This document shows, piece after piece, positions 1-64,000 of a stretch of DNA of 64,000 nt. Numbering within the stretch: position 1 is the first letter of the stretch; each line of letters opens with the position of its first letter. Position numbers and translations under genes: made by a program. Origin of the DNA: Bernardetia sp. OM2101 (GTDB lineage Bacteria > Bacteroidota > Bacteroidia > Cytophagales > Bernardetiaceae); contig NZ_CP170094.1 in NCBI RefSeq assembly GCF_042180575.1, positions 1,784,604 to 1,848,603 of the forward strand, in the 5' to 3' direction. Under the pieces are notes generated by a model. The model worked only from the letters and a program-made list of their open reading frames with translations. It did not search any database and had not been told where the DNA came from.

Positions 1-257
1 TACAAAAAGGATTCTATACGTTGCATCTTGAAAAATACTTTTCTCACACTAAAGCGTAAGCTAAAGAAGCACAGAATACTAAAAAAATGACTAACTTTCC
101 AAAACCATTTCCACAAAAAAAGTTATTACCTTATTACAACTATTGCAAAAAGAAACTCTATAAGTTAAGTTTGTAATATAGAAAGAATTTGAACTTTAAA
201 CCCTTAGGGTTTTGAAAGCCCTAAGGGTTTCGATACCGTAGAAAGTAACGATAAAAT

Positions 258-1310
258 ATGAAAATAAATAAAAAACACTTTTTTTCTCTACTCATTTTAT
301 TTTTCTTAATTGGAAATTTTACGTTTTGTAATTTTTCTAGTTTTGCACAAGATGATAAACTGCCCACCATTACAGGCTCTTTTTCGAAAGACAGTTTGAA
401 GGTTGGCAAACACATTCCTTTCAAAGTAATTTTTACTCATAATTATAATAAAGAGGTCGTTTTTGCTGATTCTAATTACAATTTTGAGCCTTTTGAGTGG
501 GTCAGAACAGATGCTTTTCCTACACAAACTACTTCAGATGGAATTGCTACTGATAGTGCTATTTATTGGCTACGCACTTTTGAATTAGACACCATTCAGA
601 CACTAAAACTTCCTGTATTTGTTCTTGACCAGAAGACTGGGGATACACTCAAATATTTTACAGAAGTTTCGACAAAAGAAACCGAATTTGTTCTCTCAAA
701 AGCCAATTTACAGAACATGATTCAAAAAGATAGTATTACTTTTTATCAAAATACTACTTTTTTAGAGATTCCAAGATTTACGAATTATCCTTTATATGCT
801 CTGATTGTCGTTATTTTAGTAGTCATCGTAATTTTATTCTTTGTATTTTTTGGAGAAAGTATCCGAAGAGGATATCGTTTGAAACGCCTACAACGCCAAC
901 ATGAAAAGTTTATACAAGAATATGCTAGTCAGTTACGACAAATTGAAAATCCAGAAGCAACTGACCACACACTAGGAATGTGGAAAGCCTATATCGAAAA
1001 GCTCAAAAACGAACCTTTTACGACTTATACTTCAAGTGAAATTTCTCGCTTGACTAAAAATGAATCATTAGGACAAAACCTTAAAGTAATTGATAGAGCG
1101 ATTTATGGTGGACAAATAGACAATAATACAGAACTTGCCTTGCAAAATCTAAAAAATTATGCCATCAATATTTTTGAAAAACGTTTGGCAGAGTTGCAAG
1201 TAACCTCAGAAGATGAATTTACTCAAAAACATAATTCTCCTGTTGCAAAACAAGTCAAAAAAAGAAATCAAAAATTAAATCAAAAAAGAAATAATAAAGA
1301 AAATGTTTGA
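258..1310 (+). CDS. hypothetical membrane protein (N-terminal signal peptide, one central TM helix); overlaps next gene by 8 bp, so probably first gene of a Bat-like operon
   Basis: 350-aa ORF. Hydrophobic N-terminus MKINKKHFFSLLILFFLIGNF and TM stretch LYALIVVILVVIVILFFVFF. Stop overlaps start of the vWA gene. Confidence 0.5.
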   Translation: MKINKKHFFSLLILFFLIGNFTFCNFSSFAQDDKLPTITGSFSKDSLKVGKHIPFKVIFTHNYNKEVVFADSNYNFEPFEWVRTDAFPTQTTSDGIATDSAIYWLRTFELDTIQTLKLPVFVLDQKTGDTLKYFTEVSTKETEFVLSKANLQNMIQKDSITFYQNTTFLEIPRFTNYPLYALIVVILVVIVILFFVFFGESIRRGYRLKRLQRQHEKFIQEYASQLRQIENPEATDHTLGMWKAYIEKLKNEPFTTYTSSEISRLTKNESLGQNLKVIDRAIYGGQIDNNTELALQNLKNYAINIFEKRLAELQVTSEDEFTQKHNSPVAKQVKKRNQKLNQKRNNKENV

Positions 1311-2352
1311 TAAATCAAGTTTTGAATGGTTAGATTTTAAATGGTTTACACTCGAAACACTTCAAAGTTTTGATTGGCAAAGTCCATTTTGGTTATATGC
1401 ACTTATTGGAATTCCATTTTTATTTTTATTAAAATGGCTTATTTTTGTGCGTTTTCGTCAGAAATTAGAAGTGGCTTTTCCAGACCAAAACCTAAAATCA
1501 GATTTTTGGACAATCTTACGACATGTTCCAAAAATATTTTTTGGTTTGTTTTTAGTTTTTATTTTGATTGCACTTGCTCGTCCTCAAAAAACATCAGAAC
1601 AACCTCCTGAACGCTACACAGAAGGAATTGATATTATGCTTGTGATGGATATTTCGGAATCTATGCAGATTGAGGATTTCAAACCTAATCGTTTAGAAGC
1701 TGCCAAAATGGTCGCTAATAATTTTATAAAAGGACGGTTGCAAGACCGAATCGGAATAGTTGTTTTTGCTGGCGATGCTTTTAGTCTTGCTCCACTCACG
1801 ACAGATTACGAACTTTTGTATGGTTATTTGGAGGAAATAGACTTCAGAATGATACAAACAGGTGGAACAGCCATTGGAAGTGCCATCGGAGTAGGAACAA
1901 ACCGAATGCGAGAAAATGAGAAAATTAAATCAAAAGTAATGATACTTTTGACAGATGGAGAAAGCAATGCAGGAAGTCTTGACCCAATCACAGCAGCAAA
2001 ATTAGCATATAGTTATGGCATCAAAATTTATACGATTGGAGTCGGAAAAAAAGGAAAAGTTCCTTACAGAAATCGTTTTGGACAAGTTCAGTATATCGAT
2101 AATACACTTGATGAAACAGGTCTGCGTCAGATTGCAGAAATTAGTGAAGGGAAGTTTTTTAGAGCTACCAGTAATAAATCCTTAGGCGAAATTTTTTCTA
2201 GTATTGATAAATTAGAACGTTCCGAAATCAAAGAAAATAAGTTTACACTGACTAGAGATTATTATGAAATTTATTTGACATGGGCATTTGTGTTTTTGAT
2301 GATTTGGTTGGGATTGAAAAATACATTTTTGGTTAGTGCTTTGGAGGATTAA
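1303..2352 (+). CDS. batA: von Willebrand factor A domain membrane protein, BatA-like
   Basis: Two N-terminal TM helices followed by a vWA domain with MIDAS-like DISESM and LLTDGESN motifs. This is the BatA architecture known from Bacteroidetes aerotolerance operons. Confidence 0.6.
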   Translation: MFDKSSFEWLDFKWFTLETLQSFDWQSPFWLYALIGIPFLFLLKWLIFVRFRQKLEVAFPDQNLKSDFWTILRHVPKIFFGLFLVFILIALARPQKTSEQPPERYTEGIDIMLVMDISESMQIEDFKPNRLEAAKMVANNFIKGRLQDRIGIVVFAGDAFSLAPLTTDYELLYGYLEEIDFRMIQTGGTAIGSAIGVGTNRMRENEKIKSKVMILLTDGESNAGSLDPITAAKLAYSYGIKIYTIGVGKKGKVPYRNRFGQVQYIDNTLDETGLRQIAEISEGKFFRATSNKSLGEIFSSIDKLERSEIKENKFTLTRDYYEIYLTWAFVFLMIWLGLKNTFLVSALED

Positions 2353-2364
2353 ATTTTATATTCT

Positions 2365-2736
2365 ATGACAAATCTAAAGTTACCCATTTTTTTGCTTTTT
2401 GTGATTTTCATTATTGCAACATCTTGTTCTAAACTCATAAACGAAAATATCACGCTCATTTGTTCTTATCAAATGTATGCCTGTGGAGATTGTCGCCCTC
2501 AATTTTTAGTCCAAGATATTAAAACTAACAATCAAATTATTAAAAAAAACCTTCTCAATCAAGATATTTATGTTGCATATGAAGAAGGTAAAAAAGATAT
2601 ATTAGAAGGAATAAAAAAATGTATGATATGCTATACTTTCACAGTTACAGGAAGGCTAGAAAAAAAAGATGATGATTATATTTTACTTGCTAAAGATATA
2701 GAGAGAAACTTTCATAGTAATTGTTGTAATAAATAG
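2365..2736 (+). CDS. small lipoprotein, hypothetical
   Basis: 123 aa with a lipoprotein-type signal (…IIATSCSK) and several Cys residues. No recognisable domain. Confidence 0.4.
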   Translation: MTNLKLPIFLLFVIFIIATSCSKLINENITLICSYQMYACGDCRPQFLVQDIKTNNQIIKKNLLNQDIYVAYEEGKKDILEGIKKCMICYTFTVTGRLEKKDDDYILLAKDIERNFHSNCCNK

Positions 2737-2752
2737 TTTTCATTTAACATCA

Positions 2753-2807
2753 TAAAAAACACCTCATTCTATTCAAAAAAATTGAATAAAATAAGGTGTT
2801 TTTTTAA
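2753..2807 (+). terminator. rho-independent terminator hairpin followed by T7 run
   Basis: aaaaacacct…aggtgttttttt inverted repeat downstream of the 2365-2736 ORF. Confidence 0.5.
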
Positions 2808-2817
2808 TGGTATTTGT

Positions 2818-2845
2818 GTAGGGACAATGCATGCATTGTCCCTAC
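2818..2845. other. perfect 28-bp palindrome GTAGGGACAATGCATGCATTGTCCCTAC
   Basis: Reverse complement is identical to the forward sequence. The element is GC-rich in an AT-rich spacer, 20 bp beyond the stop of the minus-strand rotamase gene. Confidence 0.8.
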
Positions 2846-2864
2846 TACAATGAAAATAATAACT

Positions 2865-5225
2865 TTACTTTTTATTCTTCAATAAAACAGCCTGCATTAC
2901 TTTTTCATCTGTACTGAATTCATACTTTTTACGTAATTCTGTAATCCATTCTTTTTCTAAAAACTGCTGATAATCAGAAATGACTACACCACGAGTTTCT
3001 TCTAATTTTTTCACCCTCGCAGGTTCAACTTCCTCAACAATTACATAATACATTCTACCATTTTCTTCAACAGTATAATCTCCTTTTTTGAAATCCACTT
3101 TCGATAAAACTGGTTGTGCTTGTTTTTCAAAAAGTCCATTTGTGATTTCCAAACGAAGGGCATTTTCTTTATTAAAGCGTTTTTCCAAGACTTTATAATC
3201 TGTTGTAAAGATTTTGATTTGAATAATTGCCTTTGCTACTTTTGCATTTCCTATCTTTTGAGCTACAAAACGAACATTCTCAATTCCTTCTGTTTTGAAA
3301 AATGCACGTATAGCATCCACTCTATTATTCATCATATCGTTTGTTTCTCCGATACCTTTTGCAGCTTCTATGGTAAATACATACGAAGGATTTGTTTTGG
3401 CAGCAAGCGCAAACGGTGCTAGTTTTTTAGTTTGTTCATCTGATAGTTTTACATTTCTTCTATCAAACTCTAGCTGTAAAGGTTGAAAATTATCTACTGC
3501 ATAATAACCTAATTTCAAACTATCTTTCAACATAGAAAGCGTTTTTTGGTCGGCTGCATTGTAGATGGTAACTTTTGCACGATCTTGCCAACGATAGTTT
3601 TCTTTGTTATTCTCATAAAAACCCATCACCCCTTCTTGGTCGGCTAGAGCTTTTGCCCAAACTTTTTGTTCCATTATCTTGAAAAGCAAAATTCCATCAT
3701 AATATTCTTGTAATAAGAAACGGTATTCAGGATATTTTTTTGATAACAATGATTTTTCATTATCAATAATTTTTTGAGCTACAAAATTTTGATATTCTTC
3801 TCTCAAAAATGGTAATGCTTTTTCAGGAGCAGGAAGTTTATTATTTTCTTCCAAATAAACAGCAAAATCATCTAAAGTATAGTTTTTTACTCCAACAGTA
3901 AATAAATTTTTATCCTTCACTAATTTTGGGTTTTGCATTTCAAAACGGCTTACCGTCCACATATTTGCCTTTTGAATCATCGAATCGGCTGCCATTTGTG
4001 TCAAAAACTCATCTGCTTTTTTATTTTGAGAAAAACCATTTTCAGATTTCAATTTATCAATCAAAACAGCTTGTTGAATCTCTGCACGAGAATCTTTCGC
4101 TATTTTTTGTTGAAGAATTGGCTGCAAATCTTCAAAAGGTTCGATAGCATCTTTTTCTATCAAACGAACAATATGCCACCCAAAAGCAGATTTGAAAGGC
4201 TTTGTAATTTCTCCTTTTTTGATAGTAGATATTTTTTCTTCAAATGGTGGAACAAGTGTTCCTGAAGTAAACTCTGGGTTTCCGTTGTTGGTAAGCTGCC
4301 CACCACGCTCTCTTGAGCGATAATCTTCCGAAAACTGTTTTGCTAGATTTTCGAATAGTTCTTTTTGTTTTGCCTCATCAGTTGTTTTCTCTAGTTGCGT
4401 ATAAATTTCTTGAATTTTGCGATAGGCTTTCAATGTATCTTCTGCAATCATTCCATCCGACGAACGAATCATAATATGAGCCAACTGAACTTTTCCTAAA
4501 GATGGTTTTTTATCTGTTACTTTCAAGATATGATACCCAAAACGAGTACGAACAATCTCCGAAATTTTGCCCTCTGGCGTATTGTAAGCTGCCGTTTCGA
4601 AAGGATAAACCATTTGAAGAGAAGAAAAATAATACAAATCGCCTCCATTTATTTTGCCTGAAGGGTCATCAGAATAAGTTTTTGCTAATTCTGCAAAATT
4701 TTCTCCAGCCACAGCCTTTTTTCTAACATCTTGAATTTTTTTGTAAGCAGCCAAAGTATCTTCTGGGTTAGCATATTGCTCTACCATTATCAAAATATGA
4801 GATGCACGTACCGACTCATTGAGACGAGAATAGGCTTCTTTTACCAATTTTTGACTTACATTTTTTGGCGTAAGATACGGTTCTGCAAGCTGGTTTTTAT
4901 AGATTTCAAACTCCTTTTTGAAAGCCTGTGAAGTATCCATTCCCAACTCTTTTGCTTCTTCTACTTTGAGTTTGAAATTAATATACAAATCTAAGTATTC
5001 TTGAATTTTTTCTCTATTCCAAAGGCTATCTTCGGCTGTGGAATTATTTTTTTGATAGAGATATTCAAATTCATCTGCCGAAACGATTTGGTCATCTATT
5101 TTTAGAAGTGTTGGCGATTGAGGGTAATTTATTTTATTAGAAACTGTTTTTGGCGAACAAGCAATAAAAAATAGCAGTGCAAAAACAGAAAATAATGTAG
5201 AAATTTTAGTTAATAACGTATTCAT
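2865..5225 (-). CDS. peptidyl-prolyl cis-trans isomerase, SurA/PpiD-like with two parvulin (PpiC-type) domains
   Basis: 786 aa with a signal peptide. Two rotamase signatures (…SHILIMVE…GGDLYYFSSLQMVYPFE…GYHILKV… and a second FGWHIVRL block). Confidence 0.8.
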   Translation of the reverse strand: MNTLLTKISTLFSVFALLFFIACSPKTVSNKINYPQSPTLLKIDDQIVSADEFEYLYQKNNSTAEDSLWNREKIQEYLDLYINFKLKVEEAKELGMDTSQAFKKEFEIYKNQLAEPYLTPKNVSQKLVKEAYSRLNESVRASHILIMVEQYANPEDTLAAYKKIQDVRKKAVAGENFAELAKTYSDDPSGKINGGDLYYFSSLQMVYPFETAAYNTPEGKISEIVRTRFGYHILKVTDKKPSLGKVQLAHIMIRSSDGMIAEDTLKAYRKIQEIYTQLEKTTDEAKQKELFENLAKQFSEDYRSRERGGQLTNNGNPEFTSGTLVPPFEEKISTIKKGEITKPFKSAFGWHIVRLIEKDAIEPFEDLQPILQQKIAKDSRAEIQQAVLIDKLKSENGFSQNKKADEFLTQMAADSMIQKANMWTVSRFEMQNPKLVKDKNLFTVGVKNYTLDDFAVYLEENNKLPAPEKALPFLREEYQNFVAQKIIDNEKSLLSKKYPEYRFLLQEYYDGILLFKIMEQKVWAKALADQEGVMGFYENNKENYRWQDRAKVTIYNAADQKTLSMLKDSLKLGYYAVDNFQPLQLEFDRRNVKLSDEQTKKLAPFALAAKTNPSYVFTIEAAKGIGETNDMMNNRVDAIRAFFKTEGIENVRFVAQKIGNAKVAKAIIQIKIFTTDYKVLEKRFNKENALRLEITNGLFEKQAQPVLSKVDFKKGDYTVEENGRMYYVIVEEVEPARVKKLEETRGVVISDYQQFLEKEWITELRKKYEFSTDEKVMQAVLLKNKK

Positions 5226-5482
5226 TTTCTTTTATTTTGTGTAAAAATTTGACGGTGCAAAAGTACAAATCTTTTTGCATTGTTTGAATTGAATCTTAAA
5301 AATTATATCTGAATAAATTTTAAGATTCTTATTATTACCAAAGAATAATTCACAATGAAAGTATTTAATTTCTACTATGAAAATTCATAAAAAGTGATTA
5401 TATTTATGAATTAGCAAGTATCATTCTAGTTCATCTAGCATTAATAACCAAAAGTATTTTATGTTTTAAACTTTTACATGAA

Positions 5483-8104
5483 TTGAACAGCATCTCAAAC
5501 ACAAAAGGTTATATACTTGGAGGTTTTTTATTTGGACTTCTTTTTCCTTTCTTTTCTTGGATTCTTGATGGGTTATTTTTCAATGGAATGACTTTAGGTT
5601 GGGATATGGTAGTTCGTCTTCACATCAATAATCCTATACATTTTGTAATAGATTCTGCTCCTTTTATTTTGGCAAGTTCTTTTGGTACAATTGGCTATTA
5701 TGTTGATAGATTAGAAGAAAATAGTTTGTTACATCATAGTAATATTGATAAATACAACAAAGAAAATAAAGCGATTGTAAAACGAATGCGAATTGCAAAT
5801 ACTGTTTTTCCAATGATAATTACCTTATTATTGGTAATAGGTTTTTTATTATTACATGACTTTTCGTCCAAAGAACAAGATAATGTACATCTAATTAAAA
5901 CTGGAACGAATCAGCGCATAATTAGCCAAAAAATGCTCTATCATGCCAGTAAAATTCCTGTTACGGAAGCAGATGAAAAAACAAAACACAAAAAATCTCT
6001 ACGTCTTACAATAAAAAACTTAAAAGAAGGACACCAAAACCTTACCCAACAAGCTAATATATTAGGTAGTGAAAAACATCAAGCTATAGTTCTTCAAAAC
6101 TTATTTGATTCTTTAGAAAAAAGTTATCAAAATGTAGTTACAGAAGGCAATAGGCTTTTAATACCTTTTCCAATTAAGAACACTGATTCTTTAAACCTTA
6201 AAAATCATACGGCAAAAACGATAAGAGAATTAGAAATAAATCAAGAAGAGTTTTCTAGCCTTATGGAATCTCTACTTGTCATCTATGAAAATGAAAGTAA
6301 AGTGAAGGCAAAGCGACTAAAGACTATACCATTTGTAATAGTTATTGTGCTTATCATATTTATAATTAGTTTGGCAATTTTTGGACTCAAACCAACCATA
6401 GATAGAGTAAAACAAGCCTTTTTTGATGTAGAAGAAGCCAATGCTAAGTTTTTAGAGAAAAATAAAAACTTAACTACCTCTCAAAAAGAAATAGAACAAA
6501 AACAAAATTTGCTCTCCCAAGCCGAAAAAATGGCGAAAATGGGTAGTTTTATTTGGAACTTAAAAACAAATACAGTCCAACATTCAGATAATCTACCTTA
6601 TATATATAGACTGGAAGAAGGACAAATAGTTACTCCAAAGGTATTTCAAGATATTTTGCATCCTGATGACTTTAAGATTACTCAGAAGCAAATTTTTGAG
6701 GCTACATCTATGCAGAAAAAAGAGGTTTTGACACAATACAGAGCAAGACCTCCCTACCTTGCTGATATGGTAGAATGGAAATGCTACCGTGCTTTTTCGA
6801 TACTTGACTACGATGAAAAAGGGGAAGCGTATCAAGTTATTGGTACAGCACAAGATATTACAGAAGAAATAAAACAAAAACAACGCATAAACTCTCTTTT
6901 TGAAAATGCAGAAAAAAACAAGGAGCGTTTGGAAGAAGCACAAAAGCTCGCTAAAATAGCAAGTTATGATATAATATCAGGAAATATAAATTGGTCTGAT
7001 AATTTTGCGAGTATTTTTTATATAGATAGACAAGAAATTCCTAATTCTTTAGCTGATTTTAGACAATGGATAGAACCCCAAGATTTAGAAAGAGTAAAAC
7101 AAAAATGGGCAGAAGCCGTAGAATCAAACAATAAATTTAATGAAATATATAGAATTAATACTTCTACAAAAGGATTGCTTTACATAAAAGAAAAAGGCTA
7201 CCCATATTTTGATAAAGAGGGAAGTTTAATAGGACAACGTGGAACGTTGCAAGATGTTACTAATTCTGAAATAGCTAGAATTAATATTGAACAAAAGTCA
7301 AAGCAAATTAAAAAGCAGCATGATAATTTTGTATCAAGTGTTAATTATGCTCAACGTATTCAATCTGCCTTACTAGGAGGTACAAATGAAATACAAAATA
7401 TTTTTCCAAATTCTTTCATCTTCTTTGTGCCAAAGGATATTGTTTCTGGAGATTTTTATTGGTCAGCAGAAGTAGACAATCGTAAAATTGTTGTGGTAGC
7501 TGACTGTACAGGACATGGAGTTCCAGGAGCTTTTATGTCTTTATTAGGTACTATGCTTTTGAATGAAATCATCGAACACCGTAAAATAACTACACCAAGT
7601 CATATTTTAGAAGAATTACAAAAAGAAATTACAGATATTTTAAAACAAAAAACAACAAAAAATAAAGATGGAATGGATATTTCTGTCGCTGTTGTAGATG
7701 AAGATATACGAGTTTTAGAGTTTGCAGGTGCAAGAAATCCCCTTGTTTATATACATAAAAAACAACAAGAAAATGATGAAGCAAACATGACAGTAATCAA
7801 GGGAGATACAATATCAATAGGAGGAAGAAACAAAAAAGTAGAACATAATAAATATACCAATCACGTCATTAATTTGGATGATGTAGAAGCATTTTTCTTG
7901 TATTCTGATGGTTATCAAGACCAATTTGGAGGAGAGAATGGAGCTAAGTTTATGTCAAAACGTTTCAGAAATCTTTTATACAAAACATATTCCAAAGAGT
8001 CTATGTCGCATCAACGAAGAGCATTAAAGACAAACTTGAGAGATTGGATGGGAAGAAGTGAAAAACAAATTGATGATATTTGTGTCGTTGGAATCAAAAT
8101 ATAA
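5483..8104 (+). CDS. membrane-anchored PAS-domain sensor fused to a PP2C/SpoIIE-type serine phosphatase (RsbU-like)
   Basis: 873 aa with an N-terminal hydrophobic region. Coiled-coil plus PAS-like repeats. C-terminal PP2C block GDFYWSAEVDNRKIVVVADCTGHGVPGAFMS…DGMDISVAVVD. Confidence 0.8.
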   Translation: MNSISNTKGYILGGFLFGLLFPFFSWILDGLFFNGMTLGWDMVVRLHINNPIHFVIDSAPFILASSFGTIGYYVDRLEENSLLHHSNIDKYNKENKAIVKRMRIANTVFPMIITLLLVIGFLLLHDFSSKEQDNVHLIKTGTNQRIISQKMLYHASKIPVTEADEKTKHKKSLRLTIKNLKEGHQNLTQQANILGSEKHQAIVLQNLFDSLEKSYQNVVTEGNRLLIPFPIKNTDSLNLKNHTAKTIRELEINQEEFSSLMESLLVIYENESKVKAKRLKTIPFVIVIVLIIFIISLAIFGLKPTIDRVKQAFFDVEEANAKFLEKNKNLTTSQKEIEQKQNLLSQAEKMAKMGSFIWNLKTNTVQHSDNLPYIYRLEEGQIVTPKVFQDILHPDDFKITQKQIFEATSMQKKEVLTQYRARPPYLADMVEWKCYRAFSILDYDEKGEAYQVIGTAQDITEEIKQKQRINSLFENAEKNKERLEEAQKLAKIASYDIISGNINWSDNFASIFYIDRQEIPNSLADFRQWIEPQDLERVKQKWAEAVESNNKFNEIYRINTSTKGLLYIKEKGYPYFDKEGSLIGQRGTLQDVTNSEIARINIEQKSKQIKKQHDNFVSSVNYAQRIQSALLGGTNEIQNIFPNSFIFFVPKDIVSGDFYWSAEVDNRKIVVVADCTGHGVPGAFMSLLGTMLLNEIIEHRKITTPSHILEELQKEITDILKQKTTKNKDGMDISVAVVDEDIRVLEFAGARNPLVYIHKKQQENDEANMTVIKGDTISIGGRNKKVEHNKYTNHVINLDDVEAFFLYSDGYQDQFGGENGAKFMSKRFRNLLYKTYSKESMSHQRRALKTNLRDWMGRSEKQIDDICVVGIKI

Positions 8105-8111
8105 AATCAAA

Positions 8112-8147
8112 AAAAACGAATTTCATTTTATTGAAATTCGCTTTTTT
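8112..8147. terminator. bidirectional terminator hairpin between convergent genes
   Basis: aaaacgaatttca…tgaaattcgctttttt, with a perfect 11-bp stem flanked by A/T runs. Confidence 0.55.
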
Positions 8148-8168
8148 ATATATCAATATTTCAAAATA

Positions 8169-9419
8169 TTACTTCTTAAAATTCAGAACAGTATCTTCAA
8201 TAATCTGACAACATTCTACTAATTGTTCTTCTGTCATGACAAGTGGTGGCGCAAAACGAATAATATTTCCGTGTGTAGGTTTTGCCAAAAGTCCATTTTC
8301 TTTCAATGCAACACACAAATCCCAAGCTGTTGAGCTTTCAGGTGTATCATTTATTACTACTGCATTCAAAAGACCTTTTCCACGAACAAGATTTACTAAT
8401 TCTGATTTATTTGCCAATTCAGTCATTTTCTGACGGAAAACTTTACCTAATTCTTCTGCTCGTTCTGAAAGATTTTCATTTTTTACAACTTCCAAAGCTG
8501 CCATTGCTACCTCACACGCCAAAGGATTTCCACCAAAAGTAGAACCATGTTCCCCTGGTTTGATGGTAAGCATAATTTCATGACTAGACAAAACTGCCGA
8601 AACTGGAAAAACTCCACCCGAAAGAGCTTTACCCAAAATCAAAATATCAGGTTGAAAACCTTCATGGTCACAACAAACTAACTTTCCAGTTCTTGCAATT
8701 CCTGTCTGAACTTCATCAGCAATAAAAAGTACATTTTTAGACTTACAAAGTTCATACGCCTTTTTCAAATATCCTTCATCGGGAACAACTACACCAGCTT
8801 CTCCCTGTATTGGCTCAACCATAAAACCAGCTACATTTGGGTCTTCTAATGCTTTTTCCAATGCTGCCAAATCATTATACTTTACAATTTCAAATCCTGG
8901 TAAGTAAGGACCATAATCACTGTATGCACTTGGGTCTGTCGAAGAAGAAACTGCTGCAAGTGTTCTTCCCCAAAAATTATTTTCTGCAAAAAGTATCTTT
9001 GCTTTATTTTCTTCTATTCCTTTTACTTTGTATGCCCATTTACGACACAATTTGATTGCCGTTTCTCCACCTTCTACTCCTGTATTCATTGGCAAAACTC
9101 TATCATAACCGAAAAATTCAGTCATAAATTTCTCATAATTCCCCAATACATTATTGTAAAAAGCACGAGAAGTAAGGGTAAGTTTTTGAGCTTGTGCAAC
9201 AAGAGCTTTTATGATATGTGGATGACAATGTCCTTGATTAACAGCACTATAAGCTGAAAGAAAATCATAATATTTTTTTCCGTCTGTATCCCAAACGTGA
9301 ACACCTTCGCCTTTTTCCAAAACTACTGGCAGTGGATGGTAATTGTGCGCTCCGTAATTATCTTCTAAATCGATAAATTTTTGTTGAGAAGCTGATACGT
9401 TGTGTGTTTCTGTAAGCAT
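8169..9419 (-). CDS. rocD: ornithine--oxo-acid aminotransferase (class-III PLP aminotransferase)
   Basis: 416 aa. N-terminus …[46 protein letters not shown]… and overall length are typical of ornithine aminotransferase. Confidence 0.85.
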
Positions 9420-9704
9420 ATTTTTGATTGTTTATGGTTTCTTTTTTATTTTGTTACTTGATTAAGCCTAAAATTACTCAAAAGTTTTCAGATACAAAAC
9501 TTAATTCAGATTGATTATTTTACAAAAAAAATTAAACTTAAAAAGCATTTCCTTTTTTCGATACCTTTTTGCATATTATTTGCGTAAGTATAATTAAGAA
9601 TAGACAAATACACTTTTTTGATAGACGAATACCAAATTTTATTCGTTAAAATAAAGAACCAGATACAATAATTCTGAATAAATACCAGCTTAAATTTTAC
9701 TTCT

Positions 9705-11441
9705 ATGCCTAATTTTTCCTTTACGTCAACAACAATATTTACTTTTTTACTTTTATTTCTCTGTCAAACTTCAAGTTTTGCACAGTATGACACACATTAT
9801 CTCAAAAGTGGAAATCAAGCATTGATACAAAAAAATTATGTACAAGCAGAAACCGATTACACAACTTCCTTAAAGCACAACAGCAGAAATATGGAGGCAT
9901 ATCTTCAAAGAGGAATCGCAAGATGGCACTTAGGAAAATATAAAGATGCTATTTCAGACTTGGACAGAACAATTTTATTCAATTATAAATTAGCTGAAGC
10001 AAATCTATGGAAAGGGAAAAGTTATTATTCAATGGATTCTTATAAAGAAGCGATTAGTTATTTTGATAAAGCCTTAGAATTAAATACCGATAAAAATTCT
10101 CAGATTAATTCAGAAATCTATGAATATAAAGGCTTTGCCTATCAAAAAATGAATAATTCAGATAAAACAGTAGAGAATTTTAGATTAGCTTTAGGAGAAG
10201 GAAGTACAAAATCAGCAGAGATAAATTACGAACTAGCTACAATTAATTATTTGAATAAAAATTACGAAGAAAGTCTAAAAAATCTCCAAAAAGCAAGACA
10301 ATTAGGACATCCAAACCGTGTAGAAATTGCAAAGAAGATAGTTGTTTTGGATAAACTTATTGCAGAAGAAAAGAAAGCAAATGAAGCAAAAGACGTAAAA
10401 TTTCATTTTCAAAACCCAAGTAACCTTACAGCAACTGTTTCAAATTCTTTTTTTGATTTGGAGGTTTGTTTGGAATCTGAATTGATGGTAAATGAAGTAA
10501 AAGTTTTTGTAAATAATAAAGAACAAGACCCAATTAGAGGACTTACTGTAACACCAAGTACGACATGTGCCATCACAGTAAAACGCAAAATTCCTTTACA
10601 AAATGGCTCAAATGAAATCCGTTTGGAAGCAACAACAGCACAAGGAACTTTTTATTCAGATAAAGCAAACGTTACTTTTACTTCGCCAAGTCGAACAGAA
10701 AATGCTATTGCTTCGATGCCAAAAGTTTGGGCAGTTGTGGTAGGTGTGGCAAGTTATACAGCAATGCCAACGCTGCGTTATTCAGATGATGATGCGTATC
10801 AAATGTATGCCTTTTTGAAAAGTCCAGAGGGTGGCGCACTTTCTGACAATCAAATAACACTTTTAGTGGACGAAAATGCAACAAAATCACAGATTATAAA
10901 TTCCTTAAATCAAAAATTTAGTGCAGCTTCTGAAAACGATTTAGTTATTTTTTATTATGCTGGACACGGCTTAGAAGGTAGTTTTATCCCTTATGATTAC
11001 AATGGAACAGAAAGCACAAAACTTTTGCACAAAGACGTTCAAGATATTTTTACAAGCTGCAAAGCAAAGAATAAATTATTTATTGCAGATGCGTGTCATT
11101 CGGGAAGTAGCAGCGAAAATTTACGTGGAAATGTAAAAGCAACAATGGATAAATATTATCAAGCTCTTGCCAAAACTTCTGGAGGAACGGCACTTATGAT
11201 GTCGTCAAAAGCAGAAGAAACTTCATTAGAAAATAAGACCATTCGCCAAGGTGTTTTTAGTTATTATTTGATTCGTGGTTTAAAAGGAGAAGCAGATTTT
11301 AATGCTGATAATATTGTTTCGGTAAGAGAACTTTTTGATTACGTACAAACACAAACTCGCCAGTACACAAACTACCGTCAGAATCCAGAATTATACGGAC
11401 TTTTTGATCCAAATATGCCGATTGGAGCTGTTAGGAAATAA
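9705..11441 (+). CDS. secreted TPR-repeat protein with C-terminal caspase-like (peptidase C14) domain
   Basis: 578 aa with a signal peptide (…SSFAQ) and TPR-like repeats. C-terminal His/Cys dyad motifs YYAGHGLEG and FIADACHSGS. Confidence 0.75.
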   Translation: MPNFSFTSTTIFTFLLLFLCQTSSFAQYDTHYLKSGNQALIQKNYVQAETDYTTSLKHNSRNMEAYLQRGIARWHLGKYKDAISDLDRTILFNYKLAEANLWKGKSYYSMDSYKEAISYFDKALELNTDKNSQINSEIYEYKGFAYQKMNNSDKTVENFRLALGEGSTKSAEINYELATINYLNKNYEESLKNLQKARQLGHPNRVEIAKKIVVLDKLIAEEKKANEAKDVKFHFQNPSNLTATVSNSFFDLEVCLESELMVNEVKVFVNNKEQDPIRGLTVTPSTTCAITVKRKIPLQNGSNEIRLEATTAQGTFYSDKANVTFTSPSRTENAIASMPKVWAVVVGVASYTAMPTLRYSDDDAYQMYAFLKSPEGGALSDNQITLLVDENATKSQIINSLNQKFSAASENDLVIFYYAGHGLEGSFIPYDYNGTESTKLLHKDVQDIFTSCKAKNKLFIADACHSGSSSENLRGNVKATMDKYYQALAKTSGGTALMMSSKAEETSLENKTIRQGVFSYYLIRGLKGEADFNADNIVSVRELFDYVQTQTRQYTNYRQNPELYGLFDPNMPIGAVRK

Positions 11442-11460
11442 AAATCAATTACGAATTACG

Positions 11461-11492
11461 AAAAACTCAAGCATTTTTGTTTGAGTTTTTTT
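11461..11492 (+). terminator. rho-independent terminator
   Basis: aaaactcaagcatttttgtttgagttttttt. A second short hairpin (aaccgtcgttgacggtt) lies at 11500-11516. Confidence 0.5.
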
Positions 11493-11536
11493 GTGTTTGT
11501 GAACCGTCGTTGACGGTTGGAATGTAGTTTAAATAA

Positions 11537-11917
11537 TTATTGCTCAATAATCAATGTTGTTTCATGATTATCGTTAGGATTCATTTTTGTTACTTTTATA
11601 TAGTAAATTCCTGCTTTCCGACTTTTAAACATAAATCTTTCCTCCCCACTTTTAAACTCAAATTCAAAATTTTGAAGGTTATATGGGGTTTCAGCCTCCA
11701 AAATTTCTACTTTTATTGCTTCCCCACCACCTTTAATTTTAAAAAAGTAGGTTGTATCCTCAGCAAATTCTTTTGTGATTTTATTTCCTTCTTTATTAAT
11801 TTGATGTGAGGAAATTAGTATAACCTTTGAGTTTTTTGTTATTGAATCTGAATGCAATTTACAACTTCCAAAAAAGCTAATTATTGCAATAAATAAGATT
11901 ACTTGTTTCAATTTCAT
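11537..11917 (-). CDS. small lipoprotein, hypothetical
   Basis: 126 aa with a lipoprotein signal (…FFGSCKL). No domain recognised. Confidence 0.4.
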   Translation of the reverse strand: MKLKQVILFIAIISFFGSCKLHSDSITKNSKVILISSHQINKEGNKITKEFAEDTTYFFKIKGGGEAIKVEILEAETPYNLQNFEFEFKSGEERFMFKSRKAGIYYIKVTKMNPNDNHETTLIIEQ

Positions 11918-11923
11918 AATGAT

Positions 11924-12742
11924 TTATTTTAAGTTTGTACTATCAGAACGATTGTGGTACACATTGATTATGGCTACACTATCTTTATGATTTATAGGAT
12001 TTATGATTGTCAAATAATAAATTCCTGTACTTTTGTTTTTAAAATCAAACTCTTTTTCATTGGTACTTGGAGTATATTCCATAATCAACTCTCTTCTACT
12101 ATTGTAAAAAAGAAAAGCTGCAATTCCTTTTTCAAAAGTATATTTATAGGTAACTCCTTTATAAAAAACACAAGTATATTGAGGATTTTCACTGTATGAA
12201 CGATACCATTTATGAGCTACATGATATTTTTTCGCAAATGTGTACTCTTCTTTATCATCAATTTGATTTTCTATATTTTGAGAAGCCACAACCAAAAGAG
12301 AAGATTTATTGACATGTTTTCCTTCTAATTTCAAATTATACTTCCCTGTATTCTTACAGTCAAAAATGATAGTTTTAGTACGATAAGAAGAATTTCCGTA
12401 GGCAATTTTATTTATTGCTATAACTTCTGATTGAGAATCAAGTAAAATCATATCAAAATAACGTTTAGAAAAATATTGAAATTTATACTTTTTTCCTTCC
12501 TGCAAACTCAATTCTAAAGTAGATTTTTTATTGATTTTGTAGATATTTTCTATTTCATAATCAGCTTGAATACTATTTTTAATTAACTCATTCTGTTTTT
12601 CCTCTTCTAAAACAATTTTGTAGGGTTTGCAACTTCCTAAAAAGGAAGTAATTAGAATAAAAAGGACTAAAATTTTGAGTTTCATAGGTATAGGTTTTAT
12701 AAAACAGAATTGAATAAACTTAAAAGTATAAAAAAAACTCAC
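11924..12742 (-). CDS. lipoprotein, hypothetical
   Basis: 272 aa with a lipoprotein signal (…FLGSCKPYK). Tandem with the preceding lipoprotein. Confidence 0.4.
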   Translation of the reverse strand: MSFFYTFKFIQFCFIKPIPMKLKILVLFILITSFLGSCKPYKIVLEEEKQNELIKNSIQADYEIENIYKINKKSTLELSLQEGKKYKFQYFSKRYFDMILLDSQSEVIAINKIAYGNSSYRTKTIIFDCKNTGKYNLKLEGKHVNKSSLLVVASQNIENQIDDKEEYTFAKKYHVAHKWYRSYSENPQYTCVFYKGVTYKYTFEKGIAAFLFYNSRRELIMEYTPSTNEKEFDFKNKSTGIYYLTIINPINHKDSVAIINVYHNRSDSTNLK

Positions 12743-12791
12743 TCATTTTAAGAAACAAGTGAGTTTTTGAGAAATAATTTTGAAGAATAAA

Positions 12792-13505
12792 TTATTTACG
12801 CCAAGGAATAAGTAATTTTTCTATTTCTGGTAAAAGATTCACATCGGCTGTACACATTTCTTCTGCACCACCATAAAATTTTTGAAAAAACACCTCAACT
12901 GTTCTGCGATATTGATCACCTTCGCCTGCCCAAAGTCTATATAACCCTGGTACAACAGCTCTAGGAACATACCCCATATCTTTCAAAATAGTCTGTGTAA
13001 CAGTATGCATCCCAGCACACCAGCCATACGCCATCTCAACACCTGAATCTTCAAATAACTTGTCGGCTGCATTCAAGATTTCAGTTCCCAAACCAGCAGC
13101 TTGATAGTCTTTATTAGTTGCGATAACTAATAATTCGCCTCTACGCAACATTTTCCACATCGTAATTATTAAAGCTGAGGCTATTTTTTTAGTCGCTACC
13201 TCTTCTATTACAATCAAAAAATTATTTCCTTTATTAAAAGCATCGCCTTCTCCTACAAAAGGAGCAAAACCACTAGGTGTAAAAAGTAATTCAAAATCAC
13301 AGCCTTTTAGTGCTGGAAAACCAGTTTTGTAGGCTTCTGATGCTCCTTCTAAGTCAGCTTCTGTGGCTTCACGAACAATAAAATTGCCGTCTAAAATTGT
13401 TTTTGATTCTAGCTTTGCCCAGTCTATTGGTTCACAACCTTGGCGTACTTGTACATCCTCAGGCATATCTAACCAAAGGCTATTCATAGATTTACGATTA
13501 TTCAT
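12792..13505 (-). CDS. GNAT-like acetyltransferase (tentative)
   Basis: 237 aa. Q-x-x-G-x-G/A-like motif DYQAAGLGTEIL in the context of an acyl-CoA N-acyltransferase fold. Weak call. Confidence 0.4.
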   Translation of the reverse strand: MNNRKSMNSLWLDMPEDVQVRQGCEPIDWAKLESKTILDGNFIVREATEADLEGASEAYKTGFPALKGCDFELLFTPSGFAPFVGEGDAFNKGNNFLIVIEEVATKKIASALIITMWKMLRRGELLVIATNKDYQAAGLGTEILNAADKLFEDSGVEMAYGWCAGMHTVTQTILKDMGYVPRAVVPGLYRLWAGEGDQYRRTVEVFFQKFYGGAEEMCTADVNLLPEIEKLLIPWRK

Positions 13506-13553
13506 GTCGTCATTAAAAATTTAAAGTGATAGAATATTTTAGTAATAGAAAGT

Positions 13554-13955
13554 TTATGAGATAAGCCACTCTGTTGCTTTATCAACATCATCAAAGAATC
13601 GAACAGCAAAACCTCCAGAAGTTTCTTCTTCCATAAGTTGTTCCATGGCTACTTGAGAAAATATATCTGGAGATTCTACCATGGCAGCCTGTTCTACTCC
13701 CAACTCAATACATTTAGGAAATATATTTTGAGCATGCCATTCTTGTAACTCAGGAACAATAATATATTTCATTTCTTGATTGTTTACCAATGCCTTTTTA
13801 GGTCTATATTTTTTAAAAAATTCAAGATAAGTGAACATTTCTTTTTTAAATGTCTCTGTTGTAAAATCCTCACTAGCTGGTTTAAAAATATGTGAGAAGA
13901 TAGAGTGTTCTTTATCATAGTCAAAAGTAGAATAGTCGCTTTCGTAAATAATCAT
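13554..13955 (-). CDS. hypothetical protein
   Basis: 133-aa ORF with good coding appearance. No motif recognised. Confidence 0.35.
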   Translation of the reverse strand: MIIYESDYSTFDYDKEHSIFSHIFKPASEDFTTETFKKEMFTYLEFFKKYRPKKALVNNQEMKYIIVPELQEWHAQNIFPKCIELGVEQAAMVESPDIFSQVAMEQLMEEETSGGFAVRFFDDVDKATEWLIS

Positions 13956-14063
13956 AACTAAACAGAAATTTAAGTGAAAAAATTATAAAATCAATCTAAA
14001 TATAATACAAATTATGAAATAAAGCTTTGACTTTCTATATTTTTCACAAATAATTTACAACTT

Positions 14064-15167
14064 TCAAAAACTCATAGCCAAAGAAGTTCCCAAAAACTGA
14101 TTTGTAGAAACTAAATCATTATTTTTTACAAAAAAATTGTCTTGACTATTCAAATTGCGATATTCTACACGCCAAAGCAGATTTTTAGTAACATTATAAT
14201 CAAAGTTGATAGAAAAACCTGTCATTTGAAAGCCATTTTGAGTTGTTTTTGGAATAATAACTCCTTCTTTATCATTGTAATGTTCTATTCGTGTAGCTAA
14301 AGAAATTTTTTCATTAAAATTATATTTTGCTATCAAAATCGGCGAATACCACGTATTATATTCTGAACTTCCTTTCTCTTTTTGCTCTACTCCAACATCA
14401 AATCCTGCAATAACTCCAAACTTGTCAGAAAAATCAATTTGTGTATAAAAATTATGAAAATAACGCATCTTTTTCTCTGCCGTTGGATAATCATTTCCTA
14501 TAAAAGAGCTACTATTAAACAAAACTTTCTCAGTTGGAGTAAAGGTAATTTGATGCCCAAAAGCAAGGGTTTGATTTCCTTCTACTCGCTGAATGCGCTG
14601 CCAACCGTTGAGTAAAAGTCCAGACAAAAACCATTTTTCATTATCCGAAGTATAAGAGATTTTGATTCCACTTTCATAATACGGCGAATTTTCAGCCAAA
14701 ATACTACGTGTCATATTCCAACAACCTTTTCCAACAGCACTTTCAAAACCAATATGCGAACTAAAAATACCTGCATCAATCCACAGGTTTTTAGTTTTTG
14801 AAAGTTTTACTCCTGCGTATGCTTCATAAATATTTCTCAAAACACCTTCTTCGGCTGCTAGATTTATATTTGAGTATGTTCCTGCCATAAGTGCAAGTCT
14901 TGCACGAACTTTTTCGGTTTCATAATCAGCTTGAATCAATCCTAAATTTAAAGCCAGTTCGTTATGACGATGATAAGCATAAAAAAAGGCTGGACGAATA
15001 TGACTTTCAGGTTCATTAAAATCATAAATATAATACGTTTCTAAATATGCACTAAATTTGACTTTTGATAGTGGTTTATCCAAATTTTCTACCTTTGTAG
15101 TGTCATTTTGAGCAAAAACAGTAAATGAAAATGAGAGAAATAGAAAAAATAAAATAAATTGTCGCAT
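14064..15167 (-). CDS. outer-membrane beta-barrel protein (porin-like)
   Basis: 367 aa with a signal peptide. Alternating amphipathic beta-strand pattern. C-terminal residue is Phe (…LAMSF), typical of OM barrels. Confidence 0.55.
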   Translation of the reverse strand: MRQFILFFLFLSFSFTVFAQNDTTKVENLDKPLSKVKFSAYLETYYIYDFNEPESHIRPAFFYAYHRHNELALNLGLIQADYETEKVRARLALMAGTYSNINLAAEEGVLRNIYEAYAGVKLSKTKNLWIDAGIFSSHIGFESAVGKGCWNMTRSILAENSPYYESGIKISYTSDNEKWFLSGLLLNGWQRIQRVEGNQTLAFGHQITFTPTEKVLFNSSSFIGNDYPTAEKKMRYFHNFYTQIDFSDKFGVIAGFDVGVEQKEKGSSEYNTWYSPILIAKYNFNEKISLATRIEHYNDKEGVIIPKTTQNGFQMTGFSINFDYNVTKNLLWRVEYRNLNSQDNFFVKNNDLVSTNQFLGTSLAMSF

Positions 15168-15197
15168 CTTTTTTTGATTTTTGGGGTTGTATAGGAA

Positions 15198-15233
15198 AAT
15201 TACGGATTACGGATTACGGATTACGGAATTATA
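15198..15233. repeat. heptanucleotide microsatellite (ATTACGG)x4
   Basis: aaattacggattacggattacggattacggaatt, located 31 bp upstream of the porin-like gene start. Confidence 0.8.
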
Positions 15234-15353
15234 AGCAATCTGATTCAAAAATAGTCCATAGTTAAAGAAAATAGTAGATTTTTATAAAAGAAACAACTAA
15301 AAAACCTCTCTGACGGTTTCATTTGAACCTCAACGACGGTTGAAAAACACATT

Positions 15354-16997
15354 ATGCAAAACAATTATTATTTCATTCGTGCGCTTTCTTTGGAACTTTC
15401 AAAGCAGATTATCGGATTAGAAATTGCGACTATTTTTTCGCAAAATAAAGATGAATTATTGATAGGATTAATTGATAATAACAATCCAGAAACAGAATTT
15501 TGGATTCGTGCTACCTTTACCCCCGAACTAACAACACTTTCTTTTCCTCAAACTTTTGCACGAGCAAAACGAAATAGCATCGACCTTTTTGATTCTATTA
15601 TCGGAACAAAAATCACAAGTATTCGTCAGTTTAATAATGAACGAGCTTTTGGGATAGAACTAAAAAATGATAAAAACGAAGATTTTACTTTGTTATTCAA
15701 ATTATTTGGCAACCGTTCAAACATTATTTTATTTTCTCAAGATGAGAATTCAAAAAGTGAAAATTCAGAACAAGAAATTGAAGCTATTTTTCAACATAAG
15801 CTACAAGCCGATTGGGAAATTATTTATGAAGATTTGGATAGAAGTATAGAACAGGAAAAAGAAGATTTTATAGAAAATGGAATCAAGAAAACCTTTCCTA
15901 CTTTTGGAAAAGATGTTTTGACGTATTTGAAAAGCAAGGTAGGCAATAAAGTAGAAAATGCAGAAGACAGAGAAAATTATTGGAACGAAATCGAAAAATT
16001 AATTACTTATTTTGATGAGATAGAAAAGCTAGACTTTTATGTTTTCTTGAAAAAGAATGAAGTAAAATTATCTATTCTTAATCCAAAAGAGTTTATTAAA
16101 GATGCTGAAATTCTACACAAAACAGACAATGCCATTGAAGCATGTAATTTGTTTTACATGGAATTTTCAAGGCGTTATTATTTAGGCAAAGAAAAAAATG
16201 CAGCACTTAAAGCCATAGAAAAACGTCATCGCCAAACTCAAAACTATATAGACAAGACACTCAAAAAGATAGAAAAAGTAGAAAATACGATGCGTTACGA
16301 AGAATTTGGACATATTTTGATGGCAAATCTTCACGCTGTAGAACCTCGCTCAAAATCAGTAGAGCTTTTTGATTTTTATACCAACAAGCAAATCACAATT
16401 CCATTAAAAGACCATTTATCAGCACAAAAAAATGCAGAGCTTTTTTATAGAAAAGGAAAAAATCAAAAACTAGAAATTGATAATTTGTATCAAAATTTAG
16501 ATAAAAAAGAAGAGCAATTACGCCTTTTTGAAAGGCAGTTGGAGGAGATAAATAATTTTGAATCGCTCAAAGAAATGCGAAAGTTTTTGAAGGATAATAA
16601 AATTAAGGTAACCAATTTACAAGAAAACGAACCCGATGAATTACCTTTTAAAGTTTTTGAATATCAAGATTTTCAGATTTTGGTAGGAAAAAATTCTAAA
16701 AACAACGACTTACTTACTCAAAAATATGCTTACAAAGAAGATTTATGGCTTCATGCTCGTGGCGTAGCAGGTTCGCATGTCGTGATAAAATATAGAGCAG
16801 GAAAACCATTTCCAAAATCGGTCATCGAAAAAGCAGCCAGTTTAGCAGCCTATTATTCCAAGCGAAAAACGGATTCGCTTTGTCCTGTCATCGTAACACC
16901 TAAAAAATATGTCAGAAAACCAAAAGGAGCAGCACTTGGCGCAGTTGTCGTGGAAAGAGAAGATGTGGTAATGGTTGAACCGAAAGGATTTGAGTAA
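15354..16997 (+). CDS. NFACT-family RNA-binding protein (FbpA/RqcH-like ribosome quality control factor)
   Basis: 547 aa. C-terminal NFACT-R/DUF814 signature …LWLHARGVAGSHVVIKY…CPVIVTPKKYVRKPKGAALGAVVVE…. Confidence 0.75.
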   Translation: MQNNYYFIRALSLELSKQIIGLEIATIFSQNKDELLIGLIDNNNPETEFWIRATFTPELTTLSFPQTFARAKRNSIDLFDSIIGTKITSIRQFNNERAFGIELKNDKNEDFTLLFKLFGNRSNIILFSQDENSKSENSEQEIEAIFQHKLQADWEIIYEDLDRSIEQEKEDFIENGIKKTFPTFGKDVLTYLKSKVGNKVENAEDRENYWNEIEKLITYFDEIEKLDFYVFLKKNEVKLSILNPKEFIKDAEILHKTDNAIEACNLFYMEFSRRYYLGKEKNAALKAIEKRHRQTQNYIDKTLKKIEKVENTMRYEEFGHILMANLHAVEPRSKSVELFDFYTNKQITIPLKDHLSAQKNAELFYRKGKNQKLEIDNLYQNLDKKEEQLRLFERQLEEINNFESLKEMRKFLKDNKIKVTNLQENEPDELPFKVFEYQDFQILVGKNSKNNDLLTQKYAYKEDLWLHARGVAGSHVVIKYRAGKPFPKSVIEKAASLAAYYSKRKTDSLCPVIVTPKKYVRKPKGAALGAVVVEREDVVMVEPKGFE

Positions 16998-17062
16998 TTT
17001 TTTTTGTGGTTTATATGCCGTTCTTTAATAAAATTTAAGCACAATCTAAAAACAGTATTACA

Positions 17063-19981
17063 TTGGTTAAAAATATAGCTTTATTATTCTTTTTGTCTAT
17101 TTCATTTTTAACACAAGCACAAGAACCTGTATCTATACACCTTTCAGAAAAAAGTGGACTACAGTATAAAGAGTTCTATGATATCTTTGAGGATGATGAG
17201 GGTTTTATTTGGCTATGTGCAAATAAGGGATTACTTAGATATGATGGTAGAGAATTCAAATTATATAAACACTCAAAACAACGGGGATTATCCGTTTTTG
17301 GAGTAAAACAAGACAGTTTAGGACGTATTTGGTGTCAGAATATTTCAGGACAATTCTTCTATGTACAAGATAATGAAATGCACTTATTTATAGATGTAAA
17401 AGAACACTTAAAAGGAGAGTTACCCAGCTTTATCATTAATAATAATTCTTTATTGCTTTTTTGTGGGTCTAAAATTTATAAAATAAATCTAAATACTAAA
17501 CTTATAGAAGTTCCTTGGATCAATAATAGTAGTGTCAGTAGTCCTTTAGAAACGCACGAGGGTATATTCTTTACCAATGAAGATTCTTTAGTACACATCT
17601 CTCCAAAAGGTAATTTTGAAAAAATACTATCTACTCATCTTCCAGCAAAAAGTAAAAATGGAGAAACAATTACTTTTGGAAAGGCGAAAATTTTTAAAAG
17701 CACTTCATCACTCTTTTTATTAGAATCTAGGTTTGGTTTAAATACTTTTTTTCGTTTTAATATTTCGAAGAAAAATCTAACTAAGATGAAAGGTGTTGAG
17801 ACTTTAGAAGATAAAATAATATATACTAGTTTTGATAATAAAAATGAAATTTGGTTTGGCACAAACCATGGCGTTTGGATTTATGAAATTAAAAACGACC
17901 AATTTCAATTTAAAAAGCAATTTCTCAAGGATAAAAAAATCTCTAAAATAGTAAAAGATCAAGAAGGTAATTATTTCTTTACAACATTACACAATGGGAT
18001 TTATGTAATCCCCAATATGCATATCGAAGACTGCCAAATTTCAGAAGAAAACAAAAATATAAATAGTTTAGACATCATAAATGATAACACTTTAGTTTTT
18101 GGAACAAATGCTGGAAGTGTAGGAATTTATAATACAACAACAAATAAACATACACACATAGAAACAGGAACAAAAGGACATGTTTCTACACTTAAATACC
18201 ATAAAAAAACCAATGTCATTTTTATAAGTAAATCTTACTCTGCCTTTACATTAAACTATAATAATTTTGAATTAAAGAAGGTTAAAACTAGAGGTTTTCT
18301 TAATGCAAAAAGTCTAACAATATTAAAAAATGATGATTTGCTTTTAACAGATTACAAGGCTGTAAGAGTATTTAAAGAAGGTAATCTTGATAATGATACT
18401 CTTATTTATAGCAAAAGAACTTATGCATCACATTATAATAAAGATAAAAATGAAGTTTATATAGCATTCGTAGATAATTTAGTAAAATATGATAGTGCTT
18501 GGAATCCTACAGTTATTCAACACAAAAACAAGGCTCTTTTAGGTAAATCAATAACACAAATGTCTAATGGAATAGTGTGGTTTGCAAGTTTAAAAAATGG
18601 CATCTATGGAATTAAAAATGATTCTATACTATATCATTATACTACCAAAAATGGATTAATGTCTAATAATATAGAGCAAATTGAGGCAGATAAAAATACA
18701 TTATGGATAGCTTTAGATAATAGTGTGCAAATATTTGATTGTGCAACTCAAAAATTTAAGACATTAACTAAAAGAGACGGTATTATATCGTATGATATTT
18801 CTGGTATAGAAATCCTAAAAAATAAAGTATATCTTTCCTCAGATGAAGGATTATTATCCATAGATAAACGCCAACCATTTAAAAAACAAAATAATGAAAT
18901 ATATTTTAATGCTTTCGAAATAAATGATAGAGACACATTAGTTACCTCAATTTATAAATTAGCTCATGACCAAAATACAATTAAGATTGGTTTTAATGTG
19001 AATGGCTTCTCCTTTAATCATAAAGGAAGATATAAATACAGATTAAAGGGACTAAATGATAATTGGTTAAGTACTGACATGGGAATTAATTCTGTGAAAT
19101 ATAATAGTTTACCAGCAGGTAATTATACATTTCAAGTACAACCTGTTTTAGAAAATCAAACCGAGAATGGAGTTATAAAAGAACTTTTGATTGTGATATA
19201 CAAACCTTTTTGGCAAACATGGTGGTTTAGACTAGGAGGGCTTATACTAATTTTTGGAGGTACTGTTCTGTTCTTCAAAAAGAAAATTAGAAAGAAAGAA
19301 AAAGAACGTATTGCCGAGTTGGAAAAAATATCTTTAGAAAAAGAACTCATGGCTATAAACTTAACAGCATTGCGTTCACAAATGAATCCTCATTTTATTT
19401 TCAATGTCTTAAACTCTATTCAAGATTTAATACTACAAAAAAACACAGAGGCTTCTTATGATTATATTGTCACTTTTTCAGAATTAATACGCAATGCGTT
19501 AAGCTATTCCAATGAAGATTTTATTCCTATAGAAAAAGAATTGAAATTTTTAAATGTTTATTTGAAATTAGAAAAACTCCGATTTGGAGATACATTTAAT
19601 TATACTGTTAATTCTGATATCCAAGAGTTAATAAAAGTTCCTTCTTTATTGATACAACCTTTTATAGAAAATGCCTTAGTTCATGGCTTAATGCATAAAA
19701 AAGGAGAAAAAGAATTAAATATTAGCTTTGAATTTAAGGAAGAGTGTTTAAAATGTATCATTACCGATAATGGAATAGGACGAAAAAAGGTAAATGAAAT
19801 ATACACTCGTCAGAAGAATAAAAACGAATCATTTGCATTATCAGCTATCAAAAAAAGATTAGATATTTTTAAAAAGAAATACAATAACAATCTCGGCTAT
19901 GTTATTGAAGATTTATATAGTCATGAAAAAGATACAGGTACAAAAGTAATTTTGACATTACCATTTGACTATGATTTTTAG
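17063..19981 (+). CDS. sensor histidine kinase with periplasmic beta-propeller/Y_Y_Y region and LytS-type kinase core
   Basis: 972 aa with a signal peptide. One TM helix (WWFRLGGLILIFGGTVLFF). His_kinase motif NPHFIFNVLNSIQ and a C-terminal HATPase region. Confidence 0.8.
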   Translation: MVKNIALLFFLSISFLTQAQEPVSIHLSEKSGLQYKEFYDIFEDDEGFIWLCANKGLLRYDGREFKLYKHSKQRGLSVFGVKQDSLGRIWCQNISGQFFYVQDNEMHLFIDVKEHLKGELPSFIINNNSLLLFCGSKIYKINLNTKLIEVPWINNSSVSSPLETHEGIFFTNEDSLVHISPKGNFEKILSTHLPAKSKNGETITFGKAKIFKSTSSLFLLESRFGLNTFFRFNISKKNLTKMKGVETLEDKIIYTSFDNKNEIWFGTNHGVWIYEIKNDQFQFKKQFLKDKKISKIVKDQEGNYFFTTLHNGIYVIPNMHIEDCQISEENKNINSLDIINDNTLVFGTNAGSVGIYNTTTNKHTHIETGTKGHVSTLKYHKKTNVIFISKSYSAFTLNYNNFELKKVKTRGFLNAKSLTILKNDDLLLTDYKAVRVFKEGNLDNDTLIYSKRTYASHYNKDKNEVYIAFVDNLVKYDSAWNPTVIQHKNKALLGKSITQMSNGIVWFASLKNGIYGIKNDSILYHYTTKNGLMSNNIEQIEADKNTLWIALDNSVQIFDCATQKFKTLTKRDGIISYDISGIEILKNKVYLSSDEGLLSIDKRQPFKKQNNEIYFNAFEINDRDTLVTSIYKLAHDQNTIKIGFNVNGFSFNHKGRYKYRLKGLNDNWLSTDMGINSVKYNSLPAGNYTFQVQPVLENQTENGVIKELLIVIYKPFWQTWWFRLGGLILIFGGTVLFFKKKIRKKEKERIAELEKISLEKELMAINLTALRSQMNPHFIFNVLNSIQDLILQKNTEASYDYIVTFSELIRNALSYSNEDFIPIEKELKFLNVYLKLEKLRFGDTFNYTVNSDIQELIKVPSLLIQPFIENALVHGLMHKKGEKELNISFEFKEECLKCIITDNGIGRKKVNEIYTRQKNKNESFALSAIKKRLDIFKKKYNNNLGYVIEDLYSHEKDTGTKVILTLPFDYDF

Positions 19982-20083
19982 ATGATGTGATGGTTGGAGT
20001 TATCCGAAGGAGTTTGATTAGTTAGGAATTGGGGAATAGAGATCGGGAATTAGGAAATGACTGTTTTTAGGTAAATCAAATAC

Positions 20084-20135
20084 TGTCACCAGTGGTGACA
20101 CAATCAGTTTTTATAAAACTCGCACCAGTGGTGCG
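20084..20135. promoter_or_regulatory. two tandem hairpins sharing the CACCAGTGGTG core upstream of the ROCO-TIR gene
   Basis: tgtcaccagtggtgaca at 20084-20100 and cgcaccagtggtgcg at 20121-20135. Each has a 6-7 bp stem and 3-nt loop, with centres 36 bp apart. Confidence 0.5.
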
Positions 20136-20216
20136 ATAAATTGAAGACAAAAAATTATTACAATTAAAAAAGAAATAGTATTTTAGTGAGATAAAAAATA
20201 CTTACTCAATAAGAAC

Positions 20217-22898
20217 ATGAAACCTAAAGAAATTATAGAATTAGAAAATCTATTATCTAAGAGATTAAATAAATCAATAGAGTTAGTACAAAAGACTTTA
20301 GATGAAATGAAAAACCATGCAGGTAGTTTTGCATACTCTCTAAACTCTTCAAATGAAGTGAATGGTCTCGGTTTTCTTTTTGATAAAGTGAAAGATATAA
20401 GTTTTGTTAAAGCATTTCCAAAGTTAGAAGTTTTAGATTTAAGCGATTGTGAACTACAAAACCTTCAAGATGAATTATTTGAATTGAAAGAACTTACTCA
20501 TTTGAGTATAAGTGCTAATCCTATTTCTCATATTCCTAAGGATATTTTAAAATTAGAAAAACTAGAATATTTCAATTGTGGATTTATAAATGGTAATTTT
20601 TCTCCTGCTATAGAATTTCCTAATTTTTTACAAAATCTAAAAAACTTGAAACACCTCTTAATTCATGGTAATGGATTAACAGAAATTCCTCAATGGATAT
20701 ATAAACTAAAAAATCTAGAGAGTCTAAATATTTATAATAATCATATTACAACTATCAGTGAAAAAATACTAAACCTTGATAAACTCAATGACATAAACAC
20801 TTTATATTTAGAAATAACTTCTCCTCCTCCTAATATTGTAAAACTAGGAGCAAAGGCTATAAAGGCTTATTTTAGAGGGTTAGAGTTAGGTTATATTGAA
20901 AATAATCATATCAAAATTATACTTGTTGGAAATGCTCATGTAGGCAAAACGATGTTATTCAATTATCTTACTAAAGCAAAAACCCCTATTGATTTTGCAG
21001 GTTCTACACATGGAATAAGAGTTGGAAATTTTAATATTGAAATAGAAAAAAGTGAAGCAGTAAACGTAAATCTATGGGACTTTGGAGGTCAAGAATATTA
21101 TCATGCTACACATCGTTTATTTTTTTCTGATAATGTTTTGTATTTACTTCTTTGGGAACAGGAAACTGATAAATATGGAAGCTATACATTCACTAGCGAA
21201 CAAGATACTATTATATCTCAACAAGGATTACAATATTTCAATCCTCCTATCTCTACAGAAATTACTACAGAAGGATTTCCTGTAGTTGATTGGGTAAGTA
21301 ATATAAGATTTTTTTCAAAGGATAGCCCAATATTATTAGTTCAAAACAAAACTGATATTCAAGAGCCTAAATATAGATTTTCAGAGTTAGAAGAAGATAT
21401 TCCTCATACTAGAGTTAGTCTAAAAAAATTAGAAGGTATTAACGAATTAGAAAAACTTATAAAAAGCTCAATACAAAATCTAAAACACTACAAATATAAA
21501 ATCCCAGTTTCTTGGCAGAAAGTAATTGAATTTATCAGTAGCTTAGGAAATAATTATTTTGGAATACGGTATGATTCATTAGAAAGGGAAGTTCAATCAT
21601 GGAATCAAGAAATGATAGATGATTTACCACAAATACTAAATTTTTATCACGAAAGAGGAGATATTCTTTGGATAAAAAATAACGAATTACTTAAAAAGTA
21701 TATATTTCCTCAACCTTGGAGAATAACAAATACGATTTATAGCATATTAAATAGAAAAGTAGCTGATAAAGATAAGGGCGAGTTTACTAGAGAATCTATA
21801 TATAGTTTGTATGGAAATCAAAAAGAACACGTAGACTTTTGTTTGGAACTCATGAAAGAATTTGAAATTATTTTCAGTATAAAAAATGAAGATAAAATAT
21901 TTATCGCTCCTCAATATCTAAATAAAAAAATACAAGACAAAAAACGTTTAGAAGACAATATTTACTATACAGAACCACAAAAAGTTTTTACTCTGCATTA
22001 TCCTACTTTTATGCCTAAAAGTATTTTTACTCGCTTTATCTGTAATTATGGAATGTATGCTGATAAAATGATGTATGGAAAAGAAGAGATTTATTTTGCT
22101 AAAAATAAAGTTGGAAGCTACGTAACTTGTGATTATGAAAAAAAAGTTATTACTGTAAATGTCCAAAATCAAAATGATACTCTAACTAAAGAAATTTTTG
22201 ATGAGTTATATCGTATAAGTGGTGGAAAAGATAACTTGCAACTTTATTCAGAAGCAAAAAATCGTTTTGTAAGTCTATCAGACATACGAGAATATGAAGA
22301 CACTTATAAAAATGACTTTTGGTTTATGTTTAAAAGTTCACAAGAAAATAAAATTATGAAAAAAGAAAAAAATAAAATAAATATTTTTGTTTCTTATTCA
22401 AGTAGAGATAGAGAATTAAGGGAACTTTTAGTAGAAGGAGTTCAAAAACATTTAACTCATCGCCAAAACTTTGAATATGAACAATGGACAGATGCAGAAA
22501 TTGATTTTGGTTCAGATTGGAAAGAAACGATTGAAAAAGCATTAAAAGAAAGCAACGTCGCTATTTTATTGGTTAGTGCTAATTTTGCAGCTTCTTCATT
22601 TATAAATGAAAATGAATTGACAGCATTTTTTGAAAGACAAAAAGCAGGAGGGTATTTAATTTTACCTGTGTTAGTTATGAAATATGATTTTTTACAATTC
22701 GAAAAGTTGTCAAAAATAAATTTCTTTAAGACCTATTATAGCGAATATGGATTTACAAAACCTATAGAAAGAAACAAATTACTTCCTTTTGATAAACTAG
22801 CAGAAAATGAAAATACAACTAATGGACAACTAAATTTATACTATGAAAAATTAGCTGATTTTATTCATACAGCCGTTTCTAATAAATTCAAATCCTAA
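20217..22898 (+). CDS. LRR - Roc (Ras-like GTPase) - COR - TIR multidomain protein (ROCO-TIR), candidate NAD-targeting defence effector
   Basis: 893 aa. LRR consensus around aa 60-215 (LEVLDLSDCELQNL…LTHLSISANPISHIP…). GTPase motifs: G1 GNAHVGKT, G3 DFGGQ, G4 NKTD (about aa 228-400). COR-length linker. C-terminal TIR domain (INIFVSYSSRDRE…AILLVSANFAASSFINENEL). Confidence 0.8.
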   Translation: MKPKEIIELENLLSKRLNKSIELVQKTLDEMKNHAGSFAYSLNSSNEVNGLGFLFDKVKDISFVKAFPKLEVLDLSDCELQNLQDELFELKELTHLSISANPISHIPKDILKLEKLEYFNCGFINGNFSPAIEFPNFLQNLKNLKHLLIHGNGLTEIPQWIYKLKNLESLNIYNNHITTISEKILNLDKLNDINTLYLEITSPPPNIVKLGAKAIKAYFRGLELGYIENNHIKIILVGNAHVGKTMLFNYLTKAKTPIDFAGSTHGIRVGNFNIEIEKSEAVNVNLWDFGGQEYYHATHRLFFSDNVLYLLLWEQETDKYGSYTFTSEQDTIISQQGLQYFNPPISTEITTEGFPVVDWVSNIRFFSKDSPILLVQNKTDIQEPKYRFSELEEDIPHTRVSLKKLEGINELEKLIKSSIQNLKHYKYKIPVSWQKVIEFISSLGNNYFGIRYDSLEREVQSWNQEMIDDLPQILNFYHERGDILWIKNNELLKKYIFPQPWRITNTIYSILNRKVADKDKGEFTRESIYSLYGNQKEHVDFCLELMKEFEIIFSIKNEDKIFIAPQYLNKKIQDKKRLEDNIYYTEPQKVFTLHYPTFMPKSIFTRFICNYGMYADKMMYGKEEIYFAKNKVGSYVTCDYEKKVITVNVQNQNDTLTKEIFDELYRISGGKDNLQLYSEAKNRFVSLSDIREYEDTYKNDFWFMFKSSQENKIMKKEKNKINIFVSYSSRDRELRELLVEGVQKHLTHRQNFEYEQWTDAEIDFGSDWKETIEKALKESNVAILLVSANFAASSFINENELTAFFERQKAGGYLILPVLVMKYDFLQFEKLSKINFFKTYYSEYGFTKPIERNKLLPFDKLAENENTTNGQLNLYYEKLADFIHTAVSNKFKS

Positions 22899-22901
22899 CT
22901 A

Positions 22902-22938
22902 AAAACATGCACCCACTAATCCAAAAAGCCATAAATCA
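22902..22938. repeat. 37-bp direct repeat, copy 1 (aaaacatgcacccactaatccaaaaagccAtaaatca)
   Basis: Starts 4 bp after the ROCO-TIR stop codon. Contains a 13-codon remnant ORF MHPLIQKAINHYE. Confidence 0.85.
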
Positions 22939-22940
22939 TT

Positions 22941-23909
22941 ATGAATAAAGATTTTGAAGAAGTCATACATTTAATTTCAGATGCTAAAAACCAAACCAAT
23001 TCTATTATAAATCGTGCTTTGGTAGAATTGTATTGGAAAGTTGGAAAATATGTTTCCCTAAAAACAGAAAATGTAGAAAATGCTAATGCTACAATAAAAG
23101 AGTTAGCTCAATATATAATGTATAGAGAACCTCATTTGAAAGGATTTAATGGACGTGGTTTGTGGCGAATGAAACAGTTTTATGAAGAATATTCTCAAAA
23201 TTCGACGTTGTCACCACTGGTGACAACGATAAGCTGGACAAATAATTTACTCATTTTATCCAAAACAAAAACGGTAGAAGAAAAGGAGTTTTACATCAAA
23301 AAATGTATAAAAGAAAGGTACAGCAAACGAGAATTAGAAAGACAAATTGATAGTGCTTATTATGAAAGAACAATGCTTAGTAATACGCAAAGTAGCATAA
23401 CAGCAGAAGAACTTTATCCACGCATAAAGGAAGTTTTTTTGGATAATTATGTAGTAGAATTTTTGAATTTGAAAGATGATTTTTCTGAATTTGACTTACA
23501 AAAATCTATTCTCAAACATCTCAAAAAATTTGTTTTAGAGTTTGGAAAAGATTTTTTATTGATAGATGAAGAGTACAAAGTACAGGTAGGAAATCAAGAT
23601 TTTTATATTGACTTATTATTTTTTCATAGAGAATTACGTTGCTTGGTGGCTCTTGAACTCAAAATTACAGACTTCAAACCTGAATATTTAGGTAAAATGA
23701 ATTTCTATTTAGAAGCCTTAGACAGAAATGTAAAAAAGGAACACGAAAATCCAAGTGTAGGAATTATCCTTTGTAAAACTAAAGATAGTGAAGTAGTAGA
23801 ATATGCACTTAGTAGAAACTTGTCTCCTACTTTAGTTTCTGAATACGAAACCAAATTATTAGATAAAAAAATACTTCAACAGAAATTACATGAACTATTT
23901 GAAAATTAA
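22941..23909 (+). CDS. DUF1016/YhcG-family PD-(D/E)XK nuclease domain protein
   Basis: 322 aa. N-terminus …NRALVELYWKVGKYVS… and C-terminal restriction-endonuclease-like core …VALELKITDFKPEYLGKMNFYLEALD… are characteristic of the YhcG family. Confidence 0.8.
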   Translation: MNKDFEEVIHLISDAKNQTNSIINRALVELYWKVGKYVSLKTENVENANATIKELAQYIMYREPHLKGFNGRGLWRMKQFYEEYSQNSTLSPLVTTISWTNNLLILSKTKTVEEKEFYIKKCIKERYSKRELERQIDSAYYERTMLSNTQSSITAEELYPRIKEVFLDNYVVEFLNLKDDFSEFDLQKSILKHLKKFVLEFGKDFLLIDEEYKVQVGNQDFYIDLLFFHRELRCLVALELKITDFKPEYLGKMNFYLEALDRNVKKEHENPSVGIILCKTKDSEVVEYALSRNLSPTLVSEYETKLLDKKILQQKLHELFEN

Positions 23910-23914
23910 CCTTT

Positions 23915-23951
23915 AAAACATGCACCCACTAATCCAAAAAGCCCTAAATCA
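23915..23951. repeat. 37-bp direct repeat, copy 2 (36/37 identical to copy 1)
   Basis: Begins 6 bp after the DUF1016 stop. Provides the start codon and first 8 codons of the 70-aa ORF at 23920-24132. Confidence 0.85.
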
Positions 23952-24132
23952 ATTAAATTCCAACAATTACAGAGGATATTTTGAAGAAATGGATATGATT
24001 ATTCCTTCTACTATGAGTACAAATTATCAAGAACTCAAAGGCTTTTTTGTAGCAGGAATAAAAAATGAAGAGTTTAAAGAAGCCTTGAATGTTTTTGCTT
24101 TGGAAGTGGATGGAAAGCTATATAAAAGCTAA
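23920..24132 (+). CDS. small hypothetical protein (70 aa)
   Basis: ORF MHPLIQKALNQLNSNNYRGYF…; its N-terminus is duplicated upstream of the DUF1016 gene. Followed by a terminator. Confidence 0.3.
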   Translation: MHPLIQKALNQLNSNNYRGYFEEMDMIIPSTMSTNYQELKGFFVAGIKNEEFKEALNVFALEVDGKLYKS

Positions 24133-24140
24133 TAAAAAAA

Positions 24141-24181
24141 CTGTCAAGACACTTTTAAAGTGTCAGACAGTTAGTTTTTTT
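24141..24181 (+). terminator. rho-independent terminator (hairpin plus T7)
   Basis: ctgtcaagacacttttaaagtgtcagacag followed by ttagttttttt. A second related hairpin at 24207-24234 probably serves the minus-strand DUF779 gene. Confidence 0.5.
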
Positions 24182-24243
24182 GAAACAAGAAGTTTTGCTT
24201 TTTAAATTGTCTGACACTCTGAAGTGTCTGACAATGAAAAATA

Positions 24244-24657
24244 TTACACTGCTGTTTCCTCCAAATATTCCTCTCCATTTTTGACAGGAATCAAATTTTG
24301 AGTTTCTTCTTCTGTAAAAAGTCTGGATTTTACAATAAAACGATAGCCCAAAGGAATCTCTAACGAAAAACTAGAACCTCGTCCTTCTGTAACATCAATC
24401 GTAAGATGCGTATGTTTCCAATAATCAAATTGAGATTGGTTCATAAAAAAATCGCAGCCGTGAATCGTTCCGACCCAAACATCATTTGAACCGACTTTAA
24501 ACTCTCCTTTTGCAAAGCACATAGGCTGTGAGCCATCACAACAACCTCCACTTTGATGGAACATTAGCTCTCCATTTTCTTCTCTTAACTCATCAATAAT
24601 TTTTTTAGCCGAATCAGTTGCAATAACTCTTTGTGTATTTTCTGATGTATTTTTCAT
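24244..24657 (-). CDS. DUF779 family protein (aldehyde dehydrogenase-associated)
   Basis: 137 aa. …FHQSGGCCDGSQPMCF…GTIHGCDFFM… pattern. Genetic linkage to an ALDH gene is the usual context for this family. Confidence 0.65.
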   Translation of the reverse strand: MKNTSENTQRVIATDSAKKIIDELREENGELMFHQSGGCCDGSQPMCFAKGEFKVGSNDVWVGTIHGCDFFMNQSQFDYWKHTHLTIDVTEGRGSSFSLEIPLGYRFIVKSRLFTEEETQNLIPVKNGEEYLEETAV

Positions 24658-24694
24658 AATTGTTTTATTTTTTAATTTTATGTGATAAAGCCCT

Positions 24695-24836
24695 AGCCGT
24701 TGTCGGTGTCTCCACCGACGACAAAAACACCTCCTATAGCTGAAAACTAAAGTTTTCGGTACATTGTTCTCACGCTAAAGCGTAAGCTACATTTTATAGC
24801 AAAACCCTAAGGCTCTTTGAAGATTCTTAGGGTTTA
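24695..24836. repeat. composite intergenic repeat element: hairpin A (24697-24724), box B TTCTCACGCTAAAGCGTAAGCTA (24765-24790), hairpin C (24801-24836)
   Basis: Partial copies of each module occur elsewhere in the window. A is also at 43173-43210, B at 39-63 and 27725-27750, C at 198-230. Confidence 0.7.
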
Positions 24837-24871
24837 ATAAATAGTTGGTTGAAATTTTTATTTTTAAATTC

Positions 24872-26392
24872 TTAAAAGAAACCTAATGCTTTCTTGTCAT
24901 AAGAAATAAGCATATTTTTGTTTTGGCGATAATGACTCAGCATCATTTTGTGATTTTCTCTACCAAAACCAGACTTTTTGTAACCTCCAAATGGTGCATG
25001 AGCAGGATAATTATGGTAACAGTTTACCCAAACACGACCTGCTTGTATAGCACGAGGAACGTTATACAGTTCGTGGGCATCTCTCGTCCAAACACCTGCA
25101 CCAAGTCCATAAAGCGTATCATTTGCAATTTCAATCGCTTCTTCGGTATTTTTGAAAGTAGTTACACAAAGAACAGGTCCAAAAATTTCTTCTTGGAAAA
25201 CTCTCATTTTATTGTGTCCCTTTAATATAGTTGGTTGAATATAATATCCGTCTTTTAGTCCGTCGACATATTTGGCTGCGCCACCTGTCAATACTTCTGC
25301 ACCCTCTTCTTTTCCAATTTCTAAGTAGGATAATATTTTTTCGTATTGGTCTTTTGAAGCTTGTGCACCCATCATTGTCGAATCATCTAATGGATGTCCC
25401 ATTTTGATTTTTTCGGTTCTTTCAATGACTCTTTCTATAAATTTATCATAAATATCTTCGTGTACAAGCAATCTTGAAGGACACGTACAAATTTCACCTT
25501 GATTTAAGGCAAACATAACAGCACCTTCCAAACATTTATCAAAAAATTCGTCGTCGGCATCCATTACACTAGGGAAAAATACATTTGGCGATTTTCCACC
25601 TAATTCCATCGTTACAGGAATGATATTTTCAGATGCATATTGCATAATCAAACGTCCTGTTGTTGTTTCTCCTGTGAAAGAAACTTTTGCTACTCGTGGC
25701 GAACTTGCCAACGGTTTTCCTGCTTCTACCCCAAAACCAGAAACGATATTCACAACACCTTTAGGAAGTACATCTTTAATCAAATCCATAAAAATCAAGA
25801 TTCCGACAGGCGTTTGTTCAGCAGGTTTCATAACCACACAACAACCAGCAGCCAAAGCTGGTGCAAGTTTCCAAGTTGCCATTAAAAGAGGGAAATTCCA
25901 AGGAATAATTTGCCCCACCACACCTAATGGCTCATCAATATTCATTGAAACTGTGTTTTGGTCTAGTTCTGCAACACTTCCCTCTTCGGCACGAATCACA
26001 CCAGCGAAATAACGAAAATGGTCAATACAAAGTGGTAAATCAGCAGCTTTTGTTTCTCTGACAGCTTTGCCGTTATCCACCGTTTCAATAGTAGCTAGAT
26101 ACTCTAAATTCTGTTCCATAATATCAGCTATTTTGAGCATAATATTACTTCTTTCAGTAGCTGATGTTTTAGACCAAGTTTTGAATGCTTCGTGAGCTGC
26201 ATCAAGAGCCAAATCTACGTCCTCTTTGCTAGAACGAGCAATTTTTGTGATAACTTCTCCACTTACTGGCGAGATATTATCAAAATATTTTCCTTTAACA
26301 GGAGAAGTCCATTCTCCATTTATAAAATTATCATAGCGTTCCTTAAACTTTGGAAAAGCTAATTTATTAGTTACTTCTGTTGTAGTTTCCAT
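24872..26392 (-). CDS. NAD(P)-dependent aldehyde dehydrogenase
   Basis: 506 aa. ALDH signatures …[14 protein letters not shown]… and catalytic-Cys region …[16 protein letters not shown]…. Confidence 0.9.
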
Positions 26393-26533
26393 AATTAAAA
26401 AATGATTATTTGTGTGTAAAAAATTAATTTATAAGCATACAATACTGAGAAAAATTAGAGTGAAAAGTTATTTCTCTCTTAAAAAGTCTTATTTTCTTTT
26501 ACAAATTTAAAACATAAATAATCCCTTCCTTTT

Positions 26534-26568
26534 TAGTATTCTATCAAAACTTTATAGTATTCTATCAA
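26534..26568. promoter_or_regulatory. two 14-bp direct repeats TAGTATTCTATCAA spaced 21 bp apart in the aldh/araC divergent intergenic region, candidate AraC-family operator
   Basis: Exact repeats at 26534-26547 and 26555-26568. A 21-bp period equals two helical turns. Confidence 0.45.
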
Positions 26569-26674
26569 TCATTCCAACAAATAAAATTTGTCAAAAATTG
26601 ATTATCTTGTACTATATTTAAAATATCACTCCAATAAAAACACACAAACAATTATCTAATTTATCTTATCAATT

Positions 26675-27661
26675 ATGGAAACTTCCTTAAAATCATCTTT
26701 ATTTATTCCAAAAAAACAGAACCTTACTTCATATAATAATCTTCAAACGCTTGTCGAAAATCGTTCAAGTTTTAATCTTCCCAACTTTGAGCTAAATCTT
26801 TTCGAAACGCATCAAAAAAGCAAAAAAGTAAGTCTAATTTTTGATACTTTGACAGTAACAGCTATGATTCGTGGAAAAAAAGTAATGCAATCTTTTGAAA
26901 ACATTAATCATTATAAAGAAATAAAAAATACCAAAACAGAATTTGATTATTTACCTGGAGAAAGTGTGATTGTTCCAGCCAATGAAGAAATGATAATTGA
27001 TTTTCCAGAAGCAGACGAAAAAAATCCTACTCAGTGTTTGGCGATTGCAATTGATAATGAAAAAATAAAATCTACTTTAGAAACACTCAACAATCAGTTT
27101 CCAAAACTAGAAACACCACAAAATAAGAACGGAAATTGGACACTAGAAAACCCAGATTATCATTTAAAAAATAATGCAGAGTTAAAGAATGTCATTGATA
27201 GAATTACGCATATTTCACTAGGAAAAAGTGAAGCTAAAAATTTATTGGCTGACCTTGCGTTACAAGAGCTTTTAATCCGAATTATGCAAACACAAGCACG
27301 TAATTTGATTTTTGAAGAATACAAAAAATACAGTTCTCAAAATCGTTTTGCTTTTGTGATAGAATATGTAGAAACGCATTTGGAAGAACAAATAACAGTA
27401 GAAAAATTGAGTAAACTAGCTTGTATGAGCGAATCCAATTTTTATAAAGCCTTCAAAAGAGAATTTGGAATTACGCCTGTCGAATATATTTTGAAACAGA
27501 GAATCAGCCTTGCAAAAAAATTATTAACCAATATGAAATTGAGTGTAACTGATGTTTGTTATAAAGCTGGTTTTAATAGTTTGAGTTATTTTAGTGTTTT
27601 ATTTAAAAAGTATGCAGACCAATCGCCTAGTGAGTTTAGAAAATCTTTTTTTGGGAAGTAG
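26675..27661 (+). CDS. AraC-family transcriptional regulator
   Basis: 328 aa. C-terminal double HTH (…LSKLACMSESNFYKAFKREFGITPVEYILKQRI… …SPSEFRKS…). N-terminal ligand-binding-like domain. Confidence 0.8.
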   Translation: METSLKSSLFIPKKQNLTSYNNLQTLVENRSSFNLPNFELNLFETHQKSKKVSLIFDTLTVTAMIRGKKVMQSFENINHYKEIKNTKTEFDYLPGESVIVPANEEMIIDFPEADEKNPTQCLAIAIDNEKIKSTLETLNNQFPKLETPQNKNGNWTLENPDYHLKNNAELKNVIDRITHISLGKSEAKNLLADLALQELLIRIMQTQARNLIFEEYKKYSSQNRFAFVIEYVETHLEEQITVEKLSKLACMSESNFYKAFKREFGITPVEYILKQRISLAKKLLTNMKLSVTDVCYKAGFNSLSYFSVLFKKYADQSPSEFRKSFFGK

Positions 27662-27724
27662 TTTAAGAATAGAAAAGCTGTGTTTTTGGCACACAGAGCT
27701 AGATGAAAATTTTAAACAGACTAT

Positions 27725-27750
27725 TTTCTCACGCTAAAGTGTAAGCTACA
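27725..27750. repeat. box B copy (TTTTCTCACGCTAAAGTGTAAGCTACA)
   Basis: 24/26 identical to the copies at 39-63 and 24765-24790. Lies between convergent araC-like and atl-like genes. Confidence 0.7.
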
Positions 27751-27753
27751 GAA

Positions 27754-28104
27754 TTAAATTAACACTTCAGGATTCCAAAATACTTTTTCAAAATCTTGGA
27801 TTTGGTGGTCTTCTACTTTTATATTCTCGGCTTCTAAAAGCTCTTGCATTGTTGTAGGAGTTTCGAAGTGATGTCTTCCTGTCAGAAGTCCGTTTCTGTT
27901 TACTACTCTGTGTGCTGGGATTTTTATTTCATTTTGACTTTCTCTAGTCTGATTTATTACTTGACAGTTATTCATTACCCAGCCTACCATTCTTGCACCT
28001 CTTGTGTGTCCCAAAAATTTGGCAATCGTTCCATAAGAAGTTACTCGTCCTTTTGGGATTTGTAAAACTACATCTATTACGTCTTCTTGGAAAGTGGTTT
28101 TCAT
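27754..28104 (-). CDS. MGMT-fold alkyltransferase-like (ATL) protein lacking the acceptor cysteine
   Basis: 116 aa. Methylated-DNA-protein-cysteine methyltransferase DNA-binding domain with IPAHRVVNRNG where MGMTs have PCHRV. Confidence 0.65.
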   Translation of the reverse strand: MKTTFQEDVIDVVLQIPKGRVTSYGTIAKFLGHTRGARMVGWVMNNCQVINQTRESQNEIKIPAHRVVNRNGLLTGRHHFETPTTMQELLEAENIKVEDHQIQDFEKVFWNPEVLI

Positions 28105-28119
28105 AGTATTATTATTTCC

Positions 28120-28153
28120 AAACCTATGCGATTTTTAAAAACTGTATAGGTTT
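28120..28153. terminator. terminator hairpin
   Basis: aaacctatgcgatttttaaaaactgtataggttt between convergent genes. Confidence 0.45.
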
Positions 28154-28164
28154 ATTTTATTTTT

Positions 28165-30279
28165 CTAAGTAAAGCTAATCCCAGCATCAAGTACTTTTTG
28201 AGGACGCTCTCTTACTCTTTTGTCTGTTGCATTCTTAACAATAGTCTGAATTACTCGTTTTTCATCGATATTTTTTAGTGCAGCTAATGAACGAATTCCT
28301 GTTTCTTTCATGACCTGTTCTATAGCTGGCGCAAAAATACGCAATGCTCCTGTAAGCCCTTGATTTACAGCCAAATCTATCAGAACAGTTATTCCTCCTG
28401 CCGAATTAATGAAGTCTGTTACAGGTTCACGATTTACATCAACTCCATTTGCATTCAATGAAATTTTGGCTCTAAGTGCAGGTTTAACATATTCTTGAAC
28501 GGCTGCCAAAACTTGTAATTTAGCAACTTCTATATTTTGTCCGGCTCTTACAAATACGCCATGTAAAATTTTATCAGCACGAATATATTTTTCGGCATCT
28601 GTTCCTTTATAACGCTTTCCATCTGGAGTAAATACAACCATATCTACAGGTTTGTATCTATCATTTTGGTAGGTATATTCCACATCAATTCCGAATCTTC
28701 CAAAGGCTTCTTCAAACAAAGAAGGGTTTCTATCTTTTATGAGTGCCATCATATTTGGAAATGTTCCTCCTCCTGTTGCACCTGCAAACTGAATAAATCC
28801 GAAAGAAAAAGCTGCCTTGTCATAACTATTTATGGCATCAAACTTTCCTTCATTTTTAGATACAAATTCTAATGACTCGGCAAGCTGACGAGAAAGACCA
28901 ACACTTTCATAATAAGAAGCTGGAATATCGTGAATAACTGTTCCAGAATACGAAACGCCATACGGATAGACACTATAACCACTTCGTACAAAATTAGAAA
29001 AACTAACTTTTTGTAAATTATTTAGATGGTCTTTGTAAGTAATATTATAAGTGGTATGTTCTCTTAAAAGTTTATAGGTTACATCATTTGGATTAATAAG
29101 TCCACTAGAATAACCTGAAGCACCAATTAAAGAAGATTTTCCTGCCCACCAATCAATTTTATTTCTTCTTTGGAAATTATCAATCGCTGAAATAGTAGCT
29201 TGAATTTGAGAAAGCCCAGCAACTGAATTCATATAATCTAACTGAACAAAACGTCGTTGTACTTTTTCCACATCAGCTTGACGGTTTGCACCACCACGCC
29301 CAACGCTTGCAGAAAGTCCACTTCCAAAAATCTGAACTCCATTTATTGCATCAAGATTGATTACTTCTTTTTTGTTTTGTTCGTATTTTGAAATATTTCC
29401 CGTTTGAGAAACAGAAGAAGAATTGTCCTTTCCATCTCCAATACTTGTATCTACATTACTACTTCCACTTCCGACATTATTATTACTTGAACTATAATTT
29501 GTTGTTTTGGCTTCTTTTGTAATCATCAAACGCTGTCCTAATGAAAGTGCATTTGAGCTAAGTCCGTTACTTTCTTTAATATCTTGAACACTTACATTAT
29601 ATGCCATCGCAATTCTATACAAAGAATCTCCTGATACAACGGTATGATAAATAATTTTTGGTGCTGCTTGAGTAGGTTGAGGATTCTGAACAGGAGCAGC
29701 TTGAGAAGCAACTTCTGGCTTTTCTTCCAAATAAAGCATCTGACCAATACGTAGAATATTACTTGTTAGATTATTTATACTTTTTATTTCATTTACTGAA
29801 ACTCCTACTTTTTGAGAAACTCGCCACATACTATCTCCAGCCTGCACAACATAACTCGGACGAGGCGTAAAAACAGGAGCTTTTACAACCGTTGGCGAAT
29901 TTGTTTGAATAGTAGGAGTAACAGTGGGAGCTTCATAACTACTTCCACCACTAATACGAAGCTGTTGTCCTAGTGAAAGGGCATTAGACGTAAGATTATT
30001 TAAGGCTTTTATTTCATTCACTGACATATTTAGCCTTGTAGCAATTCTCCAAAGTGAATCTCCAGCTTGTACTGTGTAAAAAGAAGTGTTGGGAGAAGAT
30101 GCAGCAGCCGTATTTCCCCCATAAGAAGGAGAATCTATACTTACCTGCAAACGCTGACCTAATGAAAGACTAGCATCTGACATATTATTAATTTTTCGGA
30201 TGTCATCTACCGAAATTTGATATTGCCTAGAAATTCCCCAAAGTGTGTCCCCACTCTGTACAGTATGATAAGTTGCCAT
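28165..30279 (-). CDS. LysM-repeat peptidoglycan-binding protein (4 LysM) with large uncharacterised C-terminal domain
   Basis: 704 aa. Four copies of the Y-x-V-x-x-GD(S/T)LW-x-I(A/S) … LxxGQxL LysM motif at the N-terminus. Confidence 0.75.
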   Translation of the reverse strand: MATYHTVQSGDTLWGISRQYQISVDDIRKINNMSDASLSLGQRLQVSIDSPSYGGNTAAASSPNTSFYTVQAGDSLWRIATRLNMSVNEIKALNNLTSNALSLGQQLRISGGSSYEAPTVTPTIQTNSPTVVKAPVFTPRPSYVVQAGDSMWRVSQKVGVSVNEIKSINNLTSNILRIGQMLYLEEKPEVASQAAPVQNPQPTQAAPKIIYHTVVSGDSLYRIAMAYNVSVQDIKESNGLSSNALSLGQRLMITKEAKTTNYSSSNNNVGSGSSNVDTSIGDGKDNSSSVSQTGNISKYEQNKKEVINLDAINGVQIFGSGLSASVGRGGANRQADVEKVQRRFVQLDYMNSVAGLSQIQATISAIDNFQRRNKIDWWAGKSSLIGASGYSSGLINPNDVTYKLLREHTTYNITYKDHLNNLQKVSFSNFVRSGYSVYPYGVSYSGTVIHDIPASYYESVGLSRQLAESLEFVSKNEGKFDAINSYDKAAFSFGFIQFAGATGGGTFPNMMALIKDRNPSLFEEAFGRFGIDVEYTYQNDRYKPVDMVVFTPDGKRYKGTDAEKYIRADKILHGVFVRAGQNIEVAKLQVLAAVQEYVKPALRAKISLNANGVDVNREPVTDFINSAGGITVLIDLAVNQGLTGALRIFAPAIEQVMKETGIRSLAALKNIDEKRVIQTIVKNATDKRVRERPQKVLDAGISFT

Positions 30280-30542
30280 TCAAAAAGTAGTATGAGTTGT
30301 CTAATAAGTTGTCTGAATAATATTCCTTGTGGTAAGATACACAAATTTTTGTTTTTTGAGAATAGAATTTTGATTTTGTATTGATTTATACAAATTTATC
30401 TAAAAAAAGTCTTTCATTTCAAACCTAATTGTTGGAAGACTGTTTTGATAAAGTGTTATGACTATTGTCGTTGGTGGAAATACCAAAAACAGTAAGTATT
30501 TGACACATTTACCGTTTACAATTCATAATTTACAATTCAAAA

Positions 30543-31229
30543 ATGCTTCCCCTAACACTAACTTTCCTCAAAAAACTACATCAAAACAACGATAGAGATT
30601 GGTTTAAAGAACATAAAAAAGAATATGAAGCTGCAAGAGAAGAATTTTCTGTCTTAGTTACGGCTCTTTTAGAATATTTTACGCATAAAATTGACCCTGC
30701 TTTTTCTACCCTTACAGCAAAAGATTGTATTTTTAGATTAAATAGAGATATTCGTTTTAGTAAAGACAAAACGCCTTACAAGACTTATTTTAGTGCCGTT
30801 TTGCACCCAGACGGACGAAAAACAGAAAAACCTATTTTTTATCTACACATTGCCCCAAATGATAATTCATTTCTAGCTATTGGTGTTTATCAACCAAACA
30901 AAGAATATATCAAAAAAATTAGAGAAGAGATTGATTATAATGCAGACGAACTAAAAGCAATTTTTAATAAAAAAGAATTCAAAACTTATTTTGAAGGGTT
31001 TTCGGAAATGGAAAATGGAATTTTGAAAACTGCGCCTCGTGGTTATCCAAAAGACCACCCAAATATTGAACTTTTGAGATTCAAACATTTTATTGTAGAA
31101 AAATCAATTACTGACAAAGAACTTTTATCAGATGATATTGCTCAAAAATTAGCTCAAATAGCCATCGCAGGGCAACCTTTGAATGACTGGTTGAATGTAG
31201 TTTGGGAAGAGGTAGAAGTGGGGAGTTAG
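30543..31229 (+). CDS. DUF2461 (TIGR02453) family protein
   Basis: 228 aa. N-terminus …FLKKLHQNNDRDWFKEHKKEYE… matches this conserved hypothetical family. Confidence 0.6.
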   Translation: MLPLTLTFLKKLHQNNDRDWFKEHKKEYEAAREEFSVLVTALLEYFTHKIDPAFSTLTAKDCIFRLNRDIRFSKDKTPYKTYFSAVLHPDGRKTEKPIFYLHIAPNDNSFLAIGVYQPNKEYIKKIREEIDYNADELKAIFNKKEFKTYFEGFSEMENGILKTAPRGYPKDHPNIELLRFKHFIVEKSITDKELLSDDIAQKLAQIAIAGQPLNDWLNVVWEEVEVGS

Positions 31230-31339
31230 GAAATGAATAGGAGAGATTAGGAATGAAAGAATACATTTTACTTAGAAATGATTACGAATATAATTTATTG
31301 ATTATTAGATAATCATCAGAAAATGTTCATATCACAAGG

Positions 31340-31387
31340 CTGACAATAGTTTATGCAACTAAGCACTTCTGCTAAACTATTGTCAGA
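31340..31387. terminator. perfect 14-bp stem hairpin between convergent genes
   Basis: ctgacaatagttta … taaactattgtcag. Confidence 0.45.
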
Positions 31388-31449
31388 GTTATTTTGGATT
31401 ACCAAAAAACTACTGACAAAGTTTTTATGAACATGTTTAGAACCGATTT

Positions 31450-32724
31450 TTATTCCTCCACACTAGCAAAGCAAAACCCACAAATTGCTTTTGGATAAAA
31501 GTAAGTTGATTTTTGTGGCATCGTAAAACCAGATTTACAGACTTCCTTTACTTCTGGCATCGTAACAGCATTAGTGATAAGAGCTAGAGAGGCTTCTCCT
31601 TTGATTACTTTGGTTACACAATCTGTAAAGTTTCTTTCAAATTGAATATTTGTACTCTTGCGTTGGTCTTTTCCTTTTATTCCAATTACTTTTTCAAAAA
31701 AGAAATAATGAAGTACAGTAAGGTCAAGATTTTTGACAGAGTCTGGAAATTTCCAAGCTAAAGTTTCCCATTTTTCAGGCTTTAGACGAATTTTATAGGC
31801 ATTTTCTAAGAAAATAAGTCCAAATGCCCATTTTTTACCCCAAATCATTTCGTTCAAATCAGAAGCATTTTCGACAGGTTTGATGATAAAATCTTCTTTG
31901 AGTTTTTCTAAAATCTGTTCTTCACTTATTTCTAAATCTGTCAGAAGTCTATGTGTAGGTAAAATACGAAGGTCATTCGAATTAGAATTTGTCAAATACA
32001 TCAAATGAAAATTATATAATTCGTCGCCTGTATGATTTGGATTTTCTGCTTTGCATTTCTGACGGTGTACCATCGAACTCTCGTACCTATGATGTCCATC
32101 AGCCAAAATAATTGTTTTCTTTTCTAATTTTTGAACAAACTTTTCTACAATTTCGGGCTTATCTATCTTTGCAAAAACTTCTCTTACACCTTGATAATCT
32201 TCTGTTTCATAAATTGGGTTTTTGATAGCTTCATCCATATATTCTTCTAACTCAAAATTGCTATCACCATATAATCCATGTGTCGGACTTACATTCAATC
32301 CTGTTTTTTCTAATAATTCTATTCTATCATTTACAGCAGCAGGAATAGTATTTTCGTGTCTTAAAATTATATTATCATTCCAATTATATGCCTTTATGAG
32401 TGTAACAAAACCCTTTCTACAATATTCTTTCTTTTTAGAAATACGTGCAGGAAGTGAGAAATATTGATAATAGACATAAATAGTTGGCTTTTCATCTTGT
32501 TGAATTGTTCCATCAGCTATCCATTTTTCAAGCGTTTTTTTTGCTTCATCGGCTGGATTTTGTCCTAAAGGAACAGACAAATGAATACTATTTAGTGGAT
32601 TTTGATACAATTTATCTCGCTGTTTTTGGGAAACGACATCAAATAAAGGAGAAGTAAATTCTTGAATTTGATTAGTAAGTGAAGAATCATATCTCCAAGC
32701 ACGAAAAGGACGGATTTCTGCCAT
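31450..32724 (-). CDS. DUF1015 domain protein
   Basis: 424 aa. N-terminal MAEIRPFRAWRYDS… signature of DUF1015. Confidence 0.65.
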   Translation of the reverse strand: MAEIRPFRAWRYDSSLTNQIQEFTSPLFDVVSQKQRDKLYQNPLNSIHLSVPLGQNPADEAKKTLEKWIADGTIQQDEKPTIYVYYQYFSLPARISKKKEYCRKGFVTLIKAYNWNDNIILRHENTIPAAVNDRIELLEKTGLNVSPTHGLYGDSNFELEEYMDEAIKNPIYETEDYQGVREVFAKIDKPEIVEKFVQKLEKKTIILADGHHRYESSMVHRQKCKAENPNHTGDELYNFHLMYLTNSNSNDLRILPTHRLLTDLEISEEQILEKLKEDFIIKPVENASDLNEMIWGKKWAFGLIFLENAYKIRLKPEKWETLAWKFPDSVKNLDLTVLHYFFFEKVIGIKGKDQRKSTNIQFERNFTDCVTKVIKGEASLALITNAVTMPEVKEVCKSGFTMPQKSTYFYPKAICGFCFASVEE

Positions 32725-32785
32725 AATATAAAGTTAGAAGTTAGATTTATGAAATTAGATAAACAAACTGAATTTGAAAATGTGG

Positions 32786-33091
32786 TTAAATCACTTCCAA
32801 AATAGTACGAAAAGCAATAACTCTATTTCCGTATCTTTTTAGGTGATCTTCCTGCAATTTAGGAGCAAATTTTTGTTGATAATGTTCTAAGTCTTCTAAA
32901 GATTTACAAAAATATTGAATAGCATAAGTTGTTCCTTCTTCTTCTGGAAGTTTGGAAAGTAGTTTTAGTATTTTGTTTTCTTGAAACACCCCTGTATTCA
33001 TTACATCAGGAATATGTGTTTCTTTCATCCATTTGAGCCAGTCAGAATGAATGCCATCTTCTACATTTACGGTAATATTATATAAAATCAT
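32786..33091 (-). CDS. DUF4286-like small protein
   Basis: 101 aa. MILYNITVNVE…W… pattern. Tentative family assignment. Confidence 0.4.
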   Translation of the reverse strand: MILYNITVNVEDGIHSDWLKWMKETHIPDVMNTGVFQENKILKLLSKLPEEEGTTYAIQYFCKSLEDLEHYQQKFAPKLQEDHLKRYGNRVIAFRTILEVI

Positions 33092-33307
33092 CTCAAAAAA
33101 TTCGTTTGCTGTTAGTTTTTTCTGAAAAATCAGATTAATTCAATAAAAAACAAAGGTACTCATTTCTGAACTTATTTATTCAATGAATAATAGCATTGTT
33201 ACTTTGCAATTCAAAATTATTTAAAATTATTTTTTTTACAAAAAAATCCTTTCATTTCGAATAAAAAGAAATAAAAGGATATTGAGTTTATTTTTTTAGC
33301 AAAAAGC

Positions 33308-34084
33308 TTATTTTTCTATTTTAAGGCTTACTTCATTTTGATTTTCAGAAGTATTTACTTTGATAGTTTCTGCTGTTGCTCCAATAGAAATTAAATAATT
33401 TTTGACAGTTTGTAATTGCTTTTCATTATTACTTTCCAAAACAATCGTATAACCTAATCTTGAATGCTTGGCAGCTATTTCTAATTCTTGTTTATTTTTC
33501 TTGCTTGTAATTTCATTTTTTTGATTAACTATAATAGGAGAGACTTTGGGAGCTTCAGGTTTTTCAGAAGAATACCACCCTGCTCTTTCTGTACTTACAT
33601 CCTCTTTTACATCATTATTTTCTATTTCAAGCCTTGTATCTTTTTCTGCTCTTTCATTTTTTTGATTGGCTATTTCTTCCAAATCATTTTTTGAAGATGC
33701 CGACATAACTATATTTTCTTCTGTTTTATTTTTTTGAGCTTTTGCTTGTCTTTGTTCTTTCAATTTTTCTTGTTCAGCCTTTACCAATCGCTCTTCTTCC
33801 CATCTACGCAGTTGTTTTTTAGACACTTTTATCTGCTCCACTTTTGGTTTGCCTACTTCAGAACATTTAAAAGGTTTGCGCTGAAAAGCCGTACTATTTT
33901 TAGATTTTCTTTTAAACTTATTTTTTCTTTTAAAACGTCTTGTAAAAAAGTTTCCTGTTTTGGTTGTTTGTGCTTCTACTTGTTGGGTATCCACACTAGG
34001 GAGTGCTACCAATAAAACGAGTAACAGTAACAGAAAACGAAAAGTTTTTTTAGCGTAAAATGTATAGGTAAAAATTTGTTTCAT
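33308..34084 (-). CDS. secreted basic/coiled-coil protein with SPOR-like C-terminal domain (tentative)
   Basis: 258 aa with a signal peptide and a K/E-rich low-complexity middle. C-terminal …GYTIVLESNNEKQLQTVKNYLISIGA… resembles a SPOR domain. Confidence 0.4.
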   Translation of the reverse strand: MKQIFTYTFYAKKTFRFLLLLLVLLVALPSVDTQQVEAQTTKTGNFFTRRFKRKNKFKRKSKNSTAFQRKPFKCSEVGKPKVEQIKVSKKQLRRWEEERLVKAEQEKLKEQRQAKAQKNKTEENIVMSASSKNDLEEIANQKNERAEKDTRLEIENNDVKEDVSTERAGWYSSEKPEAPKVSPIIVNQKNEITSKKNKQELEIAAKHSRLGYTIVLESNNEKQLQTVKNYLISIGATAETIKVNTSENQNEVSLKIEK

Positions 34085-34372
34085 GGTGTAGGTTTATTTA
34101 AAGGATTCTTTGTCAGAAAACTTTTTGTTTTGTCTGGCTATTTTTATGTTCGAATTTTTGTGCTACATTCAAACCATTTATCTTACTAACGAGATTACTC
34201 ACAATGTAGTATATCGAACTACTTAAAGATATGAAAAAATTTACTTTTTATCGTAAAAAAGAATACGTTTATCGAAAATAATTAAAAATTTACCGAAATA
34301 ATAAGATTTAAGCTGTTTTTAACAATGTGGTTACCAAAAAATTACATATTCCCTTTCAAGTTCTTTTCTTTA

Positions 34373-34798
34373 CTAAAAATTACACTTCTCACACGTTCCA
34401 CTCAACAGAAATTCAGCTTCTTCTACTTTATAACCTTGTGGTAGATTCAAATTAGGAAGTTGAATTTGAGATAGACAATAGACATGTTCGCATTTCTGAC
34501 ATTTAAAATGAACATGATTTTCTTTGTGTTGATGCTGCTCACAATTACTTTCACAGAGTGCATATTTTGCCTGCCCAGACATATCAGGGACTTTATGCAA
34601 AATTCCTTTTTCTTCAAAAGAAGTCAGTGTTCTATAAATAGTAACTCTATCAAAGTCTTCTCCGACAAGCTGCTCAATATTTTGGTGTGAAAGAGCCACT
34701 TGTGCTTCCAAAAAGGATTCTAAAATAGCCATTCGACAAGGAGTTTTGCGAAGTTCATGTTTTTTTAGAAATTCAGAAGGCGAAGGAAATGTATGCAT
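34373..34798 (-). CDS. Fur-family metalloregulator (Fur/Zur/PerR)
   Basis: 141 aa. Winged-helix N-terminus (…TPCRMAILESF…) and C-terminal His/Cys metal sites (HKENHVHFKCQKCEHVYCL). Confidence 0.8.
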   Translation of the reverse strand: MHTFPSPSEFLKKHELRKTPCRMAILESFLEAQVALSHQNIEQLVGEDFDRVTIYRTLTSFEEKGILHKVPDMSGQAKYALCESNCEQHQHKENHVHFKCQKCEHVYCLSQIQLPNLNLPQGYKVEEAEFLLSGTCEKCNF

Positions 34799-34840
34799 GG
34801 AAATTAGGAAATGGGAAATGGGAAATGGGAAATGGGAAAA
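34799..34840. repeat. heptanucleotide microsatellite (GGAAATG)x5 abutting the fur start codon
   Basis: ggaaattaggaaatgggaaatgggaaatgggaaatgggaaaa. On the gene strand this reads (CCCATTT)n CCTAATTTCC ATG. Confidence 0.85.
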
Positions 34841-35062
34841 TACTGTAAACCATTAAGAGAACTATCACAAATTACAAAAATACGAAAAGTCAATTTATTT
34901 TTCTTGCAATAAGAAAAGGCTTTTTGATAGAAAAAACGCATCTTTGTAGAATAAACTTGTAAAGCAATTCTAATTTCTAAAACGAAATCAATTAGATTTA
35001 GTTTTTAGTAAGAGATTAATACAAGAAAATTAAAAACTCTTCACTATTTTTAAATAAAACAC

Positions 35063-35719
35063 ATGAAATTTTTCGTAGATACAGCCGACCTTCAAGAAAT
35101 CAAAGAATGCCAAGAATTAGGAATTTTGGATGGAGTAACCACCAATCCTTCTCTTATGGCAAAGGTAGGAATTACAGGAAAAGATGCCATTTTTAGTCAT
35201 TATAAAGCTATTTGTGATATTGTAGATGATAATGTGAGTGCAGAAGTTATTGGTACAGAATACAAAGATATTATCAGAGAAGGCGAAGAACTTGCCGAAA
35301 TTGACTCTAAAATTGTAGTAAAAGTACCAATGATAAAAGATGGTGTTCGTGCTATCAAATATTTTTCGGATAAAGGAATTCGTACCAACTGTACACTTAT
35401 TTTTTCAGCAGGGCAAGCAATTTTGGCAGCTAAAGCAGGTGCAAGTTATATTTCTCCTTTTATTGGTCGTTTGGATGATGTGGGAGCTGATGGCATGGAA
35501 CTTATCGAACAATTAGTAGATATTTTTGGAAATTATGGCTTTCAGACAGAAATTTTGGCTGCTTCGGTTCGTCATACGATGCACCTTTTGCAATGTGCAG
35601 AAGTGGGTGCAGATGTCGTTACGTGTCCTTCAAACGTAATTATGGGACTTTTAAATCATCCTCTTACAGACAAAGGATTAGCTACATTTTTGGCAGATGC
35701 TAAGAAGTTGAATATGTAA
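35063..35719 (+). CDS. fsa: fructose-6-phosphate aldolase / short transaldolase
   Basis: 218 aa. MKFFVDTADLQEIKE…GVTTNPSL…IVVKVP… is the classic small-transaldolase/FSA family signature. Confidence 0.8.
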   Translation: MKFFVDTADLQEIKECQELGILDGVTTNPSLMAKVGITGKDAIFSHYKAICDIVDDNVSAEVIGTEYKDIIREGEELAEIDSKIVVKVPMIKDGVRAIKYFSDKGIRTNCTLIFSAGQAILAAKAGASYISPFIGRLDDVGADGMELIEQLVDIFGNYGFQTEILAASVRHTMHLLQCAEVGADVVTCPSNVIMGLLNHPLTDKGLATFLADAKKLNM

Positions 35720-35726
35720 AACGGAT

Positions 35727-35812
35727 GAGTGATAAGTGATTAATGGTTAGTGATTAGTTGAAAGACAATATTTCTAACTAATCACTTATCACTAAAAATT
35801 AATCACTAAAAA
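35727..35812. repeat. imperfect inverted repeat built from AGTGATT/AGTGATA heptamers between fsa and aroE
   Basis: gagtgataagtgattaatggttagtgattagttg … ctaactaatcacttatcactaaaaattaatcactaaaa. A related tract (tagtgattagtggtaaatg) follows the aroE stop at 36586-36606. Confidence 0.7.
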
Positions 35813-35814
35813 CT

Positions 35815-36588
35815 ATGTTTGGACTCATTGGCAAAAAACTTTCTCATTCATTTTCTAAAAAATACTTCACAGAGAAATTTCAAAAATTAGGTCTTTCTCC
35901 AAAAGAAGGCTATATCTATGAGCTTTTTGAATTAGATAAAATAGAAAATTTTGAAAATTTAATTAGAGAAAACCCAACTTTAAGGGGGTTAAACGTAACC
36001 ATTCCTTATAAAAAAGAGGTAATTCCATTTTTGGACAAACTTGACCCAACAGCAAAAAAAATTGGTGCAGTAAATACGATAAAAATAGAAAAAGATGGAA
36101 CAAAGATAGGCTACAACACAGATTATATTGGCTTCAAGAATAGTTTAGAAACTTTTTTGAATTTAAAACCAAATATTAGCTTTAAAGAAAAAGCCTTGAT
36201 TTTAGGAACAGGAGGAGCAGCACAAGCCGTAAAAGTAGCTTTAGAAGATTTGAATATTAAGTTTGATTTTGCTTCCTCCTCTATAAACGAAATTCAAAAT
36301 CATTCAAATTATAAAACTCTTCCTTATTCAAAAATTGATATTTCAGATTATAAATTAATTATCAATACTACTCCTTTAGGAATGTATCCAAATATTGAAA
36401 ATTTTCCTCCTTTATCAGAGCATAATTATTCCAAAATTGATGATAGTTATTTTTTGTACGATTTAGTGTATAATCCAGAAAAAACAATCTTTTTGAAAAT
36501 AGGAAAAGGAAAAAATGCAAAAATTATTCACGGATTAGAAATGCTACACGGACAAGCCGAAGCTGCTGCTGCTATTTGGGAAATTTAG
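35815..36588 (+). CDS. aroE: shikimate 5-dehydrogenase
   Basis: 257 aa. MFGLIGKKLSHSFSKKYF…NVTIPYKKEV…GTGGAAQAV…. Confidence 0.8.
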   Translation: MFGLIGKKLSHSFSKKYFTEKFQKLGLSPKEGYIYELFELDKIENFENLIRENPTLRGLNVTIPYKKEVIPFLDKLDPTAKKIGAVNTIKIEKDGTKIGYNTDYIGFKNSLETFLNLKPNISFKEKALILGTGGAAQAVKVALEDLNIKFDFASSSINEIQNHSNYKTLPYSKIDISDYKLIINTTPLGMYPNIENFPPLSEHNYSKIDDSYFLYDLVYNPEKTIFLKIGKGKNAKIIHGLEMLHGQAEAAAAIWEI

Positions 36589-36723
36589 TGATTAGTGGTA
36601 AATGAATTAATTATCAGTTGATATTCTATTTCAACTAAATAGTCGACACTGTTTCATAAAGTATATTTGTATTTCTCCTTAAACTCTTCAATCTCTGTGG
36701 TTACAATGTATTTGTATTTTCAA

Positions 36724-37521
36724 TTAATATAAATTCAAAACTTCTCTCACACTTCCATATTTTAATAGTAATTCTTTTGCTTTTTGTTCTGAAATTTCTA
36801 ATTCTTCTACCAAAAAACGTGTTCCTCTTTCGATGAGTTTTTGATTAGAAAGTTGCATATCAACCATTTTATTTCCTTTCACTCTTCCTAATTGTATCAT
36901 TACAGAAGTAGAAATCATATTCAAAACTAGCTTTTGGGCTGTTCCTGCTTTCATGCGAGTGCTTCCTGTTACAAATTCTGCTCCTACAATTATTTCAATC
37001 GGAAACTGACTTGCCCTTGCTACTTCTGAACCTGCATTACAGACAATACAACCTGTCAAAAGTCCGTTTTGATTTGCTTTTTCTAATCCTCCAATCACAT
37101 AGGGTGTTCGTCCAGAAGCTGCAATTCCGATGAGTGTATCATTTTTTGTAAGATTATAACTTTCTAAATCTTTCCATGCTTGTTCTTTATCATCTTCGGC
37201 AAACTCTACGGCTTTTCTGATGGCAGAATCTCCCCCAGCAATAAGTCCAACAACTAAATCATGAGAAACACCAAAAGTAGGAGGACATTCAGAAGCATCA
37301 ACAATACCCAAACGTCCACTTGTACCTGCACCGATATAAAAAAGTCTGCCTCCGTTTCTCATTCGTTTTGTGATTTCTATCACTAACTTTTCTATGTTTT
37401 CTAGTACTTCTTTTATAGCAAAGGCGACTTTTTGGTCTTCTTGATTGATATTAATTAGTAAGTCCTTGACAGACATTTTTTCTAAATCTGAATAAAGAGA
37501 GTTTGATTCGGTGGTAAGCAT
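36724..37521 (-). CDS. murQ: N-acetylmuramic acid 6-phosphate etherase
   Basis: 265 aa with a SIS domain (…GGRLFYIGAGTSGRLGIVDASECPPTFGV…). Confidence 0.85.
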   Translation of the reverse strand: MLTTESNSLYSDLEKMSVKDLLININQEDQKVAFAIKEVLENIEKLVIEITKRMRNGGRLFYIGAGTSGRLGIVDASECPPTFGVSHDLVVGLIAGGDSAIRKAVEFAEDDKEQAWKDLESYNLTKNDTLIGIAASGRTPYVIGGLEKANQNGLLTGCIVCNAGSEVARASQFPIEIIVGAEFVTGSTRMKAGTAQKLVLNMISTSVMIQLGRVKGNKMVDMQLSNQKLIERGTRFLVEELEISEQKAKELLLKYGSVREVLNLY

Positions 37522-37973
37522 TTAGATTATTTTTTTTAGGTGGAGATATAATTATTTGACTTTTATTTTGTACATTTAAAGAGCAATAATTGCTCAGATT
37601 TTTTTTACTTTTTTTATTATAAAGTTGTAAAGAGGAATAATTACTGATTTTCAATGCTTTACATAATTAAAGCAAAAATATCTACACAAGCACCAAAAAA
37701 AACAAAATATAAAATGGAACAATACACTTATTTCAAAATAAAATTTGCTAAATCAATTTAAATATCTAAATAAAAAGTTATTTTCTCAGAAAAAGAAAAT
37801 AATATTTGTACCTTTGTGAAAATTTTTATTGCTTATTACTTACACAAAAAACTTAACATCATTATACACATAATTTATATAAATAAACCGTAAAGACAAT
37901 TAGATTAACTAATATTATCTCGTATTTTCCCTCAATAATCCCTTACTTTCCATAATTATTAAAACAAAATTAT

Positions 37974-40900
37974 GAAAAAAATTATTACTATATATTTTTC
38001 TATTCCTTTCTTTTGGAATAAAAGCACAGAATGTTCAGAATTATGTTATTACAGCTGGTTCTAATGAAAACCTCGTAGATGGAGGAGGTTGGACTCAAAT
38101 TATTGGTTCAAATCAACTCAATGTTGCTTCAGCAATTACAAACATAGGATTTGAAGTTTGGTTTATGGGCGAACGTTTTACAACCTTTTCAGCCAATACA
38201 GGAGGAGTAATGCGTTTTGGTAATACACAAATAGTTGGTGGCGCAAATAGTCCTGGTGTACCTAGAAATGCAAGAGTCTGTGTTTTTGGAGCTTCTATAG
38301 AAGTTACTGCTGATAGATGGCGTACAGAAAACAATGGTCAAGTTAGATATAAAATGATTGGAACAGCTCCTAATAGAATATTAATAGTGGATTGGGTAAA
38401 TCTAAGAATGGAAGGGAGTGCTAGTACTAATACAGGAATATCTCGTTTTCAAGCTCATATCTATGAAACAGCTCCTCCCCCTACTAATACAAATGGAGGG
38501 GTTGTGAAAATAGTATATGGTAGGATGTTTATACAATCTCATGCTGCTACATCCATTTGTGGATTCAGTAGTGATACTTTTACCACTACTTGGACAGGTA
38601 TTGGATACGGTAACTCCAGTACAGATGTAGTGTATATTAATACTGATAATCATGCTAGTGTAACTGCCACAAATCGTTCTTATGGAACTAGTTTAGAATC
38701 CTGTAATGGTTTTGGTGCAGCACCAACTAATATAACTTCTCTCAATAGTAACAGTAATGGCAATCGTCGTTTTATAACTTCAACCCACCAACAGTAATTG
38801 GACAAGAAGTAGATGTATCAGCAAGTTGTCTATCAAGTACATCTTTTAATTTGAACTGGACGGATAATGCTACCAATGAAGTAGGAATTGTACTTTATCG
38901 TTCTGTAAATGGTGGTGCTTACGTTTTTGACAGACAATTACCAGCAGACACAGAAACAACAACCATTACAGGACTGACTCCTTCTACAAATTATAGCTAT
39001 CAAGTTTATGCAGTAACAGAAGGCAAGTTAAGTACCTTAGCTCCCACAGGTACAGTATCTTTTACTACTTTACCTGCTACTGCTAATGTTGTATATTCTA
39101 TTACAGATGGAAATTGGAATAATCTGTTTACTTGGATTACCAGTTTACTTCCTATATTTTCCAATGATGTTATAATTGGTTGTATTGACCCTGATATAGT
39201 TACTGTAAATACTCCATTAATTACTAATATATGCAGAACACTTACAGTAGAAACCGGAAGCCAACTTAATTTCAATGTAGGAGAAACACTTAGAGTTCAA
39301 GGTGATGTTACTAATAAAGGAACAATTGATGTAAATGGAGGAACACTTATAATAGAAGGAAACTTAATCAATACAACAAGCTCAACGGTAAGTATAGGCA
39401 ACGGTACACTCATAGTAGAAGGAAGTTTTCAAAATGCAGCCACAGCCACACTAAATGGAAATACTGGATTATTTAGGTTAGCAGGAAATTTCACGAATCA
39501 AGGTGCATACAACCCAAATACTTCCACCATGCGTTTTGATGGAACTACTCAACAACTTATTAATCATACAGGAACAAGTAATTATAACTCTTCTAGTACA
39601 GTTACTTTTAATACAAATGAAATCTTGCCATTAGATATTCCACCAATAGGAACAGGCGGTGGTGCTAATAATTTAAACGGAGGCAATGGAGTAACATTAG
39701 CTGGCTTAAATACTTATATTTCAGACCATGTCCGTATAGTAACCTTTAACGTTCCAGCAGGAACATATACAGGAATAAATAACCTTTTAGTGGATATAAA
39801 TCATACTTGGAATTCTGATATAGAAATGTATTTAGTTACTCCTAATAATACAGTTTATTCTGTAGCTGCTGATATGGGTGGAAATGGAGATGGTTATGAT
39901 AATGTTACTTTTACAATGAACAATCCTCCTGCGACTACTACTGCACCTACTGGAAATACAACTATTACAGGTAGTTTTTTTCCAATAGAAAACTGGAATG
40001 GTTATGCAGGAACTTATGTAGGAACTTGGTCTTTGTACATTATTGATGATGCTGGTGGTGATTTTGGGACTTTAAATACAACTTCTCTCACACTCAATCA
40101 AGTCTCTACACCACCACCAACAGGATTACAGTTTTTTGATGTAGAAATGCAAAATACAGGAATAGAAGTTCGTACTCAAAATACAGATATTATAGTAAAT
40201 AATTCTGCCACTTGGACAACTGGAATTTTCAGAGCAGATAACAATCACCTACTTATTTTCCCTGATAATACTACTTCAACTGTTGCTATTAATGCAAGTC
40301 ATGCAGATATGAGTGTACGTAAAATAGGAAATGATGCCTTTGATTTTCCAATTGGTAATGCAGGCTGGGGTGCACCGATTGGAATTTCTGCTCCTTCTGA
40401 TGTAGTAGACCATTTTACTGCCTATTATGTAAAACAAGTTACACCTTATGACCCTTTTTCCAAAGAAGCAACTATTCATCATGTCGGACAATGTGAATAC
40501 TGGATTTTGGATAGAGCAATTGGATCTTCTTCGAATGTAGTAGTTACGCTTAGTTATGATGATATTCGTAGTTGTACTGTAGGACCTACAGGATTAAAAG
40601 TAGTACGTTGGGATGGCGCAATTTGGAGAGACCATTTTAATGGAGGGATTATAAATACACCTTACGACGGTGTTTTGAGTTTGGGAACAGTAAATAATTT
40701 TAGTCCTTTTACACTTGGGGCATTAACTGATGAAAATATTCTACCACTTACTTTCTTATCTTTTGATGCAAAACCATTAGAAAGTGATGCTATTTTAGAT
40801 TGGACAACAACAGGAGAATTAAACCACGATTATTTTGAAATTGAACGCTCTATAAATGGCGAATATTTTAAAGAAATTGGAAATGTAAAAGATGCAATCT

Positions 40901-41313
40901 CAAGAGATAATACTAAAAGTACTTATTCATTTATCGATAAAAATGTAGGAATAGAAAACAGAGAAGCCTATTACCGTCTGAAACAAATTGATACAGACGG
41001 TACTTTTGCTTATTCTGACATCAAAAAAGTAAATTGGAGTATCAACAATTCTGAAAGTGAACCTATTTTTGTAGCTTATCCAAACCCATTTACAGATATT
41101 CTAACTCTTGAATTTGATTTAGAAAAACAAAAAAATATAGAAATTACTTTAATGGATATGGCAGGACGTACTATCAAAACTATTTCTCAATCTTTCTCAA
41201 AAGGGAGCAATAAATTAGAATTAAATAATCTTCAAAATTTAGCTCAAGGAAGTTATTTGATACAATTAAAAACCAATCTTACACACAAAACTTTTCAAGT
41301 TGTAAAAATGTAG
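37974..41313 (+). pseudogene. T9SS C-terminal sorting domain cargo protein with proprotein-convertase P-domain-like module; reading frame broken twice (frameshifted gene or sequencing errors)
   Basis: The ATG at 37974 gives MKNYYYIFFYSFLLE-stop. One extra A in the A5 run restores MKKLLLYIFLFLSFGIKAQN… (signal peptide), continuous with the frame-2 ORF up to 38797. A second -1 shift within 38756-38797 joins the frame-1 ORF 38851-41313. The last ~75 aa match the Por secretion C-terminal domain. Confidence 0.6.
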
Positions 41314-41362
41314 TTATTAAGAATATCTATTCTTGAAATAGTATTACAGGTATTTAAATATA

Positions 41363-41400
41363 AGTCAGACAGTCTTTAGATTAGATTGTCTGACTTTTTT
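41363..41400 (+). terminator. rho-independent terminator
   Basis: aagtcagacagtctttagattagattgtctgactttttt. Confidence 0.55.
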
Positions 41401-41441
41401 ATAGACTCTTATTTGAATATTTTTTTTTGTTGATCATTTTT

Positions 41442-42197
41442 CTATTTAATTTCTTTATACGAAAAAGGACTCATTATTTTTCCATTCTTAGGTACAATTT
41501 CATAATACTTTGTTTGTGTGTTTTTCTCTCCGTCTATAAATAAATAGGTAACTGCTTGAAAACGAATAACACTATCTTTATCAAAAATAAAGTTGGTAGA
41601 GTAGTATTTTGGCTTATCAAAGTGAGGTTCTATTATGAAATTGGTATATATAGGTGTTGTTGCCGTTAAACAAAGTGTAGAATCAAGAAGACCAATTTGT
41701 AGATAATCTCCAAAACGATTTCCACCAAAACCAAATTTATTTCTTTCATCATCTAAAATTATCATATAGTAATGATAAAGTAGATTTTGATGAATGGAAA
41801 ATATAGGTTTTGAACTTGATTTTGAATAGAAATATAGTTGTGAGTCTAAATCTTTTATTTTATAATAAGTAGAGTCTTTTGAACTTTGTACAAGCTGACC
41901 AAGTAAAGTAGCCCAATCTAATGTTGCTATTTTATTTATTGAATCTAAAAAAACTCTATTTTCTCTAAATAGGTCTAGTATTTTTCTATCTCTTAGGTTA
42001 TTTCCTTGATCTAAAATATTTTGTTCTATTTCGTATTCTGTCTTATCAAGAATTTCTTTATCATAATTCTTCAGAAGTTTTATACTTCTCAAAACAGCCT
42101 CATTTTCCTTTGAATCATCATTTCTAAGAAATAAAAATCCAATAAAAACGAATATTAATAACCAAAGAAAAATCAGTGTGCTTTTATTTTGCAACAT
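41442..42197 (-). CDS. hypothetical membrane-anchored protein
   Basis: 251 aa with an N-terminal TM helix. No domain recognised. Confidence 0.35.
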   Translation of the reverse strand: MLQNKSTLIFLWLLIFVFIGFLFLRNDDSKENEAVLRSIKLLKNYDKEILDKTEYEIEQNILDQGNNLRDRKILDLFRENRVFLDSINKIATLDWATLLGQLVQSSKDSTYYKIKDLDSQLYFYSKSSSKPIFSIHQNLLYHYYMIILDDERNKFGFGGNRFGDYLQIGLLDSTLCLTATTPIYTNFIIEPHFDKPKYYSTNFIFDKDSVIRFQAVTYLFIDGEKNTQTKYYEIVPKNGKIMSPFSYKEIK

Positions 42198-42210
42198 TTT
42201 TGTAAAAATC

Positions 42211-43110
42211 TTAATGTTCTTTAAAAATTATATGTACTGACATAATCGTATCTCTACTACAACCAACAGGAAGCTTAATTTTAAATTTTTGCTCCCCTGT
42301 TCTGTATTCTTTTGGAATAATAATAAATCCATTTTTATCAAAACTCGTTGTGATATTTTCTGGATAAATTATACGAGATGTTTTATCAAAAGGAAAAGAA
42401 ACAGATTCATATATGATATATTCGCTTTCTTTAGCATTTGTTTGTCTTGATGGACTTAGATAAGGAATTACTTTTGCCTCTTCTATTTTCAAACCATAAG
42501 GAGCATAATAATTTTCTTTTGTGAGTAATTTTGCATCTTCATAATGCATTTTTGCAAGTTGCGCCTCAAAACGAGCATAATGAAAAACTCTCAAATAATC
42601 ATCTGTATCAAAATAAAAGTCATTGATTTGCTGGTCATTCATTCCATTTTCAAAAACGAAATCTTGATATTTTTTGGCGAAAATAGTATCTAGTTTTGAA
42701 ACTTTGTCTATATAATCGTAAAAAGCAGTTACGACTTTTGGATTATTTATTTTTAAAGGCGAGTAATTTTTTTCATTTGCTTCGTCTGTGATTTTATTAT
42801 CGAAACAAATTTTAAGCGTTTCGAAGCACACTTCTCTTAGCTTTTCCAGTTTTAGTTCAAGTTCTGAATAGTTTTTTACTGCACATTTATCTCCTTGTTG
42901 AATTAATAAATTTTCTTTTGTGTTGTCCTCTAGGCGATATGATAAATGCAAGTAACTATCCCTCAGAAACATATTCTGCTCATAGCCTTTAATTAGAATC
43001 ATTTTTTCCTGATTGGTATATTTTTCTTTTATAAATTCACTATATCCAAAACCAGATAAGAGAATAAACAAGATAAAAATAGGCAAATGAGGCTTTTTGA
43101 GGTATTTCAT
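42211..43110 (-). CDS. hypothetical membrane-anchored protein
   Basis: 299 aa with an N-terminal TM helix. Tandem with the previous ORF. Confidence 0.35.
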   Translation of the reverse strand: MKYLKKPHLPIFILFILLSGFGYSEFIKEKYTNQEKMILIKGYEQNMFLRDSYLHLSYRLEDNTKENLLIQQGDKCAVKNYSELELKLEKLREVCFETLKICFDNKITDEANEKNYSPLKINNPKVVTAFYDYIDKVSKLDTIFAKKYQDFVFENGMNDQQINDFYFDTDDYLRVFHYARFEAQLAKMHYEDAKLLTKENYYAPYGLKIEEAKVIPYLSPSRQTNAKESEYIIYESVSFPFDKTSRIIYPENITTSFDKNGFIIIPKEYRTGEQKFKIKLPVGCSRDTIMSVHIIFKEH

Positions 43111-43172
43111 GAAAATAGAATTTATTTTGAGATACTTCTATAACGTGAATTTGAGAATAATGATATAACCTT

Positions 43173-43210
43173 GCCGTTGTTGGTGTCCCCACCAACGACA
43201 TAAACCTCCA
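43173..43210. repeat. hairpin A copy (tgccgttgttggtgtccccaccaacgacataaacctcc) abutting uvrC stop
   Basis: Same ~38-bp element as 24695-24734. The stem changes tcggtg/caccga to ttggtg/caccaa and pairing is preserved. Confidence 0.7.
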
Positions 43211-45061
43211 TTAACTCAACAAATCAGGATTATTCTTAATATATTCTTTGATAAGACGAGTACGATTTGCACCAATCAATTCTTTCAATTCTTCATCAGA
43301 AGTAACTGCAATTTTTTTGATAGATTTATATTCTAAAAGAAGTTTTTCAATGGTTGCTCTTCCCACTCCTTTTACATTTTCTAATGGATTACGAAGGGCA
43401 TTTTTACTTCTGACATCTCTATGAAAAGTAATAGCAAAACGGTGCGCTTCATCTCTCAAATGTTGAATGAGCTTTAAAGAAGGTGATTTTTTATTGATAT
43501 AAATTGGGTGTTGGTCTTCTGGATAAAAAACTTCTTCCAAACGCTTTGCAATTCCGACAATAGGAATCTTTCCATACAAATCTAAATCTTTCAAAGCCTG
43601 CGCTCCAAAACTCAACTGTCCTTTTCCACCATCGACAATTACCAAATTTGGCAAAGGCTGTTTTTCTTCTAAAAGCCTTCTATAACGACGATAAACCACT
43701 TCATACATAGTCGCAAAATCGTTTGCCCCTTCTACTGTCTTGACGTGGTATTTTCTGTAATTTCTCTTTGAAGGTTTTCCATTCATAAAACAAACCATCG
43801 AAGAAACAGGATTTGTACCTTGCAAATTAGAGTTATCAAAACATTCGACGTGCATTGGCAATTCTTTCAATCCCAAATCTTTTTGAAGTGCTTCGATAGC
43901 AAAAAGTCCTTTTTCTTGTTTCTTTTCTGCAAAATCTAATTTTTTTCGTAGTCTTTCTTTTTTAAAGTAACCTACATTTTTGAGTGATAAATCTAATAAC
44001 TTTCTTAAATCTCCAATTTTTGGATTAATAACTTCTACTTTTGGCAAAGGAACTTCTGCCGAAATATTACTCACAATTCGCTGTGCTTCACTTCCAAAAC
44101 GCTGCCTAAATTCTACGGCTACCATTGGTAAAATATCTTCTGGAGTTTCTTCAAGACGTTTTTTGTAGGATTCATTGGCTGTATAAACAATACTTCCATC
44201 TTCAATTTTGAGATAATTTACATAAACTGTCGCTTCATCATCTAAAAGAGCAATTACTTCTGTATCCGAAATATTCGGATTTGTGATAAGTGACTTACTT
44301 TGGTAAGTATGAAGAGCTTCCCATTTTTCTTTTGCTTTTTGGGCTTCTTCAAATTCCATTTTTTCGGCTGCTGTTTTCATTTTTGTTTTGAAATATTCCT
44401 TTGCTCGGCTTGTTTTTCCTGCCAAAATATTTCTAATCTGTTCAATATCTTTCAAATACTCCTCTTCTTCTTGCAAACCTTCACAAGGTCCTTTGCAGTT
44501 TTTGATGTGATATTCTAAACAAACCTTATATTTTCCTGCTTTTACATTTTCTTCACTCAAGTTGAAATAACAAGTTCGGAGTGTATATAATTTTTTGATA
44601 AGTTCGTTGAGTGCATATAGTGTTTTTCCATTTGTGTAAGGACCATAATTCGTTCCTTGATTTTTATTCGGATTTCTAGTTGTAAAAACTCTAGGAAAAG
44701 GCTCATCTGTAATGCAGATATAAGGATATGATTTTCCATCCTTTAATAAAATATTATATTTTGGTTGGTGCGCCTTTATCAAATTATTTTCCAAAAGCAG
44801 CGCATCGGCTTCACTATCGACAATCGTAATTTCTACATTTCGGATTTCACGTACAAGCTGCCGAGTTTTTCGGTCGTATTGGTGCGATTTAGTAAAATAA
44901 CTAGACACTCGTTTTCTAAGCTCCTTTGCTTTTCCTACATAAATTATTTCATTATTCTCGTCTTTATATTTATAAATCCCTGGTTGGCGTGGAATATTTC
45001 GGATTACATCTTTCAAATGCTCTCTTAATTCTTCTTTATTTTTTGGAGTTGATTGGCTCAT
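43211..45061 (-). CDS. uvrC: excinuclease ABC subunit C
   Basis: 616 aa. GIY-YIG N-terminus (…PGIYKYKDENNEIIYVGKAKELRKRVSSYF…), UvrBC-interaction and RNaseH-like/HhH C-terminal regions. Confidence 0.9.
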   Translation of the reverse strand: MSQSTPKNKEELREHLKDVIRNIPRQPGIYKYKDENNEIIYVGKAKELRKRVSSYFTKSHQYDRKTRQLVREIRNVEITIVDSEADALLLENNLIKAHQPKYNILLKDGKSYPYICITDEPFPRVFTTRNPNKNQGTNYGPYTNGKTLYALNELIKKLYTLRTCYFNLSEENVKAGKYKVCLEYHIKNCKGPCEGLQEEEEYLKDIEQIRNILAGKTSRAKEYFKTKMKTAAEKMEFEEAQKAKEKWEALHTYQSKSLITNPNISDTEVIALLDDEATVYVNYLKIEDGSIVYTANESYKKRLEETPEDILPMVAVEFRQRFGSEAQRIVSNISAEVPLPKVEVINPKIGDLRKLLDLSLKNVGYFKKERLRKKLDFAEKKQEKGLFAIEALQKDLGLKELPMHVECFDNSNLQGTNPVSSMVCFMNGKPSKRNYRKYHVKTVEGANDFATMYEVVYRRYRRLLEEKQPLPNLVIVDGGKGQLSFGAQALKDLDLYGKIPIVGIAKRLEEVFYPEDQHPIYINKKSPSLKLIQHLRDEAHRFAITFHRDVRSKNALRNPLENVKGVGRATIEKLLLEYKSIKKIAVTSDEELKELIGANRTRLIKEYIKNNPDLLS

Positions 45062-45292
45062 AATTTTCTATCAAAAATTCCTTATTTATTTTGCTTTTTA
45101 TTCTAACTCAAAAATAACGGTTTTGTCTTTTTGTAGCTAAATCTATTTCAAATTTTTAGTTCAAAATAAGAAATATGATTTTTTAATGAAAACATTTTAA
45201 ATTTACTTTCTTCCTTTCCAGTTCACCAAGGCAATAATTCAATAAAATCTTCAAAAAATTAAAAAAACACATACTTAAAATTGTATGATTCA

Positions 45293-45304
45293 TTTTTTTT
45301 TTTT
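45293..45304. repeat. homopolymeric T12 tract (plus T9/A7 at 45326-45343) in promoter region of the Cys-rich lipoprotein gene
   Basis: cattttttttttttacat, about 80 bp upstream of the ORF start at 45386. Confidence 0.7.
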
Positions 45305-45385
45305 ACATTTGAAACTATATACTTATTTTTTTTATAAAAAAAGTGTTTATTTATATTTAATACTTTTCAAGTAACTACATTTTCC

Positions 45386-45871
45386 ATGAAGTATTCATTT
45401 TATTTTTTGATGTTTTTTTTATCAATAGGATTATTTTCTTGTTTAGATAACAAAGAAGATATTACACAAGAAACAGTTGTTTTACCTTTCTTAAAAAAGC
45501 AAGCTATTAGTAGCGAAAAACTCCCTACCAAAATTACAAATAGGAAAGAACTAGAAACAGTTCTTAATTTTCATTATAAAAAAATCTTTTCTAAAATCCC
45601 AGCACAAGATTTAGCTGCTTTTATAGAAACAGTTGAGTATAATGAAAGAGGAATTACAACTTTTCGTTTTGATTATTTAAAAAAGAATGTTTCTGAAGAA
45701 GATTTGAGAATTATTTATGAAACTCTGTTTATTATGAAAAAGAAAAGTGCAGAAACCATAAAGGGGAGAGGGTGGAATTTTTATGAATGTCCTTTTGTAG
45801 GTTATAGGTGTTATGGTCCAGGAAGTTGTTTGAAAGCTGATGGGGATTGGATATGTACTTGTAATTGTTAG
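45386..45871 (+). CDS. lipoprotein with Cys-rich C-terminus, hypothetical
   Basis: 161 aa with a lipoprotein signal (…SIGLFSCLDNKE). C-terminus CPFVGYRCYGPGSCLKADGDWICTCNC. Confidence 0.4.
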   Translation: MKYSFYFLMFFLSIGLFSCLDNKEDITQETVVLPFLKKQAISSEKLPTKITNRKELETVLNFHYKKIFSKIPAQDLAAFIETVEYNERGITTFRFDYLKKNVSEEDLRIIYETLFIMKKKSAETIKGRGWNFYECPFVGYRCYGPGSCLKADGDWICTCNC

Positions 45872-45887
45872 TTTTAACTTTCTCTTG

Positions 45888-45927
45888 AAAAAAACACAAT
45901 GAATTTTATATTTCATTGTGTTTTTTT
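45888..45927. terminator. bidirectional terminator hairpin
   Basis: aaaaaacacaatgaattttatatttcattgtgttttttt. Confidence 0.55.
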
Positions 45928-45935
45928 GAATATTT

Positions 45936-46643
45936 TTAAGACAACAAAAGTTTCTTACCATATTTTTTATCTAGTTCTGTAAAAGCAATTTGCCTTTTAG
46001 ACGAAGATTTAGAAACTCTTACTTTTGCAGCCATTTTTTCATATTCTTTAATAAGCGTGCGTTCTTCTTGTGGCTCAAAGAAATAAATATAACCTGCCGA
46101 CATTCCTTTTAGTGTATCTTCTTCATCGTTCAAATCAATAAAATCTCCCAAAAAAGGTACAAAACGAAAAAACATCAAAAAATTCATATTGATAGGATTT
46201 TTATCTATTGTATCAGCAAGTGTTTTGTCTATAATCGCTATTTCTTGTCCTTCATTTACTCCCAAAACATCATCAAAATAAATAATTCCTTCTTCTACAT
46301 CTACATCAATGATTCTAAAAAGAGAAGTATAAGAGTTTTCAAAAGAGGGAACAAATTTATTTAGCAAAGCAATTTCTTCAGCTTCTTTTTGTTCTTCTAA
46401 AAAAATCTGATATGCTTTATACTTATTTACTCGTTGTTCTAAAAGTACATAATCTGTAAAACAGTTGCGATGAGCATTGGTCTCAAAATTTATTTTTGTA
46501 GTATTTTCTTTATTGTTGATACTTCCAAAAGCAGGAATAGCTTCTTGCACAAAATATCCATTATAAGCATCAAAAACAGCTTGAAGACTTTTTCTCATGT
46601 CATCTGCAAACGTTTTATAATAATTGAGTGTGTAATTTTCCAT
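45936..46643 (-). CDS. hypothetical protein
   Basis: 235-aa ORF with good coding appearance. No motif recognised. Confidence 0.4.
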   Translation of the reverse strand: MENYTLNYYKTFADDMRKSLQAVFDAYNGYFVQEAIPAFGSINNKENTTKINFETNAHRNCFTDYVLLEQRVNKYKAYQIFLEEQKEAEEIALLNKFVPSFENSYTSLFRIIDVDVEEGIIYFDDVLGVNEGQEIAIIDKTLADTIDKNPINMNFLMFFRFVPFLGDFIDLNDEEDTLKGMSAGYIYFFEPQEERTLIKEYEKMAAKVRVSKSSSKRQIAFTELDKKYGKKLLLS

Positions 46644-46767
46644 AATTTCTATATAATTTTTACTTCTGTAAACGTGTAATTCAGTTTTATTAGATTAAAA
46701 TAATAAGCCTACAAAAGTACAAAAAATAATAGCGATACAGATTTGATAGGATTTATAAAAACTCAAA

Positions 46768-47071
46768 AAAAGTAAATTATTTTTTAGTTCGTAAATCCCT
46801 TACGTTCTGCACTCTTAATTTTGTAGTATCCTTAAAAGAAAAGGTAGCTGATACTTTCCAAAATGTCAGAAAAAAAATCAAATTAATTTTTAGTTCGTAA
46901 ATCCCTTACGTTCTACTCTCTTAATTTTGTAATATCCTTAAAAGAAGAAGGAATATAACAGATATTTTTAGTGTCAAGAAGAATAGAAAAATTTAAAAAA
47001 AAAGTAAATTATTTTTTTACTACGTAAATCCCTTACGTTCTGCACTCTTAATTTTGTAGTATCCTTAAAAG
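46768..47071. repeat. three tandem ~115-bp units upstream of recA, each with a conserved ~62-75 bp core and a ~45-55 bp variable part
   Basis: Core ttcgtaaatcccttacgttctgcactcttaattttgtagtatccttaaaag at about 46787-46837, 46893-46945 and 47016-47071. Each core has a CGTAA-N5-TTACG inverted repeat and a TAATTTTG (-7-like) box. Copies 1 and 3 also share aaaaaagtaaattattttt. Confidence 0.85.
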
Positions 47072-47159
47072 GAAAAAGTGTAAAAAACAGTTTTAGTAAC
47101 TGCAAAAAAACACAAATTAGTTTAGTAAATCATTTATCACTCTTATATATATTTCAATT

Positions 47160-48314
47160 ATGGCAAAAGGAGCCGACGACCAAAAAAAGAAACTAGAAGC
47201 ACTAAAAGTAACTTTAGCAAAGCTTGACAAAACGTATGGAAAAGGTACAGTTATGAAACTGACCGATGATAATGTAGTAGATATTCCAAGCATCTCAACA
47301 GGTTCTTTAGGGCTTGATATTGCTCTAGGAATTGGAGGATTACCTCGTGGTAGAGTAGTAGAAATTTATGGTCCAGAATCTTCTGGTAAAACTACACTTA
47401 CTCTTCATGCTATTGCAGAAGCCCAAAAACAAGGTGGTTTGGCTGCTTTTATTGATGCAGAACACGCATTTGATAGAGTGTATGCTCAAAATTTAGGTGT
47501 AGATTTGGATAATCTTCTTATCTCTCAACCTGATAATGGTGAGCAAGCCTTAGAAATTGCCGAACAGCTTATTCGTTCAACAGCGATTGATATTGTAGTA
47601 ATTGACTCTGTCGCTGCTCTTGTACCAAAGGCAGAATTAGAAGGCGACATGGGAGATTCTAAAATGGGTCTGCAAGCACGACTTATGTCTCAAGCTCTTC
47701 GTAAACTGACAGGTGTAATTAGCAAAACACAATGTACTTGTATTTTTATTAACCAACTTCGTGATAAGATTGGTGTCATGTTCGGTAGCCCTGAAACAAC
47801 AACTGGTGGTAATGCACTCAAGTTTTACTCTTCTGTTCGTTTGGATATTCGCCGTATTGGAGCAATCAAAGATGGCGACAAAATCACAGGTAACCGTACT
47901 CGTGTGAGTGTTAAGAAAAATAAATTAGCTCCTCCTTTCAAACAAGTTGAGTTTGATATTATGTATGGACGAGGAATTTCTAAAGCTGGCGAAATCTTGG
48001 ATTTAGCTGTTGATTTGGATATTGTAAAAAAATCGGGTTCTTGGTACTCTTATGGAGATAACAAACTCGGACAAGGTCGTGATTCTGTAAAAGCTCTTAT
48101 CGAAGAAGATGAAGTGCTAATGACAGACCTTGAAGGACAACTTCGTGAACTTGATAAAGCTGCTATTGCAGCCGAAAAAGACGGAAAATCTTCTAAATCT
48201 AAAGGTAAAAAAGCAGAAAAAGCAATAACTGCAACTGCTGATGCCGAAAGTGAAGACGAAGACAACGACGAAGATTTTGTCTTTGAAGACGAAGAATTAG
48301 AAGATGAAAAATAA
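47160..48314 (+). CDS. recA: recombinase RecA
   Basis: 384 aa. …[16 protein letters not shown]… Walker A, L1/L2 loops and an acidic C-terminal tail. Confidence 0.95.
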
Positions 48315-48370
48315 TTTCTATCTAATTCGCTTAAAAATGGATTTACTTCATCTATTTGTTTGATATATCA

Positions 48371-48404
48371 AAAGACCTTCTGCATTGTGGAAGGTCTTTT
48401 TTTG
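48371..48404 (+). terminator. rho-independent terminator after recA
   Basis: aaagaccttctgcattgtggaaggtcttttttt. Confidence 0.6.
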
Positions 48405-48486
48405 ATACATTTACATTTATAAGGTAAATTTTGTAGATTCACAAATCTTAGATTTTAAATAATAATTATCCCTAATAAACTATCCT

Positions 48487-49500
48487 ATGCAAAACACAAT
48501 TAATAAAAAACCACCTACTCAAATGCGTGAAATCATGACTCAAATGGTTTCTTCAAGATGTTTGAGTGTTGCAGCCGAATTAGGCATTGCTGATTTAGTT
48601 GCTAATCAAGCCAAATCTACAACTCAATTAAGTCAAGAATTAAATGTAAATGAAAATGCTCTATATCGTTTAATCAGAGTTTTGGCTGTACAAGGGATTT
48701 TTGAACTTGATGAAAATCTTATGGTTTCTAATAATGATGTTTCTTATTTTTTGCGAGAAGAAGCAGATGGTTCTCAACGAAATTTTGCACGAATGATGGG
48801 AAGTCCTTGGATGTGGAAAGTTTTTAATGATTTAGAACACTCTATTGCTACAGGAGATTCAGCTTCTGAAAAAGCCATGGGATTTGAAAATCTATTTGAG
48901 TTTTTTAAAAAAGGTAGTCCAAAAGATGGAAAAATATTTAGTCAAGCTATGTCTAGTTTTTCGTACGCTTTTGATGAGCCTTTGGTAAATGCATACAATT
49001 TTAGTAAATATAAAAATGTGATAGATTTGGGAGGAGCTGAAGGACAGTTACTCAAAGTAATCAAAAAACATTATCCTGCTATTCAACCAATTTTATTTGA
49101 TTTGCCTCACGCCATCGAACAAGCAAAACAAAATGATACTAATGGAATTTTGGAATATGCAAAAGGAGATTTTTTTAATTCTATTCCTGCTGATATAGAT
49201 TGTTATGTAATCAAATATGTATTGCACAACTGGAATGATGAAGATTGTATCAAAATTCTCAAAAAATGTAGAGAAGCAATTCCTTCAAACGGACGTTTGT
49301 TAATTATGGATATGGTAATAAAAGAAGACGAAGCACAAGTTTTTGAAAAGTCATTAGATATTGTAATGTTGTTACTTTTGGGAGCAAAAGAACGCACCAA
49401 AGAAGAATTTGAAGATATACTAACTAAAGCAGGTTTTAAATTAAATGCTGTTTTTCCTACTAAAAGCCCTCTTAGTATTATTGAAGCAATTCCTGCGTAA
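48487..49500 (+). CDS. SAM-dependent O-methyltransferase (class I, Methyltransf_2 family)
   Basis: 337 aa. N-terminal dimerisation/winged-helix region. …VIDLGGAEGQLL…FDLPHAI…GDFF…YVIKYVLHNW… motifs. Confidence 0.8.
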   Translation: MQNTINKKPPTQMREIMTQMVSSRCLSVAAELGIADLVANQAKSTTQLSQELNVNENALYRLIRVLAVQGIFELDENLMVSNNDVSYFLREEADGSQRNFARMMGSPWMWKVFNDLEHSIATGDSASEKAMGFENLFEFFKKGSPKDGKIFSQAMSSFSYAFDEPLVNAYNFSKYKNVIDLGGAEGQLLKVIKKHYPAIQPILFDLPHAIEQAKQNDTNGILEYAKGDFFNSIPADIDCYVIKYVLHNWNDEDCIKILKKCREAIPSNGRLLIMDMVIKEDEAQVFEKSLDIVMLLLLGAKERTKEEFEDILTKAGFKLNAVFPTKSPLSIIEAIPA

Positions 49501-49521
49501 AAGATTTTGATTTTTTTGTAG

Positions 49522-49557
49522 AAAAGACCTTCTATTTTTTTTGGAAGGTCTTTTTTG
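49522..49557. terminator. bidirectional terminator using the same stem (agaccttc/gaaggtct) as the recA terminator
   Basis: aaagaccttctattttttttggaaggtctttttt. Confidence 0.55.
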
Positions 49558-49566
49558 TTTTTTAGA

Positions 49567-51987
49567 TTAGAAAGGATACCCAATAGCAATATTCAAGACT
49601 AAATTTTCTTTTCGCCAATCTTTATCTCTAATTTTTATCTGACTGGCTACCCACCGTTCATTTTCTGGAAGCCAAGGTTTGCTAAGAGGAAAAGCTACAT
49701 CAAAACGAAGAACAAAAAAAGTAACATCAACTCTAAGTCCTGCACCAACACCCAAAGCAATATCATTTATAAAATTATTTGAATTAAATAATCCTCCTTC
49801 ACGATTTTTGTCATTTTTCACAAGCCAAACATTTCCTGCATCTGCAAAAACAGCACCTTTAAACACACTATAAATAGGAAAACGATATTCAATATTTGCT
49901 TCCAAACGCATATCCCCTGTTTGGTCGTAAAAAAGTCCACTTGTACTATCTTTTGAAATATACGAACCAGGTCCTATCGAACGAGCTTGAAAGGCACGAA
50001 TACTATTTGCTCCCCCTGCAAAAAACTGCTTTGTATAAGGCAAAACATCAGCATTTCCATAAGGAATACCCACACCAGCAATAAAACGAGTGGCTATTTT
50101 GTGATGGGTTTCATCATTAAAATTGATATAATACCTAAAGTCTATATCTGCACGAGCATATTGTGCATACGGCTCACTAAAAATAGTATAGGGTTCTGCA
50201 CCACTAGATTTCCTAGACACAAAAATACTTTGAATACTATGAATTAGATTTCCACCTATGTCAATATTTCCATTAAAAAATAGATGGTTTTTATTTTTTC
50301 TAGTATTTTCATCTACACCAGCAGCACTTTGATAGGTAAATGAATAATTTCCACCAAAAATAAATTGATTTTGAAAACTTCGCTGTAAAAGTGGATTATC
50401 TCCAATCGCTTCATTGAAAAGACTGGTTGTGTCCATCAAACGCACATAATTTATAGAGATTGGATTAAAACGGTGTCTTTTAGTGGCTGTTTCTTGCCAA
50501 TCGTAACCAAATTGAGCTGTTCCAGAAAGTAATTTGAAATAGTTTACTCTACTTAATAATCGTATATCTCCTTGAAAAACAGTTTTGGGAACATACTTTT
50601 GAGCCAAACTAGGAATTTTAATTGGCGTAATAAAACGAGGAATATATACTTCCAAACCAGCACCAAGTTCATACGAGTAAAGTCCATTTTGTTGGTTCGG
50701 TTGTTCGACGCTTTGATTTGAGTTGCGTCCACTAACTTGCGTTTCGAAACGTCCATCTAAACGAACAACTAAAAGTTCTGCACCACCAAAAGCATTTTTG
50801 TTGCGATAACTCATATTTAATCCAGGACCTGCAAAATTATTTGACTTCGAAACCAAATTTAGCTCTGCTCTCAGTGATTTTCTTTTTGCAGGAACAAGCT
50901 GAATATACGCATCTAAATAACCTTCACTTCCTAAAGAATCAACAGGTTTGTATCGAATATCTGCAAATTTTAAAGCTCCTAATCCCATCAAGCGTTTTAA
51001 AGTTTGTTCGTGTCTTTCTGCTGAATATAGTGTATCAGGGTCTAAAAAAATAGAACGAGCCAATATTTCTGGACGAAACTGACACTCTTCCATCATACAA
51101 TAAAAAGTAGAATCTCCTTCTAACCTTCCTATTCTCTGCAATTTTTTAGAATTTTGTACAGAATCCATTCCCATTTTATAATTGGGAAATAAAAATACAT
51201 TTCGAATTCGGTAAGGCTTTCTAGCAAGATTGGGCATTTGCTTTTTTACCTGCATATAAACATTCATTTTTCGATTGCCGATTGTCGAATCTACTTTATA
51301 GATGATAAATTTATCACTAAAATAAAAATACCCTCTTTCTTTTGCATAATCATTCAACCTACTTCTTTCCTGTTCTAATAGCTGAAAATTATAAGGGTTG
51401 CCTGTTTTCAAGAGTGTTTCTTTTTGTGCATTATTTAGGACACTTCCTAGTGGCTCAGGTTCTTGAGGAAAATTAATGGTATCTAATCTGTAAGGTTGAT
51501 AAACAGTAGGAGTATAAATTATTTCTGCTGTTTTTCCATCTTGTTTGATTTTTGCCTCTGTTTCTGCTTGAAAATGACCATTTGCCAAAAGCCTATTCAA
51601 AATAAGTTTACGAACTCGTTCTTCATTCACATCTTTTATAAGAATAGGAGGTTTTCCAACTTTGGTCATTACCCAGTGCTTAAAACCTTTTTCTTTTTCA
51701 GTATAAAATGTATGATAAAAAGCCAACCTTGGGCGCATCCATAAAAATTTTGTATTTGGTTCTGGCGACAAAACTTCTTCAGCTTCTAGTTCAATACGGT
51801 CTTGTTCTGGGATTTTGCCTTCTTTTCTATCCCATTTTATTTCGCTTCCTGTATATAATGGATTTTCTTTGGTGATTTTACTCATCCCAGTACAGCCACT
51901 AATAAAAAAAATACTACCTAGAAAAAAGCTAATTATAAAAAAATGTGCAAAAAAATGAGGTACGAAAAGAGAAAAAATGTTTCGCAT
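49567..51987 (-). CDS. Omp85-family outer-membrane protein, TamL/TamA-like lipoprotein
   Basis: 806 aa. Signal peptide with lipobox-like …FISGCTG. POTRA-like N-terminal region. C-terminal bacterial-surface-antigen beta-barrel ending …IAIGYPF. Confidence 0.6.
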   Translation of the reverse strand: MRNIFSLFVPHFFAHFFIISFFLGSIFFISGCTGMSKITKENPLYTGSEIKWDRKEGKIPEQDRIELEAEEVLSPEPNTKFLWMRPRLAFYHTFYTEKEKGFKHWVMTKVGKPPILIKDVNEERVRKLILNRLLANGHFQAETEAKIKQDGKTAEIIYTPTVYQPYRLDTINFPQEPEPLGSVLNNAQKETLLKTGNPYNFQLLEQERSRLNDYAKERGYFYFSDKFIIYKVDSTIGNRKMNVYMQVKKQMPNLARKPYRIRNVFLFPNYKMGMDSVQNSKKLQRIGRLEGDSTFYCMMEECQFRPEILARSIFLDPDTLYSAERHEQTLKRLMGLGALKFADIRYKPVDSLGSEGYLDAYIQLVPAKRKSLRAELNLVSKSNNFAGPGLNMSYRNKNAFGGAELLVVRLDGRFETQVSGRNSNQSVEQPNQQNGLYSYELGAGLEVYIPRFITPIKIPSLAQKYVPKTVFQGDIRLLSRVNYFKLLSGTAQFGYDWQETATKRHRFNPISINYVRLMDTTSLFNEAIGDNPLLQRSFQNQFIFGGNYSFTYQSAAGVDENTRKNKNHLFFNGNIDIGGNLIHSIQSIFVSRKSSGAEPYTIFSEPYAQYARADIDFRYYINFNDETHHKIATRFIAGVGIPYGNADVLPYTKQFFAGGANSIRAFQARSIGPGSYISKDSTSGLFYDQTGDMRLEANIEYRFPIYSVFKGAVFADAGNVWLVKNDKNREGGLFNSNNFINDIALGVGAGLRVDVTFFVLRFDVAFPLSKPWLPENERWVASQIKIRDKDWRKENLVLNIAIGYPF

Positions 51988-52163
51988 TTGATAAAACGAG
52001 GATTAAACTATGAAAATGAAGAAATACAAGATATACTTTGCTTTTGTATCAACTTTTATATCTCAATTTTGTTTGGTGTAACAACTTCTAAATCAACTTA
52101 CTTTTAAAGCAAAAAAACAGAAACTCAAAAATTAAGTTCCTGTTCTTTAGACTTTCTATTTTT

Positions 52164-52550
52164 TTACTCTTCATCAGGATAAGGCACAAACACAAACCTT
52201 GTAAAGCCTTCATCAATAACAAAAAGACAACAAAATTCTTCTGGATTTTTGTAAGCAACTTTAAAACGTTCGCTGCCTTCTTTATCCAAAATATTTCTTT
52301 GCTCAAACTCTTCTAAGAAAGAAGCATAATAATCCCATTCCAACTCAGGCATTTCACGTTGCGAAAATAAAACTTGTCCGATAGGTTGTTTTGCTTTACA
52401 AATTGGAAAAACAGGATACGAAGAAAAGCCTCTTTTTTTGATTTGATAAGCAGCTTCTTTCAAATTATCTGCAATCTTGACAAAGTTTGTCGTTAGTTTG
52501 CCTAAATATTTTGAGTCTAACTCTGCATCGTTGTAATTTTCTATATCCAT
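52164..52550 (-). CDS. hypothetical protein
   Basis: 128-aa ORF. No motif recognised. Confidence 0.4.
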   Translation of the reverse strand: MDIENYNDAELDSKYLGKLTTNFVKIADNLKEAAYQIKKRGFSSYPVFPICKAKQPIGQVLFSQREMPELEWDYYASFLEEFEQRNILDKEGSERFKVAYKNPEEFCCLFVIDEGFTRFVFVPYPDEE

Positions 52551-52557
52551 TCTTAAT

Positions 52558-52593
52558 CAGTTAGCAGTTACCAGTAATTAGTAACCAGTTTAA
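52558..52593. repeat. degenerate heptanucleotide repeat (CAGTTAG/CAGTTAC/CAGTAAT/TAGTAAC/CAGTTTA) immediately upstream of the 52164-52550 ORF start
   Basis: cagttagcagttaccagtaattagtaaccagttta. Confidence 0.7.
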
Positions 52594-52610
52594 ATACATT
52601 TTAATTTTAT

Positions 52611-54059
52611 TTAGCGAATAACTTCTCTTGGAAAACTTACAATACTTTCGTATCCGTTTTCATCAACCGTAGCTACTCCAAAAAGATAATTGTCGATGAC
52701 AATATTTTCTAGTACAAAGGTAATTTGTTCTGTTGTATTTGTATCATTTTGATAAAATTCTTTTGGCACAAAACGAGCATTTTGCCATTGTGGAGCAGTG
52801 GTTTCTCTCCAATAAATTTTGTAACCTACAATAGTAGAGGAAGTACTTGAGTTTTCTTGTTTTGGTCTGTCCCAAGAAAGCGTAGTCGAAGGCTGAACAG
52901 CTCCACCGATTTTTACATTTTGAGGTGCTAAAGGCGACCAACCCAAACCTGCAAGTACAATCGCATTGACCGAGGTGAGTTTTGCCAAATACTCAAAATT
53001 TACTCCTGCTACTACATCACCATATTTTATTCCATCTTCTTCTCTAATATCTTGATGCTGACGGTTATAATTTTCGTGGCTTTCCATGATACGAACACCT
53101 GCAAAACCTTCATCATTAAAAGGTCTATGATGTCCACCTCTTCCAAATCTATCCAAACGATAAATCATTGTAGGATTCATTTCAGGCATATACTTTTGAG
53201 TTGTAGCATGAATATAACGAGCAAGCTGGCGAGAAATTCCGTCTATTTCGCCTCCGTAATAACGTCTTCTATTTCTTTCTTGTTTGGTTTCGGTAATGGG
53301 ATTTGGTTCTGAAAAAATACGAAAACTACGATTATCAATCACACCATTAACACCCTCAATATTTCCAATCATATCATTATTGATTACTCCAATTATATCC
53401 CAATTATCCTTTTTTGCTTGTTCTGCCATAAATTTACCTCCAAAAAGTCCTTGTTCTTCGCCTGAAAGAGCAGCAAAGGCAATACTATTTTTGAATTTAG
53501 ATTTTCCTTCAACATGATATTTTGATAAAACTCGTGCAGCTTCCAAAATACCAGCAATTCCTGTCGCATTGTCATTCGCCCCTTGTGCATCAATCGTATA
53601 ATTAGTTACGTCAGAAGCACGAGAATCAATATCGCCAGACATGATAGCATAACTATTAGGGTTTTCTGTTCCTCTCAAAATAGCAACTACATTGACAATC
53701 CAAACATCATTTACGATGCGCTCATTTGCTCCTTTTTTGAGTAAATTCCTTTGATAAGAAACTTCTAAACAACCATTACATTCTACCGAAATTTTATCAA
53801 ACTCTGCTTTTATCCATCTTCTAGCTGCGCCAATTCCACGAGTTTCTGAAACAGTATCTGAAAGTGTATGACGTGTTCCGAAGTCTGCTAATTTTTTGAC
53901 ATCATTTTCTACATTTTGAGTAGAGATATTTTTTATAATATCATACATTTTAGGGTCGTATTCAGAATAGCTTTCAGAATTTTGAGCAAAACTTTGAGTA
54001 AAATAAAAACTAGAAAATAATAGAAATACAGAAAGTAAAGGGATATGAAGTAATTTCAT
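52611..54059 (-). CDS. M28-family zinc aminopeptidase with C-terminal fibronectin-III-like domain
   Basis: 482 aa with a signal peptide. M28 metal-ligand motifs (…DNATGIAGILEAARVL… …SGEEQGLFGG…). C-terminal …TLSWDRP… FN3-like region. Confidence 0.8.
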   Translation of the reverse strand: MKLLHIPLLSVFLLFSSFYFTQSFAQNSESYSEYDPKMYDIIKNISTQNVENDVKKLADFGTRHTLSDTVSETRGIGAARRWIKAEFDKISVECNGCLEVSYQRNLLKKGANERIVNDVWIVNVVAILRGTENPNSYAIMSGDIDSRASDVTNYTIDAQGANDNATGIAGILEAARVLSKYHVEGKSKFKNSIAFAALSGEEQGLFGGKFMAEQAKKDNWDIIGVINNDMIGNIEGVNGVIDNRSFRIFSEPNPITETKQERNRRRYYGGEIDGISRQLARYIHATTQKYMPEMNPTMIYRLDRFGRGGHHRPFNDEGFAGVRIMESHENYNRQHQDIREEDGIKYGDVVAGVNFEYLAKLTSVNAIVLAGLGWSPLAPQNVKIGGAVQPSTTLSWDRPKQENSSTSSTIVGYKIYWRETTAPQWQNARFVPKEFYQNDTNTTEQITFVLENIVIDNYLFGVATVDENGYESIVSFPREVIR

Positions 54060-54155
54060 CTTAGGGAGAGTTAATTTTATGGATTAAGTTTTAATTCTTT
54101 TCAACTCAAATAATAAGATTTAGTTTTTGAATTAGATAATTACTTGCTTGAAACT

Positions 54156-54731
54156 CTATTCTATAAAACCTCCATTAGCATTACGAAATATTCTAGGTTT
54201 ACTTTTAAAATAACTAATTGTACGAATTGCTTTAGTAGAGTCTTCTTCTGAAACATGCCAATATAAAGAAGTCCTGACTGTATCAAGATTATTTTTATGG
54301 CTAATTCTTATTTTGGGAGAATAAGTGTCTATATTTTTCTCCATAATCTTATCCAAATAAACATAATCAAACTTTTCTATAGCATGATTAAACTCTTTTA
54401 TGTCAATAGGTAAATTATCTAATGAATCAGACAATATTTGATGATTACAATGACTTGGAATTAGAAAAGTATCTTCTTCATAACAAAACCCTTTTGCTAC
54501 CACATCATTTATATCTTCGGCATAAATTTGATAATAGACTTTTAAACGTTTTTTAGTTTTTGGTTGAAAATTGATGTAGCCACAGCTTCCAATAATTGTA
54601 TCACATTCTACAAGTTGATTTGTATCAATATCAAATACATCATCAAAGGGATTATAAGTAGGAGTTTGTTTGTAAAACATAATTCCAAGACAAAGAAGAA
54701 GAGCCGAACAGAGATAAAATAATCGTTTCAT
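54156..54731 (-). CDS. hypothetical secreted protein
   Basis: 191 aa with a signal peptide. No motif recognised. Confidence 0.35.
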   Translation of the reverse strand: MKRLFYLCSALLLCLGIMFYKQTPTYNPFDDVFDIDTNQLVECDTIIGSCGYINFQPKTKKRLKVYYQIYAEDINDVVAKGFCYEEDTFLIPSHCNHQILSDSLDNLPIDIKEFNHAIEKFDYVYLDKIMEKNIDTYSPKIRISHKNNLDTVRTSLYWHVSEEDSTKAIRTISYFKSKPRIFRNANGGFIE

Positions 54732-54909
54732 AACTTGAATTTATCAAAAAAAATGGAATTAAGAGTAATTTGAGAAAGATTATTTAATAGAAATAATATT
54801 CAAACATAAAAAAAATGACATTACTTTCAAAAGAAAATAATGTCATTTTTAAATATATGATTTATTAATCGTTTTTTATTCAGCTTATGAAAGAGAATAA
54901 AAATTTAGA

Positions 54910-56094
54910 TTAAAGAATTTCAGTTACTTGACCAGCACCTACTGTACGTCCACCTTCACGGATAGCGAAACGAAGACCTTTTTCCATTGCAATTGGTTTC
55001 AACAATTCAACAGTAATAGTGATGTTATCACCAGGCATAACCATTTCAACTCCTTCAGGAAGTTCAATAGCACCAGTTACATCTGTTGTACGGAAGTAGA
55101 ACTGAGGATTGTATCCTTTAAAGAATGGAGTATGACGACCACCTTCTTCTTTCTTCAATACGTAAACTTCTGCTTTAAATTTAGTGTGAGTAGAAACCGA
55201 ACCTGGCTTAGCGATTACCATACCACGTTTGATTTGTTCTTTATCAACACCACGTAAAAGAATACCAGCGTTATCACCAGCTTCAGCAGCATCTAATAAT
55301 TTACGGAACATCTCTACACCTGTAACAGTAGATTTGATTGGAGCTTCACCTAATCCTAAGATTTCGATTGGCTCACCTACTTTGATAGCACCACGTTCTA
55401 CACGACCAGTAGCAACAGTACCACGACCAGTAATAGAGAATACATCCTCAACAGGCATCAAGAATGGTTTGTCTGTAATACGAGGAGGCAATGGAATACC
55501 TTCATCAACAGCAGACATTAAAGCCAAAACAGTATCAACCCACTTGCCTTCTCCGTTCAATGCACCAAGTGCAGAACCTTGAACAACAGCGATGTTATCA
55601 CCATCAAAATCATAGAAACTTAAAAGATCACGGATCTCCATTTCTACAAGTTCTAATAATTCTTCATCATCTACCATATCCACTTTATTCATGAATACAA
55701 CGATAGAAGGAACACCTACTTGGCGAGCCAAAAGAATGTGTTCACGAGTTTGAGGCATAGGACCATCAGTAGCAGCTACCACAAGAATAGCTCCGTCCAT
55801 TTGAGCAGCACCAGTAACCATGTTTTTTACATAATCGGCGTGACCTGGACAGTCAACGTGAGCATAGTGACGATTAGCTGTCTCGTACTCTACGTGAGAA
55901 GTGTTGATAGTAATACCACGCTCTTTTTCTTCAGGAGCGTTATCAATTGAGTCAAAACTACGAGCTGCAGAGTGACCTGCATCTGCTAATACTTTCGTAA
56001 TTGCTGCAGTTAAAGTAGTTTTACCGTGGTCAACGTGACCAATAGTTCCAATATTTACGTGAGGTTTCGAGCGATCGAAGGTTTCCTTAGCCAT
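54910..56094 (-). CDS. tuf: translation elongation factor Tu
   Basis: 394 aa. [33 protein letters not shown]… and full-length EF-Tu similarity. Confidence 0.95.
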
Positions 56095-56195
56095 CTTAAC
56101 AAAGAATTTAAAATAGTATGAGAATAGTATGAAAAGGTAATTCTTAATAAAATAATAACATAACCTATATGATACACTTGGTAGAGCCTACGTAG

Positions 56196-56267
56196 AGCCA
56201 ACGATGGGAATTGAACCCACGACCTCTTCCTTACCAAGGAAGCGCTCTACCCCTGAGCTACATCGGC
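56196..56267 (-). tRNA. tRNA-Thr (GGT)
   Basis: Cloverleaf folded by hand. Acceptor GCCGATG/CGTTGGC (two G-U pairs), D arm GCTC…GAGC, anticodon loop TTGGTAA, T arm GTGGGTTCAATTCCCAT. CCA not encoded. Confidence 0.8.
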
Positions 56268-56430
56268 TTATAGCATGATACAAACTTTCCATAATCTAGT
56301 CTCTTGTTTTATTTTTTTAGAGGATTAGTCTAAAAACATAAAATAGAGATTAGTGAAAAGTTTGTGTCTAATTAGTGTTATCTAATGTTGCTATAAAAAA
56401 TACCAATAGTTATGTATCAGATTATATTAG

Positions 56431-56503
56431 AGCGAGAGACGAGGCTCGAACCCGCGACCTACAGCTTGGAAGGCTGTCGCTCTACCAACTGAGCTACTCT
56501 CGC
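56431..56503 (-). tRNA. tRNA-Gly (TCC)
   Basis: Acceptor GCGAGAG/CTCTCGC, anticodon stem ACAGC/GCTGT with loop CTTCCAA, T loop TTCGAGC. The T stem as read has two G-U pairs. Confidence 0.75.
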
Positions 56504-56621
56504 ATATAAATTGAGGTTTAAGATAAAGTCTTAAAAATCAAAGTTTGGTTTTATTTGAAATAATACCATCTATTCCTAATGAATAAATATAAAAATAACT
56601 TTACAAATGTAAAAATTATTG

Positions 56622-56704
56622 TGGGGGGAGCAGGATTCGAACCTGCGAAGAAATTAATCAACGGATTTACAGTCCGTCCCAGTTGGCCGCTTTGGTATCC
56701 CCCC
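56622..56704 (-). tRNA. tRNA-Tyr (GTA), long variable arm
   Basis: Acceptor GGGGGGA/TCCCCCC, anticodon loop CTGTAAA, T arm GCAGGTTCGAATCCTGC. Tyr-Gly-Thr-tuf is a conserved bacterial arrangement. Confidence 0.8.
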
Positions 56705-56953
56705 AACTAGATTTGTTTAGCTTTTTCTAAACATTGCTTCAAAACAAATTTAAAATTTTGTGTTTAGTTTGTGTGTTAAAGCGAGTGCAAAAGTACAGAC
56801 TTTATTTTTACAATCCAAATTTTTTAAATAAAATTTTAAATTATTTTTCAGAAAAACTGTTAATTACTTAAAAAGTAAGCTGTTATAAATTTAATAATTT
56901 ACTTGATGTAAACTTAACAAATCTATAATTTGTTTTTAGTCTTTTTCGTTCCA

Positions 56954-56994
56954 TTTCTAACTAAATTAGTTGAAAATTAATTTAGTTAGAAATA
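56954..56994. terminator. perfect 16-bp stem hairpin downstream of secG / upstream of tRNA operon
   Basis: atttctaactaaatta gttgaaaat taatttagttagaaat. Confidence 0.5.
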
Positions 56995-57052
56995 GTTTGA
57001 AATTATGTTGCTGTATTTTTTAATCCTAACCTTTTGTTAGAATATTCTATCT

Positions 57053-57424
57053 TTATTGTTGTCCTTCAGTTTCTTTATCAGGATCAGAAGGGTTTGTTAC
57101 ATCATTTTGATCAAGCTGAGAACCACCCATTTGGTTAGGGTCAAGTTGTTCTTTTGCTTTTTCAACGTTTGGACTAATATATGTATCTGCTGGTTTTGCG
57201 TCAGTAAGGAGTGTTGCTCCAATACTTCCAACAAAAACAATAGCTATAAGTGTCCACGTAATTTTTTCCATTATGTTAGTGGTATTTTTTGCTCCCATGA
57301 TTTGATTTGCGCCTGCGCCTCCAAATTCTTTAGAGATTCCACTACCTTTCGGTTCTTGTGCGAGTACTACGACCATTAAAAGAATGGCAACAAATAGTAC
57401 AATGCTAATTAAGACGTATAACAT
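57053..57424 (-). CDS. secG: preprotein translocase subunit SecG
   Basis: 123 aa with two TM helices. Gly-rich loop …QEPKGSGISKEFGGAGANQIMGAK… typical of SecG, plus a polar C-terminal extension. Confidence 0.7.
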   Translation of the reverse strand: MLYVLISIVLFVAILLMVVVLAQEPKGSGISKEFGGAGANQIMGAKNTTNIMEKITWTLIAIVFVGSIGATLLTDAKPADTYISPNVEKAKEQLDPNQMGGSQLDQNDVTNPSDPDKETEGQQ

Positions 57425-57555
57425 ATATTTGTTTCTTAGATTTCAAATTTTGATTCTCTCAAATTATATATTTCTTCTTTTAGAAATTATTGAGAGCGCA
57501 AAGAAAGCACTTTTTTAGGGATTATCAAAAAAATGCTTGAAAATACTTTGATTTT

Positions 57556-58935
57556 TTATTCAAAATCTTGATATAACAAGTATTTTTTTCTCCTTGCTTT
57601 ATACTCTTCTAAGTCTTTTTGCCATGTTTTTTTGATTTCTTGTTCTGTCAAACCTGCTTTTATTTGGTCTTGTAGTTTATCATTTCCTGCTAGTGTATTG
57701 AAATAAGAATTGAAGAAATTATCTTTTTTACCTTCTAAATTCTCATCTTTTATCATCTGATAAAATTCTAAAATAGGTTTTAAAGAAAAACTGCTTTCTA
57801 GCTTTTGAGTTTGATAATCAATTCCATAACAAAGTTTGTTTTCGAAAGGTGGATATTTCGCACCTTCATTTGGTTTTGGAGTGAAAGAAATAGTAGATTT
57901 TTTTTGTGGAAAACTAGGATGCCCCACAACTTCAAAAGGAAAGTCTGTTCCACGTCCTACGCTCATTGTTGTTCCTTCAAAAAGACACAAAGAAGGATAA
58001 AGTAAAATAGAATTTTGAGTAGGAAGATTTGGCGAAGGTGCGATATTTAGCGTGTAATTATCCTTGTGGGAATAGTTTTGACACGAAATAACTGTTAAGT
58101 TGTCTCCTAATTGTATCTTTTGTTTTTTGCCATTTTCTAGCCATTTTTCGCCTTCTATCATCTTTGCAAGTTCGCCTACTGTCAATCCGTGAACAATCGG
58201 AATTGGGTGCATTCCTACAAAAGATTTGTACTTTTCTTCTCTGATACAACCATCCACATAAAAGCCGTTTGGATTTGGTCTATCTAAGATTATAATTTGT
58301 TTGTTATACTCGGCAGCAGCTTCCATACAATAGTGCATCGTGCTGATATAGGTGTAAAAACGTGCGCCAACATCTTGAATATCAAAGATTAGAACATCGA
58401 TATTTTCTAATTGGTTTTTAGTTGGTTTTTTATTTTTTCCATACAAAGAAATTATATCAATTCCTGTTTTGGTGTCTTTTCCATTTTTGATTGTTTCGCC
58501 TGCACTGGCTGTTCCACGAAAACCATGTTCGGGAGCGAAAATAGTTTGTATATTTATTTTATTTTCGTTATTATTTTTGAGTAAATAATCTACTAAATGA
58601 AGGGAATCATTATCTTTATAAATGACTGAAGTATGATTGACAATCATTCCGACACGTTTGTTTTTGATTAAATCAAAATACTTTTCTGTTTGGGCTGCGC
58701 CTATGATAATTTGTTTTGATTGGCTTGAGTTTGATATAATTTCTGTTTTGGTTGAATCTTGATTGACCATTTCGGTCTTATTTTCTTGAGAAATAGCGAC
58801 TTTATTATTGGTACAAGAAAAAAACAAGAGGGAGAAAAGCGAAAGATAGAGAGTAATTGAGTTCATTTTTTTATTTAGTGAATGGTTGATTTTAAGATTT
58901 GAATTTAGAGTTTTTATTAAGAAGTCATTTAGCAA
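57556..58935 (-). CDS. DUF1343 family protein (NamZ-like exo-beta-N-acetylmuramidase)
   Basis: 459 aa with a signal peptide. …IDVLIFDIQDVGARFYTYISTMHYCMEAAAE… block characteristic of DUF1343. Confidence 0.75.
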   Translation of the reverse strand: MLNDFLIKTLNSNLKINHSLNKKMNSITLYLSLFSLLFFSCTNNKVAISQENKTEMVNQDSTKTEIISNSSQSKQIIIGAAQTEKYFDLIKNKRVGMIVNHTSVIYKDNDSLHLVDYLLKNNNENKINIQTIFAPEHGFRGTASAGETIKNGKDTKTGIDIISLYGKNKKPTKNQLENIDVLIFDIQDVGARFYTYISTMHYCMEAAAEYNKQIIILDRPNPNGFYVDGCIREEKYKSFVGMHPIPIVHGLTVGELAKMIEGEKWLENGKKQKIQLGDNLTVISCQNYSHKDNYTLNIAPSPNLPTQNSILLYPSLCLFEGTTMSVGRGTDFPFEVVGHPSFPQKKSTISFTPKPNEGAKYPPFENKLCYGIDYQTQKLESSFSLKPILEFYQMIKDENLEGKKDNFFNSYFNTLAGNDKLQDQIKAGLTEQEIKKTWQKDLEEYKARRKKYLLYQDFE

Positions 58936-59071
58936 TGATTAAAATATCAAATAGCTTAAACTTTTTCGAAACAAGAGTGTTTTTGAAATAATTATTGATA
59001 AACCTTCAAAAATTGTTATTTTTAGCCTTTAATTAGATATTCCATTTTTTCAACTGAAATTTTTACAGCTC

Positions 59072-59617
59072 GTGGACAAACAACAAATTATAGAACAAAT
59101 TAAGAAATATTTTGGTATAGATGCTTTGACAAAAGAAGTAAAAATATATATTGATTTACAAACAGAAATTATCAAGACTTCTATTGTGGAAGGTTCTTCA
59201 AAAGCAATTTTTGGAATTATTAAAGGTGCTGTATTTGCTTTTTTGGGGCTTTGTATTTTTATTTTTGGTAATTTAGTAATAGGTTTTGGGCTTAGTGAAT
59301 GGTTTTTTAATTCTCGTTATTGGACAGGTTTCTTTATTTTGACGCTGTTTTATAGTACACTTGCACTTATTTTTGCTGCTGTACAGTCTTTTATTCAGAC
59401 AAAAGTAGAAAAAGGAGTAAGTGACGGAATAAAAGGAACTCCTTTAGAATTGACCAGTTTGGATGAAATAACTTATCCAGAAAAGAAACTTAAAAGGTTG
59501 AAAGAGGAGCAGCAAGAAATAGCTAAAACCAGTCAAAAAAATATAGAAAAAGAAGCTTCAACCCCATCAAATCCTAATCTACCAACACAAAATGAAAATA
59601 ATGTTGATACAAACTAA
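59072..59617 (+). CDS. two-TM membrane protein, phage-holin-family-like (tentative)
   Basis: 181 aa with a GTG start. Two hydrophobic helices (AIFGIIKGAVFAFLGLCIFIFGNLVIGFGL and FFILTLFYSTLALIFAAVQSFI). Confidence 0.3.
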   Translation: MDKQQIIEQIKKYFGIDALTKEVKIYIDLQTEIIKTSIVEGSSKAIFGIIKGAVFAFLGLCIFIFGNLVIGFGLSEWFFNSRYWTGFFILTLFYSTLALIFAAVQSFIQTKVEKGVSDGIKGTPLELTSLDEITYPEKKLKRLKEEQQEIAKTSQKNIEKEASTPSNPNLPTQNENNVDTN

Positions 59618-59686
59618 AATTAGCTAATTTTTATCATTAAAAACAATCCAGTTACAAATAGTAATTTTTCATCTTTATTTTCATCA

Positions 59687-60139
59687 TTGTTTATTTTTAG
59701 TTTAATCATGGAAAAATCATTTAAAGCGCATAAAGAAGAACTTTTAAAAGCTCAACAAGGTCAAAAGCTAAGACTTCAAAATCAATTTGTAGATACAAAA
59801 GACGAAACAACCAAAGTAGCAAAATTGGCACTTATTGGTGGTGCTTCTGCTTTTGTGGGAATTAAAGTAGTTAGTTTTGTATTTGGAATGTTTAGAAAGA
59901 AAAAACGTAAAAAAGCCAAAAATCAAGAACCTCAAATCGTATATGTGCAACAAGGAAATAATGATGCTGTATTAGCTACCAAAAATAATAAAGGTGTGGG
60001 TTCTGTTATTTGGACACTCCTTTTGCCTATGGTAACTAATTTTGCCAAACAAGCAGGTACAAAAGCTGCTGAAAAATATACTGCTGAATTAATGGAAAAA
60101 TATAAAGATAAGTTGAACTTGGATAAGTTTTTTAAGTAA
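59687..60139 (+). CDS. hypothetical membrane protein
   Basis: 150 aa with one central TM helix and a basic patch KKKRKKAK. Confidence 0.3.
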   Translation: MFIFSLIMEKSFKAHKEELLKAQQGQKLRLQNQFVDTKDETTKVAKLALIGGASAFVGIKVVSFVFGMFRKKKRKKAKNQEPQIVYVQQGNNDAVLATKNNKGVGSVIWTLLLPMVTNFAKQAGTKAAEKYTAELMEKYKDKLNLDKFFK

Positions 60140-60146
60140 ACTCTTC

Positions 60147-61124
60147 TTATATTTCTTTTGATATGATATAATCATTTCTTTCATTAGAATGAATAACTAT
60201 CATTTCGGCAAGAAAACCAACTAAAAAAAGCTGAGTACCAACACTAATAGCAAGAAGTGAAATATAAAAAAGTGGTGCATCAACAGGTTCACGAGAATGA
60301 ATACCAAGTAATTTTTCTAATAGAAGCCAAAAAGCAATTCCAAACCCCATAAAAAAAGAAAGCAAACCGAATGTGCCAAAAAAGTGCATCGGTTTTTTCT
60401 TGAATCTTGTAATAAAAGTAACTGAAAGCAAGTCTAAAAGTCCATTTGTAAAGCGTTCTAAACCAAACTTTGTACTTCCAAACTGTCTTGCACGGTGTTC
60501 GACTACTTTTTCTCCGATTTTTGTAAAACCATTCCATTTTGCCAAAACAGGTAAATAACGGTGCATTTCTCCATAAACATTTAAAGTTCTGACAACTTCA
60601 ACTTTATAGGCTTTTAATCCACAATTAAAGTCGTTTAGTTTGATTCCTGAAAAAGCACGAGTGGCAGCATTGAAAAGTTTGGTAGGAAGTGTTTTGGAAA
60701 GTGGGTCGTGGCGTTTTTTCTTCCACCCTGAAATCAAATCAAAGTTTTGATTTTTGATTAAGTCATATAATTCTGGAATTTCGTCTGGACTGTCTTGCAA
60801 GTCTGCGTCCATTGTAATGACTACATCTCCCCTCACAATTTTAAATCCTGCATCTAAGGCTGCCGATTTTCCGTAATTTCTTGAAAAACAAATTGCTTTT
60901 ACACTTTCGTTTTTTTGTGCTAATTCTTCAATTACTTTCCACGAATTATCTGTACTTCCATCATTTATGAATATAATTTCATACGAGAAGTTGTTTTTTT
61001 CCATTACTTTCACAATCCAATCATGCAAAGGAGGTAATGATTCATCTTCATTAAAAAGAGGAATAACGATTGAGATTTGTAAAGAAGAGGTTAATGTATT
61101 GGAAGAGTGAAGAAGGTCAGACAT
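60147..61124 (-). CDS. family-2 glycosyltransferase (polyprenyl-phosphate sugar transferase-like) with C-terminal TM helices
   Basis: 325 aa. …ISIVIPLFNEDESL…IFINDGSTDNS…DADLQD… GT2 motifs and two C-terminal TM helices. Confidence 0.85.
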   Translation of the reverse strand: MSDLLHSSNTLTSSLQISIVIPLFNEDESLPPLHDWIVKVMEKNNFSYEIIFINDGSTDNSWKVIEELAQKNESVKAICFSRNYGKSAALDAGFKIVRGDVVITMDADLQDSPDEIPELYDLIKNQNFDLISGWKKKRHDPLSKTLPTKLFNAATRAFSGIKLNDFNCGLKAYKVEVVRTLNVYGEMHRYLPVLAKWNGFTKIGEKVVEHRARQFGSTKFGLERFTNGLLDLLSVTFITRFKKKPMHFFGTFGLLSFFMGFGIAFWLLLEKLLGIHSREPVDAPLFYISLLAISVGTQLFLVGFLAEMIVIHSNERNDYIISKEI

Positions 61125-61137
61125 GTTTCTACAAGAA

Positions 61138-61176
61138 ATAATTACGAATTAAAAATTACGAATTACGAATATAACT
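61138..61176. repeat. heptanucleotide repeat (AATTACG)n 14 bp upstream of the GT2 start codon
   Basis: aataattacgaattaaaaattacgaattacgaatataac. Related ATTACGA tracts occur at 11446-11465 and 31271-31285. Confidence 0.75.
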
Positions 61177-61341
61177 CGTTTGATAATAGTTTAGCTAAAA
61201 ACACAAAACTGAAAGTTTATATAATCTGTGTTTATCGAAAAATTGAAAACAAATTTATTCCTATATTTTTTTGTTTTGCTACATTTAATTGAGCAAATTT
61301 ACATACTAAAATAGACAAACGCTTATTATTTATTCTAAATT

Positions 61342-61860
61342 ATGAAAAAAACAACAATACGTAGAGCTACTGAAAAAGATGTTCCTCAAATTTTTGATTT
61401 GATTGTCGAACTTGCTATTTATGAAAAGGCAGAACACGAAGTCAGTACAACTCCTGAACAAATGACTATTGATGGATTTGGAGAGAATCCTTCTTATGGT
61501 GCAATCGTGGCAGAACAAGGCGACACAATTATAGGATTTTCACTTTTTTATATTCGTTATTCTACTTGGAAAGGACGCTGTTTGTACTTGGAAGATTTTT
61601 TAGTAAATGAAGAATATAGAGGTGAAGGAATAGGTAAACTTCTTTTTGAAGCGACTATCCTAGAAGCCAAACGCCAAAACACGAATATGATGACGTGGCA
61701 AGTCTTGGATTGGAATACACCAGCTATAACCTTTTATGAAAAATGGGAGGCTACTCTTGATTCAGAATGGATAAATGGAAAATTCTACCAAGATTACTTA
61801 GATAACTACAAAGTAAGATTTTTAGATAAACTAGACCCGAATAAAGTCTTATTAGACTAA
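61342..61860 (+). CDS. GNAT-family N-acetyltransferase
   Basis: 172 aa. …VNEEYRGEGIGKLLFEATILEAKRQN… acetyl-CoA binding motif. Confidence 0.8.
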   Translation: MKKTTIRRATEKDVPQIFDLIVELAIYEKAEHEVSTTPEQMTIDGFGENPSYGAIVAEQGDTIIGFSLFYIRYSTWKGRCLYLEDFLVNEEYRGEGIGKLLFEATILEAKRQNTNMMTWQVLDWNTPAITFYEKWEATLDSEWINGKFYQDYLDNYKVRFLDKLDPNKVLLD

Positions 61861-61892
61861 AAACAGGTAACAATCAACTCATTATCAATATA

Positions 61893-62447
61893 CTATTTAC
61901 TTCCTCTTGCATTTGGTGTTTCATTTCTTGTTGGAGGAGGACTCATATCTAAAGGGCTTGGAAGCTCATTAAGGCTTTCAGTTACTCCAAAACGTTTTAA
62001 AGATTCTTGATTATAGGCGACGGCTGCTAGTTCGGGTGTATCAAAAACACCTAAATAAATCCGTTCGCCTTGGTCATAAATAATAGCTCTATATTTCTTA
62101 CCATCTTTCGAAACTCCTCTGTAATTATTTGGGGTATGATTGGTTTGATGACGACGAAGTTCTGACATGGTTGCCCATTCTAAATTTTCTATCTGACAAT
62201 TTAATTTATTAGAATCAAGCATACGTACAAAAAGCCTTTTATCAGTATCTTGCTTTTTGACAAAGTTATCAGCTAATATTTTGTGCATATAAAGCGTCTG
62301 AATTTTGCCAAACTTCATTTGTTGAAGCACAGCATAGCCAGCCGAATGTAATCGCCAACCTTCATGAATTCCTTTTTTACGTAAATACAAAAAACCTTGA
62401 CGACAAAGTTTTACTTTTTTATCAGAGTTGGTAAGATCAATATGCAT
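61893..62447 (-). CDS. HNH(-like) endonuclease fused to AP2 DNA-binding domain (free-standing homing-endonuclease-like gene)
   Basis: 184 aa. HNH_3-like block …AGYAVLQQMKFGKIQTLYMHKILADNFV…LDSNKLNCQIENLEWAT… followed by AP2 signature YRGVSKDGKKYRAIIYDQGERIYLGVFDTPELAAVAYN. Confidence 0.55.
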   Translation of the reverse strand: MHIDLTNSDKKVKLCRQGFLYLRKKGIHEGWRLHSAGYAVLQQMKFGKIQTLYMHKILADNFVKKQDTDKRLFVRMLDSNKLNCQIENLEWATMSELRRHQTNHTPNNYRGVSKDGKKYRAIIYDQGERIYLGVFDTPELAAVAYNQESLKRFGVTESLNELPSPLDMSPPPTRNETPNARGSK

Positions 62448-62718
62448 GACAGAATAGAAATATTTTTAGTAAAATAACAAAGTAGCAAAATGTAGAAAAT
62501 TTGATTATACTTTTAGCCTTTTATAGGGGAGGAAAAAGGGTTTAGTTTTAAACAAAAATACAAAATTTAAAGCAAAATTAGGTAGTAGATGTTAGCAAAT
62601 ACTTCTTAATATAGTATTTGATAAGCTATAAACCTAATGTTACAGAATTATTACATTGTTATTTTTCATTACTATTCTGTCAGCTATTCTTGAAGAGTAA
62701 TAGTGAAACAGATTTTTA

Positions 62719-63231
62719 TTAACTGTTTTCTATGTTTTTTATCAATGCTGGAGTAGCTTCTGGAATAGGTAATGAATCACTATCTTTTATTGTGTTAAGA
62801 ATTACCATGGTTTGCATATTATCTACTTCAGAAATTTCACTAATTTTATTCATAATCAAACTTTGATATGAATCAATGTCTTTTGAAACTACCTTCAATA
62901 CATAATCACTAGAACCTGTAACATAATGACACTCAACAATTTCGTCGATTTCCCTTACTTGTTTTACAAAATTTTCGTTACTTGTTTTATTATGTTTGTT
63001 TAGTTTTACACTTACAAAAGTAGCTACTCCCAATCCCAATTTTTGAGCATCAAGACGAGCATGATAACTTTGAATATAACCAGCATTTTCTAGTTTTTTG
63101 ACACGTTCTAAAGTAGGTGCAGGTGAAAGGTTGATGTCTTTAGAAAGTTGAGCGTTTGTAATTTTGGCGTTTTCTTGAAGAATTTCCAAAATCTGTTTAT
63201 CAATTAGATCTATTTTATAATGAAGTGCCAT
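62719..63231 (-). CDS. Lrp/AsnC-family transcriptional regulator
   Basis: 170 aa. N-terminal HTH …DKQILEILQENAKITNAQLSKDINLSPAPTLERVKKLE… and C-terminal RAM domain. Confidence 0.85.
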   Translation of the reverse strand: MALHYKIDLIDKQILEILQENAKITNAQLSKDINLSPAPTLERVKKLENAGYIQSYHARLDAQKLGLGVATFVSVKLNKHNKTSNENFVKQVREIDEIVECHYVTGSSDYVLKVVSKDIDSYQSLIMNKISEISEVDNMQTMVILNTIKDSDSLPIPEATPALIKNIENS

Positions 63232-63431
63232 AACTAAATATCAGTTTATAAATTTGATGATACAATAGAAATTAAAATGTATATAACGCATACAAAGAGG
63301 TAAACGTTTTTATTGTAGTGCAAAATTATATAAAACTTTTATTAGATACTAGCCAAATAAAAGAAGTTTTGAAGCAAAATAACATTATATTATTTGGAGT
63401 AAGTGTTTTTTGATTCTTTTAACAGATATTT

Positions 63432-64000
63432 TTATGTATTTAAGGGAAGCCAAAAGAAAAATGTACTACCTTTTCCTACTTCACTTTCCACCCAAATTTC
63501 GCCTTTGTGTGCTTCTATAAACTCTCTACAAATAGCAAGCCCTAGCCCAGAACCTTTTTTGTCTGTATTTCCATCTGCATCAGGAATTTGAAAATATTTC
63601 TCAAATACTTTCAGATAATACATTTCACTAATGCCTTTTCCTTTATCATTTACCGAAAATAGAATTCCATTATCATCAGGATAAATACTCAATTTTACTT
63701 CTGACTTTTGAGGTGCATAATGTATTGCATTTGTCAAGAAATTAATAATAACCCATTTTATTTTATCAATATCTGCAAAAAACGTGGGTAAATTAGGTGC
63801 AATATTAGCTTCTATAGATAAGAATTTTTGTTCAGCAGCTACTTTTATGGCTTGTAAAGTATAGTTTACCAAATCATCTACCCCAACTGGTTGTAGATTT
63901 ATCTTTATTTTACCAGATTCAATTTGTGATAATTGCAGAATCTCACTTGTGAGTGCAAAAAGACGTTCGGTAGCTTGTTCTATATCTCCAATCAAATCTG
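63432..64000 (-). CDS. sensor histidine kinase, C-terminal part (ORF runs off the window edge)
   Basis: HATPase_c motifs …DKGKGISE… …GSGLGLAICREFIEAHKGEIWVESEVGKGSTFFFWLP. The N-terminus lies beyond 64000. Confidence 0.75.
   Translation of the reverse strand, partial: DLIGDIEQATERLFALTSEILQLSQIESGKIKINLQPVGVDDLVNYTLQAIKVAAEQKFLSIEANIAPNLPTFFADIDKIKWVIINFLTNAIHYAPQKSEVKLSIYPDDNGILFSVNDKGKGISEMYYLKVFEKYFQIPDADGNTDKKGSGLGLAICREFIEAHKGEIWVESEVGKGSTFFFWLPLNT

Follow-up and report, generated by a model that had tools for sequence, protein, structure and literature searches.

At positions 20217..22898 on the plus strand, the window (the whole 64-kb stretch of Bernardetia chromosome that was analyzed) carries an uninterrupted ORF with an ATG start, which encodes 893 aa followed by a stop codon. 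The host region has a G+C content of 28%, and the strand opposite the ORF is stop-rich. The features of the ROCO locus described below lie on the plus strand unless noted otherwise. The Pfam search bears out the four-part layout of LRR, Roc, COR and TIR that the original prediction had proposed for these 893 aa, with all LRR, Roc, COR-A, COR-B and TIR_2 matches above Pfam thresholds, and every motif it had quoted (GNAHVGKT, DFGGQ, NKTD, FVSYSSRD and ILLVSANFAASSFINENEL) is found in the translation. Structure prediction likewise returned both a ROCO fold and a TIR fold: the full-length AlphaFold model (pLDDT 84.5, pTM 0.70) has as its best Foldseek match the LRR-Roc-COR crystal structure of Chlorobium tepidum Roco (CtRoco, 6hlu; E 2.7e-31), with LRRK1 and LRRK2 next in rank, while its Roc-COR tandem matches the RocCOR structures 3dpu and 4wnr as well as 6hlu. 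With a Ras-like Roc domain directly preceding COR in one chain, the product is a ROCO protein, which we refer to as ROCO-TIR.

The first 60 residues (20217..20396) form a helical cap, with DSSP helices at aa 3–16 and 20–35 and pLDDT values of 42–75, and the Pfam search gave no match within aa 1–60. The cap is followed by about six leucine-rich repeats (aa 61–200; 20397..20816), the presumed sensor, which match LRR_4 (9.9e-14), LRR_8 (2.6e-13) and LRR_14 (4.7e-12) over aa 61–194 and form regular strand-helix repeats in the AlphaFold model. Identity in the LRR region is low among homologues (~27%), and the stretch that precedes the P-loop varies between 142 and 706 aa in length, whereas the portion from Roc to the C-terminus measures ~632–756 aa. 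By these comparisons, the LRR sensor appears to vary on a chassis of near-constant length.

The Roc G domain (aa 226–425; 20892..21491) is recognized by the Pfam Roc (2.4e-18) and Ras (3.7e-10) profiles and aligns with Methanosarcina barkeri Roco2 (4wnr) and CtRoco. It contains the G1 motif or P-loop GNAHVGKT (aa 238–245; 20928..20951), the G3 or switch II motif DFGGQ (aa 288–292; 21078..21092), which includes the Ras-Q61-like Gln292, and the guanine-specificity motif NKTD of G4 (aa 377–380; 21345..21356). Residues G238, G243 and K244 of G1, T264 of G2 (the switch I Thr) and D288–Q292 of G3 are invariant in 66 homologues, and the N, K and D of NKTD are found in 59/66, 54/66 and 39/66, respectively. 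G1–G4 are thus complete, in keeping with the earlier claim of intact Roc motifs, and their integrity indicates that the domain probably does bind and hydrolyze GTP. The Pfam Roc match spans aa 233–319, reaching position 93 of 119 in the profile, and the 4wnr alignment skips from aa 322 to aa 359. These alignments and the model delineate a clade-specific insertion (aa 314–358; 21156..21290) that is predicted to be a beta-hairpin, with strands at aa 321–329 and 345–353 and pLDDT below 50 at aa 336–341. Downstream, COR-A (aa 430–568; 21504..21920) is matched over the full profile (1–143 of 143; 5e-16), and COR-B (aa 575–690; 21939..22286) is supported by a Pfam match at aa 591–678 (2.7e-6; 27.7 bits, the cut-off being 27) and by Foldseek matches to the COR structures 3dpt and 3dpu. 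Because Pfam matches both, what had been described as a COR-length linker proves to be a genuine COR-A and COR-B. In solved ROCO structures, COR-B is the dimerization module. A flexible linker (aa 691–718; 22287..22370), with pLDDT below 50 at aa 710–716, leads into the TIR domain.

The TIR core (aa 719–840; 22371..22736) is defined by Pfam TIR_2 (2.3e-13; aa 723–838) and TIR (1.2e-6), by the PADLOC ThsB model and by a TIR-only structure model with a pLDDT of 91.3. All of the 26 best Foldseek matches of this model are TIR domains, including RPPT-TIR, SPARTA, RPP1, AbTir, ThsB (9b7d) and SARM1, such that Pfam and Foldseek together confirm the predicted C-terminal TIR fold. FVSYSSRD occupies aa 724–731 and ILLVSANFAASSFINENEL aa 783–801. 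The latter contains Glu800 (codon 22614..22616), the candidate catalytic residue of the TIR, which in phmmer alignments coincides with the Glu of the AbTir "YEL" and plant TIR (3jrn) "DEL" motifs; the catalytic role of these aligned residues is known from the TIR literature. Glu800 is kept in 50/66 homologues, and the 16/66 without a Glu at this position partly reflect gaps and possibly alignment error. The remaining ~55 aa (22737..22895) form a subfamily-specific C-terminal extension (FFKTYY..YGF.KP.ERNKLLPFDKL ... IHTAVSNKF) with modeled helices at aa 858–863 and 869–892. TIR-EAD11 proteins and TIR proteins that stand alone share this extension at 55–70% identity, and over the TIR as a whole they are likewise 55–70% identical to the window protein.

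The ROCO-TIR gene lies in a hotspot whose left edge is an NFACT (RqcH-like) gene (15354..16997; Pfam NFACT_N 9e-31), found in all compared loci, and whose right edge is a conserved 70-aa ORF (23920..24132), which follows the hotspot in every locus examined and has relatives in 12 clusters (68–93% identity), the named ones all being from Bernardetia. Among the other Bernardetia loci, the interval between these edges is empty in L084–L088, representing at least two lineages. It holds Uma2 in L082, YhcG and Uma2 in L083, and HTH, RelBE and Uma2 in L089, while a ROCO gene occupies it in L001 and in the window. Directly upstream of ROCO-TIR in the window is further hotspot cargo, a Y_Y_Y/Reg_prop/His_kinase sensor gene (17063..19981; Pfam) that is not a defence gene. 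It is missing at L001 and L082–L089, that is, from every other locus, and is therefore not a conserved partner of ROCO-TIR.

Remnants of both flanking genes bracket the ROCO block. On the left, ~40 nt from the very end of the NFACT gene recur in decayed form (19981..20021); this copy marks the boundary of the imported block and is closer to the L001/L084 variants than to the window's own NFACT end (16961–16997). Between this copy and the ROCO gene are two 17-nt palindromes, TGTCACCAGTGGTGACA and TCGCACCAGTGGTGCGA (20084..20136, no strand assigned), the first identical in L001 and both flagged as terminator-like on the minus strand. On the right, the 5′ end of the 70-aa ORF is duplicated over 37 nt (22902..22938), the copy forming a direct repeat with 23915–23951 (36/37 positions identical), whereas the sequence is single-copy in all other Bernardetia loci. 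The cassette-like repeats noted in the original prediction are real but flank the adjoining YhcG gene rather than the ROCO gene, the first copy serving as both the right boundary of the ROCO block and the left boundary of the YhcG cassette. This separate cargo (22941..23909; YhcG_C 2e-52, DUF1016_N 3e-35) is indeed the YhcG/DUF1016 PD-(D/E)XK nuclease gene that had been reported as a neighbor and corresponds to the PADLOC defence candidate PDC-S02 (6e-118); it is not at the equivalent L001 position and is beside 0/56 TIR-type homologues. The PADLOC search of the window also places a TPR-caspase gene near ROCO-TIR.

The nearest relative is L001, in which the LRR-Roc-COR part is 92.9% identical to that of the window while the C-terminal module differs from the linker on. 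Nucleotide homology ends inside the linker at 22340, which marks the effector-swap breakpoint (~22340), and the L001 module gives a sub-threshold match to DUF4062 (E 0.0014), a domain for which a role as NADase immune effector has lately been reported (bioRxiv 10.64898/2026.09.04.749371). Cassette exchange at the COR-B/effector linker is seen here, with a TIR and a DUF4062-like module on one chassis. In a separate pairwise comparison, the 70-aa ORF is weakly similar (E 9e-6) to the helical segment preceding the L001 effector. Relative to the L001 copy, dN/dS is 0.16 over 707 codons of the ROCO gene and 0.10 in the LRR region. The gene is under purifying selection, and we take it to be functional because of this value of 0.16. 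The flanking core genes, with dS values of 0.42–0.68, exceed its dS (0.205) by a factor of 2–3. Taken with the variable hotspot, the presence/absence pattern and the flanking-gene remnants, this low dS identifies ROCO-TIR as an accessory and mobile gene. The L001 copy has two frameshifts, both in A-runs of a metagenome assembly, which may mean that the gene is dispensable or costly or may instead be assembly or sequencing errors.

Across 81 loci, mostly from Bacteroidota, a TIR of the window's type is carried by 56/84 ROCO ORFs, and Pfam places TIR, EAD1, EAD8, EAD11 or CHAT in the C-terminal effector slot of the homologues. Several MAGs have 2–3 ROCO loci, while the 64-kb window has one copy. 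A survey of the neighborhoods of 45 TIR-type homologues, taking in 150 genes at most two positions away, detected no conserved partner gene; the immediate neighbors are mostly housekeeping genes, each PADLOC family occurs in at most 2/150 genes, and known defence genes are not enriched. The "typical defence-island context" ascribed to the gene therefore holds for the window and the genus, with their variable hotspot, nucleases, toxin-antitoxin genes and PDC-S02, but not family-wide at these 45 loci.

Bacterial proteins that combine LRRs with an AP-GTPase (equivalent to Roc) and COR were described by Kaur, Iyer, Burroughs and Aravind in 2021 (eLife e70394, PMC8195603), who list at least 24 alternative C-terminal effectors, TIR explicitly among them, and label these proteins, by computational prediction, as counter-invader systems. 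In the source data of that study, the string "COR+TIR" occurs 581 times, corresponding to ~290 "LRR+AP-GTPase+COR+TIR" entries. The novelty implied by the original prediction thus does not stand, with ~290 such proteins catalogued by 2021, and the architecture is also common in our own survey. By its sequence, the window protein fits this class in architecture: its domain order and content are identical to those of Nostoc punctiforme Npun_F6039, and it shares the variable LRR, the variable effector slot that includes TIR, the lack of an obligatory partner and the bias, in filamentous or multicellular bacteria, toward Bacteroidota and cyanobacteria. It does not differ from the class in kind: it is a Bernardetia protein that the catalogue had missed, among the shorter ones of the class (893 aa) with ~6 LRRs, and it adds a documented hotspot site and a natural effector-swap pair. 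As to two further traits of the class, fast diversification of the sensor and expansion of paralogues within lineages, the LRR length range, the low LRR identity and the MAGs with 2–3 loci speak in favor, while the LRR dN/dS of 0.10 and the single copy in the window do not. The literature we searched contains no bacterial ROCO with demonstrated phage defence. The domain layout is not new in itself, and the gain left is a first experimental validation.

When compared to structurally characterized ROCO proteins, ROCO-TIR shares the LRR-Roc-COR-A-COR-B fold of CtRoco (6hlu, 8r4b), with the 6hlu match extending over ~700 columns. It aligns with M. barkeri Roco2 at a phmmer E of 7e-29 and, like CtRoco and Roco2, has a DFGGQ switch II with Gln. 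In contrast to both, it has the ~45-aa Roc insertion between G3 and G4, identity being ~19%, and its C-terminal TIR has no counterpart in the Foldseek alignments to 6hlu and 8r4b. The LRR-Roc-COR core and the combination of a GTPase and an enzymatic output in one chain also recall human LRRK1, LRRK2 and DAPK1 (Foldseek 1e-26 to 1e-21), although the output here is a TIR rather than a kinase, ARM, ANK and WD40 domains are absent, and the protein is about one third the size. The NLR-like sensor-switch-effector logic that had been proposed is a fair description of this architecture: as in Avs/bNACHT-TIR proteins and plant TIR-NLRs, a sensor repeat, an NTPase switch and a TIR are combined, and the TIR fold is near those of RPP1 and RPPT-TIR. 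However, a Ras-like GTPase with COR takes the place of a STAND/AAA+ ATPase as the switch, and the order is reversed relative to plant TNLs, with the LRR N-terminal and the TIR C-terminal. The TIR is of the TIR_2 type seen in ThsB, AbTir and SPARTA TIR-APAZ, with motifs FxSYS..D, G..W and S..F.......E, the last ending in the Glu that aligns with AbTir; unlike these, it is fused to a ROCO module, carries the C-terminal extension and has no ThsA or Argonaute partner. Its closest relatives are TIR-EAD11 proteins (Pfam PF19964; 68–70% identity to P0133 and P0135). EAD-adaptor effector proteins belong to ternary/NTPase conflict systems (Kaur et al. 2020, eLife 9:e52696). Whereas TIR-EAD11 is a small, separate protein recruited through its adaptor, the window TIR is covalently fused after COR-B and lacks an EAD.

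On balance, we read ROCO-TIR as probably being a cytoplasmic, single-chain receptor-effector of the ROCO family, encoded by an accessory "conflict" gene of this Bernardetia (Cytophagales, Bacteroidota) chromosome. A defence role is plausible in view of the variable hotspot, the remnants that bracket the block, the effector swap in L001, the dN/dS and dS values, the neighboring PDC-S02 and TPR-caspase genes and the earlier prediction from comparative genomics; the mostly housekeeping neighbors across the family, the homologues without Glu800 and the L001 frameshifts count against it. We infer that the LRR senses a ligand, that the GTPase is coupled to the TIR, that the TIR is an NADase and that the protein protects against phage. 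The likeliest mechanism, favored here with moderate confidence, is abortive infection by a TIR NADase that the GTPase gates in response to sensing by the LRR. At rest, the LRR would be folded back onto Roc-COR, as in the nucleotide-free CtRoco dimer. Binding of an infection-derived ligand to the variable LRR would lift this autoinhibition and alter the nucleotide state of Roc, and the conformational change would be relayed by way of COR-A/COR-B and the flexible linker until it reaches the TIR domains at the C-terminus. These would have to pair or oligomerize before an active site for NAD+ cleavage can take shape around Glu800, such that depletion of NAD+, or production of a cyclic ADP-ribose isomer, would arrest the infected cell, with GTP hydrolysis acting as a reset or timer of the switch. 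TIR NADases require self-association, whereas in CtRoco, the best-studied bacterial ROCO, GTP binding is reported to lead to monomerization (PMC5714945, PMC11052575). A simple scheme in which GTP turns the protein on by oligomerization would therefore conflict with the known ROCO cycle.

Two other readings were weighed. In one, the TIR generates a signal as in Thoeris: instead of killing through NAD+ depletion of its own, it makes a cyclic ADP-ribose-type messenger, which switches on an effector whose gene lies at another site of the genome. ThsB is the best defence-library match of the TIR (PADLOC 6.5e-12; Pfam ThsB_TIR 0.02) and is found among its fold matches (9b7d), and TIRs of animal proteins, some of them containing Roc-COR, make cADPR isomers in E. 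coli (bioRxiv 10.64898/2026.04.20.719644). However, sensor and effector genes are adjacent in known signaling TIR systems, whereas no ThsA-like, SLOG, SIR2 or Macro gene adjoins ROCO-TIR in the window and no gene family is conserved beside the 45 surveyed homologues; we consider this reading unlikely. Thoeris membership proper was rejected, as only the TIR part matches ThsB and a ThsA-like neighbor is neither present in the window nor conserved in homologous loci. The search of the PADLOC catalogue recovers the TIR part of the protein, but no model matches outside it.

In the other, ROCO-TIR is a non-immune switch in housekeeping or developmental signaling of a filamentous gliding bacterium, with the TIR as an interaction scaffold or a local NAD+-linked regulator. 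The overwhelmingly ordinary genes beside the homologues, the lack of defence-gene enrichment within two genes and the two-component sensor kinase directly upstream in the window fit this view, and according to reviews no studied prokaryotic ROCO has a known physiological role. That kinase is absent from every other compared locus, though, and presence/absence polymorphism among close relatives, at least two lineages of which have an empty site, argues against a housekeeping role, as do import with remnants of both flanking genes, replacement of the effector on a 93%-identical chassis, conservation of the candidate catalytic Glu and the occurrence of the same TIR in EAD-adaptor effector proteins of predicted conflict systems. 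We therefore regard a non-immune function as improbable.

It is less likely still, and in our view very doubtful, that the gene only looks intact and has no function, having been left over from an imported island. The broken L001 sister copy and the recombination scars at the locus would suit decay, but an 893-codon ORF persists in a region of 28% G+C, where stop codons arise easily, its catalytic motifs are all intact, dN/dS is low, and the L001 frameshifts in A-runs may be sequencing errors. Finally, secreted bacterial TIR proteins exist and the LRR part resembles XopL, XopAC and Leptospira LRR proteins (NCBIfam, PDB), but delivery into other cells as a virulence or competition factor, comparable to Tcp/TirS or LRR type III effectors, is extremely unlikely given NCBIfam scores far under the cut-offs (55 vs 1000 bits), an N-terminus (MKPKEIIELENLLSKRLNK...) predicted to be a helix with no signal peptide, the absence of a T9SS C-terminal sorting domain in a window that has a genuine Por_Secre_tail elsewhere (38851–41313), and an internal GTPase switch and COR typical of cytoplasmic regulators.

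Returning to the GTPase-gated TIR, we tentatively suggest that ROCO-TIR proteins could be single-gene bacterial immune receptors that have a Ras-like GTPase where NLR and Avs proteins have a STAND ATPase, with the GTP/GDP-driven dimer-monomer cycle of Roc-COR gating the pairing of TIR NADase domains and with effectors exchanged as cassettes at the COR-B/effector linker. If this is true, how Roc-COR controls an output domain, a question still standing for LRRK2, could for the first time be studied in a tractable model, this small protein of 893 aa. If the predicted function holds, it would represent a class of bacterial immune receptor with the GTPase switch of the Parkinson's protein LRRK2 and an easily assayed NADase as its output. 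Being short, soluble and partner-free, with loss of NAD+ as a readout, ROCO-TIR could be used to probe how the nucleotide state of Roc-COR is transferred to an effector, and the Bernardetia hotspot provides natural controls in its empty sites and in an allele whose effector has been swapped while the chassis is 93% identical. The immune toolkit shared by bacteria and eukaryotes would, if true, be widened from STAND NTPases to ROCO GTPases.

The ROCO-TIR gene is a single unbroken open reading frame on the forward strand (20217-22898, ATG start, 893 aa, from the window ORF list and its translation), and the strand opposite is closed by numerous stops. A look-up of the exact protein sequence gave no record. 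Pfam profiles match the product in the order of leucine-rich repeats (aa 61-194; LRR_4 9.9e-14, LRR_8 2.6e-13, LRR_14 4.7e-12), Roc (aa 233-319; 2.4e-18), COR-A (aa 430-568; 5e-16, full profile covered), COR-B (aa 591-678; 2.7e-6, slightly over the cut-off) and TIR_2 (aa 723-838; 2.3e-13, with the TIR profile at 1.2e-6). What the original prediction described as a COR-length linker is, by its COR-A and COR-B matches, a genuine COR, and every motif it quoted is found in the translation. The Roc match ends at profile position 93 of 119, and an insertion of ~45 aa (aa 314-358, window 21156-21290), which folds as a β-hairpin in the AlphaFold model, lies between G3 and G4. This insertion is common to Bacteroidota homologues, whereas the archaeal Roco2 structure lacks it and its alignment skips from aa 322 to aa 359. 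The full-length AlphaFold model (pLDDT 84.5, pTM 0.70) is closest to the crystallized LRR-Roc-COR protein of C. tepidum (6hlu; E 2.7e-31, ~700 aligned columns), followed by LRRK1 and LRRK2. When the TIR region is modeled alone (pLDDT 91.3), the best PDB matches are TIR domains in 26 of 26 cases, among them plant RPPT-TIR, RPP1, L7, SPARTA TIR-APAZ, AbTir, ThsB and SARM1. The predicted architecture is thus confirmed, far beyond chance.

The catalytic residues are intact. Across a 66-sequence homologue alignment (A3), P-loop residues G238, G243 and K244, switch I residue T264 and the switch II stretch D288-F-G-G-Q292 are invariant, while N377, K378 and D380 are kept in 59, 54 and 39 homologues, respectively. 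Conservation is also strong at F724, S726, Y727, D731, G765, W768, S787 and F790 of the TIR domain. E800, present in 50/66 homologues, is the candidate catalytic residue, as it aligns in phmmer comparisons against solved TIRs with the Glu of the AbTir "YEL" and Arabidopsis TIR 3jrn "DEL" motifs, which we take, from the published TIR literature, to be the catalytic glutamates.

We obtained 272 relatives by searching 5.8 billion proteins; many have the same LRR-Roc-COR-TIR_2 composition, and others have EAD1, EAD8, EAD11 or CHAT where the window protein has its TIR domain. The 81 loci that we drew from GTDB species representatives are nearly all from Bacteroidota (Saprospiraceae, Chitinophagales, Cytophagales and Flavobacteriales), with two or three ROCO loci in several MAGs, and a window-like TIR is found on 56 of their 84 ROCO ORFs. 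Homologues have 142 to 706 aa ahead of the P-loop, but the length from Roc to the C-terminus is steadier, at ~632-756 aa and mostly 640-700 aa. All-against-all clustering of 1006 neighbor ORFs yields no conserved partner of the TIR-type ROCOs. Were the TIR domain instead to signal to a distal effector in a Thoeris-like manner, as its similarity to ThsB might suggest, a partner gene would be expected to recur, and we consider this reading unlikely. We favor a single chain that combines sensor, switch and effector.

The window is chromosomal and low in G+C (~31%, dropping to 27-28% over 18-24 kb), and its recA, uvrC, bamA and transaldolase genes and three tRNA genes rule out a prophage or plasmid origin. 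Since tRNA and Rfam scans give no match near the locus, it is not a tRNA-linked island. Our promoter scan, made with a tool for sigma-70 rather than Bacteroidota promoters, gives 40 matches against 41 expected. Just downstream lies a 70-aa ORF (23920-24132) with 12 homologue clusters at 68-93% identity, the named ones being Bernardetia (Cytophagales), and these homologues led us to the equivalent locus in further Bernardetia genomes and metagenomes. Between the NFACT (RqcH-like) gene and this ORF lies a variable hotspot: it is empty (28-291 bp) in L084-L086 and L087-L088, and holds one Uma2 nuclease gene in L082 (Bernardetia sp. Wsw4-3y2), YhcG and Uma2 in L083, HTH, RelE/RelB, Uma2 and small ORFs in L089, a ROCO gene in our nearest relative, L001, and a Y_Y_Y/His-kinase gene, ROCO-TIR and YhcG in the window. 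The ROCO-TIR gene is accordingly accessory and mobile.

Several neighboring features deserve mention. The kinase gene (17063-19981) is absent in all other loci compared. Upstream, a TPR and caspase (Peptidase_C14) protein (9705-11441) matches the PADLOC "caspase" model (1e-18). Of the six other Bernardetia loci that reach that far upstream, all but L087 have its gene at this position, so that it behaves as mostly conserved and not as cargo of the hotspot. In L083 (1234-1695) and L084 (3696-4157), an IS200-type Y1 transposase gene (Y1_Tnp) adjoins an aminotransferase gene; it is missing from the window. The 70-aa ORF, which Bernardetia keeps as a stand-alone gene, has no Pfam or PADLOC match of any kind, even at an E-value of 10, and so is no recognized EAD adaptor. 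It has weak pairwise similarity (E 9e-6) to a helical segment, EYDSFFDEMDKMEIPPKL (L001 11400-11560), which lies ahead of the L001 ROCO effector, and might be an unrecognized EAD-like adaptor module or simply a core gene.

The cassette-like repeats of the original prediction include a 37-nt direct repeat (22902-22938 versus 23915-23951, 36 of 37 positions matching), but its copies exactly bracket a YhcG gene (22941-23909) and not the ROCO gene. The repeated sequence comes from the start of the 70-aa ORF and occurs twice in the window but once in every other Bernardetia locus, and we reject it as an integron-like attachment site or ROCO cassette boundary. The bracketed gene is the nuclease gene that had been predicted nearby; its YhcG/DUF1016 product is the PADLOC defense candidate PDC-S02 (6e-118). 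Because this ~1-kb insertion sits between two copies of the downstream ORF start where other loci have one, the arrangement points to recombination inside the 5' end of the flanking gene as the way in which the hotspot gains cargo. YhcG is not a functional partner of the ROCO, being absent beside the L001 ROCO and all 56 of 56 TIR-type homologues, and being a separate insertion with its own 37-nt duplication.

Comparable scars surround the ROCO-TIR gene. Immediately after the kinase gene, positions 19981-20021 hold a degenerate second copy of the ~40 nt with which NFACT ends, closer in sequence to the versions in L001 and L084 than to the NFACT terminus of the window itself (16961-16997), such that the ROCO-TIR block (19981-22938) has remnants of both hotspot-flanking genes on its two sides. 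Such bracketing remnants are the scar to be expected if donor hotspot content had recombined in beside existing cargo. In agreement with import, the shared ROCO part has a dS of 0.205 between the window and L001, as opposed to 0.42-0.68 for flanking core genes. Upstream of the ROCO gene there are also short palindromes, (T)GTCACCAGTGGTGAC(A) or CCACTGG in form (20084-20100 and 20120-20136), with a similar one inside the YhcG coding region (23207-23225) and longer "tgtcagaca"-type hairpins after the 70-aa ORF (24150-24235). All of these may represent REP-like elements or else terminators.

Comparison with L001 shows that the effector is modular. Nucleotide identity is 92.9% over 19980-22340, against 80-85% in the flanks, and it breaks off sharply at aa ~708, within the low-confidence linker between COR-B and TIR, to return at the 37-nt element. 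The L001 ROCO has a different C-terminus, in which the helical segment leads into a module that resembles DUF4062 below threshold (E 0.0014, 19 bits versus a cut-off of 24.7) and TIR_2 more weakly. We tentatively regard this module as DUF4062-like and a possible "NIR" NADase, the name under which DUF4062 was recently reported as an NAD+-degrading immune effector (bioRxiv 10.64898/2026.09.04.749371). The reported defense score of DUF4062, the share of homologues within 10 genes of known systems, is 20% against 3.9%. Two 1-nt frameshifts in A-runs, which may be genuine or may stem from the assembly, break the L001 gene (9265-12161; ENA ERZ25039505 contig_18609) into three ORFs. The window TIR is closest to small stand-alone TIR proteins (55-70% identity), part of which are TIR-EAD11 fusions (EAD11 at 1e-20 in P0133). 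In the conflict systems that the Aravind group described, TIR-EAD11 proteins are the effectors linked through an adaptor, and they share their TIR subfamily with the window protein.

The defense-island context that had been proposed holds in part. The evidence from the variable Bernardetia hotspot, with its PDC-S02 gene, is much stronger than that from the family as a whole: among 150 genes lying at most two positions from any of 45 TIR-type homologues, no PADLOC family recurs more than twice, and the family-wide signal is therefore weak. The commonest Pfam families among these neighbors are FGE-sulfatase (5), Por_Secre_tail (5) and HATPase_c (4); DUF4231/SLATT_1 (3) and pYEATS (3) are found as well. 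FGE-sulfatase-like (FGS) genes recur in 10 of the surveyed loci (L022, L023, L033, L040, L043, L046, L047, L051, L059 and L081), mostly beside ROCOs without a window-type TIR, the exceptions being L022, L047 and L059. They are small, often several in tandem, and recall the FGS components of the conflict systems of Kaur et al. The ordinary gene neighborhoods across the family would suit a regulatory ROCO with no immune role, but hotspot polymorphism, the effector swap and the conserved Glu all speak against this, and we judge it improbable. The alternative that the gene is a decaying hitch-hiker is less probable still, given an 893-codon ORF that is intact in AT-rich DNA and a dN/dS of 0.16 versus L001 across 707 shared codons (LRR 0.10, Roc 0.12, COR 0.19), which indicates purifying selection on the ROCO chassis.

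We return to a cytoplasmic single-chain sensor-switch-effector with a putative role in phage defense, whose mechanism we regard as probable, if far from certain. Secretion as an effector is very hard to credit, as the protein has neither a signal peptide nor a T9SS sorting domain, one of which is detectable elsewhere in the window. For the single chain, the variable LRR would bind an infection-derived ligand and would thereby be freed from Roc-COR, after which the nucleotide state of Roc would shift. COR and the flexible linker would then move the TIR domains into self-association and NAD+ cleavage at E800, with NAD+ loss or a cADPR-type product arresting the infected cell, and GTP hydrolysis would return the switch to its start. 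TIR NADases require self-association. In CtRoco, monomerization is driven by GTP (PMC5714945, PMC11052575), and reconciling this with the need of TIR domains to self-associate is the main mechanistic difficulty. For this reason, the active state could be a GDP-bound or nucleotide-free dimer, or a ligand-nucleated higher-order assembly.

The original interpretation is reasonable, although it is not new. The string "COR+TIR" appears 581 times in the Figure 6 source data of Kaur et al. (PMC8195603), where entries are printed twice, corresponding to ~290 proteins such as Npun_F6039, and a Bernardetia litoralis LRR+AP-GTPase+COR protein is also included (PMC8195603). In PADLOC v2, the defense catalogue that we searched, only TIR models match the ROCO-TIR protein. 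Our literature searches found no paper that tests a bacterial ROCO for phage defense by experiment. A 2026 preprint reports that TIRs from a wide range of animals produce cADPR isomers when expressed in E. coli, and LRR, Roc and COR are among the domains of its test proteins (bioRxiv 10.64898/2026.04.20.719644). The window protein belongs to a known, computationally predicted class, and its architecture is no surprise to a specialist. What is new is the Bernardetia hotspot, whose alleles are empty or differently filled, the explanation of the repeats by recombination scars, a natural pair of ROCOs with swapped effectors and a 93%-identical chassis, and the tie between the window TIR subfamily and EAD11-adaptor effectors. 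As a compact ROCO with an assayable output, the protein is well suited to a first experimental test of its class and to the study of how Roc-COR controls output.

Follow-up and report, generated by a model that had tools for sequence, protein, structure and literature searches.

Why do two nearly identical 37-bp direct repeats bracket a DUF1016/YhcG nuclease-like gene immediately downstream of a ROCO-TIR gene in Bernardetia sp. OM2101? The original prediction, made for a 64-kb stretch of contig NZ_CP170094.1 (64,000 nucleotides, here called the window), read the repeats as the boundaries of an inserted gene cassette. We addressed the question by comparing the locus with other loci, designated here by L numbers.

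The repeat pair and its surroundings

The features on which the argument rests are the following:

15354..16997, + strand: NFACT-family gene, the conserved left border (Pfam NFACT_N, NFACT-R_1/2)
17063..19981, + strand: histidine kinase (HK) gene of the Y_Y_Y/His_kinase type, cargo 1 (Pfam)
19982..20021, + strand: putative scar 1, a degenerate duplicate of the final ~40 nt of the NFACT gene, stop codon included (alignment)
20079..20140, + strand: two tiny DUF1016 remnants, hp1 (20084-20100) and hp2 (20120-20136) (hairpin matches)
20217..22898, + strand: ROCO-TIR gene (LRR-Roc-COR-A/B-TIR), cargo 2 (domain matches)
22902..22940, + strand: putative scar 2 (repeat copy 1), a truncated small-ORF leader plus the first ~11 codons (sequence, relatives)
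22907..22948, + strand: 13-codon mini-ORF opened by copy 1, MHPLIQKAINHYE-stop (read from the sequence)
22941..23909, + strand: DUF1016/YhcG PD-(D/E)XK nuclease-like gene, cargo 3 (Pfam, PADLOC PDC-S02)
23206..23228, + strand: conserved hairpin within the DUF1016 ORF, CGTTGTCACCA-C-TGGTGACAACG, coding for LSPLVTT (RNA fold, covariation)
23915..23951, + strand: repeat copy 2, the functional start of the small ORF (alignment to L003)
23920..24132, + strand: 70-codon conserved gene (the small ORF), the right border, encoding a predicted four-helix protein (homologues, AF2)

The sequence AAAACATGCACCCACTAATCCAAAAAGCC[A/C]TAAATCA is present twice on the + strand, at 22902-22938 and 23915-23951, and the two copies are identical at 36 of 37 positions, as originally reported. 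Copy 1 starts 4 nt beyond the end of the ROCO-TIR stop codon (22896-22898) and copy 2 starts 6 nt past the DUF1016 stop codon (23907-23909); these spacings, the 13-codon remnant, and the intact 70-codon ORF all agree with the earlier description, and domain matches bear out both gene identities. The DUF1016_N and YhcG_C matches had E values of 3e-35 and 2e-52 (PADLOC PDC-S02, 6e-118), and PF17761 and PF06250 scored 121.7 and 177.5 bits against gathering cutoffs of 32.8 and 32.5, which places the protein in the family. DUF1016/YhcG genes are among the commonest uncharacterized nuclease genes of restriction-modification and defense islands.

The 37-mer consists of 5 nt of leader and 32 nt of coding sequence (~11 codons) from the 5' end of the 70-codon gene. 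The shared coding start had thus been recognized correctly, but its length had been put at 8 codons. Compared with the "AINH" small-ORF allele (L093), copy 1 extends to position 22940 (39 nt), and both copies are preceded by ~15 nt of weaker similarity. The small ORF has 12 homologue clusters, all Bernardetia-like, with 68 to 93% identity and an invariant N terminus (MHPLIQKA). The AF2 model of its protein has a pLDDT of 95, with no Pfam match and no PDB fold match at an E value of ≤0.001. Exact lookups returned no record for the small ORF or DUF1016 protein of the window or for the B. litoralis HK protein.

No further copy of the 37-mer was found in the 64-kb window at up to 3 mismatches, and in each of 12 related loci (every relative examined) it is single copy and lies at the start of the small ORF. 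The possibility that it is a common dispersed repeat, on which the cassette proposal could have foundered, was thus not borne out. As far as the window and these loci show, the repeat is not a dispersed element, and it does not appear to be a functional or cassette boundary. We consider it extremely improbable that the pair arose by chance, by in situ slippage duplication, or as an assembly artifact: AT-rich composition and nothing else speaks for such an origin, whereas 100 shuffles gave a chance expectation of 0 copies, the 976 nt between the copies form a complete gene with an orthologue at the same locus, and the HK protein is 100% identical to one encoded on a 5.9-Mb contig of Bernardetia sp. 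OM2101, which makes a finished assembly the likely source of the sequence.

A variable interval between two conserved genes

The interval between the NFACT gene and the 70-codon gene is a variable hot spot in Bernardetia, with cargo that differs by strain. NFACT orthologues adjoin the hot spot in L001 to L012, L094, and L096. The interval holds only 28 nt in L094 and ~100 nt in L007, a DUF1016 remnant in L003, Uma2 in L001, L006, and L010, DUF1016 plus Uma2 in L002, an ORF of no assigned family in L008, HK plus SIR2 in L012, HTH/RelBE/Uma2 in L096, and ROCO in L011. The NFACT-HK junction of the window recurs in L012 at 88 to 89% nucleotide identity; the HK is missing from L001, L002, L003, L007, L011, and L094. 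In L096, the NFACT end has undergone an independent tandem duplication of 79 nt that starts at most 6 nt from the remnant in the window. Duplications flanking Uma2 in L001 and L002 were only marginal (shuffle P values of 0.03 to 0.06) and were not relied on.

Hot spots for defense and other variable genes between conserved core genes are a known phenomenon, and this site resembles them in that two conserved borders flank TIR, SIR2, Uma2, RelBE, and DUF1016 cargo that varies between close relatives; it differs in that several fillings are stacked here with visible seams. No description of the site in Bernardetia was found in the literature searched.

The original prediction anticipated an empty site in a relative, and L011 provides one: its ROCO gene is followed by 8 nt and then the small ORF, with a single 37-mer and no DUF1016. 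The proposal that the ROCO-TIR and DUF1016 genes work together gained no comparative support, as of the two L011 has ROCO alone and L002 DUF1016 alone.

Promoterless single ORFs between repeated sequences at a site of variable content are also what integron cassettes present, and the 37-mer could accordingly be imagined as an attachment or boundary site of a site-specific system (an integron attC or the att core of a tyrosine recombinase), with DUF1016 as one cassette of an array. The evidence largely refutes this, and we judge it very unlikely. The 37-mer is host coding sequence, found in 12 related loci only at the start of the conserved gene, rather than a shared 3' module, and it does not bound the other cargo genes at the site; the scars at the left border derive from NFACT instead. 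Its region has no secondary structure (-1.6 kcal/mol; z score, 0.17) of the kind expected of attC. Among the ORFs from 11.5 to 30 kb in the window, none has an integrase (including IntI), transposase, or recombinase domain, and repeats at other DUF1016 loci span 51 to 423 nt.

Seams between the cargo genes

The 3' end of the DUF1016 gene, the spacer, and the small ORF align without a break over 116 nt to L003 (0/2,000 shuffles were as good). Because the DUF1016 remnant of L003 joins the small ORF in the same way, this junction is contiguous and ancestral. The DUF1016 orthologue at the same locus in L002 has 87% amino acid and 84.9% nucleotide identity, which is the backbone level. The first 2.1 kb of the ROCO gene are, in turn, 93.9% identical to L011, compared with 85 to 87% for the backbone; L011 has nothing corresponding to the TIR part (22341-22898). 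Since ROCO is nearer to L011 than the backbone is and DUF1016 stands at backbone-level divergence from L002, the ROCO block with its 37-nt tail may be the incomer and DUF1016 the resident. The empty site of the insertion model stands, but DUF1016 may not have been the arriving gene, as that model supposed it to be.

The one variable base of the repeat is A in copy 1, as in L011 and most other alleles, and C in copy 2, as in L001, the closest backbone; this sorting with the flank supports reading the repeat as a recombination scar. It is the only informative base within the 37-mer, which counts against a firm reading.

A second seam follows the HK gene. Scar 1 begins 8 nt past the HK stop codon and continues into NFACT-downstream sequence of the L011/L007 type; over 73 nt it aligns with the end of the L011 NFACT gene and the sequence beyond it (0/2,000 shuffles were as good). 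Microhomology is seen at both joints: ATGATGTG after HK (common to L012) against AGATGTTGTG in NFACT, and catt-TAGAATCAAA (L093 allele) against tt-ATGAATAAAG at the DUF1016 start. Further downstream, hp1 and hp2 each correspond to the intragenic hairpin of the DUF1016 family; hp2 matches the DUF1016 coding sequence of L002 exactly over 29 nt, and hp1 continues into the DUF1016 remnant in L003. Within the ROCO block, the hp1-hp2 part is nearer to L001 than to L011, so the locus is a mosaic of several exchanges.

The reading that we prefer, with a probability of about 0.65, is that the 37-bp repeat is a recombination scar, formed as two crossovers, one homologous and the other illegitimate, stacked alternative fillings of the hot spot. 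Three fillings (HK, the ROCO-TIR block, and DUF1016) would stand in tandem, with a piece of a border gene left at each seam, namely, the NFACT 3' end (~40 nt) behind HK and the small-ORF 5' end (37 to 39 nt) ahead of DUF1016. At each seam, two alternative versions of the locus would have exchanged DNA unequally. One side would have been settled by homology or have been contiguous already in the donor (DUF1016-spacer-small ORF), and the other would have arisen by illegitimate joining at a few bases of microhomology, here at the DUF1016 ATG. We infer that the route could have been one-ended homologous recombination plus microhomology joining, for example, once a cell had taken up DNA of a related strain. 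No genome was found to have the immediate precursor arrangement, which leaves both the order of events and their direction unfixed; a metagenome scan with DUF1016 had no Bernardetia relative among its matches (best, 63%) and thus yielded no closer donor for the left joint. Both new joints lie 0 to 8 nt from an ORF end, and joints are equally ORF-tight at unrelated DUF1016 loci. This is tidier than random illegitimate joining predicts and hints at selection or a dedicated mechanism. The stop codon of the mini-ORF overlaps the DUF1016 start by 8 nt (ATGAATAA), and DUF1016 is now probably translated by coupling to this 13-codon remnant, as a side effect of the joining.

A short insert flanked by direct repeats might also suggest that a transposase supplied in trans had moved a nonautonomous element and duplicated its target site. 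We hold this to be most improbable: 37 bp is far above the usual 2 to 14 bp (and duplications elsewhere reach 51 to 423 bp), the ends of the insert between the repeats carry no inverted repeats, the right-hand copy was contiguous with DUF1016 in the ancestral arrangement, the copies differ in an allele-specific manner, and the same insert was not seen with 37-bp duplications at other sites.

Stacking by paired homologous and illegitimate crossovers resembles homology-facilitated illegitimate recombination, reportedly described in natural transformation by de Vries and Wackernagel in 2002 and by Prudhomme et al. in 2002. Foreign DNA is added beside a homologous anchor, and at the window locus, too, homology is unbroken on one side and the new joint shows microhomology of a few bases. 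In the classical cases recipient DNA is deleted, whereas here a short duplication is left.

Restriction-modification genes are said to have been found inserted with long target duplications by Nobusato et al. in 2000. In the usage of Kobayashi's group, an "insertion with long target duplication" has direct repeats of >30 bp flanking the insert, with one copy where a related genome lacks the insert; the insert is <20 kb, lacks integrase, transposase, and phage genes, and contains restriction and/or modification genes, and the repeat is unique in the genome rather than dispersed (Furuta, Abe and Kobayashi 2010, PMC2853133). One recorded case concerns a solitary mcrA gene, and the mechanism was left unsolved (PMC2853133). 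The history of our locus is best read as fitting this description. The repeats measure 37 to 39 bp, L011 has a single copy between ROCO and the small ORF, the 976-nt insert contains DUF1016 domains only and no mobility gene, and the 37-mer is unique as far as the window and the 12 related loci extend. Repeats of such insertions often span the translation start or stop of a neighbor, as here. The cargo is a restriction-type nuclease by prediction (PD-(D/E)XK; PADLOC candidate PDC-S02). It differs in being a solitary DUF1016 gene without a methylase and not a proven restriction-modification system, in that the duplication can be traced to the overlap of two alternative hot-spot versions, and in that the nuclease gene may have been resident already. 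The cassette array would thus give way to a concrete history, in which a defense-type hot spot grows by stacking alternative fillings with readable seams, and the locus would offer a traceable example of how an insertion type known since 2000 without a mechanism can arise.

DUF1016 genes at other loci and their internal hairpin

In unrelated metagenomes, flanking duplications of at least 50 nt were found at 8 of 59 distinct DUF1016 genes and at 0 of 198 neighboring ORFs, a significant enrichment for duplications of neighboring sequence; most of the control ORFs belong to core genes, and the difference may therefore simply come from DUF1016 having been gained often and recently. The targets that were duplicated are unrelated to one another (hsdR, murF-alr, a type IIG methylase, queH-GNAT, and leaders), and the inserted units coincide almost exactly with the ORF (-3/+1 in L059, -6/+11 in L054, and -2/+5 in the window). 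None of 8 plasmid-borne DUF1016 genes has flanking repeats, nor does yhcG of Escherichia coli K-12.

These duplications raise the possibility that DUF1016 is a self-mobilizing single-ORF nuclease element akin to a free-standing homing endonuclease: the nuclease would cut near the end of a neighboring gene, repair would copy in the nuclease gene together with a replacement end, and the displaced original end would stay as a direct repeat. Paquin, Laforest and Lang reportedly described in 1994 an insert of this kind in the Allomyces mitochondrial atp6 gene, comprising a free-standing homing endonuclease gene and a replacement gene end. Loci L059, L040, L037, L027, and L085 share the layout of intact gene end, nuclease ORF, and displaced remnant; the window has the mirror image of this layout, and DUF1016 is a predicted nuclease. 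The enrichment, the unrelated targets, and the ORF-sized units fit such an element, as do the three DUF1016 generations at one Bernardetia locus (hp1, hp2, and the intact gene), the solo hairpin fragments upstream of intact genes in L036 and L060, the conserved cis structure inside the ORF, and the presence/absence polymorphism at one site between L011 and the window. Double-strand breakage has, moreover, been suspected as a common cause of such insertions (Furuta et al., PMC2853133). However, DUF1016 looks resident in the window rather than incoming, the HK, which is no nuclease, bears the same kind of scar, and the core-gene controls and repeat-free plasmid and E. coli loci weaken the case. 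No nuclease activity or target is on record for any member of the family. We regard a homing-like origin as unlikely and retain the recombination scar as the preferred reading.

A broader and slightly less likely view is that DUF1016/YhcG genes are, instead of or besides defense genes, autonomous single-ORF selfish elements that generate long target duplications of variable length and carry their sole cis signal within the ORF. They would then spread into the ends of neighboring genes, and the hairpin might be a site for their own nuclease or binding domain or a host-independent brake on expression. The scar in the window and the hairpin-only remnants near NFACT would record repeated gain and decay.

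The hairpin itself, a covarying sense-strand structure in the DUF1016 coding sequence, is deeply conserved and previously undescribed: no Rfam family, PDB entry, or paper describing it was found in the literature searched. A scan of positions 19900-24400 against Rfam gave no match. Its RNA fold has a free energy of -15.5 kcal/mol (z score, -4.2). Across the family, from Bacteroidota and Actinomycetota to yhcG of E. coli, the hairpin covaries, with codon changes that compensate for one another. The yhcG gene of E. coli K-12 would lend itself to a direct test. Copies of a gene's own hairpin in the DUF1016 flanks (up to 1.5 kb per side, including any flanking repeats) did not differ from the null expectation, the remnants in L036 and L060 being the exceptions. 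The idea that the palindrome is a double-stranded DNA site for a symmetric dimer was dropped: G.T mismatches outnumber A.C mismatches by 20 to 4, an asymmetry that points to a single-stranded, sense-strand structure.

The 37-bp repeat and the small ORF

The two 37-mers of the original prediction, AAAACATGCACCCACTAATCCAAAAAGCC[A/C]TAAATCA at positions 22902 to 22938 and 23915 to 23951, were confirmed as 36/37 identical, and the 64-kb window contains exactly two copies (0 expected in shuffled sequence). As had been described, copy 1 begins 4 nt past the stop codon of the ROCO-TIR gene and opens a 13-codon ORF (22907 to 22948), and copy 2 begins 6 nt past the stop codon of the DUF1016/YhcG nuclease-like gene and opens an intact 70-codon ORF (23920 to 24132; here called the small ORF). 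The identities assigned to both large genes were upheld by Pfam and PADLOC (LRR-Roc-COR-TIR and DUF1016_N plus YhcG_C, respectively), and the DUF1016 gene corresponds to PADLOC candidate PDC-S02.

The small ORF is a real gene. Its homologues form 12 clusters (68% to 93% identity) with the invariant N-terminal sequence MHPLIQKA, and all of the organism-labelled clusters are from Bernardetia. The histidine kinase encoded in the window is 100% identical to a protein of Bernardetia sp. OM2101. The protein is confidently predicted to adopt a four-helix structure; it had no Pfam match and no significant match in a PDB fold search. The 37-mer therefore comprises 5 nt of leader followed by 32 nt of coding sequence from the 5' end of the small ORF. 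In each of the related loci the 37-mer is present as a single copy, always at the start of the small ORF, and folding of the 37-mer revealed no structure (-1.6 kcal/mol; z, 0.17).

The 13-codon remnant ORF follows ROCO-TIR after 8 nt and overlaps DUF1016 by 8 nt, and 10 nt separate DUF1016 from the small ORF. The remnant ORF stops 5 nt past the DUF1016 ATG, giving an 8-nt overlap with the DUF1016 start (ATGAATAA), and judging from this arrangement, translation of DUF1016 could be coupled to initiation in the small ORF's own start region. Overlaps in which the stop of an upstream ORF lies over a downstream start are typical of translational coupling. Downstream of the small ORF, in the stretch that separates it from the convergent DUF779 gene (24141 to 24241), several direct and inverted copies of the GTGTCAGACAG/CTGTCTGACAC motif were also seen, which may be part of a terminator or form a small repeat element.

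Probable recombination seams between the NFACT gene and the small ORF

In all relatives (L001 to L012, L094, and L096), an NFACT-family gene (15354 to 16997 in the window) lies upstream of the small ORF, and the interval is a hot spot of variable content. No integrase or transposase domains were found between positions 11.5 and 30 kb of the window.

Contents of the interval between the NFACT gene and the small ORF (HK, histidine kinase)
L094: 28 nt only
L007: ~100 nt, including a DUF1016 fragment
L003, L004, L005, L009: DUF1016 remnant, deleted 5' and internally
L001, L006, L010: Uma2, opposite strand
L002: intact DUF1016 (87% at the amino acid level to that of the window) and Uma2
L008: unknown ORF
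L012: HK and SIR2
L096: HTH and RelE/RelB-like genes, Uma2
L011: ROCO gene
Window: HK (17063 to 19981), ROCO-TIR (20217 to 22898), and DUF1016 (22941 to 23909) in tandem

The Uma2 genes are flanked by similar stretches of ~21 to 26 nt that consist of the DUF1016 3' end and spacer (L001, 7140 to 7165 and 7975 to 8000; L002, 7113 to 7140 and 7975 to 8000), a similarity that is marginal against chance (P, 0.03 to 0.06).

It had been proposed that a DUF1016 cassette was inserted into the small ORF, and the empty site sought for this proposal exists: in L011, the ROCO gene is followed by 8 nt and then by the small ORF, and the 37-mer is present once. L011 also carries the NFACT gene, the same two small DUF1016 fragments that lie between HK and ROCO-TIR in the window (hp1 and hp2), and a ROCO gene that is 93.9% identical to that of the window over 2.1 kb. 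However, the junction formed by the DUF1016 3' end, the 10-nt spacer, and the small ORF is contiguous with that of L003 (116-nt alignment; 0/2,000 shuffles as good), which marks DUF1016 beside the small ORF as an old arrangement. The DUF1016 gene is 84.9% identical in nucleotide sequence to its L002 orthologue, the same level as the backbone (83% to 88%), whereas the 93.9% identity of the ROCO block to L011 exceeds that of the backbone (85% to 87%). The single base at which the repeat copies differ is consistent with a different allele lineage for the ROCO block: it is A in copy 1, as in L011 and most other alleles, and C in copy 2, a base otherwise restricted to L001, whose backbone is the closest. 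Taken together, the L003 junction, the identity levels, and the variable base make positions 19982 to 22940 look like a contiguous piece from a different allele lineage.

A short piece of a border gene lies at either edge of this segment. Eight nucleotides past the HK stop codon, positions 19982 to 20021 repeat, in degenerate form, the final ~40 nt of the NFACT gene, and the match carries on into the type of sequence found downstream of NFACT in L011 and L007 (73 nt aligned; 0/2,000 shuffles as good). This copy forms a second seam, equivalent in kind to the 37-mer. L012 and the window share the NFACT-HK region and 8 nt after HK and diverge beyond, with microhomology at the joint (ATGATGTG versus AGATGTTGTG). 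At the DUF1016 joint, copy 1 follows the "AINH" small-ORF allele of L093 up to "aaatcatt," past which the allele reads TAGAATCAAA and the window reads ATGAATAAAG. An independent 79-nt tandem duplication of the NFACT 3' end and terminator hairpin was identified in L096 (2021 to 2178; copies differing at 3 positions), and it starts within 6 nt of the NFACT remnant of the window; given this coincidence, there may be a preferred breakpoint ~45 nt ahead of the NFACT stop codon.

Each seam is most likely the trace of an unequal exchange in which two alternative forms of the NFACT/small-ORF locus took part. One side of the exchange would be homologous or contiguous, and the other would be an illegitimate joint at microhomology slightly "inside" a border gene, so that cargo would accumulate instead of being replaced and a short duplicate of a gene end would stay behind. 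The route would be one-ended homologous recombination combined with end joining, possibly after DNA uptake; the polarity of the exchange, i.e., which block came in, is something that we infer. The 37-mer repeat is thus real and meaningful, but as a recombination seam bordering the hot spot and not as the cassette boundary element originally suggested. Integron, transposon, and att-site readings were rejected on their defining features: the 37-mer does not fold, the ends of the insert have no inverted repeats, and no recombinase domain was found between positions 11.5 and 30 kb of the window.

The window case shows the following published hallmarks of "insertion with long target duplication," described for restriction-modification genes (PMC2853133): the repeats exceed 30 bp and span a start or stop codon, the insert is <20 kb and lacks mobility genes, and a relative has the empty site (L011). 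The repeat is a new example of an already known insertion type.

The suggested functional pairing of ROCO-TIR and DUF1016 was not supported, because each gene is found without the other (L011 and L002). The ROCO protein has had its C-terminal effector part swapped, this part being TIR in the window (22341 to 22898) and an unrelated ~137-amino-acid segment without a Pfam domain in L011 (11389 to 12161). The L011 ROCO gene is broken into three ORFs, possibly by long-read indel errors.

Flanking duplications in the DUF1016 family

More surprising than the repeat itself, and meriting further study, are the family-wide flanking duplications and an intragenic hairpin. A metagenome scan with DUF1016 yielded 80 unrelated loci (L013 to L092) with genes 47% to 63% identical to that of the window, and in about a dozen of them DUF1016 is bracketed by direct repeats of 51 to 423 nt (77% to 97% identical), e.g., L059 (7822 to 9145), L037 (7873 to 9072), and L085 (7528 to 9416).

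DNA duplicated around DUF1016 genes
hsdR 3' end: L059, L040
murF-alr 3' end: L037
Type IIG methylase 3' end: L027
queH-GNAT 3' end: L085
Upstream leader: L054, L039

With 300-nt flanks and de-duplicated genes, repeats of at least 50 nt were found around 8/59 DUF1016 genes versus 0/198 other ORFs of the same loci, a control not matched for accessory genes; an ungapped test was run as well. The joints are ORF tight (-3/+1 in L059 and -6/+11 in L054). These results support the cassette intuition of the original prediction for the DUF1016 family. Flanking repeats were absent from eight plasmid DUF1016 loci and from Escherichia coli yhcG, and in the window a scar of the same kind is also present at HK.

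A hairpin within the DUF1016 coding sequence

The DUF1016 ORF of the window contains a perfect palindrome with 11-nt arms (23206 to 23228) directly ahead of the conserved (I/L)(S/P)W codons, and the palindrome recurs at these codon positions family-wide (L002, 6424 to 6442; E. coli K-12 yhcG [L099], 8205 to 8237; also L013 to L092 and L100 to L106). At a fixed center, at least 7/9 pairs form in 66/80 DUF1016 genes (control positions, 0.6%), and ten distinct perfect arms occur among the 80 genes. The covariation score is 0.306 versus 0.111 in shuffles (reached by 0/500) and ≤0.08 when partners are slid. Amino acids vary in pairs (P/V, T/L, A/R, and T/W), with third codon positions invariant. 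In the E. coli K-12 gene, at 30% identity, the corresponding position forms a 15-bp stem without mismatches (-25.2 kcal/mol; z, -7.4), and the hairpin is also present in 28% to 36% identical genes of Cupriavidus, Deinococcus, Citrobacter, Calothrix, Rhodococcus, and Methylobacter. At the sequence level, the hairpin is conserved across phyla by paired amino acid changes and fixed third codon positions; it is not described in Rfam, PDB, or the literature searched. Among the mismatches, G·T outnumbers A·C (20 versus 4), which points to a sense-strand structure, with selection acting on the single strand as mRNA or coding-strand DNA.

The DUF1016 remnants beside NFACT (hp1 and hp2) and in L036 and L060 are exactly the hairpin, and remnants begin or end there. 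Such solo hairpins are intergenic, lie upstream of or replace DUF1016 genes, and retain merely 12 to 100 nt of the gene; in five diverged lineages of Bernardetia, hp1 has remained perfectly palindromic.

Solo hairpin copies
Window, 20084 to 20100: hp1
Window, 20120 to 20136: hp2
L001, 7086 to 7140
L011, 9130 to 9186
L003, 7762
L007, 9940
L036, ~1458
L060, ~1589

As candidate roles, the hairpin may restrain expression of a promoterless nuclease gene independently of the host, or it may be a cis-acting site for the protein that the element itself encodes. In some pairs of DUF1016 genes (L061/L073, L072/L074, and others in L013 to L092), the N-terminal parts before the hairpin are identical and the C-terminal parts are 13% diverged, which hints at recombination within the gene.

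Follow-up and report, generated by a model that had tools for sequence, protein, structure and literature searches.

Tandemly repeated promoter-like modules upstream of recA in Bernardetia carry a palindrome that looks like an undescribed DNA-damage control box

Results

The region upstream of recA contains three promoter-like units

The stretch of DNA analysed here (the window; 64 kb from the marine bacterium Bernardetia sp. OM2101) contains a recA gene that is preceded by an array of about 390 bp, with a divergent gene on the left side of the array. The features of this region are the following.

45936-46643, minus strand: divergent gene, 235 aa, DUF7986; neighbour left of the array
46712-46719, minus strand: TACTTTTG, -7-type box of the divergent 235-aa gene; outside the array, left limit of the recA control region
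46776-46839, plus strand: core of unit 1, putative distal promoter-operator module, from the A/T tract to the conserved transcript start
46790-46804, no strand: dyad 1, CGTAA-ATCCC-TTACG; predicted regulator site, centre at about -33 relative to the -7 box
46816-46823, plus strand: -7 box 1, TAATTTTG, of the Bacteroidetes TAnnTTTG type
46882-46945, plus strand: core of unit 2, putative middle promoter-operator module; 88-92% identical between species
46896-46910, no strand: dyad 2, CGTAA-ATCCC-TTACG; exact motif match
46922-46929, plus strand: -7 box 2, TAATTTTG; sequence match
47009-47072, plus strand: core of unit 3, putative proximal module; counterpart of the single module of other genera
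47023-47037, no strand: dyad 3, CGTAA-ATCCC-TTACG, with 6-bp arms (ACGTAA...TTACGT)
47049-47056, plus strand: -7 box 3, TAATTTTG; sequence match
47115-47159, plus strand: leader segment directly 5' of the recA start codon, AATTAGTTTAGTAAATCATTTATCACTCTTATATATATTTCAATT; nearly unchanged across the genus
47160-48314, plus strand: recA, 384 aa (Pfam RecA, E = 4.8e-138); protein 100% identical to RecA of Bernardetia sp. OM2101

A repeat search in the window revealed three direct copies of a 108-nt unit (46754-46861, 46860-46967 and 46987-47094), all of them oriented toward recA. The starts of their cores are 106 and 127 nt apart. The initial annotation of this DNA had described three tandem units of about 115 bp before recA, a value that is the mean of these two spacings. 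It had also recognised a conserved core, which is about 64 nt long and ends in its last copy 88 nt before the recA ATG, as described; the spacers between the cores, given there as 45-55 nt, are 42 and 63 nt long. The 19-mer CGTAAATCCCTTACGTTCT is present at exactly three positions of the 64-kb window (46790, 46896 and 47023), on the plus strand only, with an expectation of 0.04 from shuffled sequences, and the 26-mer TCTTAATTTTGTAGTATCCTTAAAAG has three occurrences with at most one mismatch (expectation from shuffles 0.00). The repeats upstream of recA are confirmed by these counts and lie far above chance.

The order of elements is the same in each unit: an A/T-rich tract, the dyad CGTAA-N5-TTACG, the sequence TTCT, exactly 7 nt, the box TAATTTTG and a predicted conserved transcript start. 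The two elements noted before, the inverted repeat (cgtaa-atccc-ttacg) and the box TAATTTTG, are contained in all three copies. A relaxed dyad search in the window, which allowed up to two mismatches and included a TTTG at the right spacing, detected only the three known sites and one intragenic match. The unit periods of the compared units (106-154 nt) have, by arithmetic, no shared helical phase. A CRISPR array, already dismissed in the initial annotation, is at odds with the three copies, the 106-127-nt units with their 64-nt core and the irregular spacers.

The divergent gene has a separate promoter-like box, TACTTTTG, within 140 nt left of the array, which the initial annotation had missed.

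Cores are conserved across Bernardetia and spacers are not

Comparison of recA upstream regions among relatives, as had been suggested, revealed 2-4 units in each of 8 Bernardetia-like genomes, even where the upstream neighbour gene differs. Bernardetia litoralis DSM 6794 has two units. The cores are 78-95% identical between species, whereas the spacers of the window are 32-51% identical to those of two other three-unit genomes. For unit 1, alignments with unit 1 of two other Bernardetia species showed 88-91% identity in the core and 42-48% in the spacer beside it. The 47-nt stretch from unit 3 to the recA ATG, which is also present in the window, is 96% identical between the loci L001 and L005. 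Hypervariable copy number without an effect on expression had been named beforehand as a sign against this reading; the number does vary from two to four between species. The sequence TTACGTTCT-N7-TAnnTTTG (also written TTACGTTCT-N7-TANNTTTG) is exact in all 22 units of the 8 genomes. Some units show positional orthology, others stem from lineage-specific amplification. The left dyad arm is mutated in 4 of the 22 units (three times to CATAA, once to TGTAA), and some distal copies with such an arm may escape regulation.

The varying copy number would also be expected if the array were a neutral or recombination-driven minisatellite around a real recA promoter, with the proximal copy alone being functional. 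In one lineage, a copy whose left arm is damaged has recently been triplicated, and spacer indels are found even between two assemblies with identical RecA, both in line with such an origin. It is nevertheless an improbable explanation for the array as a whole, as the distal cores are conserved like the proximal ones (88-95% versus 78-92% identity between species), the right half-site, the spacing and TAnnTTTG are kept in 22 of 22 units, and the arrangement is older than the divergence of species with RecA proteins 92-98% identical to that of the window.

Tandem small-RNA genes had been offered as a further possibility, and the dyad might likewise form an RNA hairpin in the recA leader. A promoter-like box is present in every unit, small hairpins with A-runs behind them come after the boxes, and in one relative (L034) such hairpins fold strongly (z = -4.2). 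The hairpins of the window, however, are no better than those of shuffled sequences (z 0.17 to -0.67), terminator-like sites were not found (0), and the region has no Rfam match at E-values up to 10; at the gathering threshold the whole window contains only three tRNAs, which lie elsewhere. The sequence between the units is poorly conserved, and the conserved block, which precedes the -7 box, would therefore not be transcribed from its own promoter. Within the dyad, the inner four positions are invariant, and a change at the fifth position disrupts the pairing. An explanation at the RNA level is, on these grounds, highly improbable, and the small-RNA proposal is not supported.

The dyad occupies the position of the -33 promoter element

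Promoters of the primary sigma factor of Bacteroidetes consist of a -33 TTTG and a -7 TAnnTTTG element. The latter is present as TAATTTTG in all three units of the window. These units have no TTG or TTTG some 19 nt before the -7 box; by our count this position falls into the dyad spacer (AAT/ATC). The centre of the dyad lies near -33, at a fixed spacing from the -7 box, and the dyad thereby appears to replace the -33 element. Two further promoter searches contributed little: a sigma-70 scan was uninformative in this phylum, and the window's own promoters are too small a sample for a useful -33 TTG consensus.

The dyad (C)GTAA-N5-TTAC(G) with its 5-bp spacer is shared by all units and by each of the other taxa examined. 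Next to the invariant inner four positions, the sixth position changes symmetrically, from A..T to C..G, which is the pattern expected of a dimeric protein site. The flanks of the dyad are partly symmetric as well (AGAA/TTCT). TTCT makes up the outer portion of an extended palindrome, AGAACGTAA-N5-TTACGTTCT, that is perfect in Algivirga and at locus L018. The full site measures 17-23 bp and reaches up to 9-N5-9.

The composite precedes recA and polymerase genes in other Bacteroidota

Outside Bernardetia, dyad and -7 box form a composite of the general form (A/C)CGTAA-N5-TTACG(T/G)-(T/C)CT-N7-(T)AnnTTTG. Scanning 185,579 species genomes for the pattern CGTANATCNNTTACGTTCT yielded 102 loci. In 12 of them, all from non-Bernardetia Bacteroidota, one site lies directly upstream of a gene for full-length RecA, which is 69-76% identical to that of the window; our own arithmetic gives a chance expectation of about 0.01 for such matches. 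For a motif-independent check, the recA upstream regions of seven other Cytophagales were fetched via their RecA proteins. Five contain a single composite with the same spacing upstream of recA, and in the other two the box was not found at this place. The alignment across the composite is gapless, and 11-12 nt separate the site from TTTG in 29 of 36 promoter-type pattern matches and in all five motif-blind sites. Overall, at least 17 loci from outside Bernardetia have the dyad in front of recA, and they belong to other families and orders of Bacteroidota including Cytophagales and Flavobacteriales; the box is seen in Crocinitomicaceae, Cryomorphaceae and a Chryseobacterium-labelled MAG. The -7 boxes of Flavobacteriales often lack the T of TA.

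The composite is also found in front of a cassette of a Y-family polymerase and a DnaE2-like polymerase (five loci), a PARP/WGR gene and several small unknown genes. Judged by these members, the box-bearing genes make up a putative SOS-like gene set. The expectation that the dyad would occur at other repair genes holds for the error-prone polymerase genes of other Bacteroidota, but not for uvrC in the same window, which is without a dyad box. The strict pattern detected only recA and one orphan site in a near-complete Bernardetia-like MAG. Viral contigs were considered as carriers of the box and discarded: they contain no composite match, and their 120 dyad matches, three of them with a nearby TTTG and none in a promoter context, look like chance.

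A tblastn search with the C-terminal domains from Sanchez-Osuna et al. (2021, PMC8565304) detected no LexA-like gene in the window or adjoining any box in the pattern loci. Among the ORFs scanned in the window, regulators of the AraC type (Pfam) and of the Fur and Lrp types (by eye) were recognised, and no S24, XRE or WYL protein. No regulator genes turned up behind the box, and the 102 pattern loci contain no S24-type gene.

Strictly fixed spacing together with a missing -33 element is more characteristic of promoters that depend on an activator than of operators for a repressor. The same modules might then be three activator-dependent promoters, in which the dyad would bind a damage-switched activator substituting for the missing -33 contact. 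Distance and orientation of the dyad relative to the -7 box are fixed across unrelated genes and taxa, TTG is absent from the expected -33 position, and the incomplete -7 box of many Flavobacteriales points in the same direction. That no regulator gene carries the box would also fit, since pafBC is likewise not damage-induced, and PafBC-like proteins are common in Bacteroidetes (PMC7617703). Furthermore, the known HTH-S24 repressor sites in front of the regulators' own genes are located some 17 nt ahead of the start codon (PMC8565304), unlike the dyad. On the other hand, the units of Bernardetia and other Cytophagales combine a perfect TAnnTTTG with an A/T-rich upstream tract and should need no activator, no second, constitutive recA promoter is evident in species with 20-70 nt between module and start codon, and the assignment of TTCT to the longer palindrome removes part of the orientation argument. 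We therefore consider activation through the dyad unlikely, though a serious competitor.

The dyad differs from the published Bacteroidetes SOS boxes

The 'non-canonical LexA' (HTH-S24) regulators of Bacteroidetes have been assigned the boxes CTAA-N5-TTAG and GGA-N5-TCC (Sanchez-Osuna et al., Nucleic Acids Res 2021, PMC8565304). On a comparison matrix built from 126 CTAA-N5-TTAG (M2) sites of that study, the dyads score -16.1 to -21.0 bits, compared with a median of +16.1 for the published sites, and the highest M2-like score upstream of recA is 6.5. Neither the site tables of PMC8565304 nor its list of alternative dyads contains the dyad, and no description of it was found in the literature searched with the motif string and its variants. 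A scan of 80 metagenomic LexA-like genes, which reproduced the published motif and in this way provided a positive control, showed CTAA-N5-TTAG upstream and never the CGTAA-N5-TTACG dyad. The published box itself was rejected as a control element of recA here: the window contains two copies of CTAA-N5-TTAG, as many as expected by chance, one within a gene and the other close to secG and tRNAs, and neither copy is near recA or uvrC. In the 2021 survey, Bernardetia lacked UmuD and DinB/UmuC homologues (PMC8565304).

The dyad could still be a divergent version of the known SOS box, bound by one of two HTH-S24 paralogues of Bernardetia. Both share the architecture xTAA-N5-TTAx with a half-site spacing of 10 bp. 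Paralogues with changed dyads, e.g. TTAC-AAATT-GTAA, have been published, B. litoralis has two HTH-S24 regulators (WP_014797619.1 and WP_014799686.1) and Fluviicola taffensis a single one (WP_013688318.1), and Fluviicola, Owenweeksia and Chryseobacterium gleum possess the regulator and no known motif (PMC8565304). Representatives of this kind are found in the families in which we see the box (Crocinitomicaceae, Cryomorphaceae and that of the Chryseobacterium-labelled MAG). This identity of the regulator is possible but less likely than not, in view of the low matrix scores (-16 to -21 bits against a median of +16), the missing entry in the published tables, the count of 0 of 80 upstream of LexA-like genes, the site length of 17-23 instead of 13 bp and the position at -33 and not near the start site. 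It concerns the regulator only and is compatible with the explanation that we prefer below.

Discussion

The array upstream of recA probably consists of tandemly amplified recA promoter-operator modules that are bound by a dimeric regulator, with a repressor as the favoured candidate. Each unit would be a complete promoter-operator module directed at recA, and the dyad in the place of the -33 element is the predicted site of a dimeric helix-turn-helix regulator. A repressor at this site would keep RNA polymerase off all three promoters and would also stop read-through from the promoters upstream; after its inactivation upon DNA damage, the three promoters would fire together. We infer from the conserved arrangement that the boxes are active promoters and that a protein binds the dyad, and in the same way the sign of the regulation and its link to DNA damage. 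The occurrence of the same composite at recA, at the Y-family/DnaE2 cassette and at PARP/WGR suggests that it marks a DNA-damage (SOS-like) regulon, and the dyad would be a hitherto undescribed box for DNA-damage control, amplified in Bernardetia. The reading of the initial annotation as a triplicated recA promoter/operator with an SOS-like box thus gained support from the comparisons within the genus, of recA upstream regions and of polymerase genes.

SOS repressors usually regulate themselves, and the lack of a regulator gene among the box carriers weakens the reading as a repressor site. Counted against our preferred explanation are also the 80 metagenomic LexA-like genes that have CTAA-N5-TTAG and never the dyad, uvrC without a box, the MAG with recA and an orphan site only, the four damaged arms among 22 units and the two of seven Cytophagales without a box.

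A more far-reaching proposal is that the composite defines a third, undescribed DNA-damage regulon of Bacteroidota, comprising recA, the Y-family/DnaE2 cassette, PARP/WGR and the small unknown genes. Its regulator would not be a published HTH-S24 repressor and would act from -33, possibly as an activator replacing a sigma contact; Bernardetia would have retained the box for little else than recA, with the module amplified two to four times. We put this forward tentatively and regard it, in its entirety, as rather unlikely.

These observations bear on the control of recA and of mutagenic polymerases in much of Bacteroidota. Crocinitomicaceae, Cryomorphaceae, Weeksellaceae and some Cytophagales have been left with a regulator and no recognisable box, or with no assignment (PMC8565304), and it is in those clades that the dyad precedes recA. 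It offers a precise 17-23-bp probe for a regulator pull-down and a defined candidate gene set for damage induction. The rarer thing is found in Bernardetia, where a complete promoter with its operator appears to be serially duplicated 2-4 times and kept under selection. The array may in this respect be a natural experiment in which promoter copy number tunes a putatively inducible repair gene.

Among the known systems that come close are the HTH-S24 boxes. They occur in the same phylum, are palindromes with a 5-bp spacer and a TAA/TTA core, precede recA and error-prone polymerase genes, and are also commonly present as several sites per promoter. The dyad differs from them in falling at least 30 bits short on the published matrix, in its longer site (17-23 versus 13 bp), in its fixed location at -33 in place of one near the start site, and in its absence upstream of all 80 metagenomic LexA-like genes; moreover, whole promoters and not operators alone are repeated in Bernardetia.

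Several SOS boxes in one promoter are known for canonical LexA, for example at E. coli lexA, recN and colicin genes. Several operator copies before a damage-inducible gene, and recA as a member of the core regulon, would be common to both systems. In the canonical case many operators serve one promoter, whereas each operator in Bernardetia is accompanied by its own -7 box and predicted start within units of 106-154 nt. A canonical LexA is not known in Bacteroidetes (PMC8565304).

PafBC of mycobacteria, which acts at the RecA-NDp recA promoter by 'sigma adaptation', and DriD of Caulobacter are WYL-domain regulators (PMC7617703). A damage regulon that would include recA, a regulator gene outside its own regulon, and a site that replaces the upstream promoter element at a fixed spacing to the downstream element are similar to what we describe. 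The motif, however, is unrelated, no WYL regulator is linked to the dyad sites, and the -7 boxes of Bernardetia look self-sufficient.

The DdrO motif of Deinococcus contains similar hexamers in the opposite order. As part of the DdrO/IrrE system it is, comparably, a palindromic XRE-type repressor site upstream of recA and repair genes that works independently of LexA. It belongs to another phylum, and the sites of this radiation-desiccation response motif overlap transcription starts (PMC8072749), in contrast to the dyad at -33.

In the tandem promoters rrn P1-P2, at least two complete promoters in series feed one gene and raise or diversify its output, as the modules of Bernardetia may do for recA. 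The rrn promoters are, however, unlike each other and are regulated differently, whereas the copies in Bernardetia are near-identical including the operator, and their number varies between species.

Three tandem units upstream of recA

The initial annotation described three tandem repeats directly upstream of recA, and a repeat search confirmed them. The region contains the following features:

45936-46643, minus strand: divergent gene (235 aa; DUF7986 in a relative)
46644-47159: intergenic region between the divergent gene and recA
46712-46719, minus strand: TACTTTTG box of the divergent gene
46754-46861, 46860-46967 and 46987-47094: the three direct repeat copies (repeat search)
47160-48314, plus strand: recA (Pfam RecA, E = 4.8e-138)

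In the 64 kb there are three occurrences of the invariant 19-mer CGTAAATCCCTTACGTTCT, against 0.04 predicted from shuffles, and three of a 26-mer spanning the TAATTTTG box, against 0.00. Unit starts are 106 and 127 nt apart; a core of ~64 nt is conserved and the spacers measure 42 and 63 nt. The leftmost 140 nt of the intergenic region belong to the divergent gene, with its own box. Each unit carries a composite of the dyad CGTAA-N5-TTACG, a TTCT-type flank, seven nucleotides and a TAnnTTTG -7 box.

Several other readings of the array were rejected. Tandem small-RNA genes, the alternative offered in the initial annotation, found no backing: there were no terminators and no Rfam match, hairpins in the window were no better than those of shuffled sequences, and the spacers are unconserved. 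Length and number of the repeats do not suit a CRISPR array. A phage-derived operator was discarded with no promoter-type match in viral contigs, and a neutral minisatellite with distal cores as conserved as proximal ones.

The 45 nt before the recA ATG (…TTAGTAAATCATTTATCACTCTTATATATATTTCAATT-ATG; window 47115-47159; 2955-3000 in the related recA loci L001, L003 and L005) are near-invariant across Bernardetia and may be a translation-initiation or leader element. Indels lie just upstream of this segment, and an insert of 40 nt containing a small hairpin is present in the window. The OM2101 RecA has 384 aa, the other Cytophagales RecA proteins in the match list 340-360 aa; its C-terminus (48150-48311) is a tail of ~50 residues, lysine-rich and then strongly acidic. 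Elsewhere in the window, an 893-aa bacterial ROCO-TIR protein with leucine-rich repeats, Roc GTPase, COR and C-terminal TIR (20217-22895, plus strand) has a YhcG-type PDDEXK nuclease (DUF1016; 22941-23906, plus strand) immediately downstream. The two genes make a candidate locus for anti-phage defence.

Conservation of the array in Bernardetia

The RecA encoded in the window matches that of Bernardetia sp. OM2101 (Cytophagales, Bernardetiaceae) at 100% identity. The recA loci of relatives were obtained via their RecA proteins, and more were added by a pattern scan.

Number of units upstream of recA in Bernardetia and Bernardetia-like genomes
Window (OM2101): 3
L001 and L002 (two assemblies, RecA of strain Wsw4-3y2): 3
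Strain ABR2-2B: 3
MAG L027: 3
B. litoralis DSM 6794: 2
MAG L044: 2
MAG L034 (short contig): at least 2
MAG L030: 4

Comparison of eight genomes revealed TTACGTTCT-N7-TAnnTTTG unchanged in all 22 units. Core identity was 78-95% among three genomes with three units, whereas the spacers of the window were only 32-51% identical to those of the other two; this difference is taken as a signature of selection on each unit. In a nearest-neighbour comparison the middle copies of two species were 95% alike and the proximal copies clustered, indicating positional orthology. In L030, by contrast, the three distal copies are 86-98% alike and all have a damaged left arm (CATAA), a lineage-specific amplification. 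The array is thus old in the genus and still dynamic, and the triplicated damaged copy shows that some copies may do without regulation. Outside Bernardetia no multi-copy array was observed, and Hugenholtzia, of the same family, has one copy; judged from these loci, only Bernardetia has amplified the whole module in tandem.

The gene 5' of the array varies by strain (HflX GTPase, DUF7986, or a 186-aa protein with an M28 peptidase; L001/L002 versus L003 versus L005), so the units travel with recA. Since flanking genes differ between strains, the recA locus is a rearrangement breakpoint in this genus. The gene downstream of recA is also different in ABR2-2B, and B. litoralis has an IS-type transposase (DDE_Tnp_1) 2.8 kb upstream.

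The composite outside Bernardetia

The recA upstream regions of seven other Cytophagales were obtained via RecA proteins, independently of the pattern. Exactly one composite was found in five of them, and none in Rhodoflexus caldus and Flammeovirgaceae bacterium 311.

Composites upstream of recA in other Cytophagales
Hugenholtzia roseola: CCGTACATAGATTACGGTCT-N7-TAACTTTG
Sediminitomix flava: CCGTAATTCATTTACGGTCT-N7-TAATTTTG
Algivirga pacifica: AGAACGTAATTCGTTTACGTTCT-N7-TACTTTTG
Rapidithrix thailandica: CCGTAAATAGCTTACGGCCT-N7-TACTTTTG
Limibacter armeniacum: CCGTACTTCATTTACGGTCT-N7-TACCTTTG

Twelve sequences aligned without gaps across the composite. The distance to the recA start codon ranges from ~20 to ~250 nt, that to the -7 box is constant. 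The conservation supports the main interpretation given in the initial annotation, triplicated recA promoter/operator modules with an SOS-like box.

A scan of a 596-Gb species-genome collection with CGTANATCNNTTACGTTCT detected 102 loci, a total that is uninformative in itself because ~280 are expected by chance for 16 fixed bases (arithmetic); many of the matches fall within genes. TTTG follows most of the 36 intergenic matches in Bacteroidota. Full-length RecA, 69-76% identical to that of the window, is the next gene in 12 loci outside Bernardetia, compared with a chance expectation of ~0.01 (~100 matches, 350-nt target per genome). These loci are labelled Crocinitomicaceae, Flavobacteriales, Cytophagales and Chryseobacterium gleum; the labels of some MAGs are open to doubt, and two labelled outside the phylum look like mis-binning. 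The complete Bernardetia genomes CP003345, CP147012, CP147017 and CP147020 have exact matches yet are missing from the scan output; they are either not in the scanned collection or masked there, so absence from it is not evidence of absence. In a near-complete Bernardetia-like MAG the strict pattern matched only recA and one orphan site.

Four matches in Bacteroidota/Rikenellaceae MAGs (L016, L059, L075, L091), unrelated to recA, share a near-identical stretch of ~100 nt (…ccaccctggcaccggaccattttggCGTATATCGGTTACGTTCTattctttattggttttgtatatac…), a conserved element that is possibly a structured RNA or mobile-element end.

Anatomy of the site

Across the twelve aligned sequences the inner four arm positions (CGTA/TACG) are invariant, and the fifth is broken in three. 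The sixth changes symmetrically: seven sequences have A..T and four have C..G. Symmetry is partial at the outer AGAA/TTCT positions, and Algivirga and locus L018 have a perfect 9-N5-9 palindrome. Invariant inner bases and symmetric outer change fit the site of a dimeric DNA-binding protein, not an RNA stem. If TAnnTTTG is placed at -14 to -7, the dyad covers roughly -40 to -26 (centre -33) and stands where a TTG is usual; counted from the sequence, the window units have none there. The end of the site lies 11-12 nt from TTTG in 29 of 36 promoter-type matches and in each of the five sites recovered independently of the pattern.

Other genes behind the box

The following genes were found behind the box besides recA; the list is a lower bound, because a scan with 16 fixed bases captures less than the full range of natural site variants.

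Y-family polymerase (Pfam IMS, E = 1.9e-44), then DnaE2-like polymerase III alpha: five Crocinitomicaceae/Flavobacteriales loci; in L011, L046, L076 and L083 (Crocinitomicaceae/Flavobacteriales MAGs) the box separates this cassette from a divergent GyrB/ParE-type topoisomerase subunit gene
PARP/WGR protein: Flexithrix dorotheae
DnaA-ATPase-like protein
DUF6471 protein
pPIWI_RE_Z protein
Small-protein family of 77-80 aa, no Pfam match, directly behind the box: L040, L042, L054, L092 (Flavobacteriales MAGs)
Small-protein family of 101-106 aa, no Pfam match, directly behind the box: L023, L051, L061, L068, L102 (Flavobacteriales MAGs)

RecA and an error-prone polymerase cassette form the classical core of an SOS-type regulon. 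Both small-protein families are candidate new damage-inducible genes. DUF6272-type and HD-domain genes follow the shorter family in three of four loci (Pfam checked for L054 only), and the longer one is divergent from an aminopeptidase P gene in four of five. A DUF433 gene intervenes in two polymerase cassette loci.

An orphan composite, CGTAAATCGTTTACGTTCT followed by TATCTTTA in place of a clean TTTG box, was detected at 4398-4416 of L089 (contig CAVRCG010000004.1, same MAG as L030), within a 1-kb gap without an ORF of at least 90 aa. It adjoins genes of type I CRISPR-associated kind (Cas6-like, a 190-aa protein and a split Cas3-like gene) and faces the other way, in the direction of the 3' end of a gene resembling seryl-tRNA synthetase; all of these genes were named by eye. 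Next come a 7-bp hairpin and ~650 nt without an ORF; this could be a small RNA or a promoter in decay.

Repressor or activator

All functional claims made here derive from sequence comparison. Each unit would be a complete promoter that contains its operator, and the array a recA control region amplified in tandem, whose three modules would multiply induced output under a repressor or an activator alike. With a repressor on the proximal operator, transcription arriving from the distal promoters would be blocked as well. We place a repressor first, as a somewhat better than even prospect, given the precedent of SOS systems, the occurrence in these taxa of HTH-S24 proteins that lack a known motif, and Cytophagales units whose canonical -7 boxes and A/T tracts should be active alone. 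An activator seems rather improbable, with the remaining weight on other readings. It would account for the rigid distance from dyad to box, the absence of a -33 element, the weaker -7 boxes of Flavobacteriales and the lack of a regulator gene among the box-bearing genes. These features recall PafBC-dependent promoters, and a review describes PafBC-like proteins as common in Bacteroidetes (PMC7617703).

Comparison with published Bacteroidetes SOS boxes

Canonical LexA is absent from Bacteroidetes, where HTH-S24 repressors act instead, at GGA-N5-TCC or CTAA-N5-TTAG sites (Sanchez-Osuna et al. 2021, PMC8565304), and some HTH-S24 paralogues have other dyads (PMC8565304). The new dyad and CTAA-N5-TTAG have the 4-N5-4 plan and a TAA/TTA core in common, but the new dyad scored -16 to -21 bits against a matrix of the 126 published sites (median of those sites, +16) and is absent from tables S8 and S10 of that paper. 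Exact CTAA-N5-TTAG matches in the 64-kb window were at chance level (two, neither near recA or uvrC). As a positive control, upstream regions were searched in 80 metagenomic loci encoding an HTH-S24 regulator: 43 CTAA-N5-TTAG sites, and no CGTAA-N5-TTACG, were found upstream of the regulator genes. At many of these genes CTAA-N5-TTAG lies ~17 nt before the start codon, whereas the new dyad is at -33. Topoisomerase IV genes also adjoin CTAA-N5-TTAG sites (PMC8565304).

A literature search (full text, with partial journal coverage) returned no mention of the dyad or of other Bacteroidota damage regulators. Tree labels in PMC8565304 list Fluviicola taffensis, Owenweeksia hongkongensis and Chryseobacterium gleum with a regulator and no known motif, and B. 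litoralis with two regulators. Because the new dyad occurs in the families of these taxa, a divergent HTH-S24 paralogue would be the most economical candidate regulator. Set beside the published boxes, the dyad, a predicted operator, looks like a DNA-damage box of Bacteroidota that has not been described before.
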